Shown in pieces: positions 1 to 64,000 of a stretch of DNA of 64,000 nt (its first letter is position 1; every line of letters begins with the position of its first letter). This stretch comes from a bacterium. Its GTDB lineage: Bacteria; Sysuimicrobiota; Sysuimicrobiia; Sysuimicrobiales; Kaftiobacteriaceae. The stretch lies in assembly GCA_036004445.1 (NCBI GenBank), contig DASYRL010000067.1, positions 1,499 through 65,498 on the forward strand, read 5' to 3'. Position numbers and translations under genes: made by a program. The notes beneath the pieces are model-generated. The model was not told the origin of the DNA. It did no database searches and worked only from the letters and a program-made list of their open reading frames with translations.

Positions 1-224
1 TGCCCGTCGATGAATCCGGGCGCGACGTAGCGGCCGCGGAGGTCGTGGACCGCGACCGCCTGGTAGCTGCCCGAGGGTCCCGTTCCGGCGATACGCCCGT
101 CGGCGACCGCGACCTCGCCTTCGACGATGTCCTGGCTGAAGAGGTCGACGATCCTGACGTTGGTGAGGACGAGATCGGCCGGCTCGCGGCCGCGGGCGAC
201 GGCGATGAACCGCGAAAGCTCCAT
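1..224 (-). CDS. adenine deaminase-like amidohydrolase, N-terminal part (gene runs off the 5' edge)
   Basis: Minus-strand translation from CAT 222-224: MELSRFIAVARGREPADLVLTNVRIVDLFSQDIVEGEVAVADGRIAGTG...RYVAPGFIDG. This fits the adenine deaminase/amidohydrolase N-terminus. It is absent from the ORF track because it has no stop in the window. Confidence 0.55.
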   Translation of the reverse strand, partial: MELSRFIAVARGREPADLVLTNVRIVDLFSQDIVEGEVAVADGRIAGTGPSGSYQAVAVHDLRGRYVAPGFIDG

Positions 225-284
225 GGGCGAACGTTTTTACTCTTCGAGAGGGATTCCTCTGCGCCAACAAGAAAGGGCCGAACC

Positions 285-854
285 ATGGCTCACACTTTGC
301 CATTCAACGGACAAACACATTACGACTTGAAAATCGCGGGCACCGTACGGTCCCTGCCGCTGATTCAGGTAGCGCCCGATACCTGGATCGCGTACTACTA
401 CAGTCTGGGTGACACCGAGGTGATCGACCGCGCCGCAAAGCTCCTGGCGCCCCAGATGAACGACCCCGACATCCTGATCACCACGGAGATCAAGGGAATC
501 CCCCTCGTGCATGCGATCGCCACGAACCTGGGGCTCAAGCCCTACGTCGTGTGCCAGAAGCGGATCCGCCCGTTCATGCTCTCTCCGCTGGTCGTGCGGT
601 ACAAGCCCATCACTGCGAAGACGGAGCAGGAGCTCTACCTCGACGGTCGCGATGCGGTGAAAGTGAAAGGAAAGCGGGTCGCGCTGGTGGACGACGTCTT
701 CAGCACCGGCGAGACTGTCCGGGCAATGGAGGAACTCGTGCGCCAGGCCGGGGGCGAGATTGTCGCTAAGGCGGCGATCCTGCTGGAAGGCGAGGAGATT
801 TCCGGCATCAAGCACTTGGCCATTCTTCCGATCTTCAAATCCAACCACGCGTAG
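285..854 (+). CDS. type I phosphoribosyltransferase (purine PRT-like)
   Basis: ORF 45..854 trimmed to ATG 285 (MAHTLPF...). PRPP loop VALVDDVFSTGET. The upstream 80 codons are low-complexity and overlap the divergent gene. Confidence 0.8.
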   Translation: MAHTLPFNGQTHYDLKIAGTVRSLPLIQVAPDTWIAYYYSLGDTEVIDRAAKLLAPQMNDPDILITTEIKGIPLVHAIATNLGLKPYVVCQKRIRPFMLSPLVVRYKPITAKTEQELYLDGRDAVKVKGKRVALVDDVFSTGETVRAMEELVRQAGGEIVAKAAILLEGEEISGIKHLAILPIFKSNHA

Positions 855-865
855 GCTCGCGGACC

Positions 866-1759
866 ATGGAGGTCCTGCTGCCCCGTAGCCTTGACGAAGC
901 CCTGGAGATGAAAGCCGCGTCGCCGCAGGCCGTCCCGATTGCCGGCGGTACCGATCTGATGGTGGAGCTGAACTTCGACCGGCGGCGGCCCGATGGCCTC
1001 ATCGACGTCTCGAGGCTGCCCGAACTCCGCGAGTGGCGGCGCGAAGATGGTGGTTTCTTCCTGGGCGCCGGAGTAACGTACAGCCGCATCGTCACGGAGC
1101 TGCACCAGTTTGTCCCGCTCGTCCAGGCATCGCGCACCGTGGGATCTCCGCAGATCCGGAACGCGGGAACGGTCGGAGGCAATCTGGGCACCGCTTCCCC
1201 GGCGGGGGACGCGCTGCCCGTGCTTGCCGCCTATGACGCCCAGGTGCTGCTGGGTTCCGCCGGCAACCGGCATACGCTCCCCTGGCATGCCTTCATGACC
1301 GGGCCGAAGAAGACGGCGATCGGATCCGATGAGCTGATCCTCGGCGTGCGGTGGAGACCAGTCCGAGGCCCAGGATCGTTCTCGAAAATCGGAACGCGCA
1401 ACGCCATGGTCATCGCTCTCGCCAGCCTCTGTCTCGTGATGGACGAGGATGGGCGCACGGTGCGGGTAGCCCTGGGTTCCGTCGGGCCGACCATCTTGCG
1501 CGCGCCCGACGCGGAGGAGTTTGCCGCAGCGGCGATGACGCGGTCCGGCACCTGGGATGATCCACGGGCCGGTCTCCCGCTGCAGACGGCAGACGAGTTC
1601 GGCGAGCGCGTGGCCGCCGCGTCCCGGCCGATCGATGATGTTCGGGGCAGCGCCGCCTACCGGCGCCACGCCTGCCGCGTGCTCGCGACCCGGGCGCTGG
1701 CGTGGGCGCTTGACGACCGAACGGCGCAATCGGGCAAGCGCGCAAGCGAGGAAGCTTAG
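866..1759 (+). CDS. xanthine dehydrogenase/CO dehydrogenase family FAD-binding (medium) subunit
   Basis: 297 aa. AGGTDLMVELNF motif and C-terminal RGSAAYRRH, typical of the molybdopterin dehydrogenase FAD-binding subunit. Confidence 0.85.
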   Translation: MEVLLPRSLDEALEMKAASPQAVPIAGGTDLMVELNFDRRRPDGLIDVSRLPELREWRREDGGFFLGAGVTYSRIVTELHQFVPLVQASRTVGSPQIRNAGTVGGNLGTASPAGDALPVLAAYDAQVLLGSAGNRHTLPWHAFMTGPKKTAIGSDELILGVRWRPVRGPGSFSKIGTRNAMVIALASLCLVMDEDGRTVRVALGSVGPTILRAPDAEEFAAAAMTRSGTWDDPRAGLPLQTADEFGERVAAASRPIDDVRGSAAYRRHACRVLATRALAWALDDRTAQSGKRASEEA

Positions 1760-2253
1760 TGCGAGTACGCGTGCGGGTCAACGGGGAATGGCGTGAGGCG
1801 GAGGTGTGGCCCGGGGCCAGTCTACTGTACCTGCTGCGAGAGCCGCTGGGTTTGGTGGGATCGAAGAACGCCTGCGAGCAGGGAGAGTGCGGCTCCTGCT
1901 CCGTGTGGCTGGACGGACGGCTGGTCTGCGCGTGCCTCGTCCTCGCCGCGCAGGCACACGGCCGGGAGGTGCAGACAGTGGAATCGCTGGCCGGACCCGA
2001 CGGGCTGCACCCGGTGCAAGAAGCGTTCCTCGAGGCCGGGGCGGTGCAGTGCGGCTTTTGCACGCCTGGGCTGATCGTCGCGGTCGCGGACCTGCTGCGC
2101 CGCCATCCCCGGCCCGCCGACCCGCAAATCCGCGAGGCCCTGTCCGGCAATCTCTGCCGCTGCACCGGATATGAGAAGATTCTCGACGCCGTGCATCTGG
2201 CGGCGGCCAAAATGACGGGAACACGGGAACATGGGAGCACGGGAACATGGTAA
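1759..2253 (+). CDS. (2Fe-2S)-binding small subunit of xanthine dehydrogenase family
   Basis: 164 aa. CEQGECGSCSV, CGFCTPG and CRCTGY cluster motifs. The GTG start overlaps the upstream stop (TAGTG). Confidence 0.9.
   Translation: MRVRVRVNGEWREAEVWPGASLLYLLREPLGLVGSKNACEQGECGSCSVWLDGRLVCACLVLAAQAHGREVQTVESLAGPDGLHPVQEAFLEAGAVQCGFCTPGLIVAVADLLRRHPRPADPQIREALSGNLCRCTGYEKILDAVHLAAAKMTGTREHGSTGTW
2215..2250 (+). repeat. tandem octamer ACGGGAAC x4.5 spanning a gene junction
   Basis: ACGGGAAC ACGGGAAC ATGGGAGC ACGGGAAC ATGG. It encodes the C-terminal tail TGTREHGSTGTW of the FeS subunit and contains the ATG (2247) of the next gene. Confidence 0.85.
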
Positions 2254-3644
2254 GGCGCAGGATCGTCATCGATTCCTGTGATGTCCTCGTGACCATGGAC
2301 GATGCGGGGACCGAGATCGCCGGCGGCTCGCTCCTTGTCGAAGACGGTGTCATTGCATGGGTCGGCCATGGCAGCGTTCCGAACGCGGAAGGCGCCGAGG
2401 TCGTCAATGGGCGCGGCACGGTGGCGACCCCGGGATTGATCAACAGTCATCACCATCTCTACCAATCGATGACGCGCGTGTACGCCCAGGAACAGGGGTT
2501 GTTCGGCTGGCTGCGACGGCTCTACCCGGTGTGGACCGGTCTGGACTTGGATTGGATGCGCGCCGCCGCCGGAGTGGGGTTGGCCGAACTGGCGCTGTCC
2601 GGCTGCTCGACAACGACCGATCATCACTACATCTTCCCCAGCGGCATGACCGGAATTCTTGAGGCAGAGGTCGACGTCGCCCGGGCGATCGGTCTACGGT
2701 TTCATCCGTGCCGCGGCTCGATGGATCTCGGGGCATCGTCCGGCGGCCTGCCTCCGGACGAGATCGTCGAAGACCTCGACGCGATTCTTTCCCACACCGA
2801 GGCGGCCGTGCACCGGCTCCACGATCCCGGTCCGGGATCGATGCTGCGAGTGGCCGTCGCACCCTGTTCACCGTTTTCGGCCACGCCCCGGCTCATGCGT
2901 GAATCGGCGACCCTGGCGCGGCGGCTCGGCGTGCGACTGCACACGCACATCGCCGAAACCGCGGACGAGGCGCAGTACTGCGTTCAGACGTTCGGCCGCC
3001 GACCGCTGGAACTGCTCGAGGATCTGGAATGGCTGGGGTCCGACGTCTGGCTGGCCCACTGCGTCCACCTCAACGACGACGACGTGCGCCGCATCGCACA
3101 GACAGGTACCGCGGTGGCCTGGTGCCCCTCGTCGAACCTGCGCCTGGGATCGGGCATCGCGCCGGCCCGGGCGCTGTTGGACGCGGGCGCGGCAGTCGGG
3201 CTGGCGGTCGACGGATCCGCGTCCAACGATACCGGGCACATGCTGGCGGAAGTGCGGCAGGCGATGCTGGCTGTCCGCGCGCAGGGCCCGGACGGCATAA
3301 CGGCGCGCGGCGCGCTGAGAGTTGCCACGCGGGGCAGCGCGCGCTGCCTGGGGTGGGATGACATCGGCGCTCTCGAGGTTGGGAAACGCGGCGACGTCGC
3401 GCTCTTCCGTGTTGATGGGCTGGCCTTCGCCGGGGCAGACGCCGACCCGGTCGCTGCGCTCATCTTCTGCACTCCCCAGCGCGTACACGATCTCTTCGTC
3501 GAAGGACGCGCAGTCGTGCGAGAGGGCCGACTGGTCAACGTCGACGAGCAGGCCCTCGCCGCCGACGGCCACCGCGTCGGCCGCCGCATTGCCAGGTTTG
3601 GCGAGTCACGAGTCACGAGTCACGAGTTACGAGGATCGGCATGA
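2247..3644 (+). CDS. amidohydrolase, guanine/8-oxoguanine deaminase-like
   Basis: 465 aa. PGLINSHHHLYQS metal-binding start, HTHIAET and AVDGSASND blocks, typical of the COG0402 deaminase group. Confidence 0.8.
   Translation: MVRRRIVIDSCDVLVTMDDAGTEIAGGSLLVEDGVIAWVGHGSVPNAEGAEVVNGRGTVATPGLINSHHHLYQSMTRVYAQEQGLFGWLRRLYPVWTGLDLDWMRAAAGVGLAELALSGCSTTTDHHYIFPSGMTGILEAEVDVARAIGLRFHPCRGSMDLGASSGGLPPDEIVEDLDAILSHTEAAVHRLHDPGPGSMLRVAVAPCSPFSATPRLMRESATLARRLGVRLHTHIAETADEAQYCVQTFGRRPLELLEDLEWLGSDVWLAHCVHLNDDDVRRIAQTGTAVAWCPSSNLRLGSGIAPARALLDAGAAVGLAVDGSASNDTGHMLAEVRQAMLAVRAQGPDGITARGALRVATRGSARCLGWDDIGALEVGKRGDVALFRVDGLAFAGADADPVAALIFCTPQRVHDLFVEGRAVVREGRLVNVDEQALAADGHRVGRRIARFGESRVTSHELRGSA
3603..3634 (+). 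repeat. tandem heptamer GAGTCAC x4.5 at gene 3' end
   Basis: GAGTCAC GAGTCAC GAGTCAC GAGTTAC GAGG. It encodes ESRVTSHELRGS. The terminal GAGG lies 6 nt before ATG 3641 of the next gene. Confidence 0.85.
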
Positions 3645-6052
3645 GCGTCAAGGTCATCGAACGGGTCAGGGGCGTCATCGGCGAAAGCGCGCGGCGAGCC
3701 GATGGCGCGCCAAAGGTGAAAGGACAGTTTCTCTACGGAAGCGACCTGTGGGCGGATAACATGCTGTGGGGCTACACGCTGCGTAGTCCTCACCCCCACG
3801 CGCGCATCCGGTCGATCGACGTCTCCAAAGCGGTGGCCAGCCCGGGCGTGCACGCTGTGCTGCTGGCCCCCGACGTCCCGGGCAAGAAGACGTACGGACT
3901 CGATTTCGCCGACCAGCCGGTGCTGGCGGGAGAGCGCGTACGCTACCAGGGAGAGCCCGTCGTGATCCTCGCCGCGGTGGACCTGGAAACCGCCAAGCGG
4001 GCGGCGCAGACCATTGTGGTGGACTACGAAGTGCTGCCGGCGGTGACGGACATGGAACAAGCGCTGCGGCCGGATGCCCCTCAAGTCCACGACTACGGAA
4101 ATATCCTCCGTCACGTCCACATCGTGCACGGCGATCCAGAGACCCCCGCAGAGGTGTGGGTCGAGGGCTACTACGAGACAGGGATGCAGGATCAGGCCAT
4201 GCTCGGACCGGAGTCGGGCATGGCCATCCCCGCGGACGACGGCGGCGTGGATCTCCACGTTGCCACACAATGGCTGCACGTCGACCGCCAGCAGATCGCG
4301 CCGTGCCTGAACCTGCCGACTGAGAAAGTCCGCCTGCACCTCGCCGGAGTCGGCGGCGCGTTTGGGGCGCGGGAAGACGTCAGCATGCACGTGCATGCCT
4401 GCATGCTGGCGCTGCGCACCGGCCGTCCCGTCAAGATGTCGTACAGCCGTGAAGAGTCCTTCTTCGGGCATGTCCACCGGCATCCATTTCGGATCTGGAT
4501 CCGCACGGGTGCGGCCCCGGACGGCCGGTTGATCACCGCCGCCGTCCGCATCCTCGCCGACGGCGGCGCATACGCGTCGTCATCCACCGCGGTGATCGGC
4601 AACGCGTGCACGTTCGCTGCCGGCCCGTACGAGGTGCCCAACGCGCTGATCGACGGCACGATGATGTACACCAACAACCCACCCTGCGGGGCGATGCGCG
4701 GGTTTGGAGCGGTGCAGGTGTGTTTCGCTTACGAGGCGCAAATGGACAAGCTCGCGCGCGCGCTGGAACTCGATCCTGTGGCGATCCGCCTGCGTAACGC
4801 CCTGGCGACCGGGTCGGTGCTGCCGACGGGCCAGGTGATCCGCGGCAGTGCGCCGGTGCGCGAGGTCATCGAGCGTTGTGCCGCAATCCCGATGCCCGCC
4901 GCGCAGTCTGGTCCGCGCGACGTCCTCTCCCTGCCCGGCGGCGCCAACAACGTGAGCCGCGGCGAGCACCTCAAGCGCGGCGTGGGATTCGCGGTCGGCT
5001 ACAAGAACATTGCCTACAGTGAGGGATTCGACGATACCTCCGAGGTCCGAGTCAAGCTGTTCCTCGGGGCGAAGGGGCCGGTGGCCGAGGTCCACTGCGC
5101 GGCCGCGGAGGTCGGGCAGGGGGTTCATACGATCCTCGCGCAGATAGCCCGGACGGAACTCGGCGCGGTTGACGTCGTCCTCCATCCGACCGACACGGCG
5201 GTGGGATCGGCGGGTTCCACGTCGGCATCGCGGCAGACGGTGATGTCCGGCGGAGCCGTCCAGCTGGCCTGCCGGGCGGTCCGCGATGAACTGTTCCGGC
5301 GCGCCGCGGAAGATTGGAAGCGCGGATCGTTCGGCCCGATGCCGTCGGGCGAGTTCGCGCTCGACGCCGGCGGCATCATCTCCATCGGCGATCGGCCGGT
5401 CGGGCGGATCGAGGATTTTCTCGCGACACCTATCGAACAGACCCGCACGTTCCACCACCGGCGCACGACTCCAATGGATGCCCGCGGCCAGGGGGATCCC
5501 CACGTTATGTTTGCCTTCGCGGCGCAGCGCGCGGTGGTCGAGGTCGATGCCGATCTCGGACTCGTCCGCGTCGTGCAGATCGCCGCCGCCCAGGATGTCG
5601 GCAAGGCGCTCAACCCGCAGAGCGTTCTCGGCCAGATCGAGGGCGGGACGGCCCAGGGCCTCGGGCTGGCGTTGATGGAGGAAATCCAGCTTGCAGACGG
5701 CAAGGTCCGGAATCCGAACTTCACCGACTATCTGATTCCGACGATCCTCGACATGCCGACGGTGGAGTCGGAGCTGGTCGAGGAACCGGAGCCCGGGGTC
5801 CCGTTCGGGGCGAAAGGCGTCGGCGAGCCTTCGACCATCGTGTCGACGGCAGCCATCGTGGCCGCGCTGCGCGATGCGACCGGCCGGGAACTCAACCGCG
5901 TGCCGGTCAGGCCCGACGATCTGATCGGGCTGAGCCCACCTGTGACGTCCAGCGGACCGCCGCCCGTACCCGACGTGCCGTCACCTACGCCGATCCCGGC
6001 GCTGCACGGGCTGGCCGCCGGCCAGGAAGAGTTGATCGGACCCGCCGAGTGA
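3641..6052 (+). CDS. xanthine dehydrogenase family molybdopterin-binding large subunit
   Basis: 803 aa. Aldehyde oxidase/xanthine dehydrogenase a/b hammerhead and Moco-binding blocks (GGAFGARED, PPCGAMRGFG, GVGEPS). ATGA overlap with the upstream gene. Confidence 0.9.
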   Translation: MSVKVIERVRGVIGESARRADGAPKVKGQFLYGSDLWADNMLWGYTLRSPHPHARIRSIDVSKAVASPGVHAVLLAPDVPGKKTYGLDFADQPVLAGERVRYQGEPVVILAAVDLETAKRAAQTIVVDYEVLPAVTDMEQALRPDAPQVHDYGNILRHVHIVHGDPETPAEVWVEGYYETGMQDQAMLGPESGMAIPADDGGVDLHVATQWLHVDRQQIAPCLNLPTEKVRLHLAGVGGAFGAREDVSMHVHACMLALRTGRPVKMSYSREESFFGHVHRHPFRIWIRTGAAPDGRLITAAVRILADGGAYASSSTAVIGNACTFAAGPYEVPNALIDGTMMYTNNPPCGAMRGFGAVQVCFAYEAQMDKLARALELDPVAIRLRNALATGSVLPTGQVIRGSAPVREVIERCAAIPMPAAQSGPRDVLSLPGGANNVSRGEHLKRGVGFAVGYKNIAYSEGFDDTSEVRVKLFLGAKGPVAEVHCAAAEVGQGVHTILAQIARTELGAVDVVLHPTDTAVGSAGSTSASRQTVMSGGAVQLACRAVRDELFRRAAEDWKRGSFGPMPSGEFALDAGGIISIGDRPVGRIEDFLATPIEQTRTFHHRRTTPMDARGQGDPHVMFAFAAQRAVVEVDADLGLVRVVQIAAAQDVGKALNPQSVLGQIEGGTAQGLGLALMEEIQLADGKVRNPNFTDYLIPTILDMPTVESELVEEPEPGVPFGAKGVGEPSTIVSTAAIVAALRDATGRELNRVPVRPDDLIGLSPPVTSSGPPPVPDVPSPTPIPALHGLAAGQEELIGPAE

Positions 6053-6279
6053 CCTGTTACTACTGCGATCAGTGGGGGCAGCTCAAGCCGTTCATCAGCT
6101 TCCACCGGCCGCTGCGCGACTACGTGGCCGCCGCCAAACGATCCGGCCTGGAACTGGGCGACCTCGAACAACCGGAAGTGCCGGAAGAGGGGCGCCGCGA
6201 ACTCCCTGCGTCCTATCTGCGGTCGGCCCAGCGGGTGCCCTTTTCGTATGTGTTCAAGTTCGTCGCGGCGCAGGGATGA
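6053..6279 (+). pseudogene. 3' remnant of a class I SAM-dependent methyltransferase
   Basis: Frame of ORF 5314..6279 reads ...WGQLKPFISFHRPLRDYVAAAKRSGLELGDLEQPEVP...FSYVFKFVAAQG*, a typical MTase C-terminus. There is no N-terminal domain or start. Its stop overlaps the GH15 start (ATGA). Confidence 0.45.
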
Positions 6280-8105
6280 CATCACCGTATCCGCCGATTG
6301 CCGACTACGCGATGATCGGCGACTGCCACGGAGCGGCGCTGGTCAGCCGCGATGGATCCGTAGACTGGTGCTGTTTCCACCGGTTCGATGCCCGCCCCGC
6401 CTTCATGCGCCTGCTCGACTGGTCACGCGGCGGGTACTTCCGTGTAGCGCCTCAAGCGCCGTACACCGTCACGCGGCGGTACTGGCCCGGCACGATGGTG
6501 CTCGAAACCCGCTTCCGCGTCGACACGGGGAGCGTCGTCCTCGTGGACTGCTTCCCGATGCGCCCGGAATCGGACCCCGCGGTCGCCGAGGCGGTGCATC
6601 CTTTCCATCAACTCATCCGCTGGCTCCGGTGCGAGGCGGGAGAAGTGTCCCTACGGCTCGAGTTCTCGCCCCGGTTTGACTTCGGGCGCACGGTCCCGCG
6701 CCTCGAGACGCGCGGCGAAGGCCTCGCGGTCGTCTACGGCGGTGCGGATGCCCTGGTCCTGGAGAGCGAGCTTCCGCTGACACAGACGGACATGGCCGAC
6801 TGCACGGGCGAGACGGTCTTGCGGGACGGCGACGAAGCGTTCCTCGCGGTGACCTACGCCCGCCCCCACGAGCTGCGGGCCGTGTGCATGCAGGCGTCCG
6901 AACTCCGCGGGCGGGTCAATGATACGCGCCGCTTCTGGACCGAATGGACGGCCGGCTGCACCTATGAAGGGCCGTTTCGCGACCAGGTGCTGCGCAGCGC
7001 CATCGTGCTGAAAGCGCTCTCGAATGCCCCGACCGGCGCCATCGTCGCGGCGCCCACGACCTCGCTCCCAGAGCAGATCGGGGGCAGCCGGAACTGGGAT
7101 TATCGGTTCGCGTGGCTGCGGGACGCGGCAATGGACCTCTACGCCCTCTACCAGGTGGGCCGCGCCTCGGAAGCCGCAGCCTTCATGGCATGGCTGCGGC
7201 GGACGACCGCAGGACGCGTGGAGGACCTGCAGATCGTCTACGGCGTCGGCGGCGAACGCCTGTTGCCGGAGATCGAACTGACGGGAATGGAGGGCTATCG
7301 GGGCTCTCGGCCTGTGCGGATCGGCAATCGGGCGGCCGAACAGTTCCAACTCGATGTCTATGGGTTCCTGCTGGACACCGCATGGCTGCACCACAAACAC
7401 GGGGGGACGATCGATCCGATCTTCTGGGAGTTCCTCAGCGCCGGAATCGACGCCGTTGCCGCACGGTGGACGCTGCCTGACTCCGGCATCTGGGAAGTTC
7501 GCGGCGAGCCCCAGCACTTTACGTCCTCCAAACTCCTGGCCTGGGTTGCGGTCGACCGGGCGATCCGGCTTGCGCGGGCCCGCGGGTACCGCGGCGATCT
7601 CAACGCCTGGGTGGCGCTGCGGCGGCAGATCCGCCGGCGGATCGAGGCCGAGGGGATCGACCCGGCGACCGGGGCCTTCGTGCGGGCATTCGGTTCGCCC
7701 CAGGTCGACGCGTCGCTGCTCCTCATCCCGCTGGTCAGGTTTCTGCCTCCCGACGACCCGCGCGTGCGGAATACACTGCGCCGCGTCGAAGCGGACCTGA
7801 CGCATGACGGGTTGGTCTACCGCTATCGCACCGACGACGGCTTACCTGGCGATGAAGGCGCTTTCCTCATCTGCAGTTTCTGGCTGGTGGACAACCTGGC
7901 CCTGACCGGAGACATCGGCCGCGCCCAGGACGAACTGACGCGCCTGCTGGGGTACGGGAACGACCTCGGTCTCTTTGCGGAGCAAATCGATCCGCGGACC
8001 GGTGAATCGTTGGGGAACTTTCCTCAGGCATTCAGCCACGTCGGTCTGATCGGGGCGGTCAGGAATCTGCAGCGGGCCCAGGAGTTGAAGGCGCGGCGCG
8101 CTTAA
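6276..8105 (+). CDS. glycoside hydrolase family 15 (glucoamylase/trehalase-like)
   Basis: ORF 6072..8105 trimmed to ATG 6276 (MTSPYPPIADYAMIGDCHGAALVSRDGSVDWCC...). N-terminal GH15 signature and a C-terminal (a/a)6 region with FPQAFSHVGLI. Confidence 0.85.
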   Translation: MTSPYPPIADYAMIGDCHGAALVSRDGSVDWCCFHRFDARPAFMRLLDWSRGGYFRVAPQAPYTVTRRYWPGTMVLETRFRVDTGSVVLVDCFPMRPESDPAVAEAVHPFHQLIRWLRCEAGEVSLRLEFSPRFDFGRTVPRLETRGEGLAVVYGGADALVLESELPLTQTDMADCTGETVLRDGDEAFLAVTYARPHELRAVCMQASELRGRVNDTRRFWTEWTAGCTYEGPFRDQVLRSAIVLKALSNAPTGAIVAAPTTSLPEQIGGSRNWDYRFAWLRDAAMDLYALYQVGRASEAAAFMAWLRRTTAGRVEDLQIVYGVGGERLLPEIELTGMEGYRGSRPVRIGNRAAEQFQLDVYGFLLDTAWLHHKHGGTIDPIFWEFLSAGIDAVAARWTLPDSGIWEVRGEPQHFTSSKLLAWVAVDRAIRLARARGYRGDLNAWVALRRQIRRRIEAEGIDPATGAFVRAFGSPQVDASLLLIPLVRFLPPDDPRVRNTLRRVEADLTHDGLVYRYRTDDGLPGDEGAFLICSFWLVDNLALTGDIGRAQDELTRLLGYGNDLGLFAEQIDPRTGESLGNFPQAFSHVGLIGAVRNLQRAQELKARRA

Positions 8106-8131
8106 GGTCATCCGGCAGGGTAGCATAGTAG

Positions 8132-8866
8132 GTGAGGATCATGGGTGCGGTCAGCAGGTCGGACAAGATCTGGTACCTCCGGCGCCACGACTTCCTGGCC
8201 GGACTCAAGGAAGCCGAGCTGCAGGAGCTCGCCGAGCGGACCCAGATGCGGGAATTCCAGCGCGGCAAGGTCATTCTCCATCCCGACTCACGCCAGGAAC
8301 TCGTATACCTGATCAAGGAAGGCCGGGTGAAGATCTCGCGGTACTCACCGGATGGGCGCGAGCAGATTCTCACGTTCCTCGCCGCGGGTGACCTGTTTGG
8401 AGAACTTGCCCTGATTCAGGAGCGTGAGGCGGTTCACATCGAGGCGTTCGAGGATACGCTCATCTGTACGATGCCACGCACGGATTTCGCGGCACTGCTG
8501 GAACGCCGGCCGGAGTTGATGCTGCACGTGATCAAGGCCATGGCAGAGCGACTGCGGCAGGCTGAGGAGGAAATCGCCGATCTCGTCTTCCGGGATGTGC
8601 CGGGGCGCATTGCGGCGCTGCTGCTCCGGCTGGGCGAGGAGTACGGCGAGCGCGATCCGGACGGCCAGCGCTTGACCCTGCGGCTGACCCATCAGGACAT
8701 TGCCAGCATGGTCGGCGCGACGCGCGAGACGGTAACGACTACGCTGAGCCGGTTCCGGGAATCCGCACTGATCGCCACCGATCAACGGTACATCATCATC
8801 CTGCAGCCGGAACGGCTCCGGGCGATCTCGGGGCGCCGGCATCTGAGTGGAGATTCCAACTCTTAG
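8132..8866 (+). CDS. Crp/Fnr family transcriptional regulator
   Basis: 244 aa. cNMP-binding domain (FGELALI) plus C-terminal HTH (HQDIASMVGATRETVTTTLSRF). Confidence 0.85.
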   Translation: MRIMGAVSRSDKIWYLRRHDFLAGLKEAELQELAERTQMREFQRGKVILHPDSRQELVYLIKEGRVKISRYSPDGREQILTFLAAGDLFGELALIQEREAVHIEAFEDTLICTMPRTDFAALLERRPELMLHVIKAMAERLRQAEEEIADLVFRDVPGRIAALLLRLGEEYGERDPDGQRLTLRLTHQDIASMVGATRETVTTTLSRFRESALIATDQRYIIILQPERLRAISGRRHLSGDSNS

Positions 8867-9560
8867 CGCAGACCAGATGCGCGAAGTCGACCGGTTGATG
8901 GTCGACGAATACGGCATCCAGCTGATCCAGATGATGGAGAATGCCGGGCGGCACCTCGCCGGATTGTCGCGTGCGCTCATCGGACCCCCGGCCGGGCAGC
9001 GGATTCTGGTGGCCTGCGGCAAAGGCAACAACGGAGGTGGTGGGCTGGCCGCCGCGCGCCACCTCGCCAACTGGGGCGCCGACGTCACAATCGGCATCGA
9101 GTCCGCCGATCGACTCGCTGACGTTCCCGCTGCACAGTGGAAGGCCCTGCGCGGGCTGCCGGTCCGGAAGGTGGAGGGTGACGCCGCGATTGCGGCGGTT
9201 GACCCCGGCGCGCACGCGCTCGCGATTGACGCGCTGATCGGCTACGGCCTGCGCGGCGAGCCCCGCGGCTGGATCGCGTCGATGATTGATCGCCTGAACG
9301 CGGTCCGCACGCTCGTCCTGGCGCTGGATGTCCCGTCGGGGTTAGATAGCACCACGGGCCGGGCCGCGGGCCGGACGATCCGCGCGGCGGCGACCATGAC
9401 GCTGGCGCTGCCGAAAGCGGGGCTCTTTGCTCCGGAAGCGAAGCCATTCGTAGGAAAGCTGTTTCTTGCCGATCTTGGAGTTCCGCCTGTGTTGTACGAA
9501 CGCATCGGACTCCGCGTCGGCGCGCTCTTCAGCGATGCGGAATTGATCCCGTTGGGGTGA
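8847..9560 (+). CDS. nnrE: NAD(P)H-hydrate epimerase (YjeF N-terminal domain only)
   Basis: 237 aa. LSADQMREVDR...MENAG and GKGNNGGGG motifs. No fused dehydratase domain. Confidence 0.8.
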   Translation: MEIPTLSADQMREVDRLMVDEYGIQLIQMMENAGRHLAGLSRALIGPPAGQRILVACGKGNNGGGGLAAARHLANWGADVTIGIESADRLADVPAAQWKALRGLPVRKVEGDAAIAAVDPGAHALAIDALIGYGLRGEPRGWIASMIDRLNAVRTLVLALDVPSGLDSTTGRAAGRTIRAAATMTLALPKAGLFAPEAKPFVGKLFLADLGVPPVLYERIGLRVGALFSDAELIPLG

Positions 9561-9566
9561 GCCGCA

Positions 9567-10464
<898 letters not shown>

Positions 10465-10475
<11 letters not shown>

Positions 10476-11223
10476 CGTCCGGGTGTTTCCCGAGCTCGAC
10501 GCGCTGAGCCGCGCTGTCGCCGAGACGTTCGTGTCGGAAGCCCTGCAGGCGATCAGGACCTCCGGGCGCTGCACAGTGGCACTGGCGGGGGGAAGCACTC
10601 CGCGGCGGCTGTACCGCTTTCTCGCGTTCGGGTACGCCGAACGGCTGCCCTGGCCGGCCGTGCAGTTATTCATGGGCGATGAGCGGTACGTCCCTCCCGG
10701 CGACACCCTGAGCAACTTTCGGATGGTACAGGAGACGTTGATCGACCACCTGCCGGTCCCGCCGGTGAATGTCCATCCGACGGATACGTCGTACGCGGAT
10801 CCCGCCCTCGCTGCCGAGGCCTATGAGCAGGTTCTGCGCGGGTACTTTTCGGGCGACTGGCCGCGTTTTGACGTCGTGTTCCTGGGCATGGGGACGGATG
10901 GGCACACCGCGTCGCTGTTTCCCGGAACGCCGGCGCTGCTCGAGACCACGCGCTGGGTCGTGGCCACCACATCGCCGCGGCAGCCCCCCGATCGCCTCAC
11001 GCTCACCCTGCCGGTATTCAACCACGCCCAACACGTCCACTTCCTGGTCGCCGGGCCGGCGAAGGCCGACGCGCTGCGCCAGGTGCTCATGACGCCCGAG
11101 ACCACGAGATGTACTGCCGCGCGCGTCAAGCCGATCGACGGCCACGTAACCTGGTGGGCGGACGAGGCCGCGGCCGCGGGAGTCGAGGAACTCGTTCAAG
11201 AGCGCGGAGCACAGGCGACCTAA
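10465..11223 (+). CDS. pgl: 6-phosphogluconolactonase
   Basis: 252 aa. GDERYVP and GMGTDGHTASLFPG motifs. Overlaps the gnd stop. Confidence 0.85.
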
Positions 11224-11237
11224 CAAGCCTGTGCTCC
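11206..11237. terminator. bidirectional hairpin between convergent pgl and oxidoreductase genes
   Basis: Perfect 11-bp inverted repeat GGAGCACAGGC (11206-11216) / GCCTGTGCTCC (11227-11237) with a 10-nt loop containing the pgl stop. Confidence 0.55.
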
Positions 11238-11244
11238 GCATCAA

Positions 11245-11358
11245 CTACGCGCTCTTCTTCTCAGCGTGGGCTTCCTTGTTGTGTTTGTCGAGTTCCTCCT
11301 TGGTCTTGAACTCCATGTTGCACTGAGGGCAACTCAGTGAGGTCGTCTTCGGTTCCAT
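11245..11358 (-). CDS. possible independently translated C2H2 zinc-finger mini-protein (37 aa), in frame with the oxidoreductase
   Basis: MEPKTTSLSCPQCNMEFKTKEELDKHNKEAHAEKKSA. Internal ATG 11358 is preceded by AAGGAGGTG with a 5-nt spacer. Confidence 0.4.
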   Translation of the reverse strand: MEPKTTSLSCPQCNMEFKTKEELDKHNKEAHAEKKSA

Positions 11359-12768
11359 GGCCCACCTCCTTTCTCCGATCTTCTCCGGTGCGATGTTCCG
11401 GAGGAGTGCGCGTGCCGTGCCCTCCACGCCCTCCTGCAGCGTCGGGAAGATGCCCACGGCTGTGGCTAGGTCGTCGATGGTCCCGCGACGGCGCATTACG
11501 ACGATGGCGTCGTAGATGAGATTGGCCGCATCCGGTCCCACGATGTGACAGCCTAGGATCCGCCGCGTGCGGCGCTCGGCGACGAACTTGATGACGCCTG
11601 CGGTTTCGCCAATCAGACGGGCCATTGAGACCTGGGAAAACTCCACCGTCCCGGTGACGACGTCGTGCCCGGCCTCGCGGGCCTCTGGCTCGGTCAGACC
11701 GACGCTGCCGACCTGCGGGTCGGTAAAGATCGCGTGCCCCAGCGGGGCCCGGTCGACGCGCCGACCCGCGCCCTGAAACGCGTTGCCAAAGGCGATCTTG
11801 CCTTCTTCCTGGCAGATGCGCGTGAACGGCTGTTTTCCGTTCACGTCGCCGATCGCCCAGATGCCCCGCGCAGTGGTCTCCAGGAAGTCATCCACGACGA
11901 CATAACCGGCCTCGTCGGTCCGGACGCCTGCCGCGGCCAGATTCAGCATCTCGGTATTCGGGATCCGGCCCGCAGCGGCCAGGAGGTGTGAGCCGGTGAC
12001 GGCCAGCTCCCGTCCCCCGGCGTCTGCCGCAACAGCCGAAACGTTGCCGTGACCGTGCCTTACGCTCACCAGGTCATGGCCGAGCCTGACCGTGATGCCT
12101 TCAGCGGCGAATGCCCCCGCGATGACCTCGCTGACCGCCGGGTCCTCGCGGGCCAGGAGGCGGTCTTTGCGGTGCAGGATCGTCACGTCCGCGCCGAACC
12201 GACGGAACGCCTGCGCCAGCTCGCATCCGACATATCCACCGCCCACGACGATGAGGTGTTCGGGAACCTCCTGCAGTTCCATGATGGTCTCATTGGTCAG
12301 GACCAACTGCGGATCCAGCCCAGGAAGATCGGGCATCCGCGGCCGCAGTCCGGTGGCGACGAAGATCGCCTCAGCGGTCAGCATCCGGTCGCCAATGGCG
12401 ACCGTTCGCGGGCCGGTAAAGCGCGCGCTGCCCTCGAACAGGATCAGCCCTTCGGCCTCGCGCGCGTGGCCGAAGGCCTCCTCACGATGGTCCTCCACCA
12501 GAGCGCGTTTCTCGCCGATGATGGCTTTGAGGTCGACCGACGTGTCCCAGGTCCGGACATGGTAGCGGGCCGCCGTCCGGCACAGATGCGCGATCCGTGC
12601 CCGGTGGATGAGGAACTTGCTGGGCACACAGCCGGTATTGATGCATGTACTGCCGTACGGGCGCTTGTAGATCAGGGCAACCCGTTTGCCCGCGTCCAGC
12701 GCCAGGCCCGCGACAACGGTCCCAGCCTCACCCGCACCGATGACGATAGCGTCGAAATTCGCGTCCAC
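11245..12768 (-). CDS. FAD-dependent pyridine nucleotide-disulfide oxidoreductase (dihydrolipoyl dehydrogenase/mercuric reductase-like) with in-frame C2H2 zinc-finger tail
   Basis: 507 aa. GAGEAG FAD motif, redox disulfide CINTGCVPSK, dimerisation domain. The last 37 aa form a C2H2 finger. Confidence 0.85.
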   Translation of the reverse strand: MDANFDAIVIGAGEAGTVVAGLALDAGKRVALIYKRPYGSTCINTGCVPSKFLIHRARIAHLCRTAARYHVRTWDTSVDLKAIIGEKRALVEDHREEAFGHAREAEGLILFEGSARFTGPRTVAIGDRMLTAEAIFVATGLRPRMPDLPGLDPQLVLTNETIMELQEVPEHLIVVGGGYVGCELAQAFRRFGADVTILHRKDRLLAREDPAVSEVIAGAFAAEGITVRLGHDLVSVRHGHGNVSAVAADAGGRELAVTGSHLLAAAGRIPNTEMLNLAAAGVRTDEAGYVVVDDFLETTARGIWAIGDVNGKQPFTRICQEEGKIAFGNAFQGAGRRVDRAPLGHAIFTDPQVGSVGLTEPEAREAGHDVVTGTVEFSQVSMARLIGETAGVIKFVAERRTRRILGCHIVGPDAANLIYDAIVVMRRRGTIDDLATAVGIFPTLQEGVEGTARALLRNIAPEKIGERRWAMEPKTTSLSCPQCNMEFKTKEELDKHNKEAHAEKKSA

Positions 12769-12884
12769 ACGACAGATTTACCCTCTGGCCGGCCGGCAAG
12801 TGTGAGCTGTCTTACATCGTCGCGCCACGCGGTCTCGTATTGTAACCTGGAAGCGACCACGGAAGCGGCCAAGGACATCTCTTC

Positions 12885-13565
12885 ATGCCACCCATCCTCG
12901 TGTTCGATGTGAATGAAACCTTGCTGGATCTGGCGGCTTTCGACGCGTCCTTCGATCAGTACTTCGGCGATGTCGCGGTGCGGCACGAATGGTTTGATCA
13001 GATGCTGCTCATTGCCTTTACCACCGCGATCACCGGGCCTTACGCCGACTTCGGGACGATCGGCAGAGCCGCCCTGGGAGTCGTGGAACGACGGTACCAT
13101 CGATCGCTTTCCGATGAGGAACGCTCGCAAATCCTGGGGACGATTCGTCGGCTTGCTCCCCACCCTGATGTGGAAGGGGGCCTCCGTCGGCTGCAGCAAG
13201 GTGGGCTGCGGATGGTGACCCTGACGAACTCGACGGCCCAGGTGGCCGAGGCGCAACTTGCCCACGCAGGCTTGAGCCACTACTTTGAGCGGGTCTTCTC
13301 AGCCGACTCAGTCCGCAGCCTCAAGCCCTCTTCCGTACCTTACCGGATGGTCGCCGAGAAGATGAGCGTGGACATCGGCTCGCTGCTCCTCGTCGCCGCG
13401 CATGCCTGGGATATCGTCGGGGCGATCAGCGCCGGATGCAGGGCGGCGTTCATCGAGCGGCCGGGGCGGTTTCTCGACGCGCTGACTCCAAGGCCCGACT
13501 ATGCTGCGGCGAACCTGGAACTGCTTGCGGATCAGATCCTGCGCCAGGAGCGGCTGGATAGGTAA
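12885..13565 (+). CDS. haloacid dehalogenase type II (HAD superfamily)
   Basis: 226 aa. Nucleophile motif VFDVNETLLDL and C-terminal AAHAWD block. Confidence 0.8.
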   Translation: MPPILVFDVNETLLDLAAFDASFDQYFGDVAVRHEWFDQMLLIAFTTAITGPYADFGTIGRAALGVVERRYHRSLSDEERSQILGTIRRLAPHPDVEGGLRRLQQGGLRMVTLTNSTAQVAEAQLAHAGLSHYFERVFSADSVRSLKPSSVPYRMVAEKMSVDIGSLLLVAAHAWDIVGAISAGCRAAFIERPGRFLDALTPRPDYAAANLELLADQILRQERLDR

Positions 13566-13586
13566 GTGCTCCGTGCCGCGCCGAGC

Positions 13587-15188
<1,602 letters not shown>

Positions 15189-15196
15189 CCCTCCCT

Positions 15197-15901
15197 TCAG
15201 CCGAAGGCCGCCCGGTACTCTCTCACCGCCTTGGGGCCGTTCCGCTCCAGCGCCGCATAGAAAGCCTCGCGGTCCTGGTGGCGGAAATCCATCCGCTCGA
15301 CGTGGAATGGCGCGAGACGCTCACCCCCTCGGCGCCGGTCCACGACATTGAGGAAGTACTCGACGGCGTTGACGATGCTGGCTGGATCCGTCCAGTCGGA
15401 TTTGTACACGGGCACACCGGAGGCGGCGAAGATCCAGCTCATATTTGGCATGGAGCCGTATGCGCGATGGCAGGCGCCGTCCAGCGCATCGACGAGAATC
15501 GGACGCGTGACGCCGAGCCGGTCGCGCAACGCGCGCGCGTGCCGCAGCTTCTGTGCCATCGAGGTGTGGTGGGGGTAGAATTCGCCCGGATGCGCTTCGT
15601 GCGTGTAGAGGAAGACCGAGCCAACGCCTTGAGGAGCGACCCGCTGCGCGATCCCGTTCATGGATGGCGCCGCCATCCCGCAGTAGGGTCAGGTGAAGCT
15701 CCCAAATTCGACGATCGTGTACGTGTGCTGCGCCCAGATGGCAGACAGGCGCGTCTCGGCGCCGTCTAGGCCCCAGAGCGGGAAATCGGGGGCGGGCTGC
15801 CCGAGCGGCGGGCTTGCGGAGAAATTCAACCAGGGGCCGAACTTCTCAGGAATGAATTCATCGTAGTTGTAGCGGACCAGCAGGGCCGAATCGTTCACCA
15901 C
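15197..15901 (-). CDS. iodothyronine deiodinase-like thioredoxin-fold protein, candidate selenoprotein (in-frame TGA at 15689-15691)
   Basis: ORFs 15689..15901 and 15197..15676 share a frame. Read-through gives APDFPLWG...VEFGSFT-U-PYCG...LYTHEAHPGEF...HRAYGSMPN, 234 aa. Confidence 0.75.
15662..15678 (-). promoter_or_regulatory. candidate bacterial SECIS hairpin
   Basis: RNA GGAUGGC-GGC-GCCAUCC (7 bp, GGC loop) starts 10 nt after the UGA. Confidence 0.55.
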
Positions 15902-15942
15902 AGCCCCTCGCTCCAGGGAAGGATCCGAGATCTCTGCCGCCG

Positions 15943-16098
15943 CTAGTGACTGCCTTCGTGCGCGTCCTTGAGGACGTCTTCCCGCGTAATGTCCCTGCCG
16001 TGCTCTTTCTTCATGTGCTCCTGGGCCTTGCGGACGAGCTCGTCATCCGAATCGGCATGAACCGTATGGCCCATGGCGCACGCCCAATGTCTGTGCAT
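15943..16098 (-). CDS. DUF1059-like small protein
   Basis: MHRHWACAMGHTVHADSDDELVRKAQEHMKKEHGRDITREDVLKDAHEGSH. Start chosen at ATG 16098, preceded by GGAGGTG with a 5-nt spacer. ORF track gives 15943..16170. Confidence 0.55.
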   Translation of the reverse strand: MHRHWACAMGHTVHADSDDELVRKAQEHMKKEHGRDITREDVLKDAHEGSH

Positions 16099-16657
16099 CT
16101 GACCACCTCCATCCGAGAATACGCGTACCATCGTATTGTTGCCGAGCTCGCCGGCCGGCGACTGTAACACGGCTTACACTTTTTGAACCTGGCCGCCGGC
16201 GGCTGAGGCCTTCACCAGGTAACGCGGCCCCACATCTCTATGACCGCCTTCGACGTTCGAGCTGCCCGGCGCTGCCCTTGCGATCAGCTTCTTCTGGCGG
16301 GCGTGGTCGGAGGCCTGCTCGCCACCATGTTCGCCGGGTACGTCTTCTTCCGAAGGTAAGCGCGCTGACAGCCGGCACGGCCCGTCGCGGGGACAATGGT
16401 GTCCGAATCACGGTGGAAGGAGGCGACGGCATGCCCGATCGCGTCCGACCAGGCATTCGCGCCGCGCGTGGGGCTGGTGCATGTGCCCAAGCTGGAGAAG
16501 GCTAGCGGGGATGATCCGGAGAGGCTGTCGTGCTGTGTGGAGTGACAGGAGTGAGAGGCGATACGCGTGCATAGTCGCTGCGATTGCTCTCCTCGGCATC
16601 CTGTCCCTCGCAGCGGCCGGGCACGGCGCGTGAGGACTGGCAACACCGTAAGACCGC

Positions 16658-17260
16658 CTAGCGCGATGGCGGAGGCGAGAACCGGATCAACTCCTCCGCG
16701 AACGTCTGCATCTGCTCAAAGGTCAGCAGGCCGGCGTGCTTGCGCAGAATCCGGCCGTCCGCGGTGATGAACACCGTGGTCGGCATGCCGAGGATCTGGT
16801 ATGTGTCGGTGATGTCCTCGTCGAACACCGTCCCCGCCGGATAGCGGATGCCCAGGGTCCGGAGCAGCGCCTGTCCCTCCTCGCGGGTGCCCAATCCCGT
16901 GTAGGGCCCGACGTCGATGCTGATCAGCACGAACCGATCTCCGGCCTGGTCGGCCAGCCGCTGCAGGTCAGGCATCTCGGCGCGGCACGGCGGGCACAGG
17001 CCGGCGAAGAAGTTGACGACGACGGGCTTTCCCCGCGCCCACACCTGAGAGAGTCGAACGACGTTTCCCCCGACGGCCTCGGCGCCCTGGTACATTCGAA
17101 TCTCGATGTCCGGCGCCCGGGGGAGGGGTTGTCCGGCCGGCGCAGAGGGGGGTGGCCCCTCCGTACGCGGAGGGCCGATGAGGCGGATGACCCCGACGGC
17201 GACGAGAAAGCTGCCGGCGAGGAGCAGCAGCCAGAGAATGAGGCGACGCTGTGCGGACAT
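16658..17260 (-). CDS. TlpA/ResA-family thiol:disulfide oxidoreductase, membrane-anchored
   Basis: 200 aa. N-terminal TM helix, then a redoxin fold with FFAGLCPPCRAEMP. Confidence 0.85.
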   Translation of the reverse strand: MSAQRRLILWLLLLAGSFLVAVGVIRLIGPPRTEGPPPSAPAGQPLPRAPDIEIRMYQGAEAVGGNVVRLSQVWARGKPVVVNFFAGLCPPCRAEMPDLQRLADQAGDRFVLISIDVGPYTGLGTREEGQALLRTLGIRYPAGTVFDEDITDTYQILGMPTTVFITADGRILRKHAGLLTFEQMQTFAEELIRFSPPPSR

Positions 17261-17332
17261 GGGAAATAATTCTCCGTCGAACAGAGTATCATCAATCGAG
17301 AGGACGGTTTCAGTAAGACAGGAGACAGATCG

Positions 17333-17566
17333 ATGGCCAAGTCCGTAGTGCTCTACTCACAGCCGGGCTGACTGTTCTGCGGTAAGGTGAAGGAGTTCCT
17401 TCACCAGAAGGGTGTTGCCTTCGAGGAGAAGGACATCAGCCGCGACGATCGGGCCCTGGATGAACTGCTCGAGAAAGGGTTTCAGGCCACGCCCGTGACC
17501 GTCATCGACGGCGACGCGGTGGTAGGATTCAACAAAGCCAAGCTCGAGGAGCTGCTGGGCCGGTAG
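17333..17566 (+). CDS. glutaredoxin/NrdH-like protein, candidate selenoprotein (in-frame TGA at 17369-17371)
   Basis: Not in the ORF track. MAKSVVLYSQPG-U-LFCGKVKEFLHQKGVAFEEKDISRDDRALDELLEKGFQATPVTVIDGDAVVGFNKAKLEELLGR. AGGAGA lies 7 nt before the ATG. Confidence 0.8.
17386..17405 (+). promoter_or_regulatory. candidate bacterial SECIS hairpin
   Basis: Perfect 8-bp stem GGUGAAGG / CCUUCACC with loop AGUU, starting 14 nt after the UGA. Confidence 0.7.
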
Positions 17567-17580
17567 GGAGGCCGAACGCC

Positions 17581-18000
17581 GTGGATCTGACCTGGGAGTC
17601 CGTGCAAGAGATCCTCGCCCAAACGAAGACGATCGCCGTGGTGGGACTGTCCGATAAGCCGGACCGCCCGAGCAACGAAGTCGCAGGATACATGCAGGCG
17701 CACGGGTACCGCATCATCCCCGTCAATCCAACCATCAAGGAAGCGTTCGGAGAGCAGGCGTATGCGAGCCTGCGCGATCTGCCCGAGAAGGTCGACGTGG
17801 TCCAGATCTTCCGGCGCGCCGAGGAAGTGCCCCCGATCGTGGACGACGCGATCGCGATCGGTGCCAAGGTCGTCTGGATGCAGCCGGGCGCGGAGAACGA
17901 GGACGCTGCCGCCAAGGCCGAGGCGGCAGGATTGAAGGCCGTCGTCGGGGCCTGCATGCGCGCAGTGCACCGCGCGCTGAGCGAGCGCCCCAAACACTAA
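17581..18000 (+). CDS. CoA-binding domain protein (YccU/YneT-like)
   Basis: 139 aa. IAVVGLSDKPDRPSNEVAGYMQAHGYRIIPVNP is typical of the CoA_binding_2 family. GTG start. Confidence 0.85.
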   Translation: MDLTWESVQEILAQTKTIAVVGLSDKPDRPSNEVAGYMQAHGYRIIPVNPTIKEAFGEQAYASLRDLPEKVDVVQIFRRAEEVPPIVDDAIAIGAKVVWMQPGAENEDAAAKAEAAGLKAVVGACMRAVHRALSERPKH

Positions 18001-18001
18001 C

Positions 18002-18030
18002 GGGAACAGGGAACTGGGAACGGGGAACGG
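18002..18030 (+). repeat. tandem heptamer GGGAACN x4
   Basis: GGGAACA GGGAACT GGGAACG GGGAACG G, immediately after the TAA stop of the CoA-binding gene. Confidence 0.85.
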
Positions 18031-18073
18031 TAAGACTCACCGCGCAGGAGCGTACCTCGCGGGCCTGGGGACG

Positions 18074-19132
18074 TTGGCAGCTGCAACCGGGCTCCTCGTA
18101 TCGCTGCGATCGTACCTCGGACTCGCCACCGTCGCGCTGATCTATCTCCTCGTGGTGTTCGTGAGCGCGCTGCTGTGGGGCCGCGGGCCCAGCCTAACGT
18201 CCGGCATCGCCGCGTTCGTCGCCCTCAACTACTTCTTCACCGTCCCCTTTCACACGTTCGTTGTCGCGTCGACGCAGGACGTCATCACTCTGCTGGTCTT
18301 TCTCTTCGTCGCGGAAATGACCAGCCGGCTGGTTGCGCAGCTGCGCCGCCGCGAAGCCGACGCGCGCCTGCGCCTCGTCCAGGCCGAACTCTTGCGGCAA
18401 AGGGAGGCCGAGGCCGAGGCGCTCCGCAAGACCGACGAGCTGAAATCTGAGCTCCTTGCCGCCGTGTCCCACGACCTGCGCACGCCGCTGTCCTCGATCC
18501 GCGTCGCCGCTACCGCGCTCGACCAGAACGGAGTGCACTGGGGTGACGAGACGCGGCACGAGATGTTGAGGATGATCGACACGGAAGCCGCCCGCCTGTC
18601 CCGGCTGGTCGGCAACCTGCTGGACTTGTCGCGGATCGAAGCGGGCGTGCTGCACCCCCAGAAAGAATGGCGGAGCCTCGATGAGGTGGTGGCGCGGGCC
18701 ATCGATGATCTCGGTGACCGCCTGCGTGAGCATCGCGTTACTGTGCAAATCCCGGAGTCGCTGCCCCTCGTGCCGCTGGACTTCACCCACATTGAAGACG
18801 TGTTCGTCAACCTGCTCGAAAACGCCGTGCGCCACGCCCCGCCTGGAACGGAGATCCGCATTTCCGCGCGCTCGAACGGTTCGGACATGATTGCGCAGGT
18901 CGAAAACGACGGACCGCCGGTCTCCATCGAAGCCGCAGGCGAGGTATTCAACCGATTCTATTCGGCGCGCAGTGCCTACCACGGGACGGGGCTCGGGCTG
19001 GCGATCTGCAAGGGGCTGGTCGAAGCCCACGGCGGCCGCATCTGGGTCGAGCGCCCCGGGGAACGCGGAGCCCGGTTTGCCCTTGCGCTTCCCCTGTCCG
19101 GCGCGTCGTCCGAATCAATCCGGCAGGCCTAG
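18074..19132 (+). CDS. DUF4118-domain sensor histidine kinase (KdpD C-terminal-like, lacks the KdpD/Usp sensor part)
   Basis: 352 aa. TM region ALNYFFTVPFHTF, HisKA box LLAAVSHDLRTPLSSI, HATPase_c G-boxes (GTGLGLAICKG). The start (TTG 18074) is uncertain. Confidence 0.85.
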   Translation: MAAATGLLVSLRSYLGLATVALIYLLVVFVSALLWGRGPSLTSGIAAFVALNYFFTVPFHTFVVASTQDVITLLVFLFVAEMTSRLVAQLRRREADARLRLVQAELLRQREAEAEALRKTDELKSELLAAVSHDLRTPLSSIRVAATALDQNGVHWGDETRHEMLRMIDTEAARLSRLVGNLLDLSRIEAGVLHPQKEWRSLDEVVARAIDDLGDRLREHRVTVQIPESLPLVPLDFTHIEDVFVNLLENAVRHAPPGTEIRISARSNGSDMIAQVENDGPPVSIEAAGEVFNRFYSARSAYHGTGLGLAICKGLVEAHGGRIWVERPGERGARFALALPLSGASSESIRQA

Positions 19133-19135
19133 TCG

Positions 19136-19818
19136 ATGACGGGCGCGAGGGTTCTTGTCGTCGACGACGAGCCGCAGATCTGCAGAGTCCTGCGGCGAGC
19201 GCTTGAGGCACACGGATACGACGTGCGGACGGTCGGGAGCGGGAGGACGCGCTGGCGACGCTGCGCTGGCATCCGGACATCGTCCTGCTGGACCTGATGC
19301 TCCCCGACGTCGACGGCCTCGACGTGTCCCGGCGCATCCGCGCATTGTCGCCGGTCCCGATCCTCGTACTGTCGGCGCGGGGCGAGGAGCCGATGAAGGT
19401 CCGCGCGCTGGACGAAGGTGTCGATGACTACATCACCAAGCCCTTCGGCACCGACGAGTTGCTGGCCCGGATCCGCGTCGCCCTGCGCCACGCGGCCGGG
19501 GAGCCGGCCGAGCCGGTCGTCGTGGTCGGTGCCCTGCGGGTGGACCTGGACCGGCGAATCGTCACGCTCGGCGGCAAGGACGTGCATCTCACGCCTTCAG
19601 AGTACGAAGTCTTGAGGTATCTTGCCCAACGCGCGGGAAAGGTCATCACCCACCGCACGCTGCTGCAGCACGTCTGGGGCCCGGAGCACGTCACCGACAC
19701 ACAATACCTGCACGTCCTGGTGAGCCAGCTGAGACGCAAAATCGAGCCTCACCCCGCGAGGCCACAATATATCCTGACCGAACCGGGAGTGGGCTACCGG
19801 TTTCGCGCGCCGTCCTGA
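19136..19818 (+). pseudogene. OmpR/KdpE-like response regulator with an apparent 1-nt frameshift near 19241-19246
   Basis: ATG 19136 gives MTGARVLVVDDEPQICRVLRRALEAHGYDVRTVGSG, then goes out of frame. ORF 19297..19818 continues with LLDLMLPDVDG...winged helix. Restoring one G in AGCGGGAGG rejoins the frames. Confidence 0.75.
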
Positions 19819-19821
19819 CTT

Positions 19822-21141
19822 CTAGCCGATGTAGACCCGTTCCTCGAGATACCGGAAGTACACGGGCCGCGGCCGCCCTACTAACGCGAACCCCACGGCG
19901 AGCAACCCCAACCGGCCTGCCAGCATCGTCAGGGAAAGCAAGATCTTTCCGGTGGTGCTGAGTTCGGGCGTGATCCCCATCGACAGGCCCACGGTGCCCA
20001 GCGCTGACACCACCTCGAACAGGATCTTCAGAAAGTCGGCGTGTTCCGTCGAGGTCATGATCAGCGTGACCACGGTGATCCATGCGGTTGCGACCATGCC
20101 GATGGCCAGGGCGCGATAGACGGTATCCTGCGGCAGGCGGCGTTTGAACGCTATCGGATCCTGGCCGCCCTTGAGAAGCGCCAGGGCCGCGGCCAGCACG
20201 ACGCCCAGCGTGGTCGTCTTGATCCCGCCACCGGTCCCTCCCGGACCCGTTCCCACGAACATCAGCACAACGATCGCAAAGAGGCTTGTTGCCGTCATCG
20301 CGCCGATGTCGACCGAATTGAACCCGGTCGTCGTCGAGGCCGAGAACGCCTGGAAGCTCGCCGTCAGGATGCGCTGCGACCAGGTAACCCCCGGCAGGTG
20401 GCGTTCTGCGATCAGGACGAGGACCGTTCCACCGAGCAGCAACACCCCGGACACCAGCAAGGTGAGCCGCGTGTGGACGGACAGGCGGGGGTGCCTGACG
20501 CCGGCGAGCGCCTGATACGAGAATTGCAGCAGATCCCGCAGCACGAAGAATCCAATGCCGCCGGCGACCGTCACGATCGCCACCACGATGTTGGCGGTGA
20601 GGCTGTCTCGATATCGGACGAAACTGTCGGCGAACAGGCTAAATCCCGCCGTACAGAAAGCCGAGACCGCGTGGAAGAATCCCAAGGCCAGGGCTTTGGT
20701 CACCGGAAAGTCCCGCGCGTAGACCAGGCTCAGGCCGATGGTGCCGATGCCTTCGAAGAGCAGCGTGAACAGGAAGACGGTTTTGAGGAACCCCTTCAGC
20801 TCGCCGTAGCGCGCGCCAGCGAGCGATTCCTCGATCGTCAGGCCCGCTCCCGGCGACACCCGTGAGCCCACGACGAAGGCGATTCCAGCGACAAACGCCA
20901 TGTACCCGAGCCCGCCGATCTGGAACAGCGCGAGGATGACCCACTGCCCGAACGTGGAGTAGTAGCTGCCGGTATCGACGACGATGAGCCCGGTGGTCGT
21001 TACCGCCGAGGTCGCGGTGAAGACGGCGTCCACGAACGGCTGCCGGACCCCCTCCGCCGAGGCGATCCGCAGCGTGAGCAGATACGCTCCGAACAGCGTG
21101 AGGACCGTGAACCCCAGCAGCAGCGACTGGGCGGGCGTCAT
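19822..21141 (-). CDS. TrkH/KtrB family potassium transporter
   Basis: Four selectivity-filter-like motifs (TTGLIV, CTAGFS, TTGFNS, TVGLSMG). Start moved to ATG 21141 (MTPAQSLLLGF) because the 46-codon extension to 21279 has visibly low third-position G+C. Confidence 0.8.
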   Translation of the reverse strand: MTPAQSLLLGFTVLTLFGAYLLTLRIASAEGVRQPFVDAVFTATSAVTTTGLIVVDTGSYYSTFGQWVILALFQIGGLGYMAFVAGIAFVVGSRVSPGAGLTIEESLAGARYGELKGFLKTVFLFTLLFEGIGTIGLSLVYARDFPVTKALALGFFHAVSAFCTAGFSLFADSFVRYRDSLTANIVVAIVTVAGGIGFFVLRDLLQFSYQALAGVRHPRLSVHTRLTLLVSGVLLLGGTVLVLIAERHLPGVTWSQRILTASFQAFSASTTTGFNSVDIGAMTATSLFAIVVLMFVGTGPGGTGGGIKTTTLGVVLAAALALLKGGQDPIAFKRRLPQDTVYRALAIGMVATAWITVVTLIMTSTEHADFLKILFEVVSALGTVGLSMGITPELSTTGKILLSLTMLAGRLGLLAVGFALVGRPRPVYFRYLEERVYIG

Positions 21142-21280
21142 ACGGCGTGTCAGTGTCCGCAGCGTTATCGGTCGCCGGGGTACCGCCGGTGGGCGCAGGC
21201 TACTGACGGTTTCTTGATGGGAGCGTCGAGGTTGCATCGTGGACCGGATGGCCGAAAAACACCATAGCAAGAAGGCCATT

Positions 21281-21302
21281 AGGAAATCCTTAAGGATTTC
21301 CT
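21281..21302. promoter_or_regulatory. perfect 22-bp AT-rich palindrome in the trkH/kimA divergent region (candidate operator)
   Basis: AGGAAATCCTT|AAGGATTTCCT, a perfect inverted repeat. It stands out in a GC-rich context. Confidence 0.4.
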
Positions 21303-21328
21303 AAGTCCGGTGTTGCTACCGTCAGCAG

Positions 21329-23440
21329 TTGGGTCAGATGATGTCAGATCGCTTGCTGCAGGCACTCCTGCTCGCCGTGGGGCTGCTGGTCGTGGCCGCC
21401 ATCCAGCGCTGGACTGCCGTCGGCACCGGCGCGGGCGTCGCCATCCTGCTCCTGGTGATCGCTCTCATCCTGCGCGCGATCCTGAGGACCACAGCGGCGT
21501 ATGAGGCGGCGCCGGCCCGGTGGCATCCTCGCCGCTTCTCGCTCCGTCGGCTGCTGCTGGGCTCGCCGCTGCCGACGTATGAGATGCCCCAGCAGACCGT
21601 GGGCAAGTTCGTGGGGCTCGCGGTCTTCGCATCCGACGTCCTCTCGTCGGTCGCCTATTCCACCGAGGAGATCCTGATTGTCCTCGCGGTGGCGGGCACG
21701 GCGTTCTTCGGTCTGTCCATTCCCATCTCGATCGCCATCTCGCTGCTGCTTCTGGTCCTCACGATTTCGTACCGGCAGACGATCTTCGCCTATCCGGGCG
21801 GAGGCGGAGCCTACATCGTGGCGCGGGATAACCTCGGAGAAGGACCTGCGCAGACCGCCGGAGCGGCGTTGCTCACCGACTACATCCTGACGGTCTCGGT
21901 GAGCATCGCATCCGGCGTCGCGCAAATCGCGTCGGCGTTCCCGGTGCTCATCCCCTGGCGGGTGGAGCTCGCGGTTGCGGCCATCCTGTTCATGATGGTG
22001 ATCAACCTCAGGGGGGTCCGGGAATCCGGGACCATCTTTGCCATTCCAACCTACTTCTTCGTCGTGATGATGTTGGTCATGCTCGTGACCGGCTTTTATC
22101 AGCTCCTCACCGGACAGCTGGGTCAGGTCACCGGCGTCGCGCTTGAAACCACCGCCTTCCAGCCGCTGACCGTGTTCCTGGTCCTCCGCGCGTTCAGCAG
22201 CGGGGCGGTCGCCGTCACCGGCACAGAAGCGGTGAGCAACGGGATCACGGCATTCCGCGAGCCGAAGAGCAAGAACGCCGCGGCCACGATGGCCTGGATG
22301 AGCGTGCTCATCGGCACCATGTTCGTGGGAACAACGGTGCTCGCTAACCGCGCCCACGCGGTGCCGGTGGAGCAGGAAACGATCATTTCCGAGCTCGCTC
22401 GGACCATCTATGGGACCGGCTACCTGCACGTCATCACTCTGGTTGCGACGACGATCATCCTTGTCCTCGCTGCGAACACGGCGTTCGCGGATTTCCCGCG
22501 GCTGGCCGCGCTCCATGCGGGGGACGGCTTCCTACCGCGCCAGCTCACCTACCGGGGCAGCCGGCTCGTGTTCTCCTGGGGTATCGTGGGCCTGGCGATC
22601 ATCGCGTCGCTGCTGGTCGTCCTGTTCCAGGCCAACGTCTCCCGCCTTATCCCGCTGTACGCGATCGGCGTCTTCCTCTCGTTTACGATGTCGCAGACCG
22701 GGATGGTCCTGCGCTGGCGAAAGGTCGGCCGCCTCGCCCCGGGCGAGGAGATCCAGACCAAAGGGTCGATTCTCCGCTTCGATCCCCGTTGGCGGTTCAA
22801 GCAGGCGCTCAACGCCTTCGGCGCGGTGCTGACCTCGGCGGTCATCGTGGTCCTCGCGGTCACCAAGTTCGCGCAGGGGGCCTGGATCATCATCATCCTG
22901 ATCCCGACGCTGGTCGGGATTTTCTTCCGCATCCACCGGCACTATCAGGACGTGCGCCGGCGGCTGAGCGTCAGCGGAGTCGCGGAGCCTCCGCCGACCG
23001 TACCCGTCATCAACCTCGTGCTCATTTCAGACGTCCATGCCGCGGCGCTGCGGCAGGTCCAATTCGTCCGGTCGCTGGGATTCCGCTGGACGGCGGTGCA
23101 CGTTGCCATCGACGAGGAGAAGGCGGCGGAGGTCAAGCACAAGTGGGACCGGTTTTTCCCGGACGACGAACTGGTCATCCTGGCGTCCCCGCTGCGGGAT
23201 CTCGTGGGGCCAATCCGGACGTACGTCGAGCGGCTGCGACTGACCCATCCCCGGGCGTTCATTCACGTCATTGTGGCCCAGATCCTCATGGACAACATGG
23301 TCGAGCAGGTCTTGCATCAGAACACCACGGTGATCTTCAAGCTGGCCCTGCAGGAGATCCCGATGGTCGCCGTCACGGACGTTGCATTTCCCCTCTATCC
23401 CGAGCCTCCGCAAGGCGTCGTCGACGTCGAGCACCTTTAG
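21329..23440 (+). CDS. kimA: KimA-type K+/H+ symporter (APC superfamily) with N-terminal extension
   Basis: 703 aa. VFASDVLSSVAYSTEEIL, YPGGGGAYIVARDNLG, LRAFSSGAVAVTGTEAVSNG, and a C-terminal cytosolic domain (ILASPLRDLVGP) as in B. subtilis KimA. Confidence 0.8.
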   Translation: MGQMMSDRLLQALLLAVGLLVVAAIQRWTAVGTGAGVAILLLVIALILRAILRTTAAYEAAPARWHPRRFSLRRLLLGSPLPTYEMPQQTVGKFVGLAVFASDVLSSVAYSTEEILIVLAVAGTAFFGLSIPISIAISLLLLVLTISYRQTIFAYPGGGGAYIVARDNLGEGPAQTAGAALLTDYILTVSVSIASGVAQIASAFPVLIPWRVELAVAAILFMMVINLRGVRESGTIFAIPTYFFVVMMLVMLVTGFYQLLTGQLGQVTGVALETTAFQPLTVFLVLRAFSSGAVAVTGTEAVSNGITAFREPKSKNAAATMAWMSVLIGTMFVGTTVLANRAHAVPVEQETIISELARTIYGTGYLHVITLVATTIILVLAANTAFADFPRLAALHAGDGFLPRQLTYRGSRLVFSWGIVGLAIIASLLVVLFQANVSRLIPLYAIGVFLSFTMSQTGMVLRWRKVGRLAPGEEIQTKGSILRFDPRWRFKQALNAFGAVLTSAVIVVLAVTKFAQGAWIIIILIPTLVGIFFRIHRHYQDVRRRLSVSGVAEPPPTVPVINLVLISDVHAAALRQVQFVRSLGFRWTAVHVAIDEEKAAEVKHKWDRFFPDDELVILASPLRDLVGPIRTYVERLRLTHPRAFIHVIVAQILMDNMVEQVLHQNTTVIFKLALQEIPMVAVTDVAFPLYPEPPQGVVDVEHL

Positions 23441-23479
23441 GTATTTCTAAGGCGTCCGTCTTGTGCCAGACTGGACCCC

Positions 23480-25537
23480 GTGGCACTGAATGTCGTGAAG
23501 CGTGCGCTGATCGGGCCGCCGCTGCCGACGGCCCGGCTGGCGCACGAACGTCTCAACAAGATCCAAGGCCTCGCCGTCTTCTCCTCGGACAACCTGTCGT
23601 CGTCGGCGTACGCTACCGAGGAGATCCTGCTGGCCCTGACGGTCGCCGGGTCGGCGGCGCTGACGCTGGCCTGGCCGATCGCGCTGGCGATCGCGGCGGT
23701 CTTCGCGATCGTCGGGTTCTCCTACTATCAGACGATCCATGCTTATCCGTCGGGGGGCGGCGCCTACATCGTCGCCCGCAGCAACCTCGGCATCTGGCCG
23801 GGGCTCATCGCGGCGGCGGCGCTGCTCATTGACTACATCCTCACGGTTTCCGTCAGCATTGCCGCGGGGGTGGCCGCGATTACCTCCGCTGCGCCGGAGC
23901 TGTTCCCGCACCGCATCACGATCGCGCTGGCCGCCGTCGCCCTGATCGCGCTGATCAACCTGCGGGGAGTGCGCGAGTCGGGGACGATCTTCAGCGTTCC
24001 GACCTACTTCTTTGTCGTGATGATGTTCGTCATGCTCGGCCTGGGGCTGCTTCGGAGCTGGGGGAGCCCGGCGGTAGCTCCGCAGGCGGCCGCCGACGCA
24101 GGGGCGGCGTTGCAGCCGCTGACGTTGTTGCTGCTGCTGCGGGCATTTGCGTCGGGGTCGGCGGCGATGACGGGCGTCGAGGCGATCAGCAACGGCGTGC
24201 AGGCGTTCCGCCCGCCGGAGTCTCGCAACGCCGGGGTGACGCTGATCTGGATGGTGGCCCTCCTCAGCGCGATGTTTCTCGGCATCACCTACCTGGCGCG
24301 CCATTACGGGTTGGTCCCGGTCGAACATGAGACCATCGTGTCGCAGCTGGCGCGGCAGGTATTCGGGTCAGGCAGCCCCGCGTACTACATGATGCAGGCC
24401 GGGACTGCGATGATCCTGATCCTGGCCGCGAACACCAGTTTCGCCGACTTCCCGCGTCTGTCGTCGATCCTCGCCCGCGACCGCTTCCTCCCCCACCAGT
24501 TGATGAACCTGGGGGATCGCCTAGTGTTCGCCAACGGGATCCTCGTGCTGGGCCTGCTGTCGGGGCTGCTGCTGTACGTGTTTTCGGCGAGCACCCACGC
24601 GCTGATCCCGCTCTACGCGGTGGGGGTCTTCCTGTCGTTTACGCTGTCCCAAAGCGGCATGGTCAAGAAGTGGTGGACGGAGCGGGGCAGAGGCTGGCAG
24701 CGCAGCATCGTGTTCAACGCGGTCGGCGCCGTCACGACCGCGTTGATCCTCGTCGTGGTGACGGTCGCGAAGTTCTCCCACGGCGCCTGGATCATCATGC
24801 TGCTGGTTCCGAGCTTCGTGTGGTTCATGCGGAGCATCTACCTGTACTACGAGAACGTCCGCACCCAGCTCTCTCTCGCCGGGGCGAGGACCACCCAGGC
24901 GCACCTGCAGCACAAAGTGGTCATCCCCGTCGGGGGCATTCACAAAGGCGTCCTGCCGGCGCTGCGCTATGCGAAGTCCATCAGTGATGACGTCACCGCG
25001 GTGATGATCGACATCAATGGCGCCGAGACCGCCGACGTGGTCGCGAAGTGGTCCCAGTGGAGCCTCGGTGTGCCGCTCACGGTCCTGTCATCCCCGTACC
25101 GGTCCGTGATCAGGCCGTTCCTGCAGTACCTGGACGAGCTGGAATGGGACGTGGGGTTCGACCAGCAGCTCACGGTGATCCTCCCTGAGTTCGTGCCGGC
25201 GCGCTTGTGGAATTTCCTCCTGCACAACCAGACCTCGTTTCTGTTGAAGGCGGCCCTGTTCTTCCGGCGCCGGCCGGGCACGCTCGTGACGGTCGTCACC
25301 GACGTACCCTACTATCTGCAGGAGCCCTCCGTCGACGGCCGCGAGCCGGGAACGGTCCCGCGCTTCAGTCGCAGGATGGTCGCCGTGCTGGCGGCGTGCG
25401 TGACCATGATTCTGCTCTTTGCTCTATCGGTCATCGTGCCGTGGCCGGCGCTGTTGCAGGGAGTCTTCGGGTCCGCCGCTCTTCTCTCGTTGGTGGTGCT
25501 TGCGGCCCTGGCGTTTGTCCGCTCAGTCTACCGGTAG
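23480..25537 (+). CDS. kimA: KimA-type K+/H+ symporter, paralog 2
   Basis: 685 aa. RALIGPPLPT...VFSSDNLSSSAYATEEIL, YPSGGGAYIVARSNLG, IPLYAVGVFLSFTLSQSGMVKKWW, LSSPYRSVIRPF. Collinear with KimA as recalled from memory. Confidence 0.85.
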   Translation: MALNVVKRALIGPPLPTARLAHERLNKIQGLAVFSSDNLSSSAYATEEILLALTVAGSAALTLAWPIALAIAAVFAIVGFSYYQTIHAYPSGGGAYIVARSNLGIWPGLIAAAALLIDYILTVSVSIAAGVAAITSAAPELFPHRITIALAAVALIALINLRGVRESGTIFSVPTYFFVVMMFVMLGLGLLRSWGSPAVAPQAAADAGAALQPLTLLLLLRAFASGSAAMTGVEAISNGVQAFRPPESRNAGVTLIWMVALLSAMFLGITYLARHYGLVPVEHETIVSQLARQVFGSGSPAYYMMQAGTAMILILAANTSFADFPRLSSILARDRFLPHQLMNLGDRLVFANGILVLGLLSGLLLYVFSASTHALIPLYAVGVFLSFTLSQSGMVKKWWTERGRGWQRSIVFNAVGAVTTALILVVVTVAKFSHGAWIIMLLVPSFVWFMRSIYLYYENVRTQLSLAGARTTQAHLQHKVVIPVGGIHKGVLPALRYAKSISDDVTAVMIDINGAETADVVAKWSQWSLGVPLTVLSSPYRSVIRPFLQYLDELEWDVGFDQQLTVILPEFVPARLWNFLLHNQTSFLLKAALFFRRRPGTLVTVVTDVPYYLQEPSVDGREPGTVPRFSRRMVAVLAACVTMILLFALSVIVPWPALLQGVFGSAALLSLVVLAALAFVRSVYR

Positions 25538-25546
25538 CAGGATGTT

Positions 25547-26491
25547 ATGCTGGATGGGATGGCCGCCCCACGCCAACCCGCCGTATCACCCGCGACCGCG
25601 GGCGAGTTCGATCTACTGCAGGAGATGGCCCGCACGATTGTCCAGGCGGCCGACCTGCTCGCCGAGACGCTGAACGGCAAGACGCCCGTCGCGCGCGCAT
25701 GGCCGGAGATCCGCGACCTCGAGCACAAGGGCGACGCTATCGCCCGCGACCTGTTCGAGCTGCTGCTGACGCCGCGCACCACCCAACCCGACGTTGACTC
25801 GCTGCGGGCGCTGACCGGCTACCTCGACGACGTCCTCGACGGCATCGAAGCCGCGGCCGCCCGGCTGGCCATCTACCGGATCCGCCGGGCCATCGCGCCG
25901 GCGAAGGCCATGGGCCAGGTGGTGCGGGACTCCGCCCGCGAGCTGGCCGCCGCGCTCGACAGCCTCCGCCAGATGCGGGACGTATTTCCCCACACGCGGA
26001 CGCTGCACCGGCTGGAGAATCGCGGGGATGATCTCCTGCGCGAGGCGATCGAGCGGTTGTTCGCCGGACGGGCGTCGCCGAAGGATCTGCTGAAGTGGAA
26101 GGACGTTTTCGAGCTGCTGGAGAGTGCGACCGACCGCTGCGAGGACATCGCCAACGTCCTGGAGACCATCGTCGTGGCGGCGGGCGTGGAAGACCGTCTC
26201 GTCGCCGGCCGTCTGGTGATGGACGTCGGCCGCCACGAAGTGGTGGTCGACGGAACCCCCATTCCGCTGTCGGCCAAGGAGTACGCGCTGCTCCACCTCC
26301 TGCTCCGGCACCAGGGAAAAGTGGTCAGGCGAGAGCGGCTGCTTGCCGACGTTTGGGGTGAGGATTACTTCGGTGATTCACGAACGCTGGATACGCACCT
26401 GGGCTGGCTGCGCAAGAAAGTGGAACGCCGCGGTGGCGTCCGCATCGTGTCGGTGCGCGGCGTCGGATATCGTCTCGACCTCCTGCAATAG
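25547..26491 (+). CDS. PhoU-like DUF47 domain fused to OmpR/PhoB-type winged-helix DNA-binding domain
   Basis: 314 aa. N-terminal ~210 aa: IRDLEHKGDAIARDLF...LDDVLDGIE...LENRGDDLLREA...KDVFELLESATDRCEDIANV (DUF47/PhoU_div pattern). C-terminal ~95 aa: LSAKEYALLHLLLRHQGKVVRRERLLADVWG...RTLDTHLGWLRKK...VRGVGYRL. Confidence 0.8.
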   Translation: MLDGMAAPRQPAVSPATAGEFDLLQEMARTIVQAADLLAETLNGKTPVARAWPEIRDLEHKGDAIARDLFELLLTPRTTQPDVDSLRALTGYLDDVLDGIEAAAARLAIYRIRRAIAPAKAMGQVVRDSARELAAALDSLRQMRDVFPHTRTLHRLENRGDDLLREAIERLFAGRASPKDLLKWKDVFELLESATDRCEDIANVLETIVVAAGVEDRLVAGRLVMDVGRHEVVVDGTPIPLSAKEYALLHLLLRHQGKVVRRERLLADVWGEDYFGDSRTLDTHLGWLRKKVERRGGVRIVSVRGVGYRLDLLQ

Positions 26492-26501
26492 ACCCGGATT
26501 T

Positions 26502-26545
26502 CTTCACTCAACCTTGACGCACCCTTGGCGCGCACTTGAGGCACG
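26502..26545 (+). promoter_or_regulatory. four direct repeats phased at exactly 11 bp upstream of pstS (Pho-box-like)
   Basis: CTTCACTCAAC / CTTGACGCACC / CTTGGCGCGCA / CTTGAGGCACG, starting at 26502, 26513, 26524 and 26535. Confidence 0.5.
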
Positions 26546-26598
26546 TGCGCTACGCTCATTGTGGTGTAGAAAGAATGACGATACAGGGAGGACGCCGC

Positions 26599-27648
26599 AT
26601 GCCAAGGATGTTGACCGGACTGCTGCTTGCCGTCATGGTGCTGCTGGGAGGATGCCAGGCGCCCGTACCGGCACAGACCATCACGCTGAATGGAGCCGGG
26701 GCGACGTTCCCATTCCCCCTGTATTCGAAGTGGTCCCAGGTCTACGCAGCGGAGAAGGGTGTGCAGATCAACTACCAGTCGATTGGTTCCGGCGGCGGGA
26801 TCCGGCAGTTCATCGAAAAGACGGTGGACTTTGGAGCATCCGACGGCCCGATGACCGACGAGCAGATCCGCCAGGCGGGCGGCCGCGTCCTGCACGTGCC
26901 GATGGTGGCCGGCGCCGTCGTGCCCGTGTACAATATCCCGGGCGTCACGATCGGGCTGAACTTCACCCCCGACGTGCTGGCCGACATCTTCCTCGGCAAG
27001 ATCACCAAGTGGAACGATCGCCGGATCGTGCAGGCCAATCCCAAGGCGGCGCTGCCGTCCGCCGACATCGTCGTCGTTCACCGCTCCGACGGGTCGGGCA
27101 CGACCGCGATCTGGGTCAACTACCTCAGCAAGGTCAGCAAAGAGTGGAAGGAGAAGGTCGGCGAAGGTACGTCGGTGAACTGGCCGACGGGATTGGGCGG
27201 GCGCGGGAACGAGGGCGTCGCGGGATTGGTCCGGCAGACCCCCAACACACTGGGCTACGTCGAACTGGCCTACGCGCTGACCAACAAGATGACCTTTGGG
27301 AACGTGCGTAACAAGACAGGCCAGTTCGTCCGGCCGTCGCTGTCCAGCACTACCAAAGCAATGGAAGGAGCGCTTGCGTCGATCCCGGCGGACTATCGAG
27401 TGTTCTTCACCGACCCGGCCGGCCGCGACGCGTACCCGGTCGCCGGCTTCACGTGGATCCTCATCTACGGGGAGCAGGCGGATCCCGCGAAGGGAAAGGC
27501 GTTGGTGGACTTCCTGTGGTGGGCGGTGCATGACGGACAGAGGTACGCCCCGACCTTGCTCTACGCCCCTTTGCCAAAGAGTCTAGCGGCCCGCATCGAA
27601 AGTACCCTAAAGACGGTCACCGCACGGGGGCAGCCCATCCTGCGGTAG
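26599..27648 (+). CDS. pstS: phosphate ABC transporter substrate-binding lipoprotein PstS
   Basis: ORF 26536..27648 trimmed to ATG 26599 (GGGAGGA 6 nt upstream). Lipobox LLGGC, GAGATFP and SGGG motifs. Confidence 0.9.
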   Translation: MPRMLTGLLLAVMVLLGGCQAPVPAQTITLNGAGATFPFPLYSKWSQVYAAEKGVQINYQSIGSGGGIRQFIEKTVDFGASDGPMTDEQIRQAGGRVLHVPMVAGAVVPVYNIPGVTIGLNFTPDVLADIFLGKITKWNDRRIVQANPKAALPSADIVVVHRSDGSGTTAIWVNYLSKVSKEWKEKVGEGTSVNWPTGLGGRGNEGVAGLVRQTPNTLGYVELAYALTNKMTFGNVRNKTGQFVRPSLSSTTKAMEGALASIPADYRVFFTDPAGRDAYPVAGFTWILIYGEQADPAKGKALVDFLWWAVHDGQRYAPTLLYAPLPKSLAARIESTLKTVTARGQPILR

Positions 27649-27656
27649 AGGGCATC

Positions 27657-28610
27657 GTGGCGGTCAACTCAGCAGCGCCCCGGTCGCCGGTCCGCGCAAC
27701 AGGCGATCGGGTATTCCAATACGTGTTGGCGGCGACGGCCGTCGCCATCCCGCTGATCATGGGCGCGATGCTGATCGCGCTGATCGATGCCGGCATGCCC
27801 GCGATCCGGCGGTTCGGGCTCGCGTTCTTTGCCACCTCGACGTGGGATCCCGTGGCCGGTGAATTCGGCGTCCTGCCGTTCGTCTACGGCACCCTGGTGT
27901 CGTCGGCGGTCGCCCTGTTGCTTGCCGTCCCGCTGGGGTTGGGTGTGGCCATCTTCCTCTCGGAGCTGGCGCCGGGGTGGGTGCGCACGCCCGTCCGGTT
28001 CCTTGTCGAGCTGCTCGCCGCAATTCCCAGCGTGGTCTACGGCCTGTGGGGGATCTTTGTCCTCGTCCCGTGGGTGCGCGCCACACTCACGCCGCTGCTG
28101 AAATCGACGCTGGGATTTCTCCCGCTGTTCACCGGACCGCCGCTGGGCATCGGCATGCTCACCGCCGGATTGGTCCTCGCGATCATGGTCGTGCCCTTCA
28201 TCGTCGCGCTGAGTACCGAGGTCATGCGCACCGTGCCGCGCTCGCAGCGGGAGGCCGCGCTGGCCCTGGGGGCCACGGGGTGGGAAACCACCCGGACGGC
28301 CGTCATCCCCTACGCGCGCTCGGGGATCGCGGGGGCGATCTTCCTGGCGCTGGCCCGTGCGCTGGGCGAGACGATGGCCGTGACGATGGTGATCGGGAAC
28401 GTGCCACAGATCAAGGCGTCGCTGCTCGCTCCCGCTTATACCGTGTCGGCCGTCATCGCCAACGAGTTTGCCGAGGCGACGAGCGACCTCTACGTTGCCG
28501 CGCTCGTCTACGCCGGACTCGTCCTGTTCCTGGTGACCCTGACCGTCAACATCCTTGCGCGGGTGCTCGTGCGGCGCGTCGCCCGCGGCCCGGCCCTGAT
28601 CCGAGAGTGA
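27657..28610 (+). CDS. pstC: phosphate ABC transporter permease PstC
   Basis: 317 aa. Multi-TM with the EAALALGATGWET EAA loop. Confidence 0.9.
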   Translation: MAVNSAAPRSPVRATGDRVFQYVLAATAVAIPLIMGAMLIALIDAGMPAIRRFGLAFFATSTWDPVAGEFGVLPFVYGTLVSSAVALLLAVPLGLGVAIFLSELAPGWVRTPVRFLVELLAAIPSVVYGLWGIFVLVPWVRATLTPLLKSTLGFLPLFTGPPLGIGMLTAGLVLAIMVVPFIVALSTEVMRTVPRSQREAALALGATGWETTRTAVIPYARSGIAGAIFLALARALGETMAVTMVIGNVPQIKASLLAPAYTVSAVIANEFAEATSDLYVAALVYAGLVLFLVTLTVNILARVLVRRVARGPALIRE

Positions 28611-29493
28611 TGGCGATTCTGGATCGAAGCCCGAAGCCCGATGCCCGAGGCCCGTCGGTCTCGAATGGTCGGCGCCGCGTCACCAACTCGGCGATGGCGG
28701 CCGTGACGTTCCTGTGCACGCTCGCCGTGCTGACCCCGTTGTTCCTCATCTTGGGATTTCTGCTGCGCACCGGGGTGGGCGCGCTCAACCTGGACTTCTT
28801 CACGCATCTGCCCGGCGCAGCCGGCGAGCCGGGGGGTGGGATGGCGAACGCGATCGCGGGAACGATCATGCTGCTCGGCCTCGCGGGGCTGGTGGGAATC
28901 CCGCTGGGCGTGCTGGGTGGCGTGTTCCTGGCCGAGTATCCCGGCAGCCGCCTCGGAGATGTGGCCCGCTTGACCGCCGACGTGCTGAACGGGATGCCGA
29001 GCATCGTGATGGGGTTGTTTGCCTACGTCCTGATCGTGCTGCCGCTGCGCCACTTCAGCGCGCTGGCCGGGGGCGTAGCGCTTGGCGTGATGTTGATCCC
29101 GACCGTGGTCCGCACGACGGAAGAGATCGTGCGGCTGGTGCCGCAGAGCATCCGCGAAGCCTCGCTCGCGCTGGGCATCCCGGTGTGGAAGACCACGCTG
29201 CGGGTGGTGGTGCCGACGGCCTCGGCCGGCATCGTCACCGGCATCATGGTCGGCCTGGCGCGTATTGCCGGGGAAACCGCGCCGCTGCTATTCACGGCAT
29301 TTGGGAACCGCTTCTGGAACTGGAACGTGTTGAAGCCGGTCGCGGCGCTGCCGCTGCAGATCTTCGCGTATGCGATCTCGCCGTTTGACGACTGGCACCG
29401 CCAGGCCTGGGCCGGAGCGCTCGTGCTGGTGGGACTGGTGCTGGTGGTCAACGTCGCCGCGCGGTTTGCCGCGGGACGCCAGGTGAAGCTGCG

Positions 29494-29497
<4 letters not shown>
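28610..29497 (+). CDS. pstA: phosphate ABC transporter permease PstA
   Basis: ORF 27977..29497 trimmed to ATG 28610 (TGATG overlap with pstC). [16 protein letters not shown] loop. Confidence 0.9.
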
Positions 29498-30351
<854 letters not shown>

Positions 30352-30356
30352 AGATC

Positions 30357-30385
30357 GGGAACAGGGAACGGGGAACGGGGAACGG
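30357..30385 (+). repeat. tandem heptamer GGGAACN x4 filling the pstB-phoU spacer
   Basis: GGGAACA GGGAACG GGGAACG GGGAACG G, followed directly by ATG 30386. Confidence 0.85.
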
Positions 30386-31060
30386 ATGAGCCACAGCACA
30401 ATGCATCCCAGGGAGTCGTTCGAGCAGGCGCTGCGCGGCCTGGAAGACGATATCGTCCGGATGGGCACCATGGCCGGGGCGCTCATCCACCGGGCCATTG
30501 AGGCCCTGCAGGCGCGTGATGCGGGAGAAGCCGACGCCGTGATCGCCGATGACACCCGCGTCGACGCGCTCCATCTGGAAATCGAGCAGCGGGTCATCGC
30601 TCTGCTGGCGACCCAGCAACCGATGGCTCGCGACCTCCGCGAGCTGACCAGCACCATGGCGATCTCGATCGACCTGGAACGGATGGCCGACCATGCCGAG
30701 GGGATCGGCAAGGCGATCAAGCGGCTGATCAAGGAGCCCCCGCTGAAACCGGTGGTAGACATTCCCCGTATCGAACAGATCGTGCAGGGGATGCTCCAAG
30801 ACGCCCTCGACGCCTTCGTGCGCCGCGACGTGGCGCTCGCCGAGTCGCTCGCGGCGAAGGACGACATGGTCGATGACCTCCGATCGCAGGTGTTTCGGGA
30901 ACTCCTCGCCGACATGGTCAAGGATCCGCAGACCACCAGCCGGGCGTTGGAATTGATCCTCGTCGCCCAGCACCTCGAGCGGGCCGCCGACCACATCACC
31001 AACGTCGCCGAGCGGGTGATCTACCTCGTGACCGGAGAGATGCGCGAGCTCAACGTCTAG
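30386..31060 (+). CDS. phoU: phosphate signaling complex protein PhoU
   Basis: 224 aa. Two PhoU repeats, each with an (E/D)xxxD-type motif (DLERMADHA, HLERAADHI). Confidence 0.9.
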   Translation: MSHSTMHPRESFEQALRGLEDDIVRMGTMAGALIHRAIEALQARDAGEADAVIADDTRVDALHLEIEQRVIALLATQQPMARDLRELTSTMAISIDLERMADHAEGIGKAIKRLIKEPPLKPVVDIPRIEQIVQGMLQDALDAFVRRDVALAESLAAKDDMVDDLRSQVFRELLADMVKDPQTTSRALELILVAQHLERAADHITNVAERVIYLVTGEMRELNV

Positions 31061-31449
31061 TCCGGGAGCCGTCGCACGAGATCGGCGACACGGATCCGCA
31101 GATCGTCCCGGATCCCGCGGACAAACTTCAGATCCCGCCCGACGGGATCCGGCAGCGGCCAGTGCTCGTTGGGGACGCCCGGGACGACCGGGCAGGCCTC
31201 CTCGGCGCACAACCCGATGACCAGCGCCACCTCGGGGGTCAGCGCCTCGTCGAGCGATTTTGGATACTGCCCCTGCAGGTCAAAGCGCAATTCCCGCATG
31301 ACCTCATAGGTCTGCGGCATGATCTGAGTTGCCGGCGCCGTCCCCGCGGAACCTGCGCGCCACCCGGGCGGAGCCAGCGCATTGAAGAAGGCCTCCGCCA
31401 TCTGGGAGCGCATGCTGTTCCCGCGTCAGACGAATAAGACGCGTTGCAT
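31057..31449 (-). CDS. arsC: thioredoxin-coupled arsenate reductase (LMW-PTP fold), candidate selenoprotein (in-frame TGA at 31426-31428)
   Basis: ORF 31057..31413 extends upstream in frame: MQRVLFV-U-RGNSMRSQMAEAFF... The P-loop CX5R has U at the nucleophile position. The ArsC Cys82/Cys89 equivalents (GLCAEEACP) are present. GAGGAGG lies 5 nt before ATG 31449. Confidence 0.7.
31404..31422 (-). promoter_or_regulatory. weak candidate SECIS hairpin
   Basis: RNA GGGAACAGCAUGCGCUCCC: a GGGA/UCCC base with imperfect inner pairs, starting 3 nt after the UGA. Much less convincing than the other three. Confidence 0.25.
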
Positions 31450-31462
31450 AGCCGCCTCCTCG

Positions 31463-31530
31463 GTACCAGGTACTTTCCCCGGGGAATCAAGTACCTGGTA
31501 CGTATTTGGCCGACAACTCGTACCTGGTAC
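31463..31530. repeat. three copies of the near-palindromic 11-mer GTACC(A/T)GGTAC spaced 28-29 bp
   Basis: GTACCAGGTAC 31463-31473, GTACCTGGTAC 31491-31501, GTACCTGGTAC 31520-31530. A CCCCGGGG palindrome lies between copies 1 and 2. Confidence 0.8.
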
Positions 31531-31536
31531 CAGTTC

Positions 31537-32787
31537 CTACTGTGTTCCGCCGCGAGAGCGCTGGTAGGCCAACAGCAGAGGCCCGAGCACCAGCGCCAGG
31601 ACATACCCGTAGGGGACGAGTCCGGCGATCAGCCCGATGAGGAGGGCAACGCGCAGCTGGTACCGTGGCTCCTCCAGCCGGCCGACCAGGGACATCAGCC
31701 CTAGCGCTTCAAAGAGCAGGAGCACCCCGAGCATCGGCAATGGAAAGACGTGGATGATCCGGTCGAACCCGCCGCTGAAGAACGCCCCCAGGAACAGGTA
31801 CAGCAGGCCGTAGATGACGACCGATCCGCCCGTGCGGGCGCCGAAGGTGTAGTGACCGACGAACCCACCCGAGCCGTGACAGGTAGGGATTCCCCCAAAC
31901 CATGGATTCACCAGGTTCATCAGCGCGTACGTCCCGCCGATCTTCCGCAGCCCTGGCGCGCGATCCGGAAAGAAATCCCGTGCAACCTGTTGCGTGGCGA
32001 GGATCGAGTTCCCCAACGACAAGGGAATCTGCGGCAGCGCCAGGATCACGAGGCCGCTGAGGACGTCGGCGGTGACCGGGATGCGAAACGCCGGCAGTCG
32101 GAAGCCGATGCTCGCGGCCACCCCGGCGGTGTCGAGGGTAAACGCAAAGGCGTACGCCACGCCCAGCGCAATCACGAACAGGGCGGCAGGGAAGCGACGG
32201 TTGCCCAGCAGCAGGATGACGATCAGGAACGCCGCCGCCGCCAGCACGTAGCCCGGAAGTCCTTCCGCGGGGACGTACTCGCGAAGCGCCAGCGAGGCCA
32301 GCTGCAGGCCAAGGCCGAACTGGATGCCGCGGATGACGGTCGTCGGGATCACGCGTGCCAGCCACGCCAACAATCCAGTGACGGTGAGGACCAGCATCAG
32401 GATGCCGACTGCCAGTCCACCACCAAACAGCACGCCTGCGGCGAGTTTCTGGCTGATCACGATCGCAGCCATGGCCTTGAGGGGTTGAACGGGCATCGGC
32501 ATTCGGTACATCAGGCCCGTACCAACCTGCATCAGGCCGAACATGATCAACACGCTCGCGCTGTCCAGACCGGCGGCCAGGATCAGGCCAACGATCAGCG
32601 GAAGATCGGTCCCGATGTCGCCGAACGCACCGGCCAGTTCATTGCGGTCGAACCGAATGGGCGGGCGATCGGCGGTATGAGATGACGCCGAGTGGCCGGT
32701 ATCGCGGTCACGCACGCTGAGCCTAGTTCGGTCAAGGCCGTGCTCCTCCTCGTCGGCTCCGCACCCCCGCCTGACGCCAATCCGCAC
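31537..32787 (-). CDS. MOT1/SulP-related putative sulfate/molybdate transporter
   Basis: 416 aa. ELAGAFGDIGTDLPLIVGL and PMPVQPLKAMAA motifs of the MFS_MOT1-type family. Multi-TM. The start is uncertain. Confidence 0.65.
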   Translation of the reverse strand: MRIGVRRGCGADEEEHGLDRTRLSVRDRDTGHSASSHTADRPPIRFDRNELAGAFGDIGTDLPLIVGLILAAGLDSASVLIMFGLMQVGTGLMYRMPMPVQPLKAMAAIVISQKLAAGVLFGGGLAVGILMLVLTVTGLLAWLARVIPTTVIRGIQFGLGLQLASLALREYVPAEGLPGYVLAAAAFLIVILLLGNRRFPAALFVIALGVAYAFAFTLDTAGVAASIGFRLPAFRIPVTADVLSGLVILALPQIPLSLGNSILATQQVARDFFPDRAPGLRKIGGTYALMNLVNPWFGGIPTCHGSGGFVGHYTFGARTGGSVVIYGLLYLFLGAFFSGGFDRIIHVFPLPMLGVLLLFEALGLMSLVGRLEEPRYQLRVALLIGLIAGLVPYGYVLALVLGPLLLAYQRSRGGTQ

Positions 32788-32974
32788 GGGCAGGACCTAC
32801 GAATTGACTGGCGAAGGCACCCGAAACCATTCCGAAACCATTCGGCACTCACGAGAGGAGAACAGCGATGCGTCTTCTCGTGCTGGGACTGCTGATCGCG
32901 CTGGTCGGACTGCAGGTCCTCCCCGCGGGGCGAGCCACCCCCTGTGACGGTCGTCTGTCTCGGCGTCAAGCAAG

Positions 32975-33310
32975 ATGACTGAATCGGCGTACGGAGCCAC
33001 CCTCCGGGGCATGAGTTTGGCGATTGCCTTGGTCGCTCTGCTGACGGTTCCCGCCCTGGCCTCTCACACCGTCAGAACCACCATCGAAATCCAAATGGGC
33101 GAGGTCTTCGATCTGCTGCGCGGTGCGGGTGAATTGGTGGACGTCTCGGCGAGTCCGCCGGGCATCCTGGAGATCCTTCCGGGAGGAAAGATCAAGGTGG
33201 AGGCCGAGTGCACGCGCCCCGGCAAGACGGTCGTCACGCTCAGATACGGTGAAGGCGGCGCGGTCCACACCGCGATCATTGCCGTGACCTGTGTGCAGCC
33301 GGAGCGATAG
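32975..33310 (+). CDS. small secreted hypothetical protein
   Basis: 111 aa. Signal-peptide-like MSLAIALVALLTVPALA from internal ATG 33011. Preceded by a 36-codon signal-peptide-like ORF (32868..32978) with ATGA overlap. No family recognised. Confidence 0.4.
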   Translation: MTESAYGATLRGMSLAIALVALLTVPALASHTVRTTIEIQMGEVFDLLRGAGELVDVSASPPGILEILPGGKIKVEAECTRPGKTVVTLRYGEGGAVHTAIIAVTCVQPER

Positions 33311-33350
33311 TTTCCCCTACGTGTTAGGATAGAAGCGACAACTACAGACG

Positions 33351-33487
33351 ACCTTCGGGGCAGGGTGCGCCCGTTCGACGTAGCTCAGGGCAATTCCCGA
33401 CCGGCGGTACAGCCCGCTACCCGCCGATTGCGGCGGTGGATCCGGTGTGATTCCGGGGCCGACGGTATAGTCCGGATGGGAGAAGGT
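33351..33487 (+). promoter_or_regulatory. FMN riboswitch (RFN element) aptamer
   Basis: P1 ACCTTC (33351-56) / GAAGGT (33482-87). Conserved CTTCGGGGCAGGGTG, ATTCCCGACCGGCGGTA, AGCCCG, GGTGGAT, GCCGACGGTATAGTCCGGATGGGAGAAGG blocks. Upstream of ribU. Confidence 0.85.
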
Positions 33488-33497
33488 CAAACTTCAC

Positions 33498-33527
33498 GGG
33501 ACTAGGGGACCCGGGACTAGGGGACCC
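33498..33527 (+). repeat. tandem 15-mer GGGACTAGGGGACCC x2 inside the riboswitch expression platform
   Basis: Two perfect copies, at 33498-33512 and 33513-33527. Confidence 0.85.
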
Positions 33528-33581
33528 GAGACCGGATGCGTGTTTCTGCCCCGAAGTCGACTTACGAGGTGAGGGGCAGAA

Positions 33582-34130
33582 ATGAGACGGCTCACGCAGG
33601 TTGCACTGCTTGGCGCGGTCGCCTTTGCGTTCATGTACTTCGAATTTCCACTGCCGGGGTTTCCGCCGTACCTGAAGTACGACCCGAGTGAAGTTCCCGC
33701 CCTGATCGCGGCGTTTGCCCTTGGCCCCGCATACGGAGTAGCGGTGGAAGCCATCAAGGCCGTGCTGATCGGCGTGTTCCGCTCGGCCCCCTTGGGCGGG
33801 CCATTTGGGATCTTCATGAATTTTCTCGCCGGCGTCACCCTTGCCGGCGTGGCCGGAGCGTACTATCTGTTCGAGCGCACGAAAGCCGGCGCGATCAAAT
33901 CCCTGATCATCGGCGTGCTGGCGATGTCCGGCGTCATGATCGTCGCCAACATCGCATTGACGCCGGTCTTCTTTGGCATACCGCGCCCGCAGGTCATCGC
34001 CCTGGTCCTCCCGGCACTCCTGCCGTTTAATCTGCTCAAGGGCGCCATCAGTTCTGTGGCGACCTTCTTCGTCTACAAGCGGGTGCGGGCGTATCTCTAC
34101 GAGCGTATTACGGATAGAGCCGCGTGGTGA
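33582..34130 (+). CDS. ribU: ECF transporter S component, riboflavin transporter RibU-like
   Basis: 182 aa. FEFPLPGFPPYLKYDPSEVPALIAAFALGP motif. Directly downstream of the FMN riboswitch. Confidence 0.8.
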   Translation: MRRLTQVALLGAVAFAFMYFEFPLPGFPPYLKYDPSEVPALIAAFALGPAYGVAVEAIKAVLIGVFRSAPLGGPFGIFMNFLAGVTLAGVAGAYYLFERTKAGAIKSLIIGVLAMSGVMIVANIALTPVFFGIPRPQVIALVLPALLPFNLLKGAISSVATFFVYKRVRAYLYERITDRAAW

Positions 34131-35707
34131 AGGGTACACTCTTCACCGCTGACCGGATCTATACGCTGGACCCCAGCCCATCGGTTGTCGAGGCGCTGGC
34201 CGTCTTAGGCGGCAGCGTCGTGGCCAGAGGGCGCGCTACAGATCTCAGCAACGAGTTTTCCGGCTTTGACCGGGTCGATTTCGGCGCCCGCACGATCCTC
34301 CCGGGATTCGTCGACAGCCATATCCATCTCGCATCGCTAGGTATCGCGCTGCGCCGCGTCGAGCTGCGTGAGGCCGCATCGTTGGCCGACGCCGTCGCGC
34401 GGGTCGCCGTGGCGGCGGGCCGGACCCGGCGGGAGGACTGGATTCTCGGCCGCGGGTGGGACAAGAACCTCTGGCCGGAGGGCCGGTTCCCCACGAAGTT
34501 CGATCTCGACGCGGCCGTTGCCGACGCCCCCGTCGCGCTGACCAGCAAAGACGGCCATCTGCTCTGGGTCAATTCCGCCGCGCTGGCGCTCGCCGGCGTT
34601 GATGCGCAGACCGCCGACCCTCCGGGCGGCGTTATCGACCGCAGCGCTTCGGGGGAGCCCAGCGGTCTGCTGAAAGAAGAAGCGCGAGACCTGATCACCC
34701 GGGTCATTCCGCCCTCCGGTCCGCTGGACGTCGAAGACGGCATCCGCAACGCTGTCGCGTTGCTCCACTCCTACGGCATCGTCGGCGTGCACGACTTCGA
34801 AGGACCTGAAGTGTTTGCCGCGTTTCAGCGCCTGGCCGCCCGCGGGGAGCTGCGGCTGCGGGTCTGGAATGCGATTCCCGAATCCGGCCTGCCCGCCGCG
34901 ATCGAGTCCGGTCTGCGGTCCGGGTTCGGGAACGACTGGCTTCGCGTCGGGCCGGTCAAGATCTTCTCCGACGGCACGCTGGGGTCGCAGACCGCCAACA
35001 TGCTTGCGCCGTTCGAAGGGCAGCCGCAGAACCAGGGAGTCGCCATCCGCTCGCGGGACGAATTGGTCGAGCTGGTCGGGCGCGCGGTGGCCGGCGGGTT
35101 CTGGTGCGCGATCCACGCGATCGGCGACCGCGCCAACCGATGGGTGCTCGACGCCTACGAACAGCACGCCGCGTCGTCGGCGCAGCTGGGCGCCCGCCAT
35201 CGCATCGAGCACGTGCAGGTCCTGGATCCTACCGACCTGACGCGTCTGGCGCGGCTGGGGGTGATCGCGTCGATGCAGCCGATCCACGCGACCGCCGATC
35301 GCGACGTCGCCGACCGCTACTGGGGCGCGCGCAGCCGCTACGCCTACGCGTGGCGGACGCTGCTGGACGCGGGCACCCATCTGGTCTTCGGCTCAGACGC
35401 GCCGGTGGAGACCGCGAACGTGATCGAAGGACTATACGCGGCGTCTGCCCGGCGGCGCCCCGGGCAGACGGACGCCTGGTATCCGGAGGAGGCCCTCACC
35501 GCTGCCGACGCGGTGCGCGCGTACACGACCGGCGCCGCCTACGCGTCGGGCGCGGAGCATCGGGGCGGGACGCTGGCGGTCGGAAAATGGGCGGACTTCG
35601 TCGTGCTCGATCGGGATCCACTGACGGTTCCGGCGGACGAACTGCTGCAGACCCGTGTGGCGACGACCGTCATCGGCGGCGAGTCCGTCTATGACGCTGG
35701 GGTATAA
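34124..35707 (+). CDS. amidohydrolase family protein (Amidohydro_3, YtcJ-like)
   Basis: 527 aa. PGFVDSHIHL, HAIGDRAN, IEHVQ, GSDAPVE metal-ligand blocks. Confidence 0.85.
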   Translation: MVKGTLFTADRIYTLDPSPSVVEALAVLGGSVVARGRATDLSNEFSGFDRVDFGARTILPGFVDSHIHLASLGIALRRVELREAASLADAVARVAVAAGRTRREDWILGRGWDKNLWPEGRFPTKFDLDAAVADAPVALTSKDGHLLWVNSAALALAGVDAQTADPPGGVIDRSASGEPSGLLKEEARDLITRVIPPSGPLDVEDGIRNAVALLHSYGIVGVHDFEGPEVFAAFQRLAARGELRLRVWNAIPESGLPAAIESGLRSGFGNDWLRVGPVKIFSDGTLGSQTANMLAPFEGQPQNQGVAIRSRDELVELVGRAVAGGFWCAIHAIGDRANRWVLDAYEQHAASSAQLGARHRIEHVQVLDPTDLTRLARLGVIASMQPIHATADRDVADRYWGARSRYAYAWRTLLDAGTHLVFGSDAPVETANVIEGLYAASARRRPGQTDAWYPEEALTAADAVRAYTTGAAYASGAEHRGGTLAVGKWADFVVLDRDPLTVPADELLQTRVATTVIGGESVYDAGV

Positions 35708-35748
35708 TGAACGTTGGTATCCCCCACACGCGTGAAGGAGGCGAGAAG

Positions 35749-36363
35749 ATGGCATACCCGAAGTACGAGGCCAAGAAGTTTCCCGCGTTCGACATGGAGC
35801 TGGCTGGAATTTCCAAGAAGACGATGGAGGAGCACTACAAGCTCTACCAGGGCTACGTCAACAAAGCCAACGAGATCCACGAGAAGCTCGGCATGGTGGA
35901 TCGGGATCCCGCCAAGGCCAATCCGACCTACTCGGATATCCGCGAACTGAAAGTTGAGCTCACGCGCGCCGTGGGCGGCGTGAAGAACCACGAGTTGTAC
36001 TTCACCTTGATCGGCGGCAAAGGGGGCGCGCCCTCGGGCAAACTGGCCGACCTGATCGTCCGCGATTTCGGCTCGGTCGAGGACTGGCAGAAAGACCTCA
36101 AGGCCACCGGGATCGCCGCGCGGGGCTGGGCCTGGACCGCGTACGACTGGGACACCGAGCGGCTGTTCAACTACATCGGTGATGAGCAGAACACCTTCCC
36201 GATCTGGGGTGCGTCACTGCTCGTCGCGTTGGACTGCTTCGAGCACGCGTATTGGGCCGACTTCTACACCGGCAAGGCTGCGTATATCGACACCTTCTTC
36301 AAGCTGCTTGATTGGAAGTACGTGGAGAAATTCGCGGAGTCCATCGGTATGTTCCGTTCCTAA
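35749..36363 (+). CDS. Fe/Mn superoxide dismutase family protein
   Basis: ORF 35707..36363 trimmed to ATG 35749 (GAAGGAGG upstream). EEHYKLYQGYV and LDCFEHAYWADF align with the SOD metal-ligand regions. Confidence 0.75.
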   Translation: MAYPKYEAKKFPAFDMELAGISKKTMEEHYKLYQGYVNKANEIHEKLGMVDRDPAKANPTYSDIRELKVELTRAVGGVKNHELYFTLIGGKGGAPSGKLADLIVRDFGSVEDWQKDLKATGIAARGWAWTAYDWDTERLFNYIGDEQNTFPIWGASLLVALDCFEHAYWADFYTGKAAYIDTFFKLLDWKYVEKFAESIGMFRS

Positions 36364-36398
36364 ACCAGTAACGGATCCGACTCGTCCTACAGGCGGGC

Positions 36399-37001
36399 AT
36401 GGACGCAGAAGACCGGGCATTAGTCGAGGCATTCAAAGGCGGCGAAGAGAGCGCCTTCACGGCCCTCGTGATCAAATATCGCGAGGCGGTGTACCGCATT
36501 GCCCGCCGCATGCTGCGCAGCCACGAGGATGCGTCGGACGTGACACAGGAAGTCTTCATCCGTGTGCACCGGTCGCTGGCCCGATTCGAAGCGCGTTCCA
36601 GCCTGAAGACGTGGCTGTACCGGATCACGATGAACCTGTCCCTCGACCGCTCCGCCCGCGGGTCGCGGTTCGTCCTGTCGGGGCTCCGTGAGCTGGAATG
36701 GGAGCCGTCATCGGAGCAAGATCCGGGCGCGACGGCGGTCGACAAGGAATTGGGCCGCGTCATCCGCTCCGCTGTGGATGACCTTCCTCCCCGGCAACGG
36801 GCGATGATGCAGCTGCGGCTGTACCAGGATCTGCCCTACGCCGAGATTGCGCGGATCATGGGATGCGCGGAAGGCACCGTCAAGGCGACGATGTTTGCGG
36901 GGATGGCGAAGCTGCGGAAGGCGCTGACGCCTTACGTGCGCGAGACCGCGGAAACGCGGAAACACGGAAACGCGGAAACGCGGCGATCCAACCTGCCATG
37001 A
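36399..37001 (+). CDS. ECF (RpoE-like) sigma-70 family factor
   Basis: 200 aa. Region 2 (DVTQEVFIRVHRSL, WLYRITMN) and region 4 (YAEIARIMGCAEGTVKATM). The tail ETAETRKHGNAETRRSNLP is encoded by a tandem repeat. Confidence 0.85.
   Translation: MDAEDRALVEAFKGGEESAFTALVIKYREAVYRIARRMLRSHEDASDVTQEVFIRVHRSLARFEARSSLKTWLYRITMNLSLDRSARGSRFVLSGLRELEWEPSSEQDPGATAVDKELGRVIRSAVDDLPPRQRAMMQLRLYQDLPYAEIARIMGCAEGTVKATMFAGMAKLRKALTPYVRETAETRKHGNAETRRSNLP
36948..36983 (+). repeat. tandem octamer GCGGAAAC x4.5 at the sigma factor 3' end
   Basis: GCGGAAAC GCGGAAAC ACGGAAAC GCGGAAAC GCGG. Ends 14 nt before the anti-sigma ATG 36998. Confidence 0.85.
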
Positions 37002-37498
37002 ACTGCATGGATGCGCGGGAATTGATGCTCGACGCGATGACGACGCAGGCGCCGCCGGACGTGCGGCGCGTGCTGCTCGCCCATCTCGACGACTGTGCAG
37101 ACTGCCGGACCGAGGCCGCGCAGTTCGAGCACGTGGTCGGGCTGCTGCGCGCGCTGCCGGATCCGGGGCCGCCTCCCGGGTACTGGGTTGAGTTCATGAC
37201 GACCCTCGAGCGGCGGATCGGCGAGGATGGGTCGGTCTGGGGCCGGGTGGTCCAGTGGCTGCGAATGCCGCGCATGTCTTGGACCGCCGCCGTGGCCACG
37301 GCCGTGATCGCCGTCGTCATCGCCCTGACGTTTACGGTGCTGTCACCTCAGAACGCGGCGGCGCCCACGCCCATCACGGGCCTCGTGACCGAATCGGTGC
37401 GGCAGGCCGCGCCGGGTGTGCAGGCGACGCTGACGTTGTGGAATAGCGGATTGACCGGGGTCGAAGTCCCCTACGACTTCAGGCCGGGAGGCAGGTAG
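36998..37498 (+). CDS. anti-sigma factor (zf-HC2 type), single TM
   Basis: ORF 36863..37498 trimmed to ATG 36998 (ATGA overlap). LAHLDDCADCRTEA zinc motif and TM WTAAVATAVIAVVIALTF. Confidence 0.7.
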   Translation: MNCMDARELMLDAMTTQAPPDVRRVLLAHLDDCADCRTEAAQFEHVVGLLRALPDPGPPPGYWVEFMTTLERRIGEDGSVWGRVVQWLRMPRMSWTAAVATAVIAVVIALTFTVLSPQNAAAPTPITGLVTESVRQAAPGVQATLTLWNSGLTGVEVPYDFRPGGR

Positions 37499-37536
37499 GC
37501 TTGCCGTGCACCCGAGCGACGCGAGTGGTGGACGGC

Positions 37537-38028
37537 ATGCCGTGGCGCCGGCCACTGCTCGCGTTGGTGGCCGCCGTCCTCGTCCTGGCAATCCCGGCCG
37601 CCGGCCAGGCTCCTTACCGCGATCCCCGCGCGGAGCGGATCATCGAAGCCCTGATGATCTGGCGGCTGGTAGATGAAGTCAACCTCACCGAATTCCAGAT
37701 CGGACGGATCTTCCCGCGGCTGAAGGCCCTCAAGGAAATCCGCTTCGAAATCGCACGCCGGCGCGCCCAGATCCGGAACGAGTTGAACGCGCTGCTGGTC
37801 CAGCAGCCGCGCAACGACGACTTGATCCGCGCCAAGATCGACGAGCTCGACCAGTTCCGCCGCGAGATCGAACTGCGCCGGCAGCGGATCATCCAGGAGA
37901 TCAACAACGTGCTGACGATCAGCCAGCGCGCGAAGTTTGCCCTGATCCAGGAAACGTTCGAAGCGGAGACGCTGCGGCTGCTGGAAGAAGTGCGCCGGTT
38001 GGTGGAGGAGCAGCAGAGGAGGCAGTGA
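37537..38028 (+). CDS. periplasmic Spy/CpxP-like (LTxxQ) protein
   Basis: Signal peptide MPWRRPLLALVAAVLVLAIPAAG. LTEFQ and LTISQ motifs. Helical, charged C-terminus. Confidence 0.65.
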   Translation: MPWRRPLLALVAAVLVLAIPAAGQAPYRDPRAERIIEALMIWRLVDEVNLTEFQIGRIFPRLKALKEIRFEIARRRAQIRNELNALLVQQPRNDDLIRAKIDELDQFRREIELRRQRIIQEINNVLTISQRAKFALIQETFEAETLRLLEEVRRLVEEQQRRQ

Positions 38029-38031
38029 TTT

Positions 38032-38087
38032 GTGACTCGTGACTGGTGACTGGCCAGAACCGAGTCGAGTCACGAGTCACGAGTCAC
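38032..38087. terminator. long hairpin built from inverted GAGTCAC heptamer repeats between convergent genes
   Basis: GTGACTC GTGACTG GTGACTG (38032-52), loop, then GAGTC GAGTCAC GAGTCAC GAGTCAC (38062-87). The arms are largely complementary. Confidence 0.6.
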
Positions 38088-38264
38088 CCGGTCCTCTCGA
38101 ACGAAGTAGTCTGCCTTCCTATAGGTTCCTCGCTCGCCGCAGTGGGGGCACGTATGGTAGTTCGCTGCCAGCGTCCCCTTCTCGAAACTCCGCCGGTCCA
38201 ATCGGAGCGGAGTCTCAAACTCTCGTGCGCATGCTTTGCACGCAACCGTAAGACGCAGTTTCAT
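38070..38264 (-). CDS. small zinc-ribbon protein (hypothetical)
   Basis: 64 aa. CKAC...CPHC pairs. The C-terminal VTRDS is encoded by the heptamer repeat. Confidence 0.45.
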   Translation of the reverse strand: MKLRLTVACKACAREFETPLRLDRRSFEKGTLAANYHTCPHCGERGTYRKADYFVREDRVTRDS

Positions 38265-38283
38265 GGGTTATAGTAATCGTAGC

Positions 38284-38970
38284 ATGGCGTTTTTGAACCC
38301 GCAGGACGCCGAGTTCATCCGCAGGCGGTTCGCCTCCGAGCTGAAAGGCGACGTTACGCTGGAGTTTTTCGCTCCGAGCGCAGGGGGCCTCGTGCTGCCC
38401 GGACAGGACGGGGAGACGGCGGAGTACACGCGCAGGATCCTTGAAGAAGTGGCCGGCCTCTCCGACCGGGTCCGCCTCACCGTACACAGCGTCGTGACGG
38501 AGCCGGAGGTCGTCCGGCGGTTTGGGATCGAGCGCACGCCGGCCATCGCGTTTGTCGGTGCGGAAGATTATGGAATCCGATACTACGGGATTCCCGGCGG
38601 GTACGAGTTCGCCACCCTGCTGGAACTGATCATTGCCGTCTCGGTGGGCCGGGCCGACATCGCCGAGTCCTCAAAGGACGCGCTTGCCCGGCTGAAGGAG
38701 AGCGCGCACATTCAAGTCTTCGTCACGCCGACCTGACCGCACTGTCCGCGCCCGGCCAGGCTGGCCGGCCTGCTGGCCATCGAGAGCGCGAAGGTCAGCG
38801 CGGACATCGTCGAGGCCAGCGAGTTCCCCGAGCTCGCGGAGCGATACGCCGTCTATGCGGTTCCGAAGATTGTCATCAACGACGACACCGAGTTCGTCGG
38901 CGCCCAGCCGGAAGCCCACTTCGTCGCCTACGTGGCCAACGCGGCCGGTGTCGAAGAACCGGCCGGATAG
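38284..38970 (+). CDS. glutaredoxin-like/protein disulfide oxidoreductase (PDO, two Trx-fold units), candidate selenoprotein (in-frame TGA at 38734-38736)
   Basis: ORF 38236..38736 continues in frame: ...HIQVFVTPT-U-PHCPRPARLAGLLAIESAKVSADIVEASEFPELAERYAVYAVPKIVINDDTEFVGAQPE...*. TAG at 38968-38970. Start at ATG 38284 is tentative. Confidence 0.75.
38752..38768 (+). promoter_or_regulatory. candidate bacterial SECIS hairpin
   Basis: CCGGCC-AGGCU-GGCCGG (6 bp, loop with GG), starting 15 nt after the UGA. Confidence 0.55.
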
Positions 38971-38981
38971 CCCGCCCCCGC

Positions 38982-39863
38982 ATGCGCATTGAGTTCCACC
39001 ACCTCTCCTGCACCTACCCGGGTGACATCGCGGGAGTCATCGACGTCAGCGTGGAGATCGAAGGCCGCATCATCGGGGTCCTCGGTCACAATGGATCGGG
39101 TAAGACCACGCTGATCCGGATCCTCGCCGGCGCGATGCCGGCGTCGGCGGGCGAAGTGCTGGTCGATGGCCGGCCTCCGGTCACCGTCCCTCTGCCGTTC
39201 GCCCGCACCGGCGGGCCGCGTCTCTCATTTTTCCCCCAGGAGCTGCCGAACTTCCCGCTCGCGCAGACGCCGCGACAGACGCTGGAGCACTCGCTGCTGC
39301 TGGCCGGCGCTACCGACGAACCCGGCCGCGCGCAGATGGCGGCCGGCCTGCTCGACCTGGTGGGGCTCCTGCCGGTCGCGGATCGAGCGGTTGGCACGTT
39401 TTCCGGCGGGATGAAGCAGAAGGTCCGCATCGCGCAGTCGCTGGTGCACAATCCGTCCGCGCTCGTCCTCGACGAGCCGACCACCGGCCTCGATGTCAAA
39501 GAACGGCTGGTCGTCCTGCGGCTGCTGCACCGGTTGAGTCCCAGGATTCCCGTCGTCTTCTCCACCCACGACTGCCTCGATGCGGCCGCGGTCTGTGACA
39601 CCGTGCTCATCCTGTCGCGGGGCCGGGCCGTGGCGAGCGGCTCGCCGGAGGCCCTGACGGCGCAGGTGGCAGGCCAGGTGTGGGAATGGTGGGTGAGGGA
39701 TGTCGACGCCGTGCAGGAAGACGGGGCATTTGTGACGAGACTGCACAAGTATGCGGCAGGGGTGCGCGTGCGGGCTGTAGCCGCCGTCCCGCCGGCCGGC
39801 GCGGTCGAGGCGATCCCCACGCTGGAAGATGCCTACGCGGTGCTGACGCAGAATCCGCCGTAG
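38982..39863 (+). CDS. ABC transporter ATP-binding protein (no adjacent permease)
   Basis: 293 aa. Walker A GHNGSGKTT, signature FSGGMKQK, Walker B LVLDEPTTGLD. Confidence 0.85.
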   Translation: MRIEFHHLSCTYPGDIAGVIDVSVEIEGRIIGVLGHNGSGKTTLIRILAGAMPASAGEVLVDGRPPVTVPLPFARTGGPRLSFFPQELPNFPLAQTPRQTLEHSLLLAGATDEPGRAQMAAGLLDLVGLLPVADRAVGTFSGGMKQKVRIAQSLVHNPSALVLDEPTTGLDVKERLVVLRLLHRLSPRIPVVFSTHDCLDAAAVCDTVLILSRGRAVASGSPEALTAQVAGQVWEWWVRDVDAVQEDGAFVTRLHKYAAGVRVRAVAAVPPAGAVEAIPTLEDAYAVLTQNPP

Positions 39864-39889
39864 TAGCGCCGACGACACCGGAGGACCGG

Positions 39890-41239
39890 ATGGAAGACAT
39901 CTACGGCTACATCGACGCGCACCGCGACCAGTTCATCGAACGCCTGCAGTGGCTCTGCCGCCAGCCCAGCATCGCCGCCCAGAACGTCGGCATCCAGGAA
40001 ACTGCGGGTATGGTGGCCCGGCTGATGGAGGACGTGGGCGTCCGGCCCGAGCTCTACGCGACGGACGGCGCGCCCGTCGTGTACGGTCGGTCGGGGGCCG
40101 GCGGGAAGACGCTGCTGATCTACAACCACTATGACGTCCAGCCCCCGGAGCCGCTGGAGCTGTGGGACTCGCCGCCGTTTGCGGCGGACGTCCGGGACGG
40201 CAAACTCTTCGCCCGCGGATCCGCGGACAACAAGGGCAATCTCGTCGCCCGGATGTGCGCGATCGACGCCTGGCTGCAGACCCGGGGAGGGCTGCCGCTG
40301 GAGGTGCGCTTCGTCGTCGAGGGGGAGGAAGAAGTATCGTCGGCCCACCTGCACCAGTTCGTGCGCGACCACCGTGAGCTGATCCAGGCCGACGGGTGTC
40401 TGTGGGAGGCGGGCGGCAAGGACATCCAGGAAACACCCGGTCTCTACATGGGCGCCAAGGGGATCCTCTACGTCGAGCTCGAAGCCGCCGGCGCCAACCG
40501 CGATCTCCACAGCAGTCTGGCCACCACCGTCCCCAACCCGGCCTGGCGGCTGGTGTGGGCGCTCGCGACGTTCAAGGATCGCCACGAGAACGTCCTGATC
40601 GACGGATTCTACGACGACGTAGTGGAGCCGACGCCGGAAGAGATGGAGTACCTGCGGCGGATCGCGGCGCGGCGCGATGAGGACGTACGCCGGCGCGACC
40701 TTGGTATCGACCAGTTCTTACTGGGCCTGTCAGGCGTGCAGCTGGTCAAGCGCAACCTCTACCAGCCGACCTGCACGATCTGCGGGATCGTATCCGGCTA
40801 CACTGGGCCGGGGTCGAAGACGGTGCTGCCGAGCCGCGCGACCGCGAAGATCGACTTCCGGCTCGTGCCCAATCAGCGGCCGACGGACATCCTGCACAAG
40901 GTGAAGGCGCACCTCGCCCAACGTGGATTCGCCGACGTCACCGTGACACTGCTGGGTGCGGAGCATCCGGCTCGGACGCCGGTGGAGTCGGAGCTCTCCA
41001 AAGTGGTGCAGCAGACGACCAAGGAAATCTACGGGCGGGACCCGATCGTTTCGCCGCTGATGGCCGCGACCGGCCCGATGTACGAGCTGACCGCGCAGTT
41101 CGGGATCCCCACGGTGGGAACGGGGTGCTCCTACGCGCACAGCAACGGGCACGCGCCCAACGAGAACATCCGGCTGGACGATTTCTTCCAGCACATCAAG
41201 CACGTCGCGCTGATCTTGGAGCGGTTTGCCTCGGCTTGA
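39890..41239 (+). CDS. M20 family metallopeptidase/dipeptidase
   Basis: ORF 39680..41239 trimmed to ATG 39890 (MEDIYGYIDAHRDQFIERL). YNHYDVQP, RGSADNKG and VEGEEE motifs. Confidence 0.85.
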   Translation: MEDIYGYIDAHRDQFIERLQWLCRQPSIAAQNVGIQETAGMVARLMEDVGVRPELYATDGAPVVYGRSGAGGKTLLIYNHYDVQPPEPLELWDSPPFAADVRDGKLFARGSADNKGNLVARMCAIDAWLQTRGGLPLEVRFVVEGEEEVSSAHLHQFVRDHRELIQADGCLWEAGGKDIQETPGLYMGAKGILYVELEAAGANRDLHSSLATTVPNPAWRLVWALATFKDRHENVLIDGFYDDVVEPTPEEMEYLRRIAARRDEDVRRRDLGIDQFLLGLSGVQLVKRNLYQPTCTICGIVSGYTGPGSKTVLPSRATAKIDFRLVPNQRPTDILHKVKAHLAQRGFADVTVTLLGAEHPARTPVESELSKVVQQTTKEIYGRDPIVSPLMAATGPMYELTAQFGIPTVGTGCSYAHSNGHAPNENIRLDDFFQHIKHVALILERFASA

Positions 41240-41278
41240 CCGGCCGTGATGGGGTCGGTATTGTAATCTATGCCGACT

Positions 41279-41365
41279 GCGGAAGTGGCGGAACTGGCAG
41301 ACGCGCAGGCCTCAGAAGCCTGTGGGGGAAACCTCGTGGGGGTTCAAATCCCTCCTTCCGCACCA
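41279..41365 (+). tRNA. tRNA-Leu (anticodon CAG), type II with long variable arm, CCA encoded
   Basis: Acceptor GCGGAAG/CTTCCGC. Anticodon stem CAGGC/GCCTG with loop CTCAGAA. T-loop GGTTCAAATCC. 3' ACCA. Confidence 0.9.
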
Positions 41366-41374
41366 AGAAGAACA

Positions 41375-41407
41375 GGGGACAGTCCCCTCCAGCCGAGGAC
41401 TGTCCCC
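41375..41407. terminator. intrinsic terminator hairpin after tRNA-Leu (also faces the convergent DUF1264 gene)
   Basis: 11-bp stem GGGGACAGTCC / GGACTGTCCCC, 11-nt loop, followed by ATTCTTTC. Confidence 0.7.
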
Positions 41408-41414
41408 ATTCTTT

Positions 41415-41903
41415 CTACTTGATGACGGTAACGCTGGGCTGCCCGGTCGGGAGCGACTGCCTGCCCGGATCCCACAGCAGGTAGATCTTCCCGTAGGTCT
41501 CTTCCAGACTCTTCGCTACTTTGGCCGCCTCCTCAGGTGACAGGTCCGGCAGCGTGGCGCCGATCTTTGGGATCTCCGTCTTGTGGTAGTGCCAGAGCGC
41601 GCGCTCGGAAGCACGGAACGTCTTCCACGTCGCGGCGGTTACGACGAGCTCGACGCCGACGAGCCGAGCGTTGGACGAGTCGCTATCGTACAGCTGGCAC
41701 TCCGCCACGAAGCCCGGAATCCCGGTCTTACACCAGTGATGCGCGATCATCCCCGGCTTCCCGGGGAAGTGGAGCCTCCCGTCAATGTGGAGAGTGTAGC
41801 CATCGCTGGGCTTCATCCCCGCGGCCGGGCTGGTCTGGGGAACCAGCAGCGCCACACTGATGACCGCTGCCAGGACTACTGGAATGAGCAGGGTACGCCT
41901 CAT
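41415..41903 (-). CDS. DUF1264 domain-containing secreted protein
   Basis: 162 aa. Signal peptide. MIAHHWCK and ALWHYHKTE blocks resemble the DUF1264/OBAP family. Confidence 0.6.
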   Translation of the reverse strand: MRRTLLIPVVLAAVISVALLVPQTSPAAGMKPSDGYTLHIDGRLHFPGKPGMIAHHWCKTGIPGFVAECQLYDSDSSNARLVGVELVVTAATWKTFRASERALWHYHKTEIPKIGATLPDLSPEEAAKVAKSLEETYGKIYLLWDPGRQSLPTGQPSVTVIK

Positions 41904-41998
41904 TTCGTCCTCCTCTTGATAACCTCACCGAGTATTTGGGCGGGACGCCCCGTCCACCGCACATCTGACCACTTAGCGGGGAGGCGATGCTATGACGG

Positions 41999-44380
41999 TT
42001 GACACAATCCGGGGGTATTCTTTTTCACACGGTGTCTTACACTGAAGGCGGTGCGCACGCCGTGAACGTCCGCGAGACACTCGACGCCCTGAAGCGCCGC
42101 CCGGGCTATGCCGGCCAGCTGGTCCACGAGCGCTTCATCCCGCCGCGGAAAGCGCGCTACGCCGAGTTGCGCCACCCGCTGCCGGCGGCTTTGCAGCAAG
42201 CCCTGGCCACGCAGGGGATCAACAGGCTGTACAGCCACCAGGCCGCGGCCATCGATCGCGTCCGTAGCCGGGAGCACGTCGTGGTCGTCACCGCGACCGC
42301 GAGCGGCAAGACCCTGTGCTACAATTTGCCGGTTCTGGAATCGCTGCTGACCGATCCCGGATCCCGAGCGCTGTACCTCTTTCCTACGAAAGCCCTCGCG
42401 CAGGACCAGGCCGGGGCGCTCGGCGAGTTCGGTCTTCCGGACCTGATCTGTGGGACCTACGACGGCGATACGCCGCAGCCTCAGCGCCGCCGCCTGCGCC
42501 GGGAGGCCCACGTGGTACTCACCAATCCGGACATGCTGCACGTGGGGATCCTCCCGCAGCACCATCGGTGGACGGAGTTCTTCGAGCGGCTGAAGTACGT
42601 CGTCATCGATGACGTGCACGTGTACCGCGGTGTCTTCGGGAGCAACGTGGCCAACATCATCAGACGCCTGCGGCGGATCTGCCGGCTCTACGGGGCTGAT
42701 CCCGTGTTCATCTGCACGTCCGCGACGATCGCCAATCCGCAGGAGTTCGCCGGTGCGCTGATCGGTCTGCCCGTCAGCGTCGTCGCCGATGACGGCTCGC
42801 CCAGCGGCCCGCGCTGGGTGACCCTGTGGAACCCGCCGCTGATCGACCTGGCGCGGGCGCGCCGGCGGAGCGCCTATTCCGAAGCGTCGGCCGTGTTCAC
42901 CGCGTTCATCCGGCGGGGTGTCCGGACGATCACGTTCACACAGGCGCGCAAGATCACCGAGCTCGTGTACCGGTACGCGCGGGCCGCCCTGGAGCACGAT
43001 GCGCCGGACCTTGCCGGCCGGATCAGTCCGTACCGCGCGGGCTACCTTCCCGAAGAGCGCCGCGCGATCGAACGGCGGCTGTTCGACGGCGACCTGTTGG
43101 GGGTCATCTCGACGAGCGCGCTGGAACTGGGCATCGACGTCGGCGAGCTGGACGCCGCCATCCTCGTGGGCTATCCGGGCAGCATCGCCAGCACCTGGCA
43201 GCGCGCCGGCCGGGCCGGCCGCCGCACGGATGAGGCGCTGGTGATGCTGATCGCGCTGGAAGATGCGCTCGATCAGTACCTGATGCGCAGACCCGACTAC
43301 CTCTTCGCCCGGCCGGTGGAGCACGCCGTCATCGATCCGGAGAATCCCTACATTCTCGCCGGGCATCTGCGCTGCGCCGCGGCGGAAGCGCCGCTGGCTG
43401 AGGAAGATCGGCAGATTTTCGGCGATCATACCGTCGAGATCGCGCAGCTGTTGACCGAGCATGGAGAGCTCACGCCGCGGCTGCAGAGATGGTACTGGGC
43501 GAAGGAGTCGTATCCGGCCGGTGACGTCGAGGTCCGGTCCGTCGGAGGAACCGCGTTCCGCATCGTCGATATCACCCGGAATCGTCTGATCGGTACGGTG
43601 GACGGCGCGCGCGCCTGCGAGCAGGTCCATCCTGGCGCCGTCTATCTCCACCAGGGGGAGGCATATCTGGTGCGCGACTTCGATGTCGCCCACCGCACGG
43701 CCGGCGTGGTCCCCTCGGACGGCGACTACTATACGCAGGCCCGCTCGACGACCGAGTTGGACATCCTGGCCGTGACGAAGCAGCGCGCGTGGGGACCAAC
43801 CACGGCGTACTTCGGGGAGGTTGAAGTCAGCACCCAGGTCATCTCGTTCGCGCGGAAGCGCCTGTTCAGCGAAGAGGTCCTCGGCGAGGAGCCCCTCGAT
43901 CTCCCCGAGGAGCGGCTGCAGACCGCGGCCGTGTGGTTTTCGATTCCCGCTCAATTAGAAGCGGAGGTCCGCCGGCAGGGCCTCGACCTCGCCGGCGGGA
44001 TTCACGCCGTCGAGCACGCCGCGATCGGTCTGCTTCCGCTCTTTGCGATGTGCGACCGGTGGGATCTCGGCGGCGTGTCATACCCGCGCTATCCCGAACT
44101 CGGCGGGCCGGCCATCTTCATCTACGAGGGGCATCCCGGCGGCGTCGGCATTACCGAGAAGGGCTACGCTCTACTGGACGATCTGATGCAGGCGACCCTC
44201 GATACGATCGAGGCGTGCCCGTGCGAAGCGGGCTGCCCGTCGTGCATCCAATCGCCGAAGTGCGGCAATCTGAACGAGCCGCTCGACAGAGCCGCGGCGG
44301 TCGTTCTGCTGAAAGGACTCCTGCATGCGGCGCCTCATCGCCGTCATCGGGGAAAGCGCGTTCTCCGATCCCGCCAGTGA
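41999..44380 (+). CDS. DEAD/DEAH-box helicase with C-terminal DUF1998 Zn-binding domain (YprA/MrfA-like)
   Basis: 793 aa. TATASGKT, DDVH, SATI, TSALELGIDVG, QRAGRAGR. C-terminal CPCEAGCPSCIQSPKCGN. The true start may be GTG 42062. Confidence 0.85.
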   Translation: MTQSGGILFHTVSYTEGGAHAVNVRETLDALKRRPGYAGQLVHERFIPPRKARYAELRHPLPAALQQALATQGINRLYSHQAAAIDRVRSREHVVVVTATASGKTLCYNLPVLESLLTDPGSRALYLFPTKALAQDQAGALGEFGLPDLICGTYDGDTPQPQRRRLRREAHVVLTNPDMLHVGILPQHHRWTEFFERLKYVVIDDVHVYRGVFGSNVANIIRRLRRICRLYGADPVFICTSATIANPQEFAGALIGLPVSVVADDGSPSGPRWVTLWNPPLIDLARARRRSAYSEASAVFTAFIRRGVRTITFTQARKITELVYRYARAALEHDAPDLAGRISPYRAGYLPEERRAIERRLFDGDLLGVISTSALELGIDVGELDAAILVGYPGSIASTWQRAGRAGRRTDEALVMLIALEDALDQYLMRRPDYLFARPVEHAVIDPENPYILAGHLRCAAAEAPLAEEDRQIFGDHTVEIAQLLTEHGELTPRLQRWYWAKESYPAGDVEVRSVGGTAFRIVDITRNRLIGTVDGARACEQVHPGAVYLHQGEAYLVRDFDVAHRTAGVVPSDGDYYTQARSTTELDILAVTKQRAWGPTTAYFGEVEVSTQVISFARKRLFSEEVLGEEPLDLPEERLQTAAVWFSIPAQLEAEVRRQGLDLAGGIHAVEHAAIGLLPLFAMCDRWDLGGVSYPRYPELGGPAIFIYEGHPGGVGITEKGYALLDDLMQATLDTIEACPCEAGCPSCIQSPKCGNLNEPLDRAAAVVLLKGLLHAAPHRRHRGKRVLRSRQ

Positions 44381-44798
44381 GCCGCGGGCCGAGGAGATCG
44401 GCCGGCTCATCGGCGCCGCCGGTGACGTGCTGATCTGCGGCGGTCTGTCCGGGGTCATGGAAGCCGCCTGCCGGGGGGCGAAGTCGGCCGGCGGGATGAC
44501 TGTCGGCATCCTCCCCGGCGCCGACCGCGCTGACGCGAACCGCTTCGTGGACGTCGCGATCGCCACCGGTTTGGGGGAGATGCGCAACGTCATCATCGTG
44601 ATGAACGCCGATGGTGTGGTCGCCATCGGGGGCGGATACGGCACGCTGTCGGAGATCGGCCATGCCCTACGGGCCGGCAAGCCGGTGGTGGGGCTGGGGA
44701 CCTGGGAGGCTGTTCGCGGCGGCACGCCGGCGGCGACGCTCACGGCGGATTCTTCCCAGGACGCGTGGGCGAAGCTGATCCAGGCGATGGCGAAGTGA
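44325..44798 (+). CDS. TIGR00725/LOG-like (SLOG) family protein
   Basis: 157 aa. IAVIGES...LICGGLSGVMEAACRGA...GGGYGTLSEIG pattern. Overlaps the helicase 3' end by 56 nt. Confidence 0.75.
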   Translation: MRRLIAVIGESAFSDPASEPRAEEIGRLIGAAGDVLICGGLSGVMEAACRGAKSAGGMTVGILPGADRADANRFVDVAIATGLGEMRNVIIVMNADGVVAIGGGYGTLSEIGHALRAGKPVVGLGTWEAVRGGTPAATLTADSSQDAWAKLIQAMAK

Positions 44799-44819
44799 GG
44801 CCGCGGATGCGGCCAACCG

Positions 44820-44848
44820 CATTCCCTCTCCCGGTGGGAGAGGGAATG
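44820..44848. repeat. REP-like perfect hairpin
   Basis: CATTCCCTCTCCC-GGT-GGGAGAGGGAATG (13-bp stem, 3-nt loop) between the SLOG-like gene and rsmI. No T-tract. Confidence 0.6.
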
Positions 44849-44863
44849 GGTGAGGGACACGTG

Positions 44864-45724
44864 ATGGCCGGGACGCTGTATGTCGTTGCCACGCCCATCG
44901 GCAATCTGGAAGATGTCACCCTGCGGGCGCTGCGCGTGCTCAACGAGGTGGACGTGATCGCCTGCGAGGACACCCGGCACACACGGGTGCTGCTGTCGCG
45001 CCACGGCATTGCGACGCCGCTGGTGAGCTATCACGAGCACAACGAGGCCGCGCGGGCGGCCGAACTGGTGTCGCGGCTCGAACGCGGGGAGAGCGTCGCT
45101 CTCGTTTCCGACGCCGGGATGCCTCTGGTGTCCGATCCCGGCTATCCGCTGATCACGCTGGCAGTTGCCCGGTCGATCCCCATCGTCGCGATCCCCGGGC
45201 CGAGCGTCGTGACCGCCGCCCTCGCCGTGTCGGGCCTGCCTGCCGAGCGGTTCCTCTTTGCCGGCTTCCTGCCGCGTAAGCCCGCCGAGCGCCGCCGCGC
45301 TATCGAGACGCTGGCCGGCATCCCCTACACGCTGGTGTTCTTTGAAGCTCCGCACCGCATCGCCGCCACCCTGGCCGATCTGCAGGCGGCGCTCGGGCGC
45401 CGCCGCGTTGCCATCGTGCGCGAACTGACCAAGCGGTTCGAGGAAGTCGTGCGGGGAGACATCGGCGAGGTTGTCGAACACTTCGGGACGCGGCAACCGC
45501 GAGGCGAGTTCACGGTTGTCGTGGAAGGCGCCGCTCCCGGTGCCGGCGGCCGGGAAGCCTCCGACGCGGTGCTGCGGGAGCACCTCGACACGCTGCTCGG
45601 AAGCGGCGTCGCGCCCAGCGCGGCGGCGAGGATCGTTGCCGGCGCCCATCGAGTGCCGCGGCGGACGGCGTACCGGATGGCACTGGAACTACGGGAACAG
45701 GGAACCGGGAACAGGGAACGGTAG
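44864..45724 (+). CDS. rsmI: 16S rRNA (cytidine1402-2'-O)-methyltransferase
   Basis: ORF 44765..45724 trimmed to ATG 44864 (MAGTLYVVATPIGNLEDVTLRALRVL...IACEDTRHT). The tail ELREQGTGNRER is encoded by a repeat. Confidence 0.9.
   Translation: MAGTLYVVATPIGNLEDVTLRALRVLNEVDVIACEDTRHTRVLLSRHGIATPLVSYHEHNEAARAAELVSRLERGESVALVSDAGMPLVSDPGYPLITLAVARSIPIVAIPGPSVVTAALAVSGLPAERFLFAGFLPRKPAERRRAIETLAGIPYTLVFFEAPHRIAATLADLQAALGRRRVAIVRELTKRFEEVVRGDIGEVVEHFGTRQPRGEFTVVVEGAAPGAGGREASDAVLREHLDTLLGSGVAPSAAARIVAGAHRVPRRTAYRMALELREQGTGNRER
45693..45721 (+). repeat. tandem heptamer GGGAACN x4 at the rsmI 3' end
   Basis: GGGAACA GGGAACC GGGAACA GGGAACG G, then TAG. Confidence 0.85.
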
Positions 45725-45740
45725 GAATCTACACACACTC

Positions 45741-46901
45741 ATGGATCTCGGCGACTGGCTCCCTCACGACTATGCCCGCGTCCACCAGGCGGCGAGCGAA
45801 TCGGAAGCGATGTTCGTCCAGCGGATTCTGGAAGAGGCCGGCATTCCGGCCATCCTCCGCAGCCGCCAGGTGCCGGGGTACGGAGAGATCATCCGCGGCG
45901 CGTTCGGGTACTGGGGCGACGTCCTCGTGGCCGTGGATGACCGGGAGCGCGCCGAGCAGCACGTTGCGACTTACCTGCGAGTCATGAAGGGAGCATCCGC
46001 CGTGGCGCACTTCAGCGGCATCATTCCTCCACTGGTCACGCTGTTCGATGAGGACGGTGGCATCGACACCGAGGCCAATGAGCGGCACATCGACTTCGTC
46101 ATCGACGGCGGCGCGCACGGCGTCTTTGCGATGGGCAGCAACGGAGAGGCCATGCACCTGACCACCGAGGAGCGGCGGAGCTTCGTTGAACTCGTCGTGC
46201 AGCGGGCGAACAGCCGTGTCCCGGTTCTCGTCGGCTGCGCCAGCACGTCCACGGACGAGGCGGTGGGCTACGCCCGGCACGCCCAGGACGCCGGCGCCGA
46301 CGGCGTCGTGGTGATTCCACCGTACTATTGGGCGCCGAACGACGCTGCGATCGAGACCCACATCGGCGCCGTCGCGCGGGCGGTCGATCTGCCGGTGATC
46401 ATCTACAACTTCCCGGCCGTCGTGGGCCGGAACATCCCCACCGCCCTCGTCGCGAAGCTGGCGGCCGCGTATGCAAATGTGCTGGGGATCAAAGAGACCA
46501 TCGACAGCATCAGCCACATCCAGGACGTCATCGAACGGGTCAAGCCCGTCAAACCGGAGTTCAGCGTGCTCTGCGGCAATGAGTTTCACCTGCTGAATAC
46601 GCTGCTCTCCGGCGGCGACGGAGCCATTCCCGCCATCGCCAACTTCGCCCCGCAGCTTCCCGTCGAGGTCTACGAGCGGTTCCGGCAGGGCCGGCTCGAA
46701 GAGGCGGCGGCGTCGATGCGCCGGCGTCTCGGCCTCGCGGAGCTCTATCAGCTCGACGCACCGTTTTTCGTGGTGGTGAAGGAGGCCATGGTCATGCTGG
46801 GCCTTCTCCCCCTTGCGATCGTGCGCCGTCCGGCCGGACCGCTGACCGACGCGAACCGCGCGCGCCTGCGGCAGATGCTCACGTCCGCCGGCCTCCTCTA
46901 A
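45741..46901 (+). CDS. DUF2007-like N-terminal domain fused to dihydrodipicolinate synthase family (DapA-like) lyase
   Basis: ORF 45471..46901 trimmed to ATG 45741. Residues 1-80 (ASESEAMFVQRILEEAGIPAILRS...VLVAVDDRERAEQ) look like DUF2007. The rest is DHDPS-like (GSNGEAMHLTTEER, YNFP, LGIKET). Confidence 0.7.
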   Translation: MDLGDWLPHDYARVHQAASESEAMFVQRILEEAGIPAILRSRQVPGYGEIIRGAFGYWGDVLVAVDDRERAEQHVATYLRVMKGASAVAHFSGIIPPLVTLFDEDGGIDTEANERHIDFVIDGGAHGVFAMGSNGEAMHLTTEERRSFVELVVQRANSRVPVLVGCASTSTDEAVGYARHAQDAGADGVVVIPPYYWAPNDAAIETHIGAVARAVDLPVIIYNFPAVVGRNIPTALVAKLAAAYANVLGIKETIDSISHIQDVIERVKPVKPEFSVLCGNEFHLLNTLLSGGDGAIPAIANFAPQLPVEVYERFRQGRLEEAAASMRRRLGLAELYQLDAPFFVVVKEAMVMLGLLPLAIVRRPAGPLTDANRARLRQMLTSAGLL

Positions 46902-46905
46902 GGTA

Positions 46906-48096
46906 GTGAAGCAGCCCTGGCTGACACGAGGCGTTCTTGCCATTGGCCTTGCCAGCCTGTTCAGCGACCTCGGCCATGAAGCGGCGACGGCGATCTTGCC
47001 GCTGTTCCTCGTCTCCATCGGGGGGTCGCCGTTCGCGCTCGGTCTCATCGAGGGCATCGCCGAGTCGGCCAAGAGCATCGCAAAGCTCGCCGGCGGGTAC
47101 GTCGGCGGCCGGGTCGAGCGTCGCAAGTATCTCGCATCGAGCGGTTACGTGGTCACCGCGTTGGGGATCGGCTCCTTTGCGCTGGCCACGGGATGGCTGC
47201 AGGTGCTGGCCGGCAGAACCGTCGCGTGGATCGGCCGGGGGTTTCGGGAGCCCATCCGCGACGGCCTGCTCGCCGACCAGACACGGCCGGCGCAGTACGG
47301 CACCGCGTTCGGGTTCGAGCGCGCGATGGACACCGCCGGCGCCATCCTGGGGCCGCTTGCCGCGCTGGGGCTGCTGGCGCTCGCCACCCCGCTGCGAACG
47401 ATCCTGGCGCTGACGATCGTCCCCGGGACCGCCGCAGGGTTGTTCATCCTCCTCGTTCGCGAAAAACGCACCGGCCGCCGCCTGACATCGTTTTGGACGC
47501 AGGCCGTCGCGCTGCCGAGAGAGTTCCGCCGGTTCTTGGTCGTCGTCGGGATCTTCGGTCTGGGAGACTTCTCGCGGACACTGCTGATCCTCTGGGCGCT
47601 GGGGCTGGGCGTGCAAATCTCTGGCAGCGGTCAGATGACCTTGCCCATCGCCTTATACGTGGGCTACAACGTGGTCGGTTCGGTGAGCGCGTACGTCGCC
47701 GGCACCTGGAGCGATCGGATCGGTCGCCGGCGGATTCTCATCGGCGGCTACGCGGTCGCGGCGGTGGTCAGTGGGCTCATGGCTCTCGACGTCCGTCCGT
47801 TCCTCATTCTCGCGGCGGTCTTCGTTGGGTCAGGGATCTACATCGGCGTCGAGGAGGCGATCGAGAAGGCGGTCGCGGCGGATCTCCTGCCTGCCGATGG
47901 GCGGACGTTCGGCTTCGGGGTGCTCGCGACCGTCAACGGTGTAGGCGATTTTGTTGCGAGTGCCCTCGTGGGATTACTCTGGCAAACTGCGGGAGCACCG
48001 GTGGCGTTCGGGTCAGCCGCGGCGATTTCGTTGATCGGAACAGTTGCGCTTGCCCGGCTGAAGTTTCGTGCGCGCGATGGTACCGCATCGGCCTGA
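46906..48096 (+). CDS. MFS transporter
   Basis: 396 aa. About 12 predicted TM segments and a GRRRILIGG-type loop. GTG start. Confidence 0.8.
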   Translation: MKQPWLTRGVLAIGLASLFSDLGHEAATAILPLFLVSIGGSPFALGLIEGIAESAKSIAKLAGGYVGGRVERRKYLASSGYVVTALGIGSFALATGWLQVLAGRTVAWIGRGFREPIRDGLLADQTRPAQYGTAFGFERAMDTAGAILGPLAALGLLALATPLRTILALTIVPGTAAGLFILLVREKRTGRRLTSFWTQAVALPREFRRFLVVVGIFGLGDFSRTLLILWALGLGVQISGSGQMTLPIALYVGYNVVGSVSAYVAGTWSDRIGRRRILIGGYAVAAVVSGLMALDVRPFLILAAVFVGSGIYIGVEEAIEKAVAADLLPADGRTFGFGVLATVNGVGDFVASALVGLLWQTAGAPVAFGSAAAISLIGTVALARLKFRARDGTASA

Positions 48097-48237
48097 TCTG
48101 TCGCCGGCCGGCCCGCGTGCACGCAGGCCTCCTGGCCCGGTGCCTGGCACCGCTTGACAGCAGACCCGCTATCATGACAGCACACGGCGGAGCCCGTCAC
48201 TATGACTCATCTGGGTCAATTGTGCTACAATGGGCGC

Positions 48238-48488
48238 CAAGCGATGAGGGAGCGGGAGTATCCGCCGGAGTGGTCTGCGAGCGAGCCGGGGAGAGTGGGA
48301 GCCCGGCAGACAGACGGCGGCGAACATGGCTCTTGAGCCGCGTCCTGAACATGTCCGGAGGTAGGGGCGCCGGAGGGCCCACGTTACCGGGCCGCGTGAG
48401 GCGCGGGTAGCCGCGCAAAACCGGGTGGTACCGCGAGAGCGACCTCTCGCCCCAAGGGGGCGGGGGGCCGTTGCGTTTTGTGGGGGTG
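48238..48488 (+). promoter_or_regulatory. T-box leader, Met (AUG) specifier, upstream of metG
   Basis: T-box sequence AAAACCGGGTGGTACCGCG (48417-35). GGAGAGTGGGAGCCC distal Stem I region. GAACATGG specifier candidate (AUG 48326-28). Downstream CGCCCC-AAG-GGGGCG hairpin next to the start region. Possible -10 TACAAT at 48226-31. Confidence 0.75.
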
Positions 48489-50426
48489 ATGGGCGTGGCC
48501 GGCAAGACGTACTACATCACGACGCCGATCTACTACGTGAACGACGTGCCGCACATCGGGCACGCCTATACGACGATTGCCGCCGACGTGGCCGCGCGGT
48601 TCAAGCGGCTCGCGGGGTATGACGTCTTCTTCCTGACGGGGACCGACGAGCACGGCATCAACATCGAGCGGGCGGCGCGCGAGCACGGGATCAGCCCGCA
48701 GGAGTGGACGGACCGGATCGCCGGAGAGTTCCGGAACCTCTGGCAGGCCCTCAACATCTCGAACGACGACTTCATCCGCACGACCGAGCCGCGCCACGAG
48801 CGCGTCGCGGCCGCGATCTTCCGGAAACTGTTCGATCAGGGCGACATCTACCTCGGCACGTACGAGGGATGGTACTGTACGTCGTGCGAGTCATTCTATC
48901 TGGAATCGGAACTGGGTCCCGAGCAGACCTGCCCCGTGCACACGGGAAAGAAGGTCGAGTGGACGGCAGAGGAATCGTACCTGTTCCGCCTGTCCAAGTA
49001 TCAGGATTGGCTGCTGCAGTACATCGCCGCCCATCCGTCGTGCATCGAGCCGGAGACGCGGCGCAACGAGGTCCTGTCGTTCGTCCGGTCCGGACTGAAG
49101 GACCTGTCGGTCAGCCGCTCGACGTTTTCGTGGGGCGTTCCCGTTCCCTTCGATCCGCGTCACGTGATCTACGTGTGGATCGACGCGCTGACTAATTACA
49201 TCTCCGTGCTCGGGTACCCCGACGGTCCCGCGTTTCGGACGTTCTGGCCGGCCGACGTCCACCTGGTCGGCCAGGAAATCGTACGGTTTCACGCGGTCTA
49301 CTGGCCGATCATGCTGCATGCGGCCGGCATCCCGGTTCCGAAGCAGACGTTTGCCCACGGCTGGCTGACGTTCGGGGGCCAGCGGTTCAGCAAGACGCTG
49401 GGGATCGTGATCGATCCGGCGGCCCTCAGCCGCGAGGTGGCCACGGAATCGGGGGCCGATCTTGGCGTGGCGGTCGATGCGCTGCGGTACTTCCTCCTGC
49501 GGGAGATCCCGTTCGGAGCGTCGGGGGATTTCAACAAGCCGGCGCTGGTGCACCGCTTCAACGCGGACCTCGCCAACGACTACGGGAACCTGCTCAACCG
49601 CACCCTGCCCCAGGTGCAGCGCCATTTCGACGGCCTGGTGCCGGCTCCGGGTCCGGCCCGCGGCGGAGACGCCGTGCTCCAGCAGACCGCGCACGACGTG
49701 GCGCGCTCGCTCGAGCCGCTCATCGACCGGCTCGACTTCAGCCGGGCGCTGACTGAAATCTGGCGCCTGCTGGGCGTCGCCAACAAGTACCTCGATGAGG
49801 AGGCCCCGTGGACGGCGGTGAAGACCGACCGCGAGCGCGCCGGCACGGTGCTCTACAATACGCTGGAGGCGGTGCGGATCGCGACGATCCTGCTGTCCCC
49901 CTGGTTGCCAACGGCCACAGCCAAGGTCTGGGAGCAGCTGGGCATCACGATTCCGCTAGGTGATCAGCGGCTGACCGACGCGCAGGCATGGGCCGGACTG
50001 GTGCCCGGTACGGTCGTCCGGCCGGGCGTACCGGTCTTTCCCCGAATCGAACGAATCCGTGTCCGCTCAGGCGAGAAATCCACGACGGAGGGATCATCCG
50101 TGGCTGAGGCCATCAGTATCGACGCGTTCAGAAAGCTGGACATCAGAGTCGGCGAAGTGCTCGAGGCCACGCGGGTTCCCGGGACGGATAAACTCATCGA
50201 AGTCAAAGTCGACGTCGGCGAAGTGCGCACGATCATTACCGGGTTGATCCCTCACTACCAGCCCGAGGATCTCGTGGGAAGACGGATCATCGTCCTCACC
50301 AACCTCGAGCCCCGGCGAGTCCGAGGGGTGGATTCAAACGGCATGCTGCTGGCGGCGGAGTGGGGCGGAGAGATCGGCCTGCTGACCGTCGACAAAGACG
50401 CCCCCCGCGGGGCCAAGATAACCTAA
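48489..50426 (+). CDS. metG: methionine--tRNA ligase with C-terminal tRNA-binding (Trbp111-like) domain
   Basis: PIYYVNDVPHIGH (HIGH), KFSKTLG (KMSKS-like). The C-terminal LDIRVGEVLEATRVPGTDKLIEVKVDVG is an OB-fold. Confidence 0.9.
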   Translation: MGVAGKTYYITTPIYYVNDVPHIGHAYTTIAADVAARFKRLAGYDVFFLTGTDEHGINIERAAREHGISPQEWTDRIAGEFRNLWQALNISNDDFIRTTEPRHERVAAAIFRKLFDQGDIYLGTYEGWYCTSCESFYLESELGPEQTCPVHTGKKVEWTAEESYLFRLSKYQDWLLQYIAAHPSCIEPETRRNEVLSFVRSGLKDLSVSRSTFSWGVPVPFDPRHVIYVWIDALTNYISVLGYPDGPAFRTFWPADVHLVGQEIVRFHAVYWPIMLHAAGIPVPKQTFAHGWLTFGGQRFSKTLGIVIDPAALSREVATESGADLGVAVDALRYFLLREIPFGASGDFNKPALVHRFNADLANDYGNLLNRTLPQVQRHFDGLVPAPGPARGGDAVLQQTAHDVARSLEPLIDRLDFSRALTEIWRLLGVANKYLDEEAPWTAVKTDRERAGTVLYNTLEAVRIATILLSPWLPTATAKVWEQLGITIPLGDQRLTDAQAWAGLVPGTVVRPGVPVFPRIERIRVRSGEKSTTEGSSVAEAISIDAFRKLDIRVGEVLEATRVPGTDKLIEVKVDVGEVRTIITGLIPHYQPEDLVGRRIIVLTNLEPRRVRGVDSNGMLLAAEWGGEIGLLTVDKDAPRGAKIT

Positions 50427-50434
50427 GTCGGCGC

Positions 50435-50459
50435 GCGTTCCCCGTTTCCGCGTTTCCGG
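50435..50459 (-). repeat. tandem octamer (minus-sense CGGAAACG CGGAAACG GGGAACGC) between convergent genes
   Basis: The plus strand reads GCGTTCCC CGTTTCCG CGTTTCCG G. Confidence 0.8.
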
Positions 50460-50465
50460 ATATTG

Positions 50466-51422
50466 TTACCCGAGACGGCGGGCGAGGACGACTTCTTCCG
50501 CTCGCCGCTCGTACCCCTGAGAATCGGACAGCCCGGCGTCCAGATGCCAGCGGGCGGTCGCCTCCAGCCACTCGCGCAGCGGCGTCGATCGGAACCCGAG
50601 ATCGCGCTGGATGGCCGTAATGTCCGGTACGAACCGGTGCGCGAACTGTGGATGATACCAGGGCGCTTCCTTCTTCAGCGTGCGCGCCGGTACGGCGACG
50701 ACGGGATCCTTCTGGCCGAGGATCTCGGACAGCATCCTGACGTAGTCGTCCAGGCTCACGATCTCCTCCATCGCGACGTTGTACGACTTCCCATGCGCGT
50801 CCGGGTTGCCGGCCGCCAGCAGCATCGCCCGAGCGACGTCATCGCTGAACGCCTGGCGCCACAGCGCCGCGGGGTCCCGCTGAGGGACCAGCACGGGTTG
50901 TCCGTCGGCGACGCGCTGAATCCAGAACCAGCCGCGGGCCGAACCGTCGTCGGGACCCTGGACCACCGGCGGACGAATGATTGTCCATGGAAACGGGGCC
51001 CCGTGCACCGTCTGCTCGCAGGCGCGCTTGCCTTCCGCATACTCCATGTCTCCACGCAGGGTGAGGTCGGCTTCGTCTTCGGCCAACGGGCGGAAGCGCT
51101 CGCGCCGTTTGAAGTCGTAGACCGAGCCGGTGCTGGTCAAGACGTAGTGCCCGATGCGGTCGCGGAACGCGTCGATCGCGGCCGCGACGTCTTCGGGCTG
51201 GAACGCCACGTTGTCGATGACGGCATCGAAGGTGAGTGGCCGGAGCGTCTGCACAAACGTCCGGTGGTCGGTGCGATCTCCGCGCAGGCGCGCGACGCGG
51301 TCCCAGAACGGCGGCCGCCGGCGGCCCCGCGTGAAGACCGTCACGACGTCGCCGCGCTCAACGAGGCGTTCGACGAGGCGCTTCCCGAAGAACGATGTTC
51401 CGCCGATTACCAGAATGCGCAT
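50466..51422 (-). CDS. NAD-dependent epimerase/dehydratase family (SDR) protein
   Basis: 318 aa. MRILVIGGTSFFGKRLV Rossmann motif. Confidence 0.8.
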   Translation of the reverse strand: MRILVIGGTSFFGKRLVERLVERGDVVTVFTRGRRRPPFWDRVARLRGDRTDHRTFVQTLRPLTFDAVIDNVAFQPEDVAAAIDAFRDRIGHYVLTSTGSVYDFKRRERFRPLAEDEADLTLRGDMEYAEGKRACEQTVHGAPFPWTIIRPPVVQGPDDGSARGWFWIQRVADGQPVLVPQRDPAALWRQAFSDDVARAMLLAAGNPDAHGKSYNVAMEEIVSLDDYVRMLSEILGQKDPVVAVPARTLKKEAPWYHPQFAHRFVPDITAIQRDLGFRSTPLREWLEATARWHLDAGLSDSQGYERRAEEVVLARRLG

Positions 51423-51434
51423 CGTAGCGTCGAG

Positions 51435-51462
51435 TTCCCCAGTCCCGGGTCCCGGAGTCCCG
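51435..51462 (-). repeat. tandem GGGAC(T/C)-type repeat in a divergent intergenic region
   Basis: Minus sense reads GGGACTCC GGGACCC GGGACTGG GGAAC. It lies between the epimerase start and the tatD start. Confidence 0.75.
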
Positions 51463-51487
51463 TGTGCTAGACTTGTTTTCCGTGCAG

Positions 51488-52252
51488 ATGATCGATTCCC
51501 ACGTGCATCTCGATGACTCCGCGTTCGATGGTGACCGCGACGCCGTGATGCAGCGGGCGCGCGACGCCGGCGTCATCGCGATGGTCACCGCCGGCACGGA
51601 CCTCGCCAGCAGCCGGGCCGCCGTTGCCTTAGCGGACCGGTATCCCGGCGTCTTTGCCGCCGTGGCGGTCCATCCTCACGAGGCCGACGCGGTCGATGAG
51701 GACGTCCTGAGCCAGCTGCGCGCGCTGGCCGCCGAGCCCCACGTCGTGGCGATCGGAGAGACCGGACTGGATTTCGCCCGGCCGGATCCCTCGCGCGACG
51801 CACAGGAGGAGGTCTTCCGGCGGCACGTTCGCCTCAGCGCCGAGAGCGGGCTGCCACTGATCATCCACTGCCGCGATGCCTTCCCGGCCGCGTTGGCTAT
51901 ACTACAGGAGTGGACTGTTCCCGGAGTGGTGATGCACGCGTTTTCCGGCACCGCTGACATCGCGCAGCGCTGCGTCGATCGGGGCTATTTCATCTCCCTG
52001 GCCGGTCCGGTCACGTTTCGCAACGCGCGCGGTCCGGTCGACGTTGCCAGGATCGTCCCACTGACCGCGCTGCTGGTGGAAACCGACGCGCCCGTTCTGG
52101 CCCCGGTGCCGTTCCGCGGCCGCCGCAACGAGCCGGCGTATCTCCGATACACCGTGCGCCGTCTCGCCGAAGTCAAAGAGATACCGGACGACGAGCTGGC
52201 GGCCGCCACGGCCGACAACGCGCGCCGTGCGTTCCGGATCGGTGTGAGCTAG
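51488..52252 (+). CDS. tatD: TatD family metal-dependent hydrolase
   Basis: MIDSHVHLDD..., GETGLDF, HCRDA, ETDAP motifs. Start at ATG 51488 inside ORF 51464..52252. Confidence 0.85.
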   Translation: MIDSHVHLDDSAFDGDRDAVMQRARDAGVIAMVTAGTDLASSRAAVALADRYPGVFAAVAVHPHEADAVDEDVLSQLRALAAEPHVVAIGETGLDFARPDPSRDAQEEVFRRHVRLSAESGLPLIIHCRDAFPAALAILQEWTVPGVVMHAFSGTADIAQRCVDRGYFISLAGPVTFRNARGPVDVARIVPLTALLVETDAPVLAPVPFRGRRNEPAYLRYTVRRLAEVKEIPDDELAAATADNARRAFRIGVS

Positions 52253-53317
52253 ATGAAACGACTGCTGATTGCCACATTCCTGGTCCTGCTCGTCGCCGGC
52301 CCCGCCGCGCCGGTGCACGCCCAGCAGCAGAACTCCACCGCCGAAGAGATTCGCATCGGCCAGGAGGCGGCGCGCCAGCTTGAAGCGCAGTTCAAGGTCC
52401 TCACCGATGAGGCCACGGTTACCCGGTTGAGCCGGGTGGGCCGGGCCGTCGCGGCCGCCGCCGACCGCGACCTGCCGTACACGTTCAAAGCCGTTGAGAT
52501 CAAGGAACCCAACGCCGTCTCGTTGCCGGGCGGATTCGTGTACGTGACGAAGGGGATGCTGTCATTCGTTCGCTCCGACCACGAGCTCGCCGCGGTGCTG
52601 GCCCACGAGGTCGCCCACGCCGCACACGGCCATCAGATCGAGATGATGCGCCGCGCGACGAGGATCAACCTATGGACGTTCATCCTCATCCTGCTCACGC
52701 GCGACCCCAACATAGCGGTCGGCGCGCAGGCGATCGGGGAAGGGGTGCTCAGCGGCTATACGCGCGACCTCGAGCGCGACGCCGATCTGACGTCCATCGA
52801 GTACCTGGTGAAGACCACCTACACGCCGGTCGCCACCCTCACTCTGATGGAGCGGCTGCTGTGGGAGGAACGCCTCCGGCCGGAGGTCGATCTGGGTGCG
52901 TTTCGCGACCACCCCAAGACCAGAGAGCGGGTGGAGTACATCACGGCCGACCTGCGGCGGCGGGGGATTCCTCTCATCCGGCGGCCGGCCGCGAACTACC
53001 TCCGCATCGCGCTGCGGACGGCGACCGAGAACAATAAGCCCATCGGCGAGCTGCTGGTCAACGAAACGGTCGTGCTCCGGCTGCCCGACATCGACCGCTT
53101 GAGCACGATCGCTTCGCGCATGGACAAGTTCTTCAACACCGACCCCCTGGCGTTTGACGTGGCGGTGGCGCAGGCCGAAGGTGGGTGGGGGGTGTTTGGG
53201 CGCGCCCAGCTCCTGGTCGCCTTCGCCCCGGCGGAACAATCCGCCGCCATTGATCTGGCGGCCCGCCTGCGGTGGTTGATCGACCAGGACATCCGCAGCC
53301 GCAAGTTCACCGGCTAG
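52253..53317 (+). CDS. M48 family metalloprotease, secreted
   Basis: 354 aa. Signal peptide and HEVAHAAHGH (HExxH). Confidence 0.8.
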   Translation: MKRLLIATFLVLLVAGPAAPVHAQQQNSTAEEIRIGQEAARQLEAQFKVLTDEATVTRLSRVGRAVAAAADRDLPYTFKAVEIKEPNAVSLPGGFVYVTKGMLSFVRSDHELAAVLAHEVAHAAHGHQIEMMRRATRINLWTFILILLTRDPNIAVGAQAIGEGVLSGYTRDLERDADLTSIEYLVKTTYTPVATLTLMERLLWEERLRPEVDLGAFRDHPKTRERVEYITADLRRRGIPLIRRPAANYLRIALRTATENNKPIGELLVNETVVLRLPDIDRLSTIASRMDKFFNTDPLAFDVAVAQAEGGWGVFGRAQLLVAFAPAEQSAAIDLAARLRWLIDQDIRSRKFTG

Positions 53318-54076
53318 ATGCATTTGCACGTCGCCTTCGTGCCTCCGCTGGTCCAGGACTCCCCCCAGGTGTGCATCGTTGTCGATGTTATCCGCGCCAG
53401 CACGACGCTCGTCACGCTGCTCGACCGGGGCGCCGGGAAGGTCCTCATCGCCGGAGACGTCGCCTCCGCCCGGCAGTACGCGGCGCGCCATCCCGGTCTC
53501 GTGCTGGCCGGAGAGGAACTGGGCCTGGCGCCGCGCGGGTTTCAATACGGGAACTCACCGGTCGAGCTGTCACGCGCGGACGTAAGTGGGCGGACCGTGG
53601 TCTTCGTCACGACTAACGGTACGGCGGCGATCCACGCTGTGGACACCCGCGGCCCGGTGCTGGTCGGCGCCCTCCGCAACGCCGCGGCCGTCAGCCGGGA
53701 AGCGGCCCGCCTCGCCCGCGGCATCAACGCCGGGGTGACCATCGTCTGCGCCGGACGCGAAGGGGCGTTTGGCATTGACGACGCCTACACCGCGGGCTGC
53801 CTGATCGACCTGCTGCTGATGGAGGTCAGGCCAACGAGTCACGAGTCACGAGGCACGAGTCACGATGGACCTGAGCTGACCGATGCGGCACTGGCGGCGC
53901 TGCGGCTGTTCAGGTCCGATCCGGACACCACGGCGGTCTTCCGGATGTCGGCGGCGGGCCGGAACGTGATTGGACTGGGACTGGGCGACGACGTCACCTT
54001 CTGCGCAGAACGCGATCGGAGCACGGCGGTCCCCATGCTTGGCCGGGAGCTTCACACTCTCCCGCCCGAGCTCTAA
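53318..54076 (+). CDS. comB: 2-phosphosulfolactate phosphatase (ComB) family protein
   Basis: 252 aa. VVDVIRASTT and TTNGT motifs. Contains a repeat-encoded insert PTSHESRGTSHDG. Confidence 0.75.
   Translation: MHLHVAFVPPLVQDSPQVCIVVDVIRASTTLVTLLDRGAGKVLIAGDVASARQYAARHPGLVLAGEELGLAPRGFQYGNSPVELSRADVSGRTVVFVTTNGTAAIHAVDTRGPVLVGALRNAAAVSREAARLARGINAGVTIVCAGREGAFGIDDAYTAGCLIDLLLMEVRPTSHESRGTSHDGPELTDAALAALRLFRSDPDTTAVFRMSAAGRNVIGLGLGDDVTFCAERDRSTAVPMLGRELHTLPPEL
53836..53870 (+). repeat. tandem heptamer GAGTCAC x5 inside the comB-like coding sequence
   Basis: GAGTCAC GAGTCAC GAGGCAC GAGTCAC GATGGAC. Confidence 0.85.
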
Positions 54077-54155
54077 TCCCCCGCTTCCGGCAATGCGGGC
54101 ATGAAGGTATGATAGTTTCCTGACCTCGTTGGCGAGGAGCACAAGAATCCCTGAC

Positions 54156-55460
54156 ATGCGATCGAATAGGTGGATCGTCATCCTAGTCATTGCGGCAGTG
54201 CTGGCCGTGGGCGCGTTCGCCCTGCTGCGGCGCGGGCAGTCGGCGCAGGCCCCGGCACCGCCGCCGCAAGCTGCCGCCGCGCCGGCCCCGGCGGTCGAAG
54301 TCGCCGTGGTGCAGCGGGGCACCATCGAGCGGACGCTGGAGGTGACGGGGACGATTGTCTCCGCGCTGGAAGCCGAGGTGACCAGCAAGATTCCCGGTAA
54401 GGTCGCTGCCGTCCGCGTCAGCGAGGGGGCGCGCGTTGCCCGCGGGCGGGCCCTCGTCCAGCTGGACACCGCCGAGCTCTCCGCGCAGGTCGCGCAGGCG
54501 GAGCAGGGCGTCCACCAGGCCCAGGCCGCGTATGCCGTGGCGGCCGCGCGCCTCGCAGCCGTGCAGGCCGGACCGCGATCGCAGGAGCGGGCGCAGGCCA
54601 CCAACGCCGTCGCCCAGGCCGAAGCCAACCTGCGGAACGCGGAAAGCAACGTCGTGCGCATGCAGCAGCTGTATGAATCCGGTGCGGTCAGCCGCCAGCA
54701 ATTGGAGGCGGCCGTACTCCAGCGCGACGTGGCGCGATCTCAGCTGGACAGCGCCCGAGCGCAGGCCAGTCTCGTGAACGCCGGAGCGAGACCCGAGGAG
54801 ATTCAGATCGCGCGCGCTCAAGTGGCCCAGGCAGCCGCGGGCGTGTCCGCCGCCCGGGCACAGCTGACCCTGGCCCGGGTACAGCACGCCAACGCCACGG
54901 TGCGGGCGCCTTTTGGCGGCCGGGTCGCGCAGGTCCACGTGGCTGTCGGGGAGTTCGTCGGTCCCGGGCTGTCGGTGGTCACGCTGTACGACGACCGGCA
55001 GCTCGCGCTCGACGCGAAGATCGGGGAGCGCGATGTGGCGCAGGTGCGTTCCGGTGACGCGGTCGCCGTCCGCGCCGCCGTCGCTTCCGGCGTGGTGATG
55101 CACGGCGCGGTGCAGCGCGTGCAGTCGACCGCCGAGGCCGCCAGCCGGACCGCGCTCGTGCGCATCCGCTTGAGCAACCCGCCGGCGTCGCTGCTGCCGG
55201 GAACGTCGGCCCAGGCGACCCTGGTGCTGGAGCGGCGCGCGGGGGTCTTGTTGGTTCCCACGGTCGCGGTCCACCAGGACGGGACGGCGACCGTCTTCGT
55301 GGTCACTGACGGCGTGGCCCGCGCCAGGGCCGTCACCCTCGGTCTGCGCCAGGGCGATGTGATCGAAGTCCGCAGCGGACTGGCCGCCGGAGATCAGGTC
55401 ATCGTGCTCGGTCCGGAAACCATCACCGACGGCATGCGCGTGACCGTTACGGGACGCTGA
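54156..55460 (+). CDS. efflux RND transporter periplasmic adaptor (MFP/HlyD family)
   Basis: N-terminal TM, long Ala/Gln-rich coiled coil, beta-barrel C-terminus. Start is ATG 54156 or TTG 54129. Confidence 0.8.
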   Translation: MRSNRWIVILVIAAVLAVGAFALLRRGQSAQAPAPPPQAAAAPAPAVEVAVVQRGTIERTLEVTGTIVSALEAEVTSKIPGKVAAVRVSEGARVARGRALVQLDTAELSAQVAQAEQGVHQAQAAYAVAAARLAAVQAGPRSQERAQATNAVAQAEANLRNAESNVVRMQQLYESGAVSRQQLEAAVLQRDVARSQLDSARAQASLVNAGARPEEIQIARAQVAQAAAGVSAARAQLTLARVQHANATVRAPFGGRVAQVHVAVGEFVGPGLSVVTLYDDRQLALDAKIGERDVAQVRSGDAVAVRAAVASGVVMHGAVQRVQSTAEAASRTALVRIRLSNPPASLLPGTSAQATLVLERRAGVLLVPTVAVHQDGTATVFVVTDGVARARAVTLGLRQGDVIEVRSGLAAGDQVIVLGPETITDGMRVTVTGR

Positions 55461-58400
55461 TGTCGCTCTCCGACCTCTCGATCCGCCGGCCGGTGCTCGT
55501 CTTGATGGTCATCGGCGCCCTCATGGTGCTCGGGATCATTTCCTACACCCGGCTGCCCGTCGAGCTGTTCCCCAACGTGCAGTTCCCGTTCGTGACGGTC
55601 CTGACGAGCTATCCCGGAGCCGGGCCCGAAGAGGTCGCGACCCTGATCACGCGTCCCATCGAAGAGCAGGTCAGCTCGCTCACCAACGTGCGGCGGGTCT
55701 CGTCTTCGTCGGCGGAGGGGCTGTCGATCGTCGGCATCGAGTTCAACCTGGGGACGGACATCGCCGTCGCGACCGCGGACGTCCGCCAGCGGGTCGATCT
55801 CGTCAAGGGCACGTTTCCGCGCGATGCGCACGACCCCACCGTGCAGAAGTTCGACTTCAGCACGCAGCCGGTCATGCTGCTGGGCGTCGGCGGGCCGCTG
55901 AGCGGGTTCGAGCTGCGGAAGCTGGCCGACGACGTCATCAAGCCCGTCCTGGAGCGCGTGGACGGTGTCGCCGCGGTGAACGTGTCCGGCGGCCGCCAGC
56001 GGGAGATCCGGGTCGAAGTCGAACAGGATCGCCTGCGCGCGTTCGGCCTCTCGGTGCTCCAGGTGGAGGACGCGCTGCGCCGTGAGAACCTGAACATTCC
56101 CGGCGGGACGCTGCGCCAGGGTCAGCAGGAGATGCTGGTGCGGGTCGTCGGCCAGTTCCGCACCCCGGATCAGATCGCCGACGTCCGCGTCATGCGGTTC
56201 GGGGCGCCGCCGGTCCGGTTGGGCGACGTCGCGACCATCCGCGATACGCTGAAGGAGCCCGATCGGCTGACGCGGCTGAACGGGCAGGAGAGCGTCGGGC
56301 TGGCCATCCAAAAGCAGGCGGACGCCAACACCGTGGCCGTCGCCGACGGGGTGCGCGCGGCCGTCGCGCAGCTGCAGCCCGCGCTGCCTCCGGGCGTGCG
56401 CACGCAGATCGCCCAGGACACCTCGCTGTTCATCAAGGATTCCGTCGCCGACGTGCAGAGCAACCTGATCCTGGGCTCGATCCTGGCCACGGTGGTCGTC
56501 TTCCTGTTCCTGCACAACGTCCGCAGCACCGGCATCATCGCGCTGGCGCTGCCGATCTCGATCATCGCCACGTACATCCCGATGTACTTCTTTGGGTTCT
56601 CGCTGAACATCCTCACGCTGCTGGCGCTGGCGATCGCGATCGGACTGATGACCGACAACGCCATCGTCGTCAACGAGAACATCACCCGCCATCTGGCGAT
56701 CGAAGCCACCCCGGCGGAGGCCGCGCGCAAGGGCGCGAAGGAGATCGAGCTGGCGGTCATGGCCAGCAACCTCGCCAACGTGGCGGTCTTTCTGCCCATC
56801 GCGTTCATGGGCGGACTGGTCGGACAATTCTTCCGCCAGTTCGGGCTGACGGTGGCGTTCGCCAACCTCCTTAGCATCGTGGTCGGGTTCACCATTACGC
56901 CGATGCTCGCGGCGCGGTGGCTGCGGCGCCCGAACCCCGCCACGCGGGGCCGGCTGGACCGGGTGTTCGCGGGCTGGGACCGCTTCTACGAGCGGCTCGG
57001 CGCGGCGTACCGCCGGGGGCTGGGTTGGGCCTTGTTCCACCGCGGCGTCGTCATGCTCATCGCGTTCCTCCTCTTTCTCGGCAGTATTGGCCTCGTCGCC
57101 TCCCCGCTGATCGGCAAGGAGTTCATGCCGGCCGGAGACCTCGGCCAGTTTCAGGTCGACCTGTCGATGCCGGCGGGCAGTTCGCTGGCGCAGACCAACC
57201 GCGTGACGGCGATGGTCGAACGGATGCTCACCGATACCCCGGAGGTGGATTCGTTCTTTACGCTGGTCGGCGGCGCAGAGACCGGATTCGGCTTCGCCGA
57301 AAGCGGCACCCAGCGGTCGCAGATCTTCGTCAACCTCGTCGATCGCGACAAGCGGACGAAATCCGTCGACGCCGTCATGGCCGGACTGCGCGAGCGCGCC
57401 GTCACGGTGCCCGCCGCCACCGTGAAGTTCGGCGCGCAGGGCGTAACGAGCGGCACCGCCCCGATCCAGATCCAGCTCACCGGTCCGGACATCGCCGTGC
57501 TCGAACGGCTGGCCGCGCAGATCCAGGGGATCGTGGCGGCCACCCCGGGAACGACCAACGTCGACACCACGCTGCGGACGGGCAAGACCGAGATCCAGGT
57601 CCTGCTCGACCGTGCGCGATTGGCCGAGTTCGGTCTCACCACCGCGGACGTGGGCGCGCAACTGCGCACCGACATCGCTGGCTCGCCGGTCACGCGCTAC
57701 CGCGTCGGCGGCACGGAGTACGACATTACGCTGCAGGCCCGCACGGCCGACCGGGATACACTCCGCAAGCTGGGCGATCTGCACGTCGGCAGCGCCGGGG
57801 GCACGGCCATCCGGCTGAGCGACGTGGCCACGCTGCAGATGCGGCGCGGCCCGGTGACGATCGACCGGCTGAACCGCCAGCGCCTGGTTACGGTCATCTC
57901 CGGCCTCACGGATCGCCCGCTGGGCTCGGTGGTCGCCGACGTCCAGGTGAAGCTGAAGAACGTCGCCGTGCCCGCCGGCTACACGCTGACGTTCGGGGGC
58001 GAGACGGAGTTCCAGCAGGACGCGTTCTCCGACATGTTCTTCGCGCTCGCCCTGGGCACGCTGCTGGTCTACATGACGATTGCCGCGCAGTTCGAGTCGG
58101 TGCTCAGCCCACTGGCGATTATGTTCAGCGTGCCGCTGGCGTCGGTCGGCGTGTTCGTCATGCTGTTGCTCACGCGCACGACCGTGAACATCATGTCCCT
58201 GCTGGGGATCGTGATGCTGGCCGGCATCGTCGTCAACAACGCCATCCTGCTGATCGAATTCACCCAGCAGCTGCGCGGTCAGGGGCTACCCCGGCGCGAG
58301 GCCCTGCTGCGGGCCGGTCAGACGCGGCTGCGGCCGATCCTGATGACGGCGCTGGTGTCGATCATGGGCGGGCTGCCCGTCGCGCTGGGGATCGGGACCA

Positions 58401-58645
58401 GCGGCGCGGAGTGGCGGCGGTCACTGGGCATCGCCGTGCTGGGTGGCCTGACGACGTCGACCTTTCTGACGCTGTTTGTGATCCCGGTGGTCTATACGCT
58501 GCTGGAGGATCTGGTGGGCCGCTTCCGGCGGCGGCGCGTCCCCGAGCCGCAGGTTCCCGAAACCCCGGAAGCGCCGGTCTCGGTTCCGCAACCGCAGCCC
58601 GTGACCGGCGGGTCAAACGGGGAAGAGCCAGAGGGCAGTTTCTAG
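55460..58645 (+). CDS. RND efflux pump, AcrB/AcrD/AcrF family
   Basis: 1061 aa. 12-TM RND architecture with MSLSDLSIRRPVLVLM N-terminus and two large periplasmic loops. Confidence 0.9.
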   Translation: MSLSDLSIRRPVLVLMVIGALMVLGIISYTRLPVELFPNVQFPFVTVLTSYPGAGPEEVATLITRPIEEQVSSLTNVRRVSSSSAEGLSIVGIEFNLGTDIAVATADVRQRVDLVKGTFPRDAHDPTVQKFDFSTQPVMLLGVGGPLSGFELRKLADDVIKPVLERVDGVAAVNVSGGRQREIRVEVEQDRLRAFGLSVLQVEDALRRENLNIPGGTLRQGQQEMLVRVVGQFRTPDQIADVRVMRFGAPPVRLGDVATIRDTLKEPDRLTRLNGQESVGLAIQKQADANTVAVADGVRAAVAQLQPALPPGVRTQIAQDTSLFIKDSVADVQSNLILGSILATVVVFLFLHNVRSTGIIALALPISIIATYIPMYFFGFSLNILTLLALAIAIGLMTDNAIVVNENITRHLAIEATPAEAARKGAKEIELAVMASNLANVAVFLPIAFMGGLVGQFFRQFGLTVAFANLLSIVVGFTITPMLAARWLRRPNPATRGRLDRVFAGWDRFYERLGAAYRRGLGWALFHRGVVMLIAFLLFLGSIGLVASPLIGKEFMPAGDLGQFQVDLSMPAGSSLAQTNRVTAMVERMLTDTPEVDSFFTLVGGAETGFGFAESGTQRSQIFVNLVDRDKRTKSVDAVMAGLRERAVTVPAATVKFGAQGVTSGTAPIQIQLTGPDIAVLERLAAQIQGIVAATPGTTNVDTTLRTGKTEIQVLLDRARLAEFGLTTADVGAQLRTDIAGSPVTRYRVGGTEYDITLQARTADRDTLRKLGDLHVGSAGGTAIRLSDVATLQMRRGPVTIDRLNRQRLVTVISGLTDRPLGSVVADVQVKLKNVAVPAGYTLTFGGETEFQQDAFSDMFFALALGTLLVYMTIAAQFESVLSPLAIMFSVPLASVGVFVMLLLTRTTVNIMSLLGIVMLAGIVVNNAILLIEFTQQLRGQGLPRREALLRAGQTRLRPILMTALVSIMGGLPVALGIGTSGAEWRRSLGIAVLGGLTTSTFLTLFVIPVVYTLLEDLVGRFRRRRVPEPQVPETPEAPVSVPQPQPVTGGSNGEEPEGSF

Positions 58646-58659
58646 CTTCTTCCGATCGG

Positions 58660-59745
58660 TCATTTCCCCCGCCACGCCAGCCAGAACGCGAGCCCGGCGG
58701 CCGCGCCGCCGAGGTGGGCGAGCGCGGAGATCGTTCCGGTTCCTGCGACCTGCTGCCACGCGCCCGCCAGCTGCAGTAGGACCCAGAGGAACCCAAACGC
58801 GTACGCGCGCAGGCGGATCCAGCGGAACAGGAAGAGGGGGCGCAGCATGATGCCCAGCCGCGCCTGCGGGAACCGCAGCACGTAGAAGGCGATGATCCCG
58901 GAGATGCCCCCGCTGGCCCCGATTACCGGTACCGCCGACCGCGGATCCAGCGCGACGTGCGCCAGGCCGCCAGTGACCACAGCGGCGAGCAGCAGAAGGA
59001 GGTAGCGGGTTGTTCCGAGGTATTCCTCGACGTTATCCCCGAACAAGATCAGGAAGTAGAGATTGCCGGCCAGATGCAGGACGCCGCCATGGATGAAGAA
59101 CGAGGTCAGCAGCGTGACGCCTCCCTCACGCCACAGCTCGGCGGGAATCAGCCCAAACGCCGCAACCGCCCGTGGCAGGTCGGTCAACGCGGCCACACCG
59201 GCGGCGATGAGTAGAGCGGAGACGATCCAGGTCGCCCACGGGGTGACGCGCACCGCTTGATCTCCGTACTCCACCGGCATCCCCAACAGTCCGGGGACGT
59301 ACTTCCACCATTCCTCGGGTTCAGCGGCGCCCCACTGTTCTTCGGCCTCCTCGCGAAGCGCGCGGACTCGTTCCAGCGCGAGAATCTCCCGAGCCTCCTG
59401 CGGCATCTCCGGCTCGGGCGCCGGTAGCGGGCGCGCCGGCAGCAGGTCATACTCTTTGGGATCGAACCACACGAGGTAGCATCTGCGGCAGACGTCCAGC
59501 GGCGGGCCGCCGTTCTGCCCCGGGACTTCTGCCATCGGCTTGGCGCAGACTGGGCAGGAACGCCCTACGTGCCCGGCGCGATCCCACGCCGTCAGCCACA
59601 TCCGGGTGAGTGGCCCGGCGACGATCATCTTGCGCAGGACGGCGACCCCCACGGCCCGACCGCCGCAAGTGGGACATACCCACACCAAGCCATGCGGGGT
59701 CGAAATGCGCGACAGTTCGGTTCGGTCGTTGGGGCAGGTAAACAA
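58660..59745 (-). CDS. rhomboid family intramembrane serine protease with N-terminal zinc-ribbon domains
   Basis: 361 aa. CPNDR...CPTCGG and CPVC...CRRC ribbons. Catalytic GASGGISG and HLGGAAAG. Confidence 0.8.
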   Translation of the reverse strand: MFTCPNDRTELSRISTPHGLVWVCPTCGGRAVGVAVLRKMIVAGPLTRMWLTAWDRAGHVGRSCPVCAKPMAEVPGQNGGPPLDVCRRCYLVWFDPKEYDLLPARPLPAPEPEMPQEAREILALERVRALREEAEEQWGAAEPEEWWKYVPGLLGMPVEYGDQAVRVTPWATWIVSALLIAAGVAALTDLPRAVAAFGLIPAELWREGGVTLLTSFFIHGGVLHLAGNLYFLILFGDNVEEYLGTTRYLLLLLAAVVTGGLAHVALDPRSAVPVIGASGGISGIIAFYVLRFPQARLGIMLRPLFLFRWIRLRAYAFGFLWVLLQLAGAWQQVAGTGTISALAHLGGAAAGLAFWLAWRGK

Positions 59746-59763
59746 TCAGTCGGAGCGAGCGGG

Positions 59764-60192
59764 CTAATCCATTTCGTGCTTGAGCGGGTGCTCGCTGAGC
59801 CGCTGGGCGACGACCTCGAGCAGTTTGACAGCCAGCTCCGGGTTCTCTTTCAGCAGCGCCCGAAAATCCCAGCGCACTAGTTGCAGGCAGCGGGTGCGTT
59901 CCTTGGCGGTGACGGTCGCGGTGCGTTCCCGTTCGACCAGCAGCGCCATCTCCCCGAAGAATTCCCCGGGTCCCATGTCGCGGATGGTGTGGCCGTTGTG
60001 CGCCACTTCCACGCGGCCTTCGGCGATCAGGAAGAACCCGACCCCCGGATCGCCCTGTTTGAGGATGACCGCGCCTTTTTCGTAGGTGCGTTCCTTCAGC
60101 GACTTGGCGATCGACTCCAGGTCCCGCTGAGACAAGTCCGCAAAGATGGGGACTTTCTGGAGCTCACTGACATAAGACGCAGGATCGGGCAT
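59764..60192 (-). CDS. cyclic nucleotide-binding domain protein (stand-alone)
   Basis: 142 aa. FGEMALL...RTATV cNMP-binding signature. No output domain. Confidence 0.8.
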   Translation of the reverse strand: MPDPASYVSELQKVPIFADLSQRDLESIAKSLKERTYEKGAVILKQGDPGVGFFLIAEGRVEVAHNGHTIRDMGPGEFFGEMALLVERERTATVTAKERTRCLQLVRWDFRALLKENPELAVKLLEVVAQRLSEHPLKHEMD

Positions 60193-60251
60193 CGCAGTCC
60201 TCCATAGCAGGGCAGCGTTGAATGGGGTGAGATTCGTCGGGGCGCTTTCGG

Positions 60252-61307
60252 CTACCTGCGGTTGGCTTGCCCTGAACCCGAGCGCAGCGAGTGGTTCGGG
60301 GCCGGGGTGAAGGCTGCGACGGGATCCGCCGCGCGGCCGGGGGCGCGACTGAGGATCTCCAGCCAGGCGCCCGTTGGGCCGGGTTCGGCCACGCGGACCC
60401 GGATCGCCGTGCGCATCCGGACGACCGGCAGCGCGGCATTGTGCACGGTGATCACCAGCTCACCGGACTCTCCCTGCGTCTCGGTCAGCGCACGGATCGC
60501 CGGCACGCGCGACAGGTCTCGCACCGCCCGGCCCCATTCATCATCCCGGATCAGTTCGGCGGTGGCGGTCTCCGCGGGCAGCCACACCTCCGGCCGGCCG
60601 GGCCGTCCGCCGATGGGGGCAAACAGGCCGGGTAGATAGAGCAGATTCGCGGTGGCGTCCGCCAGCTCCGCATCGTGGAGACCGGCGGGCGGCGTAACGA
60701 GGAGGGCCAGGCGGAACCGAGGCGGCGTCACGCCGGCGCGGCGGGCCAGTTCCATCAGGCCGGCGACGTCGGCGCTCGTGCCGGCGATCACCGACGGCCG
60801 CCGCGAGAGCGGGAACACGACCAGATCGGGTTTGTACCCGACCGTGCTGAGCGAGAGTGGGAACACGGACACGCCCTGCACGGATGTAGGCGCGTCGAAC
60901 GACCTCAACCGATCAGCCGACGACAGCAGATAGGGCAGCAGATTTCCGGCCACCGGCGCGCCCGGGGCGACCGCGAGCACGGTGTCTCCGGGTGTCACTC
61001 CCGCCGCGGCGATGGTCGTCCCGACAAGTGCTGCGCCGGTTTCGATGTCTGCGGGTCCGAGTGGAATCCAGATCGGATCGTCGCCCGGAATCGGGTACAG
61101 GACCCACACGGCGGGCGCACCGGTCAGCGACCGGCGCGCCTCGGTGTGCACGTGCCGTCGCCACTGCCAGACGCTCACCGGCGGCGCATCTTCAACTCCG
61201 GCAGGGACCCGGCCGCCCCAGACGTCCCGGTACAAGGCGGTGCGTGCCAGCGCCGGCAGGTCGAGTGCCCGCCCCGCACCTGAGGTCGGCGAATGGTGCG
61301 GGGTCAC
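60252..61307 (-). CDS. PaaK/F390-synthetase-like paralog lacking the AMP-binding P-loop
   Basis: ORF 60252..61676 trimmed to GTG 61307 (GTGA overlap with the upstream stop, AGGAGG 8 nt upstream). ALYRDVWGG... is collinear with the neighbor, but the TSGTTG position reads PIPGDDPIW. Confidence 0.6.
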   Translation of the reverse strand: MTPHHSPTSGAGRALDLPALARTALYRDVWGGRVPAGVEDAPPVSVWQWRRHVHTEARRSLTGAPAVWVLYPIPGDDPIWIPLGPADIETGAALVGTTIAAAGVTPGDTVLAVAPGAPVAGNLLPYLLSSADRLRSFDAPTSVQGVSVFPLSLSTVGYKPDLVVFPLSRRPSVIAGTSADVAGLMELARRAGVTPPRFRLALLVTPPAGLHDAELADATANLLYLPGLFAPIGGRPGRPEVWLPAETATAELIRDDEWGRAVRDLSRVPAIRALTETQGESGELVITVHNAALPVVRMRTAIRVRVAEPGPTGAWLEILSRAPGRAADPVAAFTPAPNHSLRSGSGQANRR

Positions 61308-62749
61308 TCCGGGGCCTCCTGTATGACGCGTTTGCGTTTTCCGCTCCAGGTCAGCACGTCGTGAATCTCCGGAACGATTTTGATATCGGGAGCGAGCACC
61401 AGGCCGTTGTCGACGCCGAGCTTGAGGGCCTCGATGGAATCGAGCGCGCGTCCGGCATCGGCGGCCAGCGACGGCCGCTCGATTCCCAGGGGGACGAGGT
61501 AGAGGATCGGTTGGGGTTTGTATCCTCGACGGACGATGCGCAGCTGCCAGGACCCAATGCCGGAGATCGCGCCCAACCGCTGATCGAGCTCCGCCGTCGA
61601 GAACCGGATCAACCCCAGGTTCACCAGGTCGTCGCGACGGCCTCGCACGCGGATGCGTGGATGCGTCCGGCCGCACGCGCAGCGGGCCGTATCCACCACC
61701 TCGATGACGTCGCCGGTCCGATACCGCACCAGCGGCAGCGCCCGCCCGAAGCTCGTGAACACGAACTCCCCCTGCATCCCCGCGGTCGCGTCGAACACGT
61801 GTCTCGCCGCCGGGACGTAGGCGGGGTCGTCATCTTCGCGCTCCAGCTCTGCCAGCGGGATGATTTCGGGGATGCACTTGTCGGCCCACAGATGCATGCC
61901 CGCCTGCTCCCGGCACTCCAGGTGGAAACAGGGATACTCGGTCATCGCGTAGAGTTCGAGCGCCTGCAGTCCCCACGTCTCGTGCAGGGCCTGCCGGTAC
62001 GGCGCCAGCGGTTCCCCGCCGAACAGACCCACTTCTGGTTTGAACAGGTGGCGGGGTTTGATGCGCATCAGTTTGGTCGCCAACACGGCGGCGAGCGTGG
62101 CCGCCGACGGCTGCCGCCGCCAGGCCAGCCGCGCCTGTGTCGGAGCTTCGTCGGCGATGCCTTCGGCGATGCGCAGCAGGATGCTGGGAAAGCCGACGAT
62201 GGCGGTGGGCGGACGCGTCCGCAGGAACCGCAGTGTGGCTTCGGCTTCGGTCGGTGACGCGATCAGGTACTCCACCGGCAGGCGGGCTGCGACGTGCGAG
62301 GCGAGCAGCGCGAACGCGCCGGCGTCGCTGACGAACGGGGCCGGGGTGGCGATGATCGTGCACCGGAAGACGCCTGGTCGTTGGACGAGGATGTAGTAGG
62401 CTCTGTGGACGATCTCTTCCACCAGCGCCAGTTCCGCCGGTCCGTACGGCGTCCACTTCGGCAGCCCGGTCGTCCCCGACGTCGCGAACCACGCACGGAC
62501 GTCCGGATCGCAGATCATCGCATCGGGATGCCGCCGCCAGGCCTCGCGGAGATCAGCACCGCGGACGTAGGGGAGCCGCTGCAGGTCCTCGTACTTCCGC
62601 ACGGCTGCCGGAGTGACGCCCGCGTCGGACCAGTGATCGCGGTACAGGGCGGAGCGCGCCGCGAAGGAGATCAACCCGTCGCCCAGATGCCGATCCTCGA
62701 GCGCGCGCAGGTCGCCGAGCGGAGCGGCTTCAATCGCAGGGTCGAGCAT
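61304..62749 (-). CDS. phenylacetate-CoA ligase (PaaK)/coenzyme F390 synthetase family adenylate-forming enzyme
   Basis: 481 aa. ALYRDHWSDAG, FATSGTTGLPKW P-loop, YAMTE, YRTGD motifs. Confidence 0.8.
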   Translation of the reverse strand: MLDPAIEAAPLGDLRALEDRHLGDGLISFAARSALYRDHWSDAGVTPAAVRKYEDLQRLPYVRGADLREAWRRHPDAMICDPDVRAWFATSGTTGLPKWTPYGPAELALVEEIVHRAYYILVQRPGVFRCTIIATPAPFVSDAGAFALLASHVAARLPVEYLIASPTEAEATLRFLRTRPPTAIVGFPSILLRIAEGIADEAPTQARLAWRRQPSAATLAAVLATKLMRIKPRHLFKPEVGLFGGEPLAPYRQALHETWGLQALELYAMTEYPCFHLECREQAGMHLWADKCIPEIIPLAELEREDDDPAYVPAARHVFDATAGMQGEFVFTSFGRALPLVRYRTGDVIEVVDTARCACGRTHPRIRVRGRRDDLVNLGLIRFSTAELDQRLGAISGIGSWQLRIVRRGYKPQPILYLVPLGIERPSLAADAGRALDSIEALKLGVDNGLVLAPDIKIVPEIHDVLTWSGKRKRVIQEAPE

Positions 62750-62852
62750 GGGCGGTTAGTTCCATCACGTCCACTCCCCTCCTGCGGTTGCAGAGAGGGA
62801 TCTCCGGCGCGGCCCGAATAACCGGGGTAACTACGAAGCGAGGGGAATTCGC

Positions 62853-64000
62853 GTGCGCACTCGGCTCCTCGACAGGATGGCATTGGTGACCGGTCTTCTC
62901 GTCACCCTCGCGCTGGCGACAGGGTCGGCGGTGGCGCTCCCGGCCGCGGTCAACCTGTCGAATACCGTTGATGATTCTTTGTTTGCGTCGCTGGGCGTGA
63001 ATGGCGAGACGTTGACGGTCATGTGGGTTGAAGGGAATGCTCCTGCCACCAACATTTTCATGGCCCGTTCCCTGAACTCCGGCGTAACCTGGAGCGTGCC
63101 GGTCAACCTGACCAACCAGCCCGGGCCGTCTGAGGAGTACGACTGGGGTTTCGCCGGCCGCTATTACTTTTTGGTGTGGGCGGGCCAGCCGGGAGGAAAC
63201 TGGGACGTCTTCTTCGAGCGATCCACCGACGGCGGCGTCACGTTCGTGGCGAAGAACCTGTCCGTGAACTCCGGAGATTCCCGCCGGCCGCGCGTCGCTC
63301 TCTCGGGCGGGAGCAACGTCTACGTCGTGTGGGAAGACAATACCGGTTCGGGGTACGGTGAGATCTTGTTCCGACGCTCCATGGATGCCGGCGCCACGTT
63401 CGGTCCGGTGGTCAACTTGTCGAATACCGGTGCCCCGTCCCAGGAACCGTCCATCATCGCGTTTGGGCCGCACGCGTATGTGCTGTGGACCGAGGGGGCC
63501 CCCGGGTTCCAGGATGTCTTTATCAGGCATTCCACCGACGGCGGGACCACCTTTGGAGCCGCTGTGAACGTTTCGGCAACCTCCATGGTTGGCTCATATC
63601 TCCCGGCCATGGCGATCGCCGGACCGACCGTTGCCGTGGTGTGGACCGAAGGCAATTACAGAATTGTACCCGAAATCATGTTCCGGGCGTCTGCCAATGG
63701 TGGCGCCACCTTCGGAGCAGCCACGAACGTGTCCAACACCGGAAACCCCGGAGGGAACCCGATTACGGGCATTCGCAAAATTGCGCGCGCGATGCTCTCT
63801 GGGACATTTGTGTTAGTACTCTGGCAGGACGCGCCGTACGCTGGCGGCTCCGAGGTCCTCTTCCGGCGTTCGACCGACGGGGGCGGCGCCTGGGAGACGG
63901 CCAAGAATCTATCTAGTACTGCTGCCTACGACAGCGAAGAGCCCTCATGGACGCTGGCCGGCACCCATCTGTCGGTCGTCTGGATAGATCCATACCCCGA
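62853..64000 (+). CDS. secreted BNR/Asp-box repeat (sialidase-like beta-propeller) protein, 3' partial
   Basis: Not in the ORF track (no stop in the window). VRTRLLDRMALVTGLLVTLALATGSAVA signal. Repeated SxDxGxTF/W boxes: RSTDGGVTF, RSMDAGATF, HSTDGGTTF, ASANGGATF, RSTDGGGAW. Start is GTG 62853 or ATG 62877. Confidence 0.75.
   Translation, partial: MRTRLLDRMALVTGLLVTLALATGSAVALPAAVNLSNTVDDSLFASLGVNGETLTVMWVEGNAPATNIFMARSLNSGVTWSVPVNLTNQPGPSEEYDWGFAGRYYFLVWAGQPGGNWDVFFERSTDGGVTFVAKNLSVNSGDSRRPRVALSGGSNVYVVWEDNTGSGYGEILFRRSMDAGATFGPVVNLSNTGAPSQEPSIIAFGPHAYVLWTEGAPGFQDVFIRHSTDGGTTFGAAVNVSATSMVGSYLPAMAIAGPTVAVVWTEGNYRIVPEIMFRASANGGATFGAATNVSNTGNPGGNPITGIRKIARAMLSGTFVLVLWQDAPYAGGSEVLFRRSTDGGGAWETAKNLSSTAAYDSEEPSWTLAGTHLSVVWIDPYP

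What the first reader, a model, noticed from the sequence alone, without database searches (positions are those of the whole stretch)
31057..31449. Arsenate reductase with Sec at the catalytic nucleophile, tail-to-tail with phoU
ORF 31057..31413 lacks the P-loop. Extending upstream in frame through TGA (31426-28) to ATG 31449 (GAGGAGG 5 nt upstream) gives MQRVLFV-U-RGNSMRSQMAEAFF. This is the CX5R(S/T) loop of Trx-coupled ArsC/LMW-PTPs with U at the Cys10-equivalent position. The Cys82/Cys89-equivalent pair (LCAEEACP) is retained. The gene converges on phoU with overlapping stops (CTAG). Arsenate enters cells via Pst, so the linkage is functionally suggestive. The SECIS candidate here is weak, only an imperfect GGGA...UCCC hairpin.
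Basis: partly seen in the sequence, partly recalled or inferred. Interest (0 to 1): 0.7.

Follow-up and report, generated by a model that had tools for sequence, protein, structure and literature searches.

The report
Selenocysteine arsenate reductase of phosphatase fold
This gene encodes a small arsenate-reductase-type enzyme whose catalytic cysteine is replaced by selenocysteine (read from a UGA "stop"), a selenoprotein type absent from a 119-family inventory published in 2026 and routinely mis-annotated as a truncated protein.

Summary
On the minus strand, ATG 31449, in-frame TGA 31428-31426 and stop TAG 31059-31057 give a 130-aa protein. With U8 read as Cys it matches Pfam LMWPc over residues 4-124, and its best solved relatives are pI258 and B. 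subtilis ArsC. U8 aligns with Cys10, R14/S15 with the P-loop, C81/C86 with Cys82/Cys89, and D101 with Asp105.

All 62 distinct orthologous N-termini I recovered, which appear to come from candidate phylum Sysuimicrobiota (CSP1-3), keep TGA at this codon. They also keep a start codon exactly 7 codons upstream and a V-L-F-V peptide that varies only synonymously. More distant homologues have Cys.

TGA is an ordinary stop elsewhere in the window. The window also holds two further candidate selenoprotein genes with textbook SECIS hairpins, so the organism evidently decodes Sec.

A 59-nt extended hairpin (31413-31355) is conserved, covaries, and is more stable than synonymous recodings in Sec forms only. 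It does not fit the canonical bacterial SECIS model.

Linkage to pstSCAB-phoU is conserved. Arsenate reduction is inferred, not shown.

Verdict: a real Sec variant of LMW-PTP-fold ArsC that I could not find described.

The parts
31057..31449 (-). Full coding sequence of the Sec-containing LMW-PTP-fold ArsC-like reductase (130 aa, plus stop TAG 31059-31057)
   Evidence: Translation. Pfam LMWPc 5.3e-19 over residues 4-124. Best PDB sequence matches are pI258 ArsC at 1e-19.
31455..31461 (-). Shine-Dalgarno-like GAGGAGG, 5 nt upstream of the ATG
   Evidence: Read directly from the sequence.
31447..31449 (-). Start codon ATG, 7 codons before the UGA
   Evidence: All 62 distinct orthologous sequences have ATG or GTG at exactly this distance.
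31426..31428 (-). UGA codon read as selenocysteine (U8), aligned with the Cys10 nucleophile of pI258 ArsC
   Evidence: TGA in 62 of 62 distinct orthologues. More distant homologues (L026, L027, L095-L120) and one close orthologue (L033) have TGC or TGT here. HMMER alignment to pI258 ArsC.
31355..31413 (-). Extended stem-loop (nt +16..+74 from the U of UGA), the candidate SECIS. Outer helix 31413-31404 pairs with 31364-31355; middle helix 31399-31393 pairs with 31373-31367; the apex is 31389-31376 (UUCUUCAAUGCGCU).
   Evidence: MFE -28.7 kcal/mol, with pair probabilities 0.96-1.0. The same architecture appears in 57 of 59 distinct Sec-form sequences. The outer helix is 92% paired, with compensatory changes at two wobble-wobble pairs. 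Excess stability over synonymous recodings is seen in Sec forms but not Cys forms.
31405..31410 (-). Codons for R14 and S15 of the U-X5-R-S P-loop
   Evidence: Alignment to Arg16/Ser17 of pI258 ArsC.
31207..31209 (-). Cys81 codon (Cys82 equivalent, first resolving cysteine)
   Evidence: Invariant in alignment A1. Aligned to Cys82.
31192..31194 (-). Cys86 codon (Cys89 equivalent, second resolving cysteine). The loop between the two cysteines is 2 residues shorter than in pI258 ArsC.
   Evidence: Invariant in A1. Aligned to Cys89 across a 2-residue gap.
31147..31149 (-). Asp101 codon (Asp105 equivalent, general acid in the DP motif)
   Evidence: Aligned to Asp105 of pI258 ArsC. In A1 Pro102 is invariant, while position 101 is Asp in most rows and Asn in five.
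31463..31530 (.). Three copies of the 11-bp palindrome GTACC(A/T)GGTAC (31463-73, 31491-501, 31520-30) in the 87-bp gap between the MOT1-family gene and this gene; probable operator
   Evidence: these are the only 3 matches in 64 kb, against 0.23 expected. Arrays of 3-4 copies sit just upstream of the orthologues in L001 and L002.
30386..31060 (+). phoU, last gene of pstS-pstC-pstA-pstB-phoU (26536-31060), convergent with this gene with a 4-nt stop overlap
   Evidence: ORF list. Pfam PhoU for the identical gene in L035. pstS and pstC hits. Synteny.
31537..32787 (-). Upstream same-strand gene: MOT1-family (molybdate/oxyanion) MFS transporter
   Evidence: Pfam PF16983, 8.9e-53. Adjacent to arsC only in the window clade and L012.

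Best explanation
The gene at 31449-31057 (minus strand) encodes a 130-residue arsenate-reductase-type enzyme of the low-molecular-weight phosphotyrosine-phosphatase (LMW-PTP) fold. It belongs to the thioredoxin-coupled class typified by S. aureus pI258 ArsC. The catalytic nucleophile in its P-loop is selenocysteine (U8, motif U-R-G-N-S-M-R-S), encoded by UGA 31428-31426.

Translation starts at ATG 31449. UGA is recoded as Sec by the cell's SelB/tRNA-Sec system. The most likely guide is a 59-nt hairpin that begins 12 nt after the UGA (31413-31355).

The chemistry is inferred by homology, not shown. The U8 selenolate attacks arsenate held in the P-loop (R14, S15), giving a Se-As(V) adduct. Cys81 attacks the selenium, releasing arsenite and forming a selenenyl-sulfide. 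Cys86 attacks Cys81, giving a Cys81-Cys86 disulfide and regenerating the selenolate. Thioredoxin then reduces the disulfide.

The conserved position next to pstSCAB-phoU suggests the enzyme detoxifies arsenate taken up by the high-affinity phosphate transporter.

What is shown: the reading frame, its conservation, the homology, the residue correspondences, the RNA hairpin and its conservation, and Sec use by the organism (indirectly). What is inferred: actual Sec insertion, SECIS function of the hairpin, arsenate as substrate, and thioredoxin as reductant.
For: 1. Frame and motif.

2. Family: Pfam LMWPc 69.3 bits against a cut-off of 23.2, covering residues 4-124. The top PDB sequence hits are all LMW-PTP-type ArsCs. 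U8, R14, S15, C81, C86 and D101 align to Cys10, Arg16, Ser17, Cys82, Cys89 and Asp105. An AlphaFold model of the Cys orthologue P0009 (pLDDT 88.8) has 24 ArsC structures as its best PDB matches (TM about 0.8, rmsd about 2.1 A), ahead of true LMW-PTPs.

3. Recoding: 26 species-representative genomes and 52 metagenome loci all have TGA at this codon. Across 62 distinct N-termini, the start codon is always 7 codons upstream and TGA is present in 62 of 62. Codons for V4, L5, F6 and V7 vary synonymously while the amino acids are kept. All homologues at 50% identity or less have TGC or TGT, and one close orthologue in the same synteny has TGC. TGA terminates 19 of 51 other genes in the window, so the code is not reassigned.

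4. Sec use by the organism: gene 38236-38970 scores 226.8 bits against a cut-off of 185 for TIGR02187 PDO_seleno_TRX. It has UGA at the first Cys of CPHC and a 7-bp stem with a GGC loop 22 nt downstream. The same UGA is present in L003 and L008. A Prx/deiodinase-like gene at 15901-15197 has U-PYC and a GGC-loop hairpin 17 nt downstream.

5. RNA: the extended hairpin is the MFE architecture in 57 of 59 Sec forms. Its outer helix is 92% paired against 40-53% when slid. Pair 18:72 is CG in 53 and GC in 6 with no mismatch, and pair 24:66 is CG in 26 and GC in 14. The synonymous-permutation z averages -1.62 in 59 Sec forms against -0.40 in 25 Cys forms (Mann-Whitney p = 7e-7), and +0.2 in a control region of the same genes.

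6. Context: pstB-phoU is adjacent in 16 of the 32 genome loci, 15 of which carry the Sec gene (the sixteenth, L003, has them about 0.9 kb downstream with a gap). phoU then arsC on the same strand, about 20-80 nt apart, occurs in L013, L017, L018, L020 and L024.
Against: No selA, selB, selD or tRNA-Sec was found in the window or in the about 0.5 Mb of fetched related DNA, so the machinery is only inferred.

The hairpin does not satisfy the published bacterial SECIS model. Its apical loop starts 37-41 nt after UGA, at or beyond the model's limit. In the window and most orthologues the loop has no G in its first two positions. Only 3 of 26 pass my strict implementation, whereas both other selenoprotein genes in the window pass easily.

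The window's own copy is no more stable than its synonymous permutations (z = 0.04). RNAalifold's consensus on the codon alignment is weak at -3.6 kcal/mol. The sequences are phylogenetically related, so the p-values are optimistic.

The protein scores far below the curated NCBIfam cut-offs for ArsC equivalogs (71.3 against 174.3 and 60.8 against 157.6). No arsR, arsB or acr3 is in the window. The substrate is therefore not established.
Confidence: 0.78

Rival explanations
1. Truncated gene or pseudogene. TGA is a true stop, the product is the 118-aa protein starting at Met13 (31413), and it lacks the P-loop and has no reductase activity. This is how gene callers and NCBI annotate it.
For: Public gene calls start after the TGA: 113-122-aa proteins named 'arsenate reductase ArsC'. 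No sel genes are in the window. The hairpin fails the canonical SECIS model.
Against: A dead N-terminus would not keep a start codon exactly 7 codons upstream and TGA (never TAA or TAG) in 62 of 62 distinct sequences. Nor would it keep the V-L-F-V peptide while its codons vary synonymously, or the downstream x-x-N-[ST]-A-R-S P-loop in frame. Within the Sec clade the downstream Met13 is present only in the window's own subclade; elsewhere that residue is Ala. Sec-specific RNA structure follows the TGA.
Confidence: 0.04
2. UGA is read through, but not as Sec. It could be near-cognate Trp, Cys or Arg insertion or another recoding route, with the hairpin acting as a generic read-through stimulator.
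For: The hairpin is unlike the two canonical SECIS elements in the same window. The machinery has not been seen directly.
Against: The codon sits exactly at the redox-active nucleophile, where homologues have Cys. This is the classic Sec/Cys signature. The same genome carries a member of a known selenoprotein family with UGA at its CxxC. Trp, Arg or Gly at this position would abolish catalysis.
Confidence: 0.05
3. It is a Sec enzyme of the ArsC fold, but arsenate detoxification is not its physiological role. It could reduce another oxyanion, perhaps supplied by the adjacent MOT1-family transporter. It could instead act as a phosphatase or a redox sensor tied to phosphate signalling.
For: It scores well below the ArsC equivalog cut-offs. 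The CX4C spacing differs from CX6C. No ars operon genes are nearby. Its neighbours are pst-phoU and, in the window clade and L012, a MOT1-family transporter. A dedicated palindromic operator array lies upstream.
Against: Every ArsC-specific catalytic residue is kept and invariant, including the two resolving cysteines that plain phosphatases lack. Sequence and fold searches both rank ArsCs above LMW-PTPs. Arsenate entry through Pst is established physiology, so pst linkage fits arsenate. MOT1 adjacency is not conserved across the family.
Confidence: 0.13

Closest known systems
Thioredoxin-coupled LMW-PTP-fold arsenate reductases (S. aureus pI258 ArsC, B. subtilis ArsC, D. indicus ArsC2; NCBIfam TIGR02691)
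   Same: Same fold: phmmer 1e-19 over the full length and, for the Cys orthologue's model, TM about 0.8 and rmsd about 2.1 A. It has the same X5-R-S P-loop, equivalents of Cys82, Cys89 and Asp105, and a similar size of about 130 aa. The inferred three-step redox relay with thioredoxin recycling is also shared.
   Different: The nucleophile is Sec instead of Cys10. The resolving-cysteine loop is CX4C rather than CX6C. Sequence identity is only about 35-38%, and the score of 71 is far below the equivalog cut-off of 174. The genomic context is pst-phoU rather than an ars operon.
Known selenoprotein 'arsenate reductases' (ArsC 1: PF03960/COG1393/TIGR00014, UxxS; 'arsenate reductase-like': NF041106/cd03032, UxxC), found in the Sargasso Sea and GOS metagenomes
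   Same: They are also annotated as arsenate reductases with Sec at the catalytic cysteine, and were also found only computationally.
   Different: They have an unrelated fold (thioredoxin-like ArsC/Spx family) and a different mechanism class. The window protein has no match to those models.
Glutaredoxin-coupled LMW-PTP-type ArsC of Synechocystis (TIGR02689) and mycothiol-dependent C. glutamicum ArsC1/2
   Same: Same fold and P-loop.
   Different: Those enzymes use a Cys80/Cys82 pair or no resolving cysteines. Here the two cysteines align with Cys82/Cys89 of the thioredoxin class. The score of 60.8 is below the cut-off of 157.6.
LMW protein tyrosine/arginine phosphatases (Wzb, YwlE, MPtpA)
   Same: Same superfamily (Pfam PF01451) and the same CX5R(S/T) loop architecture.
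   Different: They are weaker matches: E about 1e-4 in sequence, and TM 0.7-0.8 with rmsd 3-4.6 A in structure. They lack the two resolving cysteines that are invariant here.
Canonical bacterial SECIS elements (bSECIS model: 3-9-nt apical loop with G in its first two positions, 16-37 nt after UGA)
   Same: A stable stem-loop lies within the coding sequence immediately downstream of UGA. The apex distance of 37 nt is at the model's limit. A minority of orthologues have a UGUUCAAC loop that fits.
   Different: The hairpin is much longer (59 nt, three helices). The apex is usually 37-41 nt away. The loop is built from the invariant Phe-Asn codons (UUCAA) and usually has no leading G. The two other candidate selenoprotein genes in the same window use short GGC-triloop hairpins 17-22 nt after UGA.

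Membership tests
Pfam PF01451 LMWPc (LMW-PTP superfamily) | Score above the curated gathering threshold over the whole domain | tested here: met
   69.3 bits against 23.2, covering residues 4-124 and profile positions 1-143 of 144, with U8 entered as C.
LMW-PTP-fold arsenate reductase, thioredoxin-coupled class (pI258 ArsC type) | NCBIfam equivalog model TIGR02691 (or PRK13530) above its cut-off | tested here: not met
   71.3 bits against 174.3, and 72.9 against 215. This is a divergent subfamily, not an equivalog member.
LMW-PTP-fold arsenate reductase, thioredoxin-coupled class (pI258 ArsC type) | P-loop C-X5-R-(S/T) with a cysteine nucleophile at the Cys10 position | tested here: inconclusive
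   The loop is present as U-RGNSM-R-S and aligns with CTGNSCRS. The nucleophile codon is UGA (Sec) rather than Cys. This is the variant feature.
LMW-PTP-fold arsenate reductase, thioredoxin-coupled class (pI258 ArsC type) | Two resolving cysteines equivalent to Cys82 and Cys89, and the Asp105 general acid | tested here: met
   C81, C86 and D101 align to Cys82, Cys89 and Asp105. C81 and C86 are invariant in 22 sequences. The spacing is CX4C instead of CX6C.
LMW-PTP-fold arsenate reductase, thioredoxin-coupled class (pI258 ArsC type) | Three-dimensional fold closest to solved ArsCs | tested here: met
   The model of Cys orthologue P0009 (64% identical to the window protein, pLDDT 88.8) has ArsC structures as its top 24 PDB matches, with TM about 0.8. 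The window protein itself could not be submitted.
LMW-PTP-fold arsenate reductase, thioredoxin-coupled class (pI258 ArsC type) | Thioredoxin-dependent reduction of arsenate to arsenite | not testable with these tools
   This needs an enzyme assay.
Bacterial selenoprotein | In-frame UGA aligned with Cys in homologues, with conserved coding sequence on both sides | tested here: met
   TGA in 62 of 62 distinct sequences; Cys in 25 metagenome outgroups plus L026, L027 and L033; the upstream peptide is under purifying selection.
Bacterial selenoprotein | SECIS element fitting the bSECIS consensus (loop 3-9 nt, G in the first two loop positions, 16-37 nt from UGA, at most -7.5 kcal/mol) | tested here: not met
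   The window copy and 22 other genome copies fail my strict scan; 3 of 26 pass at spacing 37. A conserved non-canonical hairpin exists instead. [quoted passage not shown]
Bacterial selenoprotein | Sec-decoding machinery (selA, selB, selD, tRNA-Sec) in the same genome | tested here: inconclusive
Indirect support: a TIGR02187 PDO_seleno_TRX gene above cut-off with UGA at its CxxC and a canonical SECIS, plus a Prx-like U-xx-C gene, both in the same window.
Known Sec-containing arsenate reductase families (PF03960 / TIGR00014 / NF041106) | Match to the thioredoxin-fold ArsC/Spx models with a UxxS or UxxC motif | tested here: not met
   No such hit in the Pfam or NCBIfam scans. The motif here is U-X5-R-S in a different fold.

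The most novel reading that the evidence does not exclude
This would be the first natural selenoenzyme of the LMW-PTP/ArsC P-loop fold: a lineage-wide selenoprotein family in Sysuimicrobiota (CSP1-3). Sec would attack an oxyanion directly, giving a Se-As(V) intermediate. Insertion would be directed by a non-canonical, unusually long and distant SECIS whose loop is built from invariant Phe-Asn codons, which would widen the rules for bacterial SECIS recognition. Expression would be coupled to the phosphate-starvation (pst-phoU) locus.
Probability: 0.45. Interest if true: 0.7.

Novelty: new variant of a known kind. Interest (0 to 1): 0.6.

Why it matters
1. It adds a structurally new class to the prokaryotic selenoproteome. 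A 2026 inventory of 119 selenoprotein families lists only thioredoxin-fold Sec 'arsenate reductases' and nothing with PF01451.

2. It exposes a systematic annotation error. Most of the listed public homologues are called as 113-122-aa proteins without their active site and are still named ArsC.

3. It offers a natural Sec/Cys pair for asking what selenium buys in arsenate reduction. One close orthologue in the same synteny has Cys.

4. Its hairpin differs from two canonical SECIS elements in the same genome. It is therefore a test case for how flexible SelB recognition is.

5. The conserved pst-phoU linkage supports a physiological coupling between high-affinity phosphate uptake and arsenate detoxification.

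Tried and rejected
Orthologues with H-N instead of G-N have no pairing there.
- A short hairpin right after UGA (GAGUGGGC-AACAGC-GCCCGCUC) occurs only in some orthologues and sits too close to the UGA.
- An alternative GGAG-tetraloop hairpin at nt 27-42 shares GAUGGCGG with the Prx-like gene's SECIS. It is only -5.1 kcal/mol, has zero ensemble probability, and is not conserved outside the window clade.
- RNAalifold on the codon alignment gave only -3.6 kcal/mol. The middle helix uses different registers in different clades, so I switched to per-sequence folds and synonymous permutation.
- Rfam at gathering thresholds found only an FMN riboswitch and a tRNA.
- A tblastn search with E. coli SelA, SelB and SelD, plus tRNA scans on the window and the 38 lineage loci held at that point, found nothing. 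Pfam scans of about 45 window ORFs found no sel or ars genes.
- Genetic-code reassignment is rejected: 19 of 51 window genes end in TGA.
- Literature searches combining selenocysteine/selenoprotein with LMW-PTP, protein tyrosine phosphatase or COG0394 found no description of this family. Supplements of the two 2026 papers were not available.
Full report
**1. The observation**

On the minus strand the sequence reads GAGGAGG (31461-31455), then 5 nt, then ATG (31449-31447). Six sense codons follow, then TGA (31428-31426). The frame stays open to TAG (31059-31057).

- The mechanical ORF list reports only 31057..31413, a 118-aa product starting MRSQMAEAFF.
- Read through, the product is MQRVLFV-U-RGNSMRSQMAEAFF...GLCAEEACP...LPDP..., 130 residues.
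- phoU (30386..31060, +) overlaps its stop by 4 nt (CTAG).

**2. What the protein is**

With U8 entered as Cys, the protein matches Pfam LMWPc (PF01451) at 5.3e-19. The match runs from residue 4 and profile position 1, so the seven codons upstream of the TGA belong to the domain.

A sequence search of the PDB returns LMW-PTP-fold arsenate reductases first. These are S. aureus pI258 ArsC (1.1e-19), then the A. fulgidus, Synechocystis, B. subtilis and C. glutamicum enzymes. True LMW phosphatases come only at about 1e-4.

The printed alignment gives these correspondences:

| Window protein | pI258 ArsC |
|---|---|
| U8 | Cys10 |
| R14 / S15 | Arg16 / Ser17 |
| C81 | Cys82 |
| C86 | Cys89 (across a 2-residue deletion) |
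| D101 | Asp105 |

C81 and C86 are the only cysteines in the protein and are invariant in 22 aligned homologues.

I therefore modelled its 64%-identical Cys orthologue P0009. The model has pLDDT 88.8 and pTM 0.86. Its 24 best PDB matches are all ArsC structures (TM about 0.8, rmsd about 2.1 A), ahead of LMW-PTPs.

The protein is nevertheless a divergent subfamily. NCBIfam equivalog models for thioredoxin-type ArsC (71.3 against 174.3 bits) and glutaredoxin-type LMW ArsC (60.8 against 157.6 bits) are far from their cut-offs.

**3. Is the UGA decoded?**

A protein search showed that nearly all close homologues in public databases are 113-122 aa and cover only 86-90% of the query. They start at the Met after the P-loop, or at an alternative start right after the TGA. 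That is the signature of gene callers stopping at a Sec codon.

I fetched the DNA. Thirty-two loci came from species-representative genomes, and 26 of them belong to the close clade. All close-clade loci except L021, whose match does not reach the N-terminus, have an in-frame stop at exactly this codon, and it is always TGA.

Named members belong to Candidatus Sysuimicrobiota (CSP1-3), for example Ca. Fervidifonticultor, Calidihabitans and Geohabitans. The rest are labelled 'bacterium' or 'Armatimonadota bacterium' (PMC11604079).

Of 80 metagenome loci, 52 have TGA. The 25 with TGC or TGT are all the more distant ones, at 50% identity or less.

Over 62 distinct N-terminal nucleotide sequences:

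- the start codon (ATG in 47, GTG in 15) is always 7 codons before the TGA;
- TGA is present in 62 of 62;
- V4, L5, F6 and V7 are conserved as amino acids while their codons vary (GTC/GTG/GTT/GTA; CTG/CTC/TTA/TTG/CTT/CTA; TTC/TTT).

That pattern is purifying selection on a translated peptide and is incompatible with a dead leader.

One close orthologue, P0009 (locus L033), lies in the same ribU...phoU synteny and has TGC. It is a Sec/Cys switch within the clade.

TGA is not reassigned in this genome. It terminates 19 of 51 high-confidence genes in the window.

**4. Does the organism use Sec?**

No selA, selB, selD or tRNA-Sec lies in the window or in the related loci held at that point. A scan for TGA-interrupted coding frames did, however, find two more candidate selenoprotein genes in the window.

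The first is at 38236-38970 (+).
- It has UGA (38734-38736) at the first Cys of a TPT-U-PHC-P motif.
- The read-through protein scores 226.8 bits against a cut-off of 185 for TIGR02187 'PDO_seleno_TRX'. [quoted passage not shown]
- The same UGA and conserved downstream frame occur in L003 and L008.
- A 7-bp stem with a GGC loop lies 22 nt after the UGA.

The second is at 15901-15197 (-).
- It has FGSFT-U-PYC, with UGA at 15691-15689.
- It hits Redoxin, AhpC-TSA and deiodinase-related models across the UGA.
- A 7-bp stem with a GGC loop lies 17 nt after the UGA.

The organism therefore almost certainly has the Sec machinery, encoded elsewhere in the genome.

**5. The RNA signal**

Folding 84 nt after the UGA instead gives one long hairpin in the window and nearly all orthologues. 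It has three parts:

- an outer helix, nt 16-25 with 65-74 (GCCCGCUCCC / GGGUGGCGGGC type; window 31413-31404 with 31364-31355);
- a middle helix, nt 30-36 with 56-62 in the window, in a register shifted by one codon in other clades;
- an apex at nt 40-53, built from the invariant Phe-Asn codons (UUCAA).

In the window the hairpin is -28.7 kcal/mol, with pair probabilities of 0.96-1.0. Among 59 distinct Sec-form sequences, 57 have their main apex at nt 38-50.

The outer helix is 92% paired on the codon alignment, against 40-53% for slid controls. It shows compensatory changes at two pairs that join third-codon positions:

- pair 18:72 is CG in 53 and GC in 6, with no mismatch;
- pair 24:66 is CG in 26, GC in 14 and UG in 5.

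The G18/C72 state arose at least twice. In the window clade Ala13 became Met (AUG) together with a synonymous CGG to CGC change 54 nt away. It arose separately in L003 and L015.

I tested stability by permuting synonymous codons within each gene.

| Sequence set | Mean z |
|---|---|
| 75 nt after UGA, 59 Sec forms | -1.62 (95% negative) |
| Same region, 25 Cys forms | -0.40 |
| Control region (codons 60-85), Sec genes | +0.2 |

The Sec-versus-Cys difference gives Mann-Whitney p = 7e-7.

Three caveats apply.

- The sequences are related, so these p-values are optimistic.
- The window's own copy has z = 0.04.
- RNAalifold's strict consensus is weak.

The hairpin also does not fit the published bSECIS model: a 3-9-nt loop, G in the first two loop positions, and 16-37 nt from UGA (PMC13188914). 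Only 3 of 26 orthologues pass (UGUUCAAC loop at spacing 37), and the window copy does not. Whether and how SelB reads this structure is the main open point.

**6. Context**

The gene sits at the end of pstS-pstC-pstA-pstB-phoU (26536-31060).

- pstB-phoU is adjacent to the orthologue in most loci where enough flank is available.
- The arrangement is convergent in the window's clade.
- It is same-strand, phoU then arsC at about 20-80 nt, in L013, L017, L018, L020 and L024. L029 is also same-strand but has a gap of about 1 kb and a disrupted gene.

Retained linkage despite the inversion, and probable co-transcription in one clade, fit arsenate entering through the Pst system. That last point is established physiology rather than something tested here.

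On the other side is a MOT1-family oxyanion transporter (31537-32787, PF16983). It is adjacent only in the window clade and L012.

The 87-bp gap between the two genes holds three GTACC(A/T)GGTAC palindromes, about 28-29 bp apart. These are the only copies in 64 kb. Arrays of 3-4 copies also precede the orthologues in L001 and L002, so this is a likely operator.

No arsR, arsB, acr3 or arsA was found among about 45 window ORFs scanned.

**7. Mechanism**

This section is inference by homology to pI258 ArsC.

1. The U8 selenolate attacks arsenate bound in the P-loop.
2. Cys81 attacks the selenium, releasing arsenite and forming a Se-S bond.
3. Cys86 resolves that bond to a Cys81-Cys86 disulfide.
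4. Thioredoxin reduces the disulfide.

Selenium's lower pKa and better leaving-group character would plausibly speed steps 1 and 2. None of this is measured.

**8. Comparison with what is known, and novelty**

Selenoprotein 'arsenate reductases' have been known since the Sargasso Sea and GOS analyses. They belong to the thioredoxin-fold ArsC/Spx family (COG1393, PF03960, TIGR00014 with UxxS; cd03032 or NF041106 with UxxC) (PMC1088965, PMC2398784, PMC9312934, PMC13188914).

The 119-family inventory of May 2026 contains no PF01451 or LMW-PTP family. Full-text searches found no description of one. NCBI names the truncated ORFs 'arsenate reductase ArsC'.

Within the limits of the library I could search, this is an undescribed Sec variant of a well-known enzyme family. 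It is confined, so far as seen, to one uncultured phylum. The phenomenon of Sec replacing a redox Cys is familiar, so I class it as a new variant of a known kind.

**9. Verdict**

- Confidence is about 0.8 that this is a translated Sec-containing ArsC-fold reductase.
- Confidence is lower, about 0.65-0.7, that arsenate is the physiological substrate.
- SECIS function of the hairpin is plausible but unproven.

Noticed in passing
window 38236-38970 (+), TGA 38734-38736; also L003 1258-338 (-) and L008 1325-195 (-): A second candidate selenoprotein gene: a protein disulfide oxidoreductase (AhpF-N-terminal homologue) with TPT-U-PHC-P. It scores 226.8 bits for TIGR02187 PDO_seleno_TRX against a cut-off of 185. 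A canonical SECIS (CCGGCCA-GGC-UGGCCGG, 38752-38768) lies 22 nt after the UGA. The ORF list truncates the gene at 38736.
   Followed up: partly
window 15901-15197 (-), TGA 15691-15689: A third candidate selenoprotein gene: a Redoxin/AhpC-TSA/deiodinase-related protein with FGSFT-U-PYC. A GGAUGGC-GGC-GCCAUCC hairpin (15678-15662) lies 17 nt after the UGA. It sits next to a Cys-form DUF3179 gene (13983-15188; motif CPLC), a family that also has selenoprotein members.
   Followed up: partly
window 31463-31473, 31491-31501, 31520-31530; L001 5916-5984; L002 5736-5835: An array of 3-4 perfect 11-bp palindromes, GTACC(N)GGTAC, at about 29-bp spacing directly upstream of the Sec-arsC start. These are the only copies in the 64-kb window, and the array is conserved in the closest orthologous loci. 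It is probably an operator for an unidentified dimeric regulator.
   Followed up: partly
window 31537-32787 (-): A MOT1-family (PF16983) oxyanion transporter lies immediately upstream on the same strand as the Sec-arsC. The same pairing occurs in L012 but not in most orthologous loci. Its substrate is unknown.
   Followed up: partly
window 33347-33491 (+) and 33582-34130 (+): An FMN riboswitch (Rfam RF00050, 99.4 bits) lies upstream of an ECF-type riboflavin transporter S component (ribU). The ribU-amidohydrolase pair is syntenic with the arsC locus across the lineage.
   Followed up: no
window 25547-26491 (+): The gene just upstream of pstS combines a PhoU_div (DUF47) domain with a C-terminal OmpR/PhoB-type DNA-binding domain (Trans_reg_C). 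No receiver domain was detected. This is an unusual architecture for a phosphate regulator.
   Followed up: no
codon 7 of the arsC family (window 31431-31429): The Val codon immediately before the UGA is GTC in 57 of 62 distinct sequences. The Val codon three positions earlier is spread over GTC, GTG, GTT and GTA. This may be a context effect on UGA recoding.
   Followed up: no
L033 1908-2315 (protein P0009): A 64%-identical orthologue in the same ribU...phoU synteny has TGC (Cys) instead of TGA. It still carries the outer-helix sequences of the hairpin, so it looks like a recent Sec-to-Cys switch. It is a natural control for experiments.
   Followed up: partly
L028 about 6040 (Thermoplasmata archaeon contig JASHUS010000076.1): An archaeal Cys-form homologue has an in-frame TAG at the Ser position of the CX5R-S loop (CVENAGR-TAG-LMAKAFF). 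It could be a pseudogene, a sequencing error or pyrrolysine-type read-through. I did not examine it further.
   Followed up: no
L001 (DASXUC010000047.1) and L038 (DASXUC010000111.1): The same MAG assembly (GCA_036505015.1) holds two versions of the locus. One is identical to the window's gene and one is 91% identical. This points to either two strains binned together or two paralogous copies.
   Followed up: no

Follow-up and report, generated by a model that had tools for sequence, protein, structure and literature searches.

The reading frame that begins at ATG 38284 on the forward strand of the 64,000-nucleotide stretch of DNA analyzed here (as a whole, the window) is interrupted by an in-frame UGA at 38734-38736, and it is very probable (roughly 0.88) that this codon is recoded to selenocysteine (Sec) through the SECIS mechanism. 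The best explanation of the gene product is a cytoplasmic thiol/selenol-disulfide oxidoreductase, 228 residues long, that belongs to the protein disulfide oxidoreductase (PDO)/AhpF-N-terminal-domain family. The gene, its candidate recoding elements and its divergent neighbor are located as follows.

38284..38970, forward strand: complete candidate selenoprotein gene, a homologue of the two-thioredoxin (Trx)-fold PDO/AhpF N-terminal domain (translation; TIGR02187.2; orthologue starts)
38734..38736, forward strand: in-frame UGA, the proposed Sec codon U151, position 1 of U-P-H-C (homologous-codon comparison)
38743..38745, forward strand: TGT, Cys154, the resolving cysteine (column invariant in a 48-sequence alignment)
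38750..38770, forward strand: SECIS-like hairpin with 5' arm 38750-38758, GGC loop 38759-38761 and 3' arm 38762-38770 (conservation, covariation)
38070..38264, reverse strand: 64-aa zinc-ribbon-like ORF (CxxC...CxxC), the divergent neighbor (tblastn)

Reading frame of the PDO gene

Translated from ATG 38284, the sequence runs ...AHIQVFVTPT, then TGA, then PHCPRPARLAGLLAIESAKV, with the codons GTC ACG CCG ACC TGA CCG CAC TGT at the site giving V-T-P-T-*-P-H-C. Beyond the TGA the frame stays open for 77 codons up to TAG 38968-38970, and the read-through product thus has 150 + 1 + 77 = 228 residues, with Cys154 of U-P-H-C as its sole cysteine. A preliminary description of this DNA had placed an in-frame TGA within VFVTPT-[TGA]-PHC, followed by 77 further codons up to the TAG, and had taken U-P-H-C to be the only redox center of the 228-aa product; translation confirmed each of these points. 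It had also taken the 5' part as the ORF 38236..38736 of the mechanical ORF list, which has a TTG start. The TGA end of that frame stands and its start does not, because the orthologues all start with M-(A/P)-F-L-N at the position of ATG 38284 and an extension to TTG 38236 would run into the conserved divergent gene at 38070-38264. The mechanical list has no forward-strand ORF in the frame of the gene past the TGA. The sole in-frame ATG, GTG or TTG beyond the UGA is GTG 38932, 12 codons before the end, so the C-terminal unit would be made only by way of UGA decoding.

Conservation of the UGA and of the frame beyond it

A protein search with the read-through product returned 1998 homologues, and among the best 120 of these, 73 are exactly 150-151 aa long, 61-99% identical and aligned over 66% of the query. 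They are labeled 'hypothetical protein' or 'AhpF' (the latter a JGI label), and the simplest reading is that gene callers cut them at the UGA codon. Species-representative genomes were then scanned, and the 29 loci obtained (L001-L029) were translated through the site. In 23 other species-level genomes (38-82% identity), mostly from the uncultured phylum Sysuimicrobiota/CSP1-3, the codon corresponding to this one is TGA.

L001-L020 and L029: TGA, 58-82% identity to the window
L022: TGA, 47% identity, motif U-P-Y-C
L026: TGA, 38% identity, a Dehalococcoidia MAG, motif U-G-F-C
L021, L023-L025, L027 and L028: TGC (Cys), from Anaerolineae, Caldilineae, Chloroflexia and Methanoperedens

More distant homologues carry Cys at the site (CPYC/CPHC). 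Where the preliminary description had allowed that orthologues might end here in a genuine stop, they instead keep the TGA together with a selected continuation, the distant homologues having Cys. The conserved continuation past the TGA spans 75-80 codons in the orthologues. In 22 Sec-form sequences, the 66 codons downstream of the UGA differ pairwise by a mean of 0.18 at codon position 1, 0.145 at position 2, and 0.446 at position 3. Of the codons that differ, 57% are synonymous, and the frame itself contains no stop, compared with 19 and 14 stops in the other two frames. Purifying selection downstream is no weaker than in the 66 codons upstream of the UGA.

If the TGA were a true stop, only a 150-aa single-Trx-fold protein lacking Cys would be made, and the 231 nt downstream would be a remnant or a separate gene. 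This is how the NCBI and JGI annotations, with their 150-aa 'hypothetical protein' or 'AhpF', present it, and TGA is a normal terminator elsewhere in the window. However, purifying selection acts on the open downstream frame in 22 genomes, no in-frame start precedes 38932 to allow this frame to be translated separately, the TGA aligns with the catalytic Cys of the homologues, and the HMM match and the fold of one domain span it (see below), which makes termination at this codon very improbable.

Family assignment and fold

Written with C in place of U, the window protein matches the NCBIfam model TIGR02187.2, 'PDO_seleno_TRX, protein disulfide oxidoreductase', with 227 bits against a curated cut-off of 185, residues 7-219 aligning with profile positions 3-208 of 209, and Pfam Thioredoxin_3 covers residues 142-214. 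The nearest solved structure by sequence is that of Pyrococcus horikoshii PDO (PDB ID 1J08; E = 6e-36), in whose alignment the UGA falls on the first Cys of FVTPTCPYCP. The other solved matches are from Aquifex aeolicus (2YWM/2AYT), P. furiosus (1A8L), and Aeropyrum pernix (2HLS), with the AhpF N-terminal domain more distant. An AF2 model of P0001, a natural full-length Cys form 69% identical to the window protein, has a pLDDT of 92.1 and a pTM of 0.88 and shows two beta-alpha-beta thioredoxin units. Comparison of this model with solved structures using Foldseek resulted in TM values of 0.82-0.88 for PDOs, with 0.84-0.88 over 221-232 columns for 2YWM, 2AYT, and 1A8L, and of 0.74-0.89 for the AhpF N-terminal domain. 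The TIGR02187/PDO assignment of the preliminary description is thus upheld by HMM, by sequence matches to solved structures, and by fold.

When the window protein is aligned with 47 Cys-form relatives of full length (48 sequences), the columns F146, V147, T148, P149, C151, P152, and C154 are invariant, and the redox motif of the window protein, U151-P-H-C154, lies in the C-terminal unit. The first Trx unit had been described as having no CxxC, and this is indeed the case: C43 and C46 of the N-terminal unit are at least 90% conserved in the 47 Cys-form relatives, whereas the window protein has G43 and A46. The same CxxC is missing in L001-L020 and L029 and is retained in L022 and L026. The N-unit CxxC of the two-site archaeal PDOs is accordingly absent from the window protein, and because of this loss the predicted architecture is that of the AhpF N-terminal domain, with one redox center, in unit 2. 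An identity as AhpF itself was considered and rejected, since the match to TIGR03140 (AhpF) reaches only 59 bits against a cut-off of 502.9 and the protein ends at residue 228 with no FAD/NAD(P)H thioredoxin-reductase-like domain, full AhpF being ~520 aa.

The window protein resembles the hyperthermophile PDOs (1A8L, 1J08, 2AYT/2YWM, 2HLS; E 1e-28 to 1e-36) in its two fused thioredoxin folds and in the FVTPTCP(Y/H)CP segment of the C-terminal unit, at which these proteins have Cys and the window gene a Sec codon. Classical PDOs have two CxxC sites, one per unit, in contrast to the one redox site of the window protein. With the AhpF N-terminal domain (1HYU, 1ZYN, 5H29) it shares a module of two Trx folds, of which the second alone has the redox CxxC, a likeness that explains the JGI label 'AhpF' on the 150-aa products. 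In AhpF, however, the module contains Cys and is fused to a thioredoxin-reductase-like flavoprotein, whereas the window protein is free-standing.

A conserved hairpin downstream of the UGA

The hairpin CCGGCC-AGGCU-GGCCGG that the preliminary description had reported 15 nt past the UGA is present, at 38752-57, 38758-62, and 38763-68, and forms seven consecutive pairs (38752-58 with 38762-68). In bacterial SECIS elements (Escherichia coli fdhF type; bSECISearch consensus), a hairpin closely follows the UGA on its 3' side, and its apical loop, which contains G, lies 16-37 nt downstream. The window hairpin likewise lies just 3' of the UGA, with a GG-containing loop 22 nt past it. Unlike the fdhF-type element, it has a very small loop (GGC closed by A-U) and no Rfam model, and it is best described as a candidate SelB target.

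From the UGA on, the alignment of the 24 Sec-form sequences is free of gaps. Across them the hairpin sets in 15-16 nt past the UGA, the stem has 7-9 bp, and the apical loop, GGC, GGA or GGU, starts 22 nt past the UGA. All 24 have the core GGCC-A-GGN-U-GGCC plus 2-4 flanking pairs, that of the Dehalococcoidia MAG (L026) requiring a bulged U. When columns 17-25 are set against columns 29-37, 91.7% of the cells are paired, a share that drops to 24-50% if the 3' partner is shifted by 1-3 columns. Compensatory change is seen at two pairs, 18-36 (CG:9, GC:8, UA:1, UG:1) and 19-35 (GC:19, CG:4), and the observed covariation score was reached by none of 500 shuffles. The C-G version of pair 19-35 occurs in the window and in L001-L003 and coincides with the peptide PRPARLAG, where the other sequences have PRAARLAA, so the compensatory change exchanged two residues at once. 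Within the 100 codons from -40 to +59, the third position is invariant in 24/24 only at the UGA and at codons +6 to +10, which make up the hairpin core. All 24 sequences encode Arg +8 by AGG, a codon with a share of ~5% among the Arg codons of genes in the window.

The hairpin was not found in six Cys forms from other lineages. Within the clade, P0001 (L033/L034, contigs from two sequencing runs) has TGC at the site and a fully intact hairpin, and we interpret it as a former Sec form that probably changed to Cys recently and whose SECIS persists as a fossil. Of the 1554 TGA trinucleotides in the window (both strands, any frame), only 4 are followed at 14-30 nt by a GG loop on a perfect stem of 7 bp or more, and two of these four are the in-frame TGAs of the window's two UxxC genes, the second of which is described below. 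The folding energy is not exceptional relative to shuffles (z = -1.2 for 76 nt, +0.25 for 42 nt) because GC-rich RNA folds well anyway, and neither the gathering thresholds of Rfam nor a permissive scan of 38650-38900 placed a SECIS or other credible family on the hairpin. As the hairpin lies within conserved coding sequence (A-A-R-L-A), its conservation is partly driven by the protein. The SECIS model of the preliminary description is therefore sustained by a conserved, covarying hairpin and finds no backing in folding energy; taken together, the comparative data argue that the hairpin is beyond chance.

A second UxxC gene and the use of TGA in the window

The window holds one further gene of this kind.

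15197..15901, reverse strand: second candidate selenoprotein gene, a Prx-/deiodinase-like thiol oxidoreductase with FGSFT-U-PYC (domain matches, TGA conservation)

It starts at GTG 15901, has its TGA at 15691-15689 and its stop at 15199-15197, and reads YTIVEFGSFT-U-PYCGMAAPS around the TGA, which is spanned by Redoxin, AhpC-TSA, and T4_deiodinase matches. Ten nt past the UGA lies the hairpin GGAUGGC-GGC-GCCAUCC (15678-15662), whose GGC loop is common to both UxxC genes. In a metagenome scan that yielded 80 loci at 67-81% identity, the TGA was present in 80/80 and the hairpin recurred, with the compensatory stem variants GGCUGGC/GCCGGCC, GGUUGGC/GCCAGCC, and CGAUGGC/GCCAUCG. UxxC selenoproteins of the 'deiodinase-like' or 'Prx-like thiol:disulfide oxidoreductase' type have already been catalogued (PMC9312934), and it is to these that the second gene corresponds.

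TGA is otherwise an ordinary stop in the window, where ~20 of 55 coding-like frames end in it at sensible lengths, the second UxxC gene included. Other in-frame TGA candidates brought up by a relaxed scan were rejected as antisense Arg-rich artefacts without a hairpin. The only credible in-frame TGAs are accordingly those at 38734 and 15691, each standing where a CxxC motif has its first Cys. These observations bear on the suggestion that the UGA reflects generic read-through, a reassignment of TGA to Trp or Gly, or an error of assembly or sequencing. UGA is reassigned in some uncultured bacteria, and nothing more specific favors this group of explanations. The frequency of TGA as a terminator and the confinement of in-frame TGAs to two CxxC motifs speak against read-through and reassignment, and an error is countered by the identical TGA in independent assemblies from many studies; we consider the whole group extremely improbable.

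Decoding machinery

ARAGORN, run on the 64-kb window and on the 114 loci that were fetched, reported no tRNA-Sec. In the window and the locus flanks, tblastn with an approximate E. coli SelD query did not find selD, and regular expressions for approximate motifs (the SelA PLP-lysine and the SelB/EF-type G1) did not find selA or selB. Since no sel genes lie in the window or the 114 loci, the Sec-decoding capacity of the genome is one that we infer, and as the search was confined to 64 kb and the locus flanks, it is no proof of genome-wide absence. The second conserved UxxC gene with its in-frame TGA lends good indirect support to Sec decoding in this genome.

The machinery also matters for what we rank as the main rival to Sec insertion, namely that the UGA and hairpin are recoded to Cys via a SelB-dependent tRNA of the tRNA(ReC)/SelC* type, either constitutively or under selenium scarcity, so that the product is an ordinary CPHC protein. 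A survey from 2026 (PMC13582414), which refers to Vargas-Rodriguez et al. 2018, describes tRNA(ReC) as decoding UGA as Cys given a SECIS and reports such tRNAs beside canonical selC in several MAG lineages. The natural TGC variant with an intact hairpin (P0001, L033/L034) indicates that Cys is functionally tolerated at the site. On the other hand, ARAGORN found no tRNA(ReC)-type tRNA in the window or the fetched loci, and the lineages of PMC13582414 are GTDB Armatimonadota, not demonstrably Sysuimicrobiota. With a constant Cys product, moreover, the retention in 24 genomes of a UGA that is one step from UGC would be hard to explain, and the TGA of the second UxxC gene in 80/80 loci also weighs against Cys. 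We therefore consider Cys recoding unlikely and retain Sec as the reading of the codon.

Host lineage and gene neighborhood

The closest relatives of the window protein (80-82% identical) are from unclassified soil MAGs. Those with names include 'Armatimonadetes bacterium RBG_19FT_COMBO_69_19', other 'Armatimonadota' MAGs, and three Candidatus Fervidifonticultor species, a genus of the phylum Candidatus Sysuimicrobiota, formerly CSP1-3 (NCBI; PMC11604079). Among the assemblies with an orthologue are those that include DASXUC010000047.1, JBIOXT010000099.1, MENB01000188.1, and JAVKIP010000016.1 (Ca. Fervidifonticultor secundus). Selenium is not mentioned in the accounts of this phylum in PMC11604079 and PMC11962464.

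The start codons of the PDO gene and of the divergent zinc-ribbon-like ORF are 19 nt apart, and tblastn placed this ORF upstream of the gene, in divergent orientation, at each of L001-L020, L029, and L033. It has no Pfam match, and it is the only neighbor adjacent to the gene in every member of the clade. One RNA element lies farther upstream.

33347-33491: FMN riboswitch, upstream of the PDO gene

Also upstream are an ECF-transporter component, an amidohydrolase, an Fe/Mn superoxide dismutase, an ECF sigma factor, and two ORFs without a family, one of them weakly Metal_resist-like (below cut-off); downstream are an ABC ATPase, an M20 peptidase, and a tRNA-Leu. The sigma factor/superoxide dismutase block is confined to the closer relatives, and only about half of the loci have the M20 peptidase. 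Neither a thioredoxin reductase nor a peroxiredoxin that might serve as a redox partner is adjacent to the PDO gene.

Discussion

The proposed mechanism begins with the mRNA hairpin, which would recruit SelB-GTP-Sec-tRNA(Sec) when the ribosome meets the UGA, so that Sec would be inserted at codon 151 in place of termination. The first Trx fold, having lost its CxxC, may, as in AhpF, have a structural or partner-docking role. In the second Trx fold, U151-P-H-C154 would lie at the N-terminus of a helix and cycle between the selenolate/thiol and selenenylsulfide states. In the PDO systems of archaea, Aquifex, and Thermotoga, a flavoprotein is the reductant and electrons are delivered to peroxiredoxins or protein disulfides. 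By analogy with these, the window protein may be reduced by an NAD(P)H-dependent flavoprotein of the thioredoxin-reductase type and, by the same analogy, may pass electrons on to peroxiredoxins or protein disulfides. Being more nucleophilic and having a lower pKa, Sec would offset the missing second redox site.

A PDO selenoprotein family was reported in 2006 in Carboxydothermus hydrogenoformans and Symbiobacterium thermophilum (PMC1794560) and later found in Asgard archaea (PMC13188914), and it is ranked as 'predicted with high confidence' (PMC13188914, PMC9312934); the very name of the NCBIfam model, TIGR02187.2 'PDO_seleno_TRX', contains 'seleno'. The window gene and the catalogued members (for example ABB15282.1 of C. 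hydrogenoformans) belong to the same HMM family and have in common a UxxC with Sec first and a predicted redox function. As it agrees with them in every feature by which sequences are assigned to this family, we file it there, and on sequence grounds the window gene is a member of the known PDO selenoprotein family. Unlike the catalogued cases, its hosts are Sysuimicrobiota/CSP1-3-like MAGs, unmentioned in PMC1794560, PMC9312934, and PMC13188914, and in the window clade, compared with the family, the N-unit CxxC has been lost, which would leave the Sec-Cys pair as the sole redox center.

The novelty of the gene is modest, the family having been known since the mid-2000s, and the current understanding of selenoproteins is unchanged by it. 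New are the lineage of the hosts, the loss of the N-unit CxxC throughout the clade, and the conserved zinc-ribbon neighbor, together with the compensatory SECIS pair that changes amino acids and the extent of the mis-annotation. A wider reading that joins these points is tentative, and we consider it possible rather than probable: a whole soil and hot-spring phylum, Sysuimicrobiota/CSP1-3, so far not discussed as selenium-using, may have remodeled its PDO to a single selenenylsulfide center, with Sec gained or kept in unit 2 and the CxxC lost in unit 1. The gene would always lie beside the divergent zinc-ribbon gene, its SECIS would be kept through compensatory changes that alter two amino acids, and Sec/Cys decoding of the tRNA-ReC type could switch with the selenium supply.

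The case shows how an RNA signal is maintained within coding sequence. It also offers a natural Sec/Cys exchange series, made up of Sec forms, a recent Cys revertant with the hairpin, and older Cys forms without it. The distribution of the PDO selenoprotein family is extended by one lineage, and the dozens of 150-residue public entries conceal the active-site half of the protein and thereby hide evidence of selenium use by abundant soil and hot-spring bacteria.

Evolution of the Sec site in the PDO family

Two more distant homologues of the window's PDO-family selenoprotein are Sec forms, and a full-length relative, P0001, carries Cys at the same site.

L022, TGA at 3448: Sec-form homologue, 47% identical
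L026, TGA at 3454: Sec-form homologue from a Dehalococcoidia MAG, motif U-G-F-C, 38% identical
L033, 599-1300, and L034, 299-1000: coding loci of P0001, from one clade member in two sequencing runs

Both L022 and L026 retain the CxxC of the first thioredoxin fold and share with the closer Sec forms the hairpin core GGCC-AGGNU-GGCC; the L026 stem forms only with a bulged U. This pattern suggests that the Sec form had a single old origin or was transferred between phyla. In P0001 the TGA is replaced by TGC, and the hairpin gcgcggcc-aggct-ggccgcgc is wholly preserved despite this change, which looks like a recent Sec-to-Cys conversion carrying a fossil SECIS.

Genomic neighbor of the PDO selenoprotein gene

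38070-38264, minus strand: zinc-ribbon-like ORF, 64 aa, CKAC...CPHC

This divergent ORF adjoins the PDO gene, with the two start codons 19 nt apart, and gave no match in a Pfam search. The pairing is retained in all of L001-L020, L029, and L033 (homologous loci from other genomes and metagenomes), and the product is possibly a partner, substrate, or regulator of the selenoprotein.

A second candidate selenoprotein and other features of the window

15197-15901, minus strand: Prx-/deiodinase-like thiol oxidoreductase, in-frame TGA 15691-15689, hairpin 15678-15662
11245-12777, minus strand: class-I pyridine-nucleotide disulfide oxidoreductase carrying a dimerisation domain
13983-15188, plus strand: DUF3179 protein
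16658-17260, minus strand: membrane-anchored TlpA/ResA-like thioredoxin with CPPC
33347-33491, plus strand: FMN riboswitch, 99 bits
33573-34130, plus strand: ECF-transporter S-component
21305-23440, 23441-25537, and 25538-26491, plus strand: successive stop-to-stop open frames

The first gene encodes FGSFT-U-PYC at its TGA, followed 10 nt 3' of the UGA by the hairpin GGAUGGC-GGC-GCCAUCC; all 80 of 80 metagenome loci keep both elements. Its product, a candidate selenoprotein, falls in a known selenoprotein family, deiodinase-like or Prx-like UxxC. The surrounding neighborhood (11245-17356) is redox-rich, comprising the disulfide oxidoreductase, the DUF3179 protein, and the TlpA/ResA-like thioredoxin listed above.

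The S-component gene lies directly downstream of the riboswitch and presumably encodes a riboflavin transporter. The three open frames (21305-26491) are contiguous in one frame, separated by single TAG codons, and the first two encode paralogous products of ~700 aa with AA_permease_2 domains; these are probably tightly packed genes sharing a frame by chance.

Public annotation of PDO homologues

Truncations of 150-151 aa account for 73 of the 120 best homologues in public databases. These entries are labelled either as a "hypothetical protein" or as "alkyl hydroperoxide reductase subunit AhpF." Annotations of this lineage systematically lack the Sec-containing half of the PDO protein.
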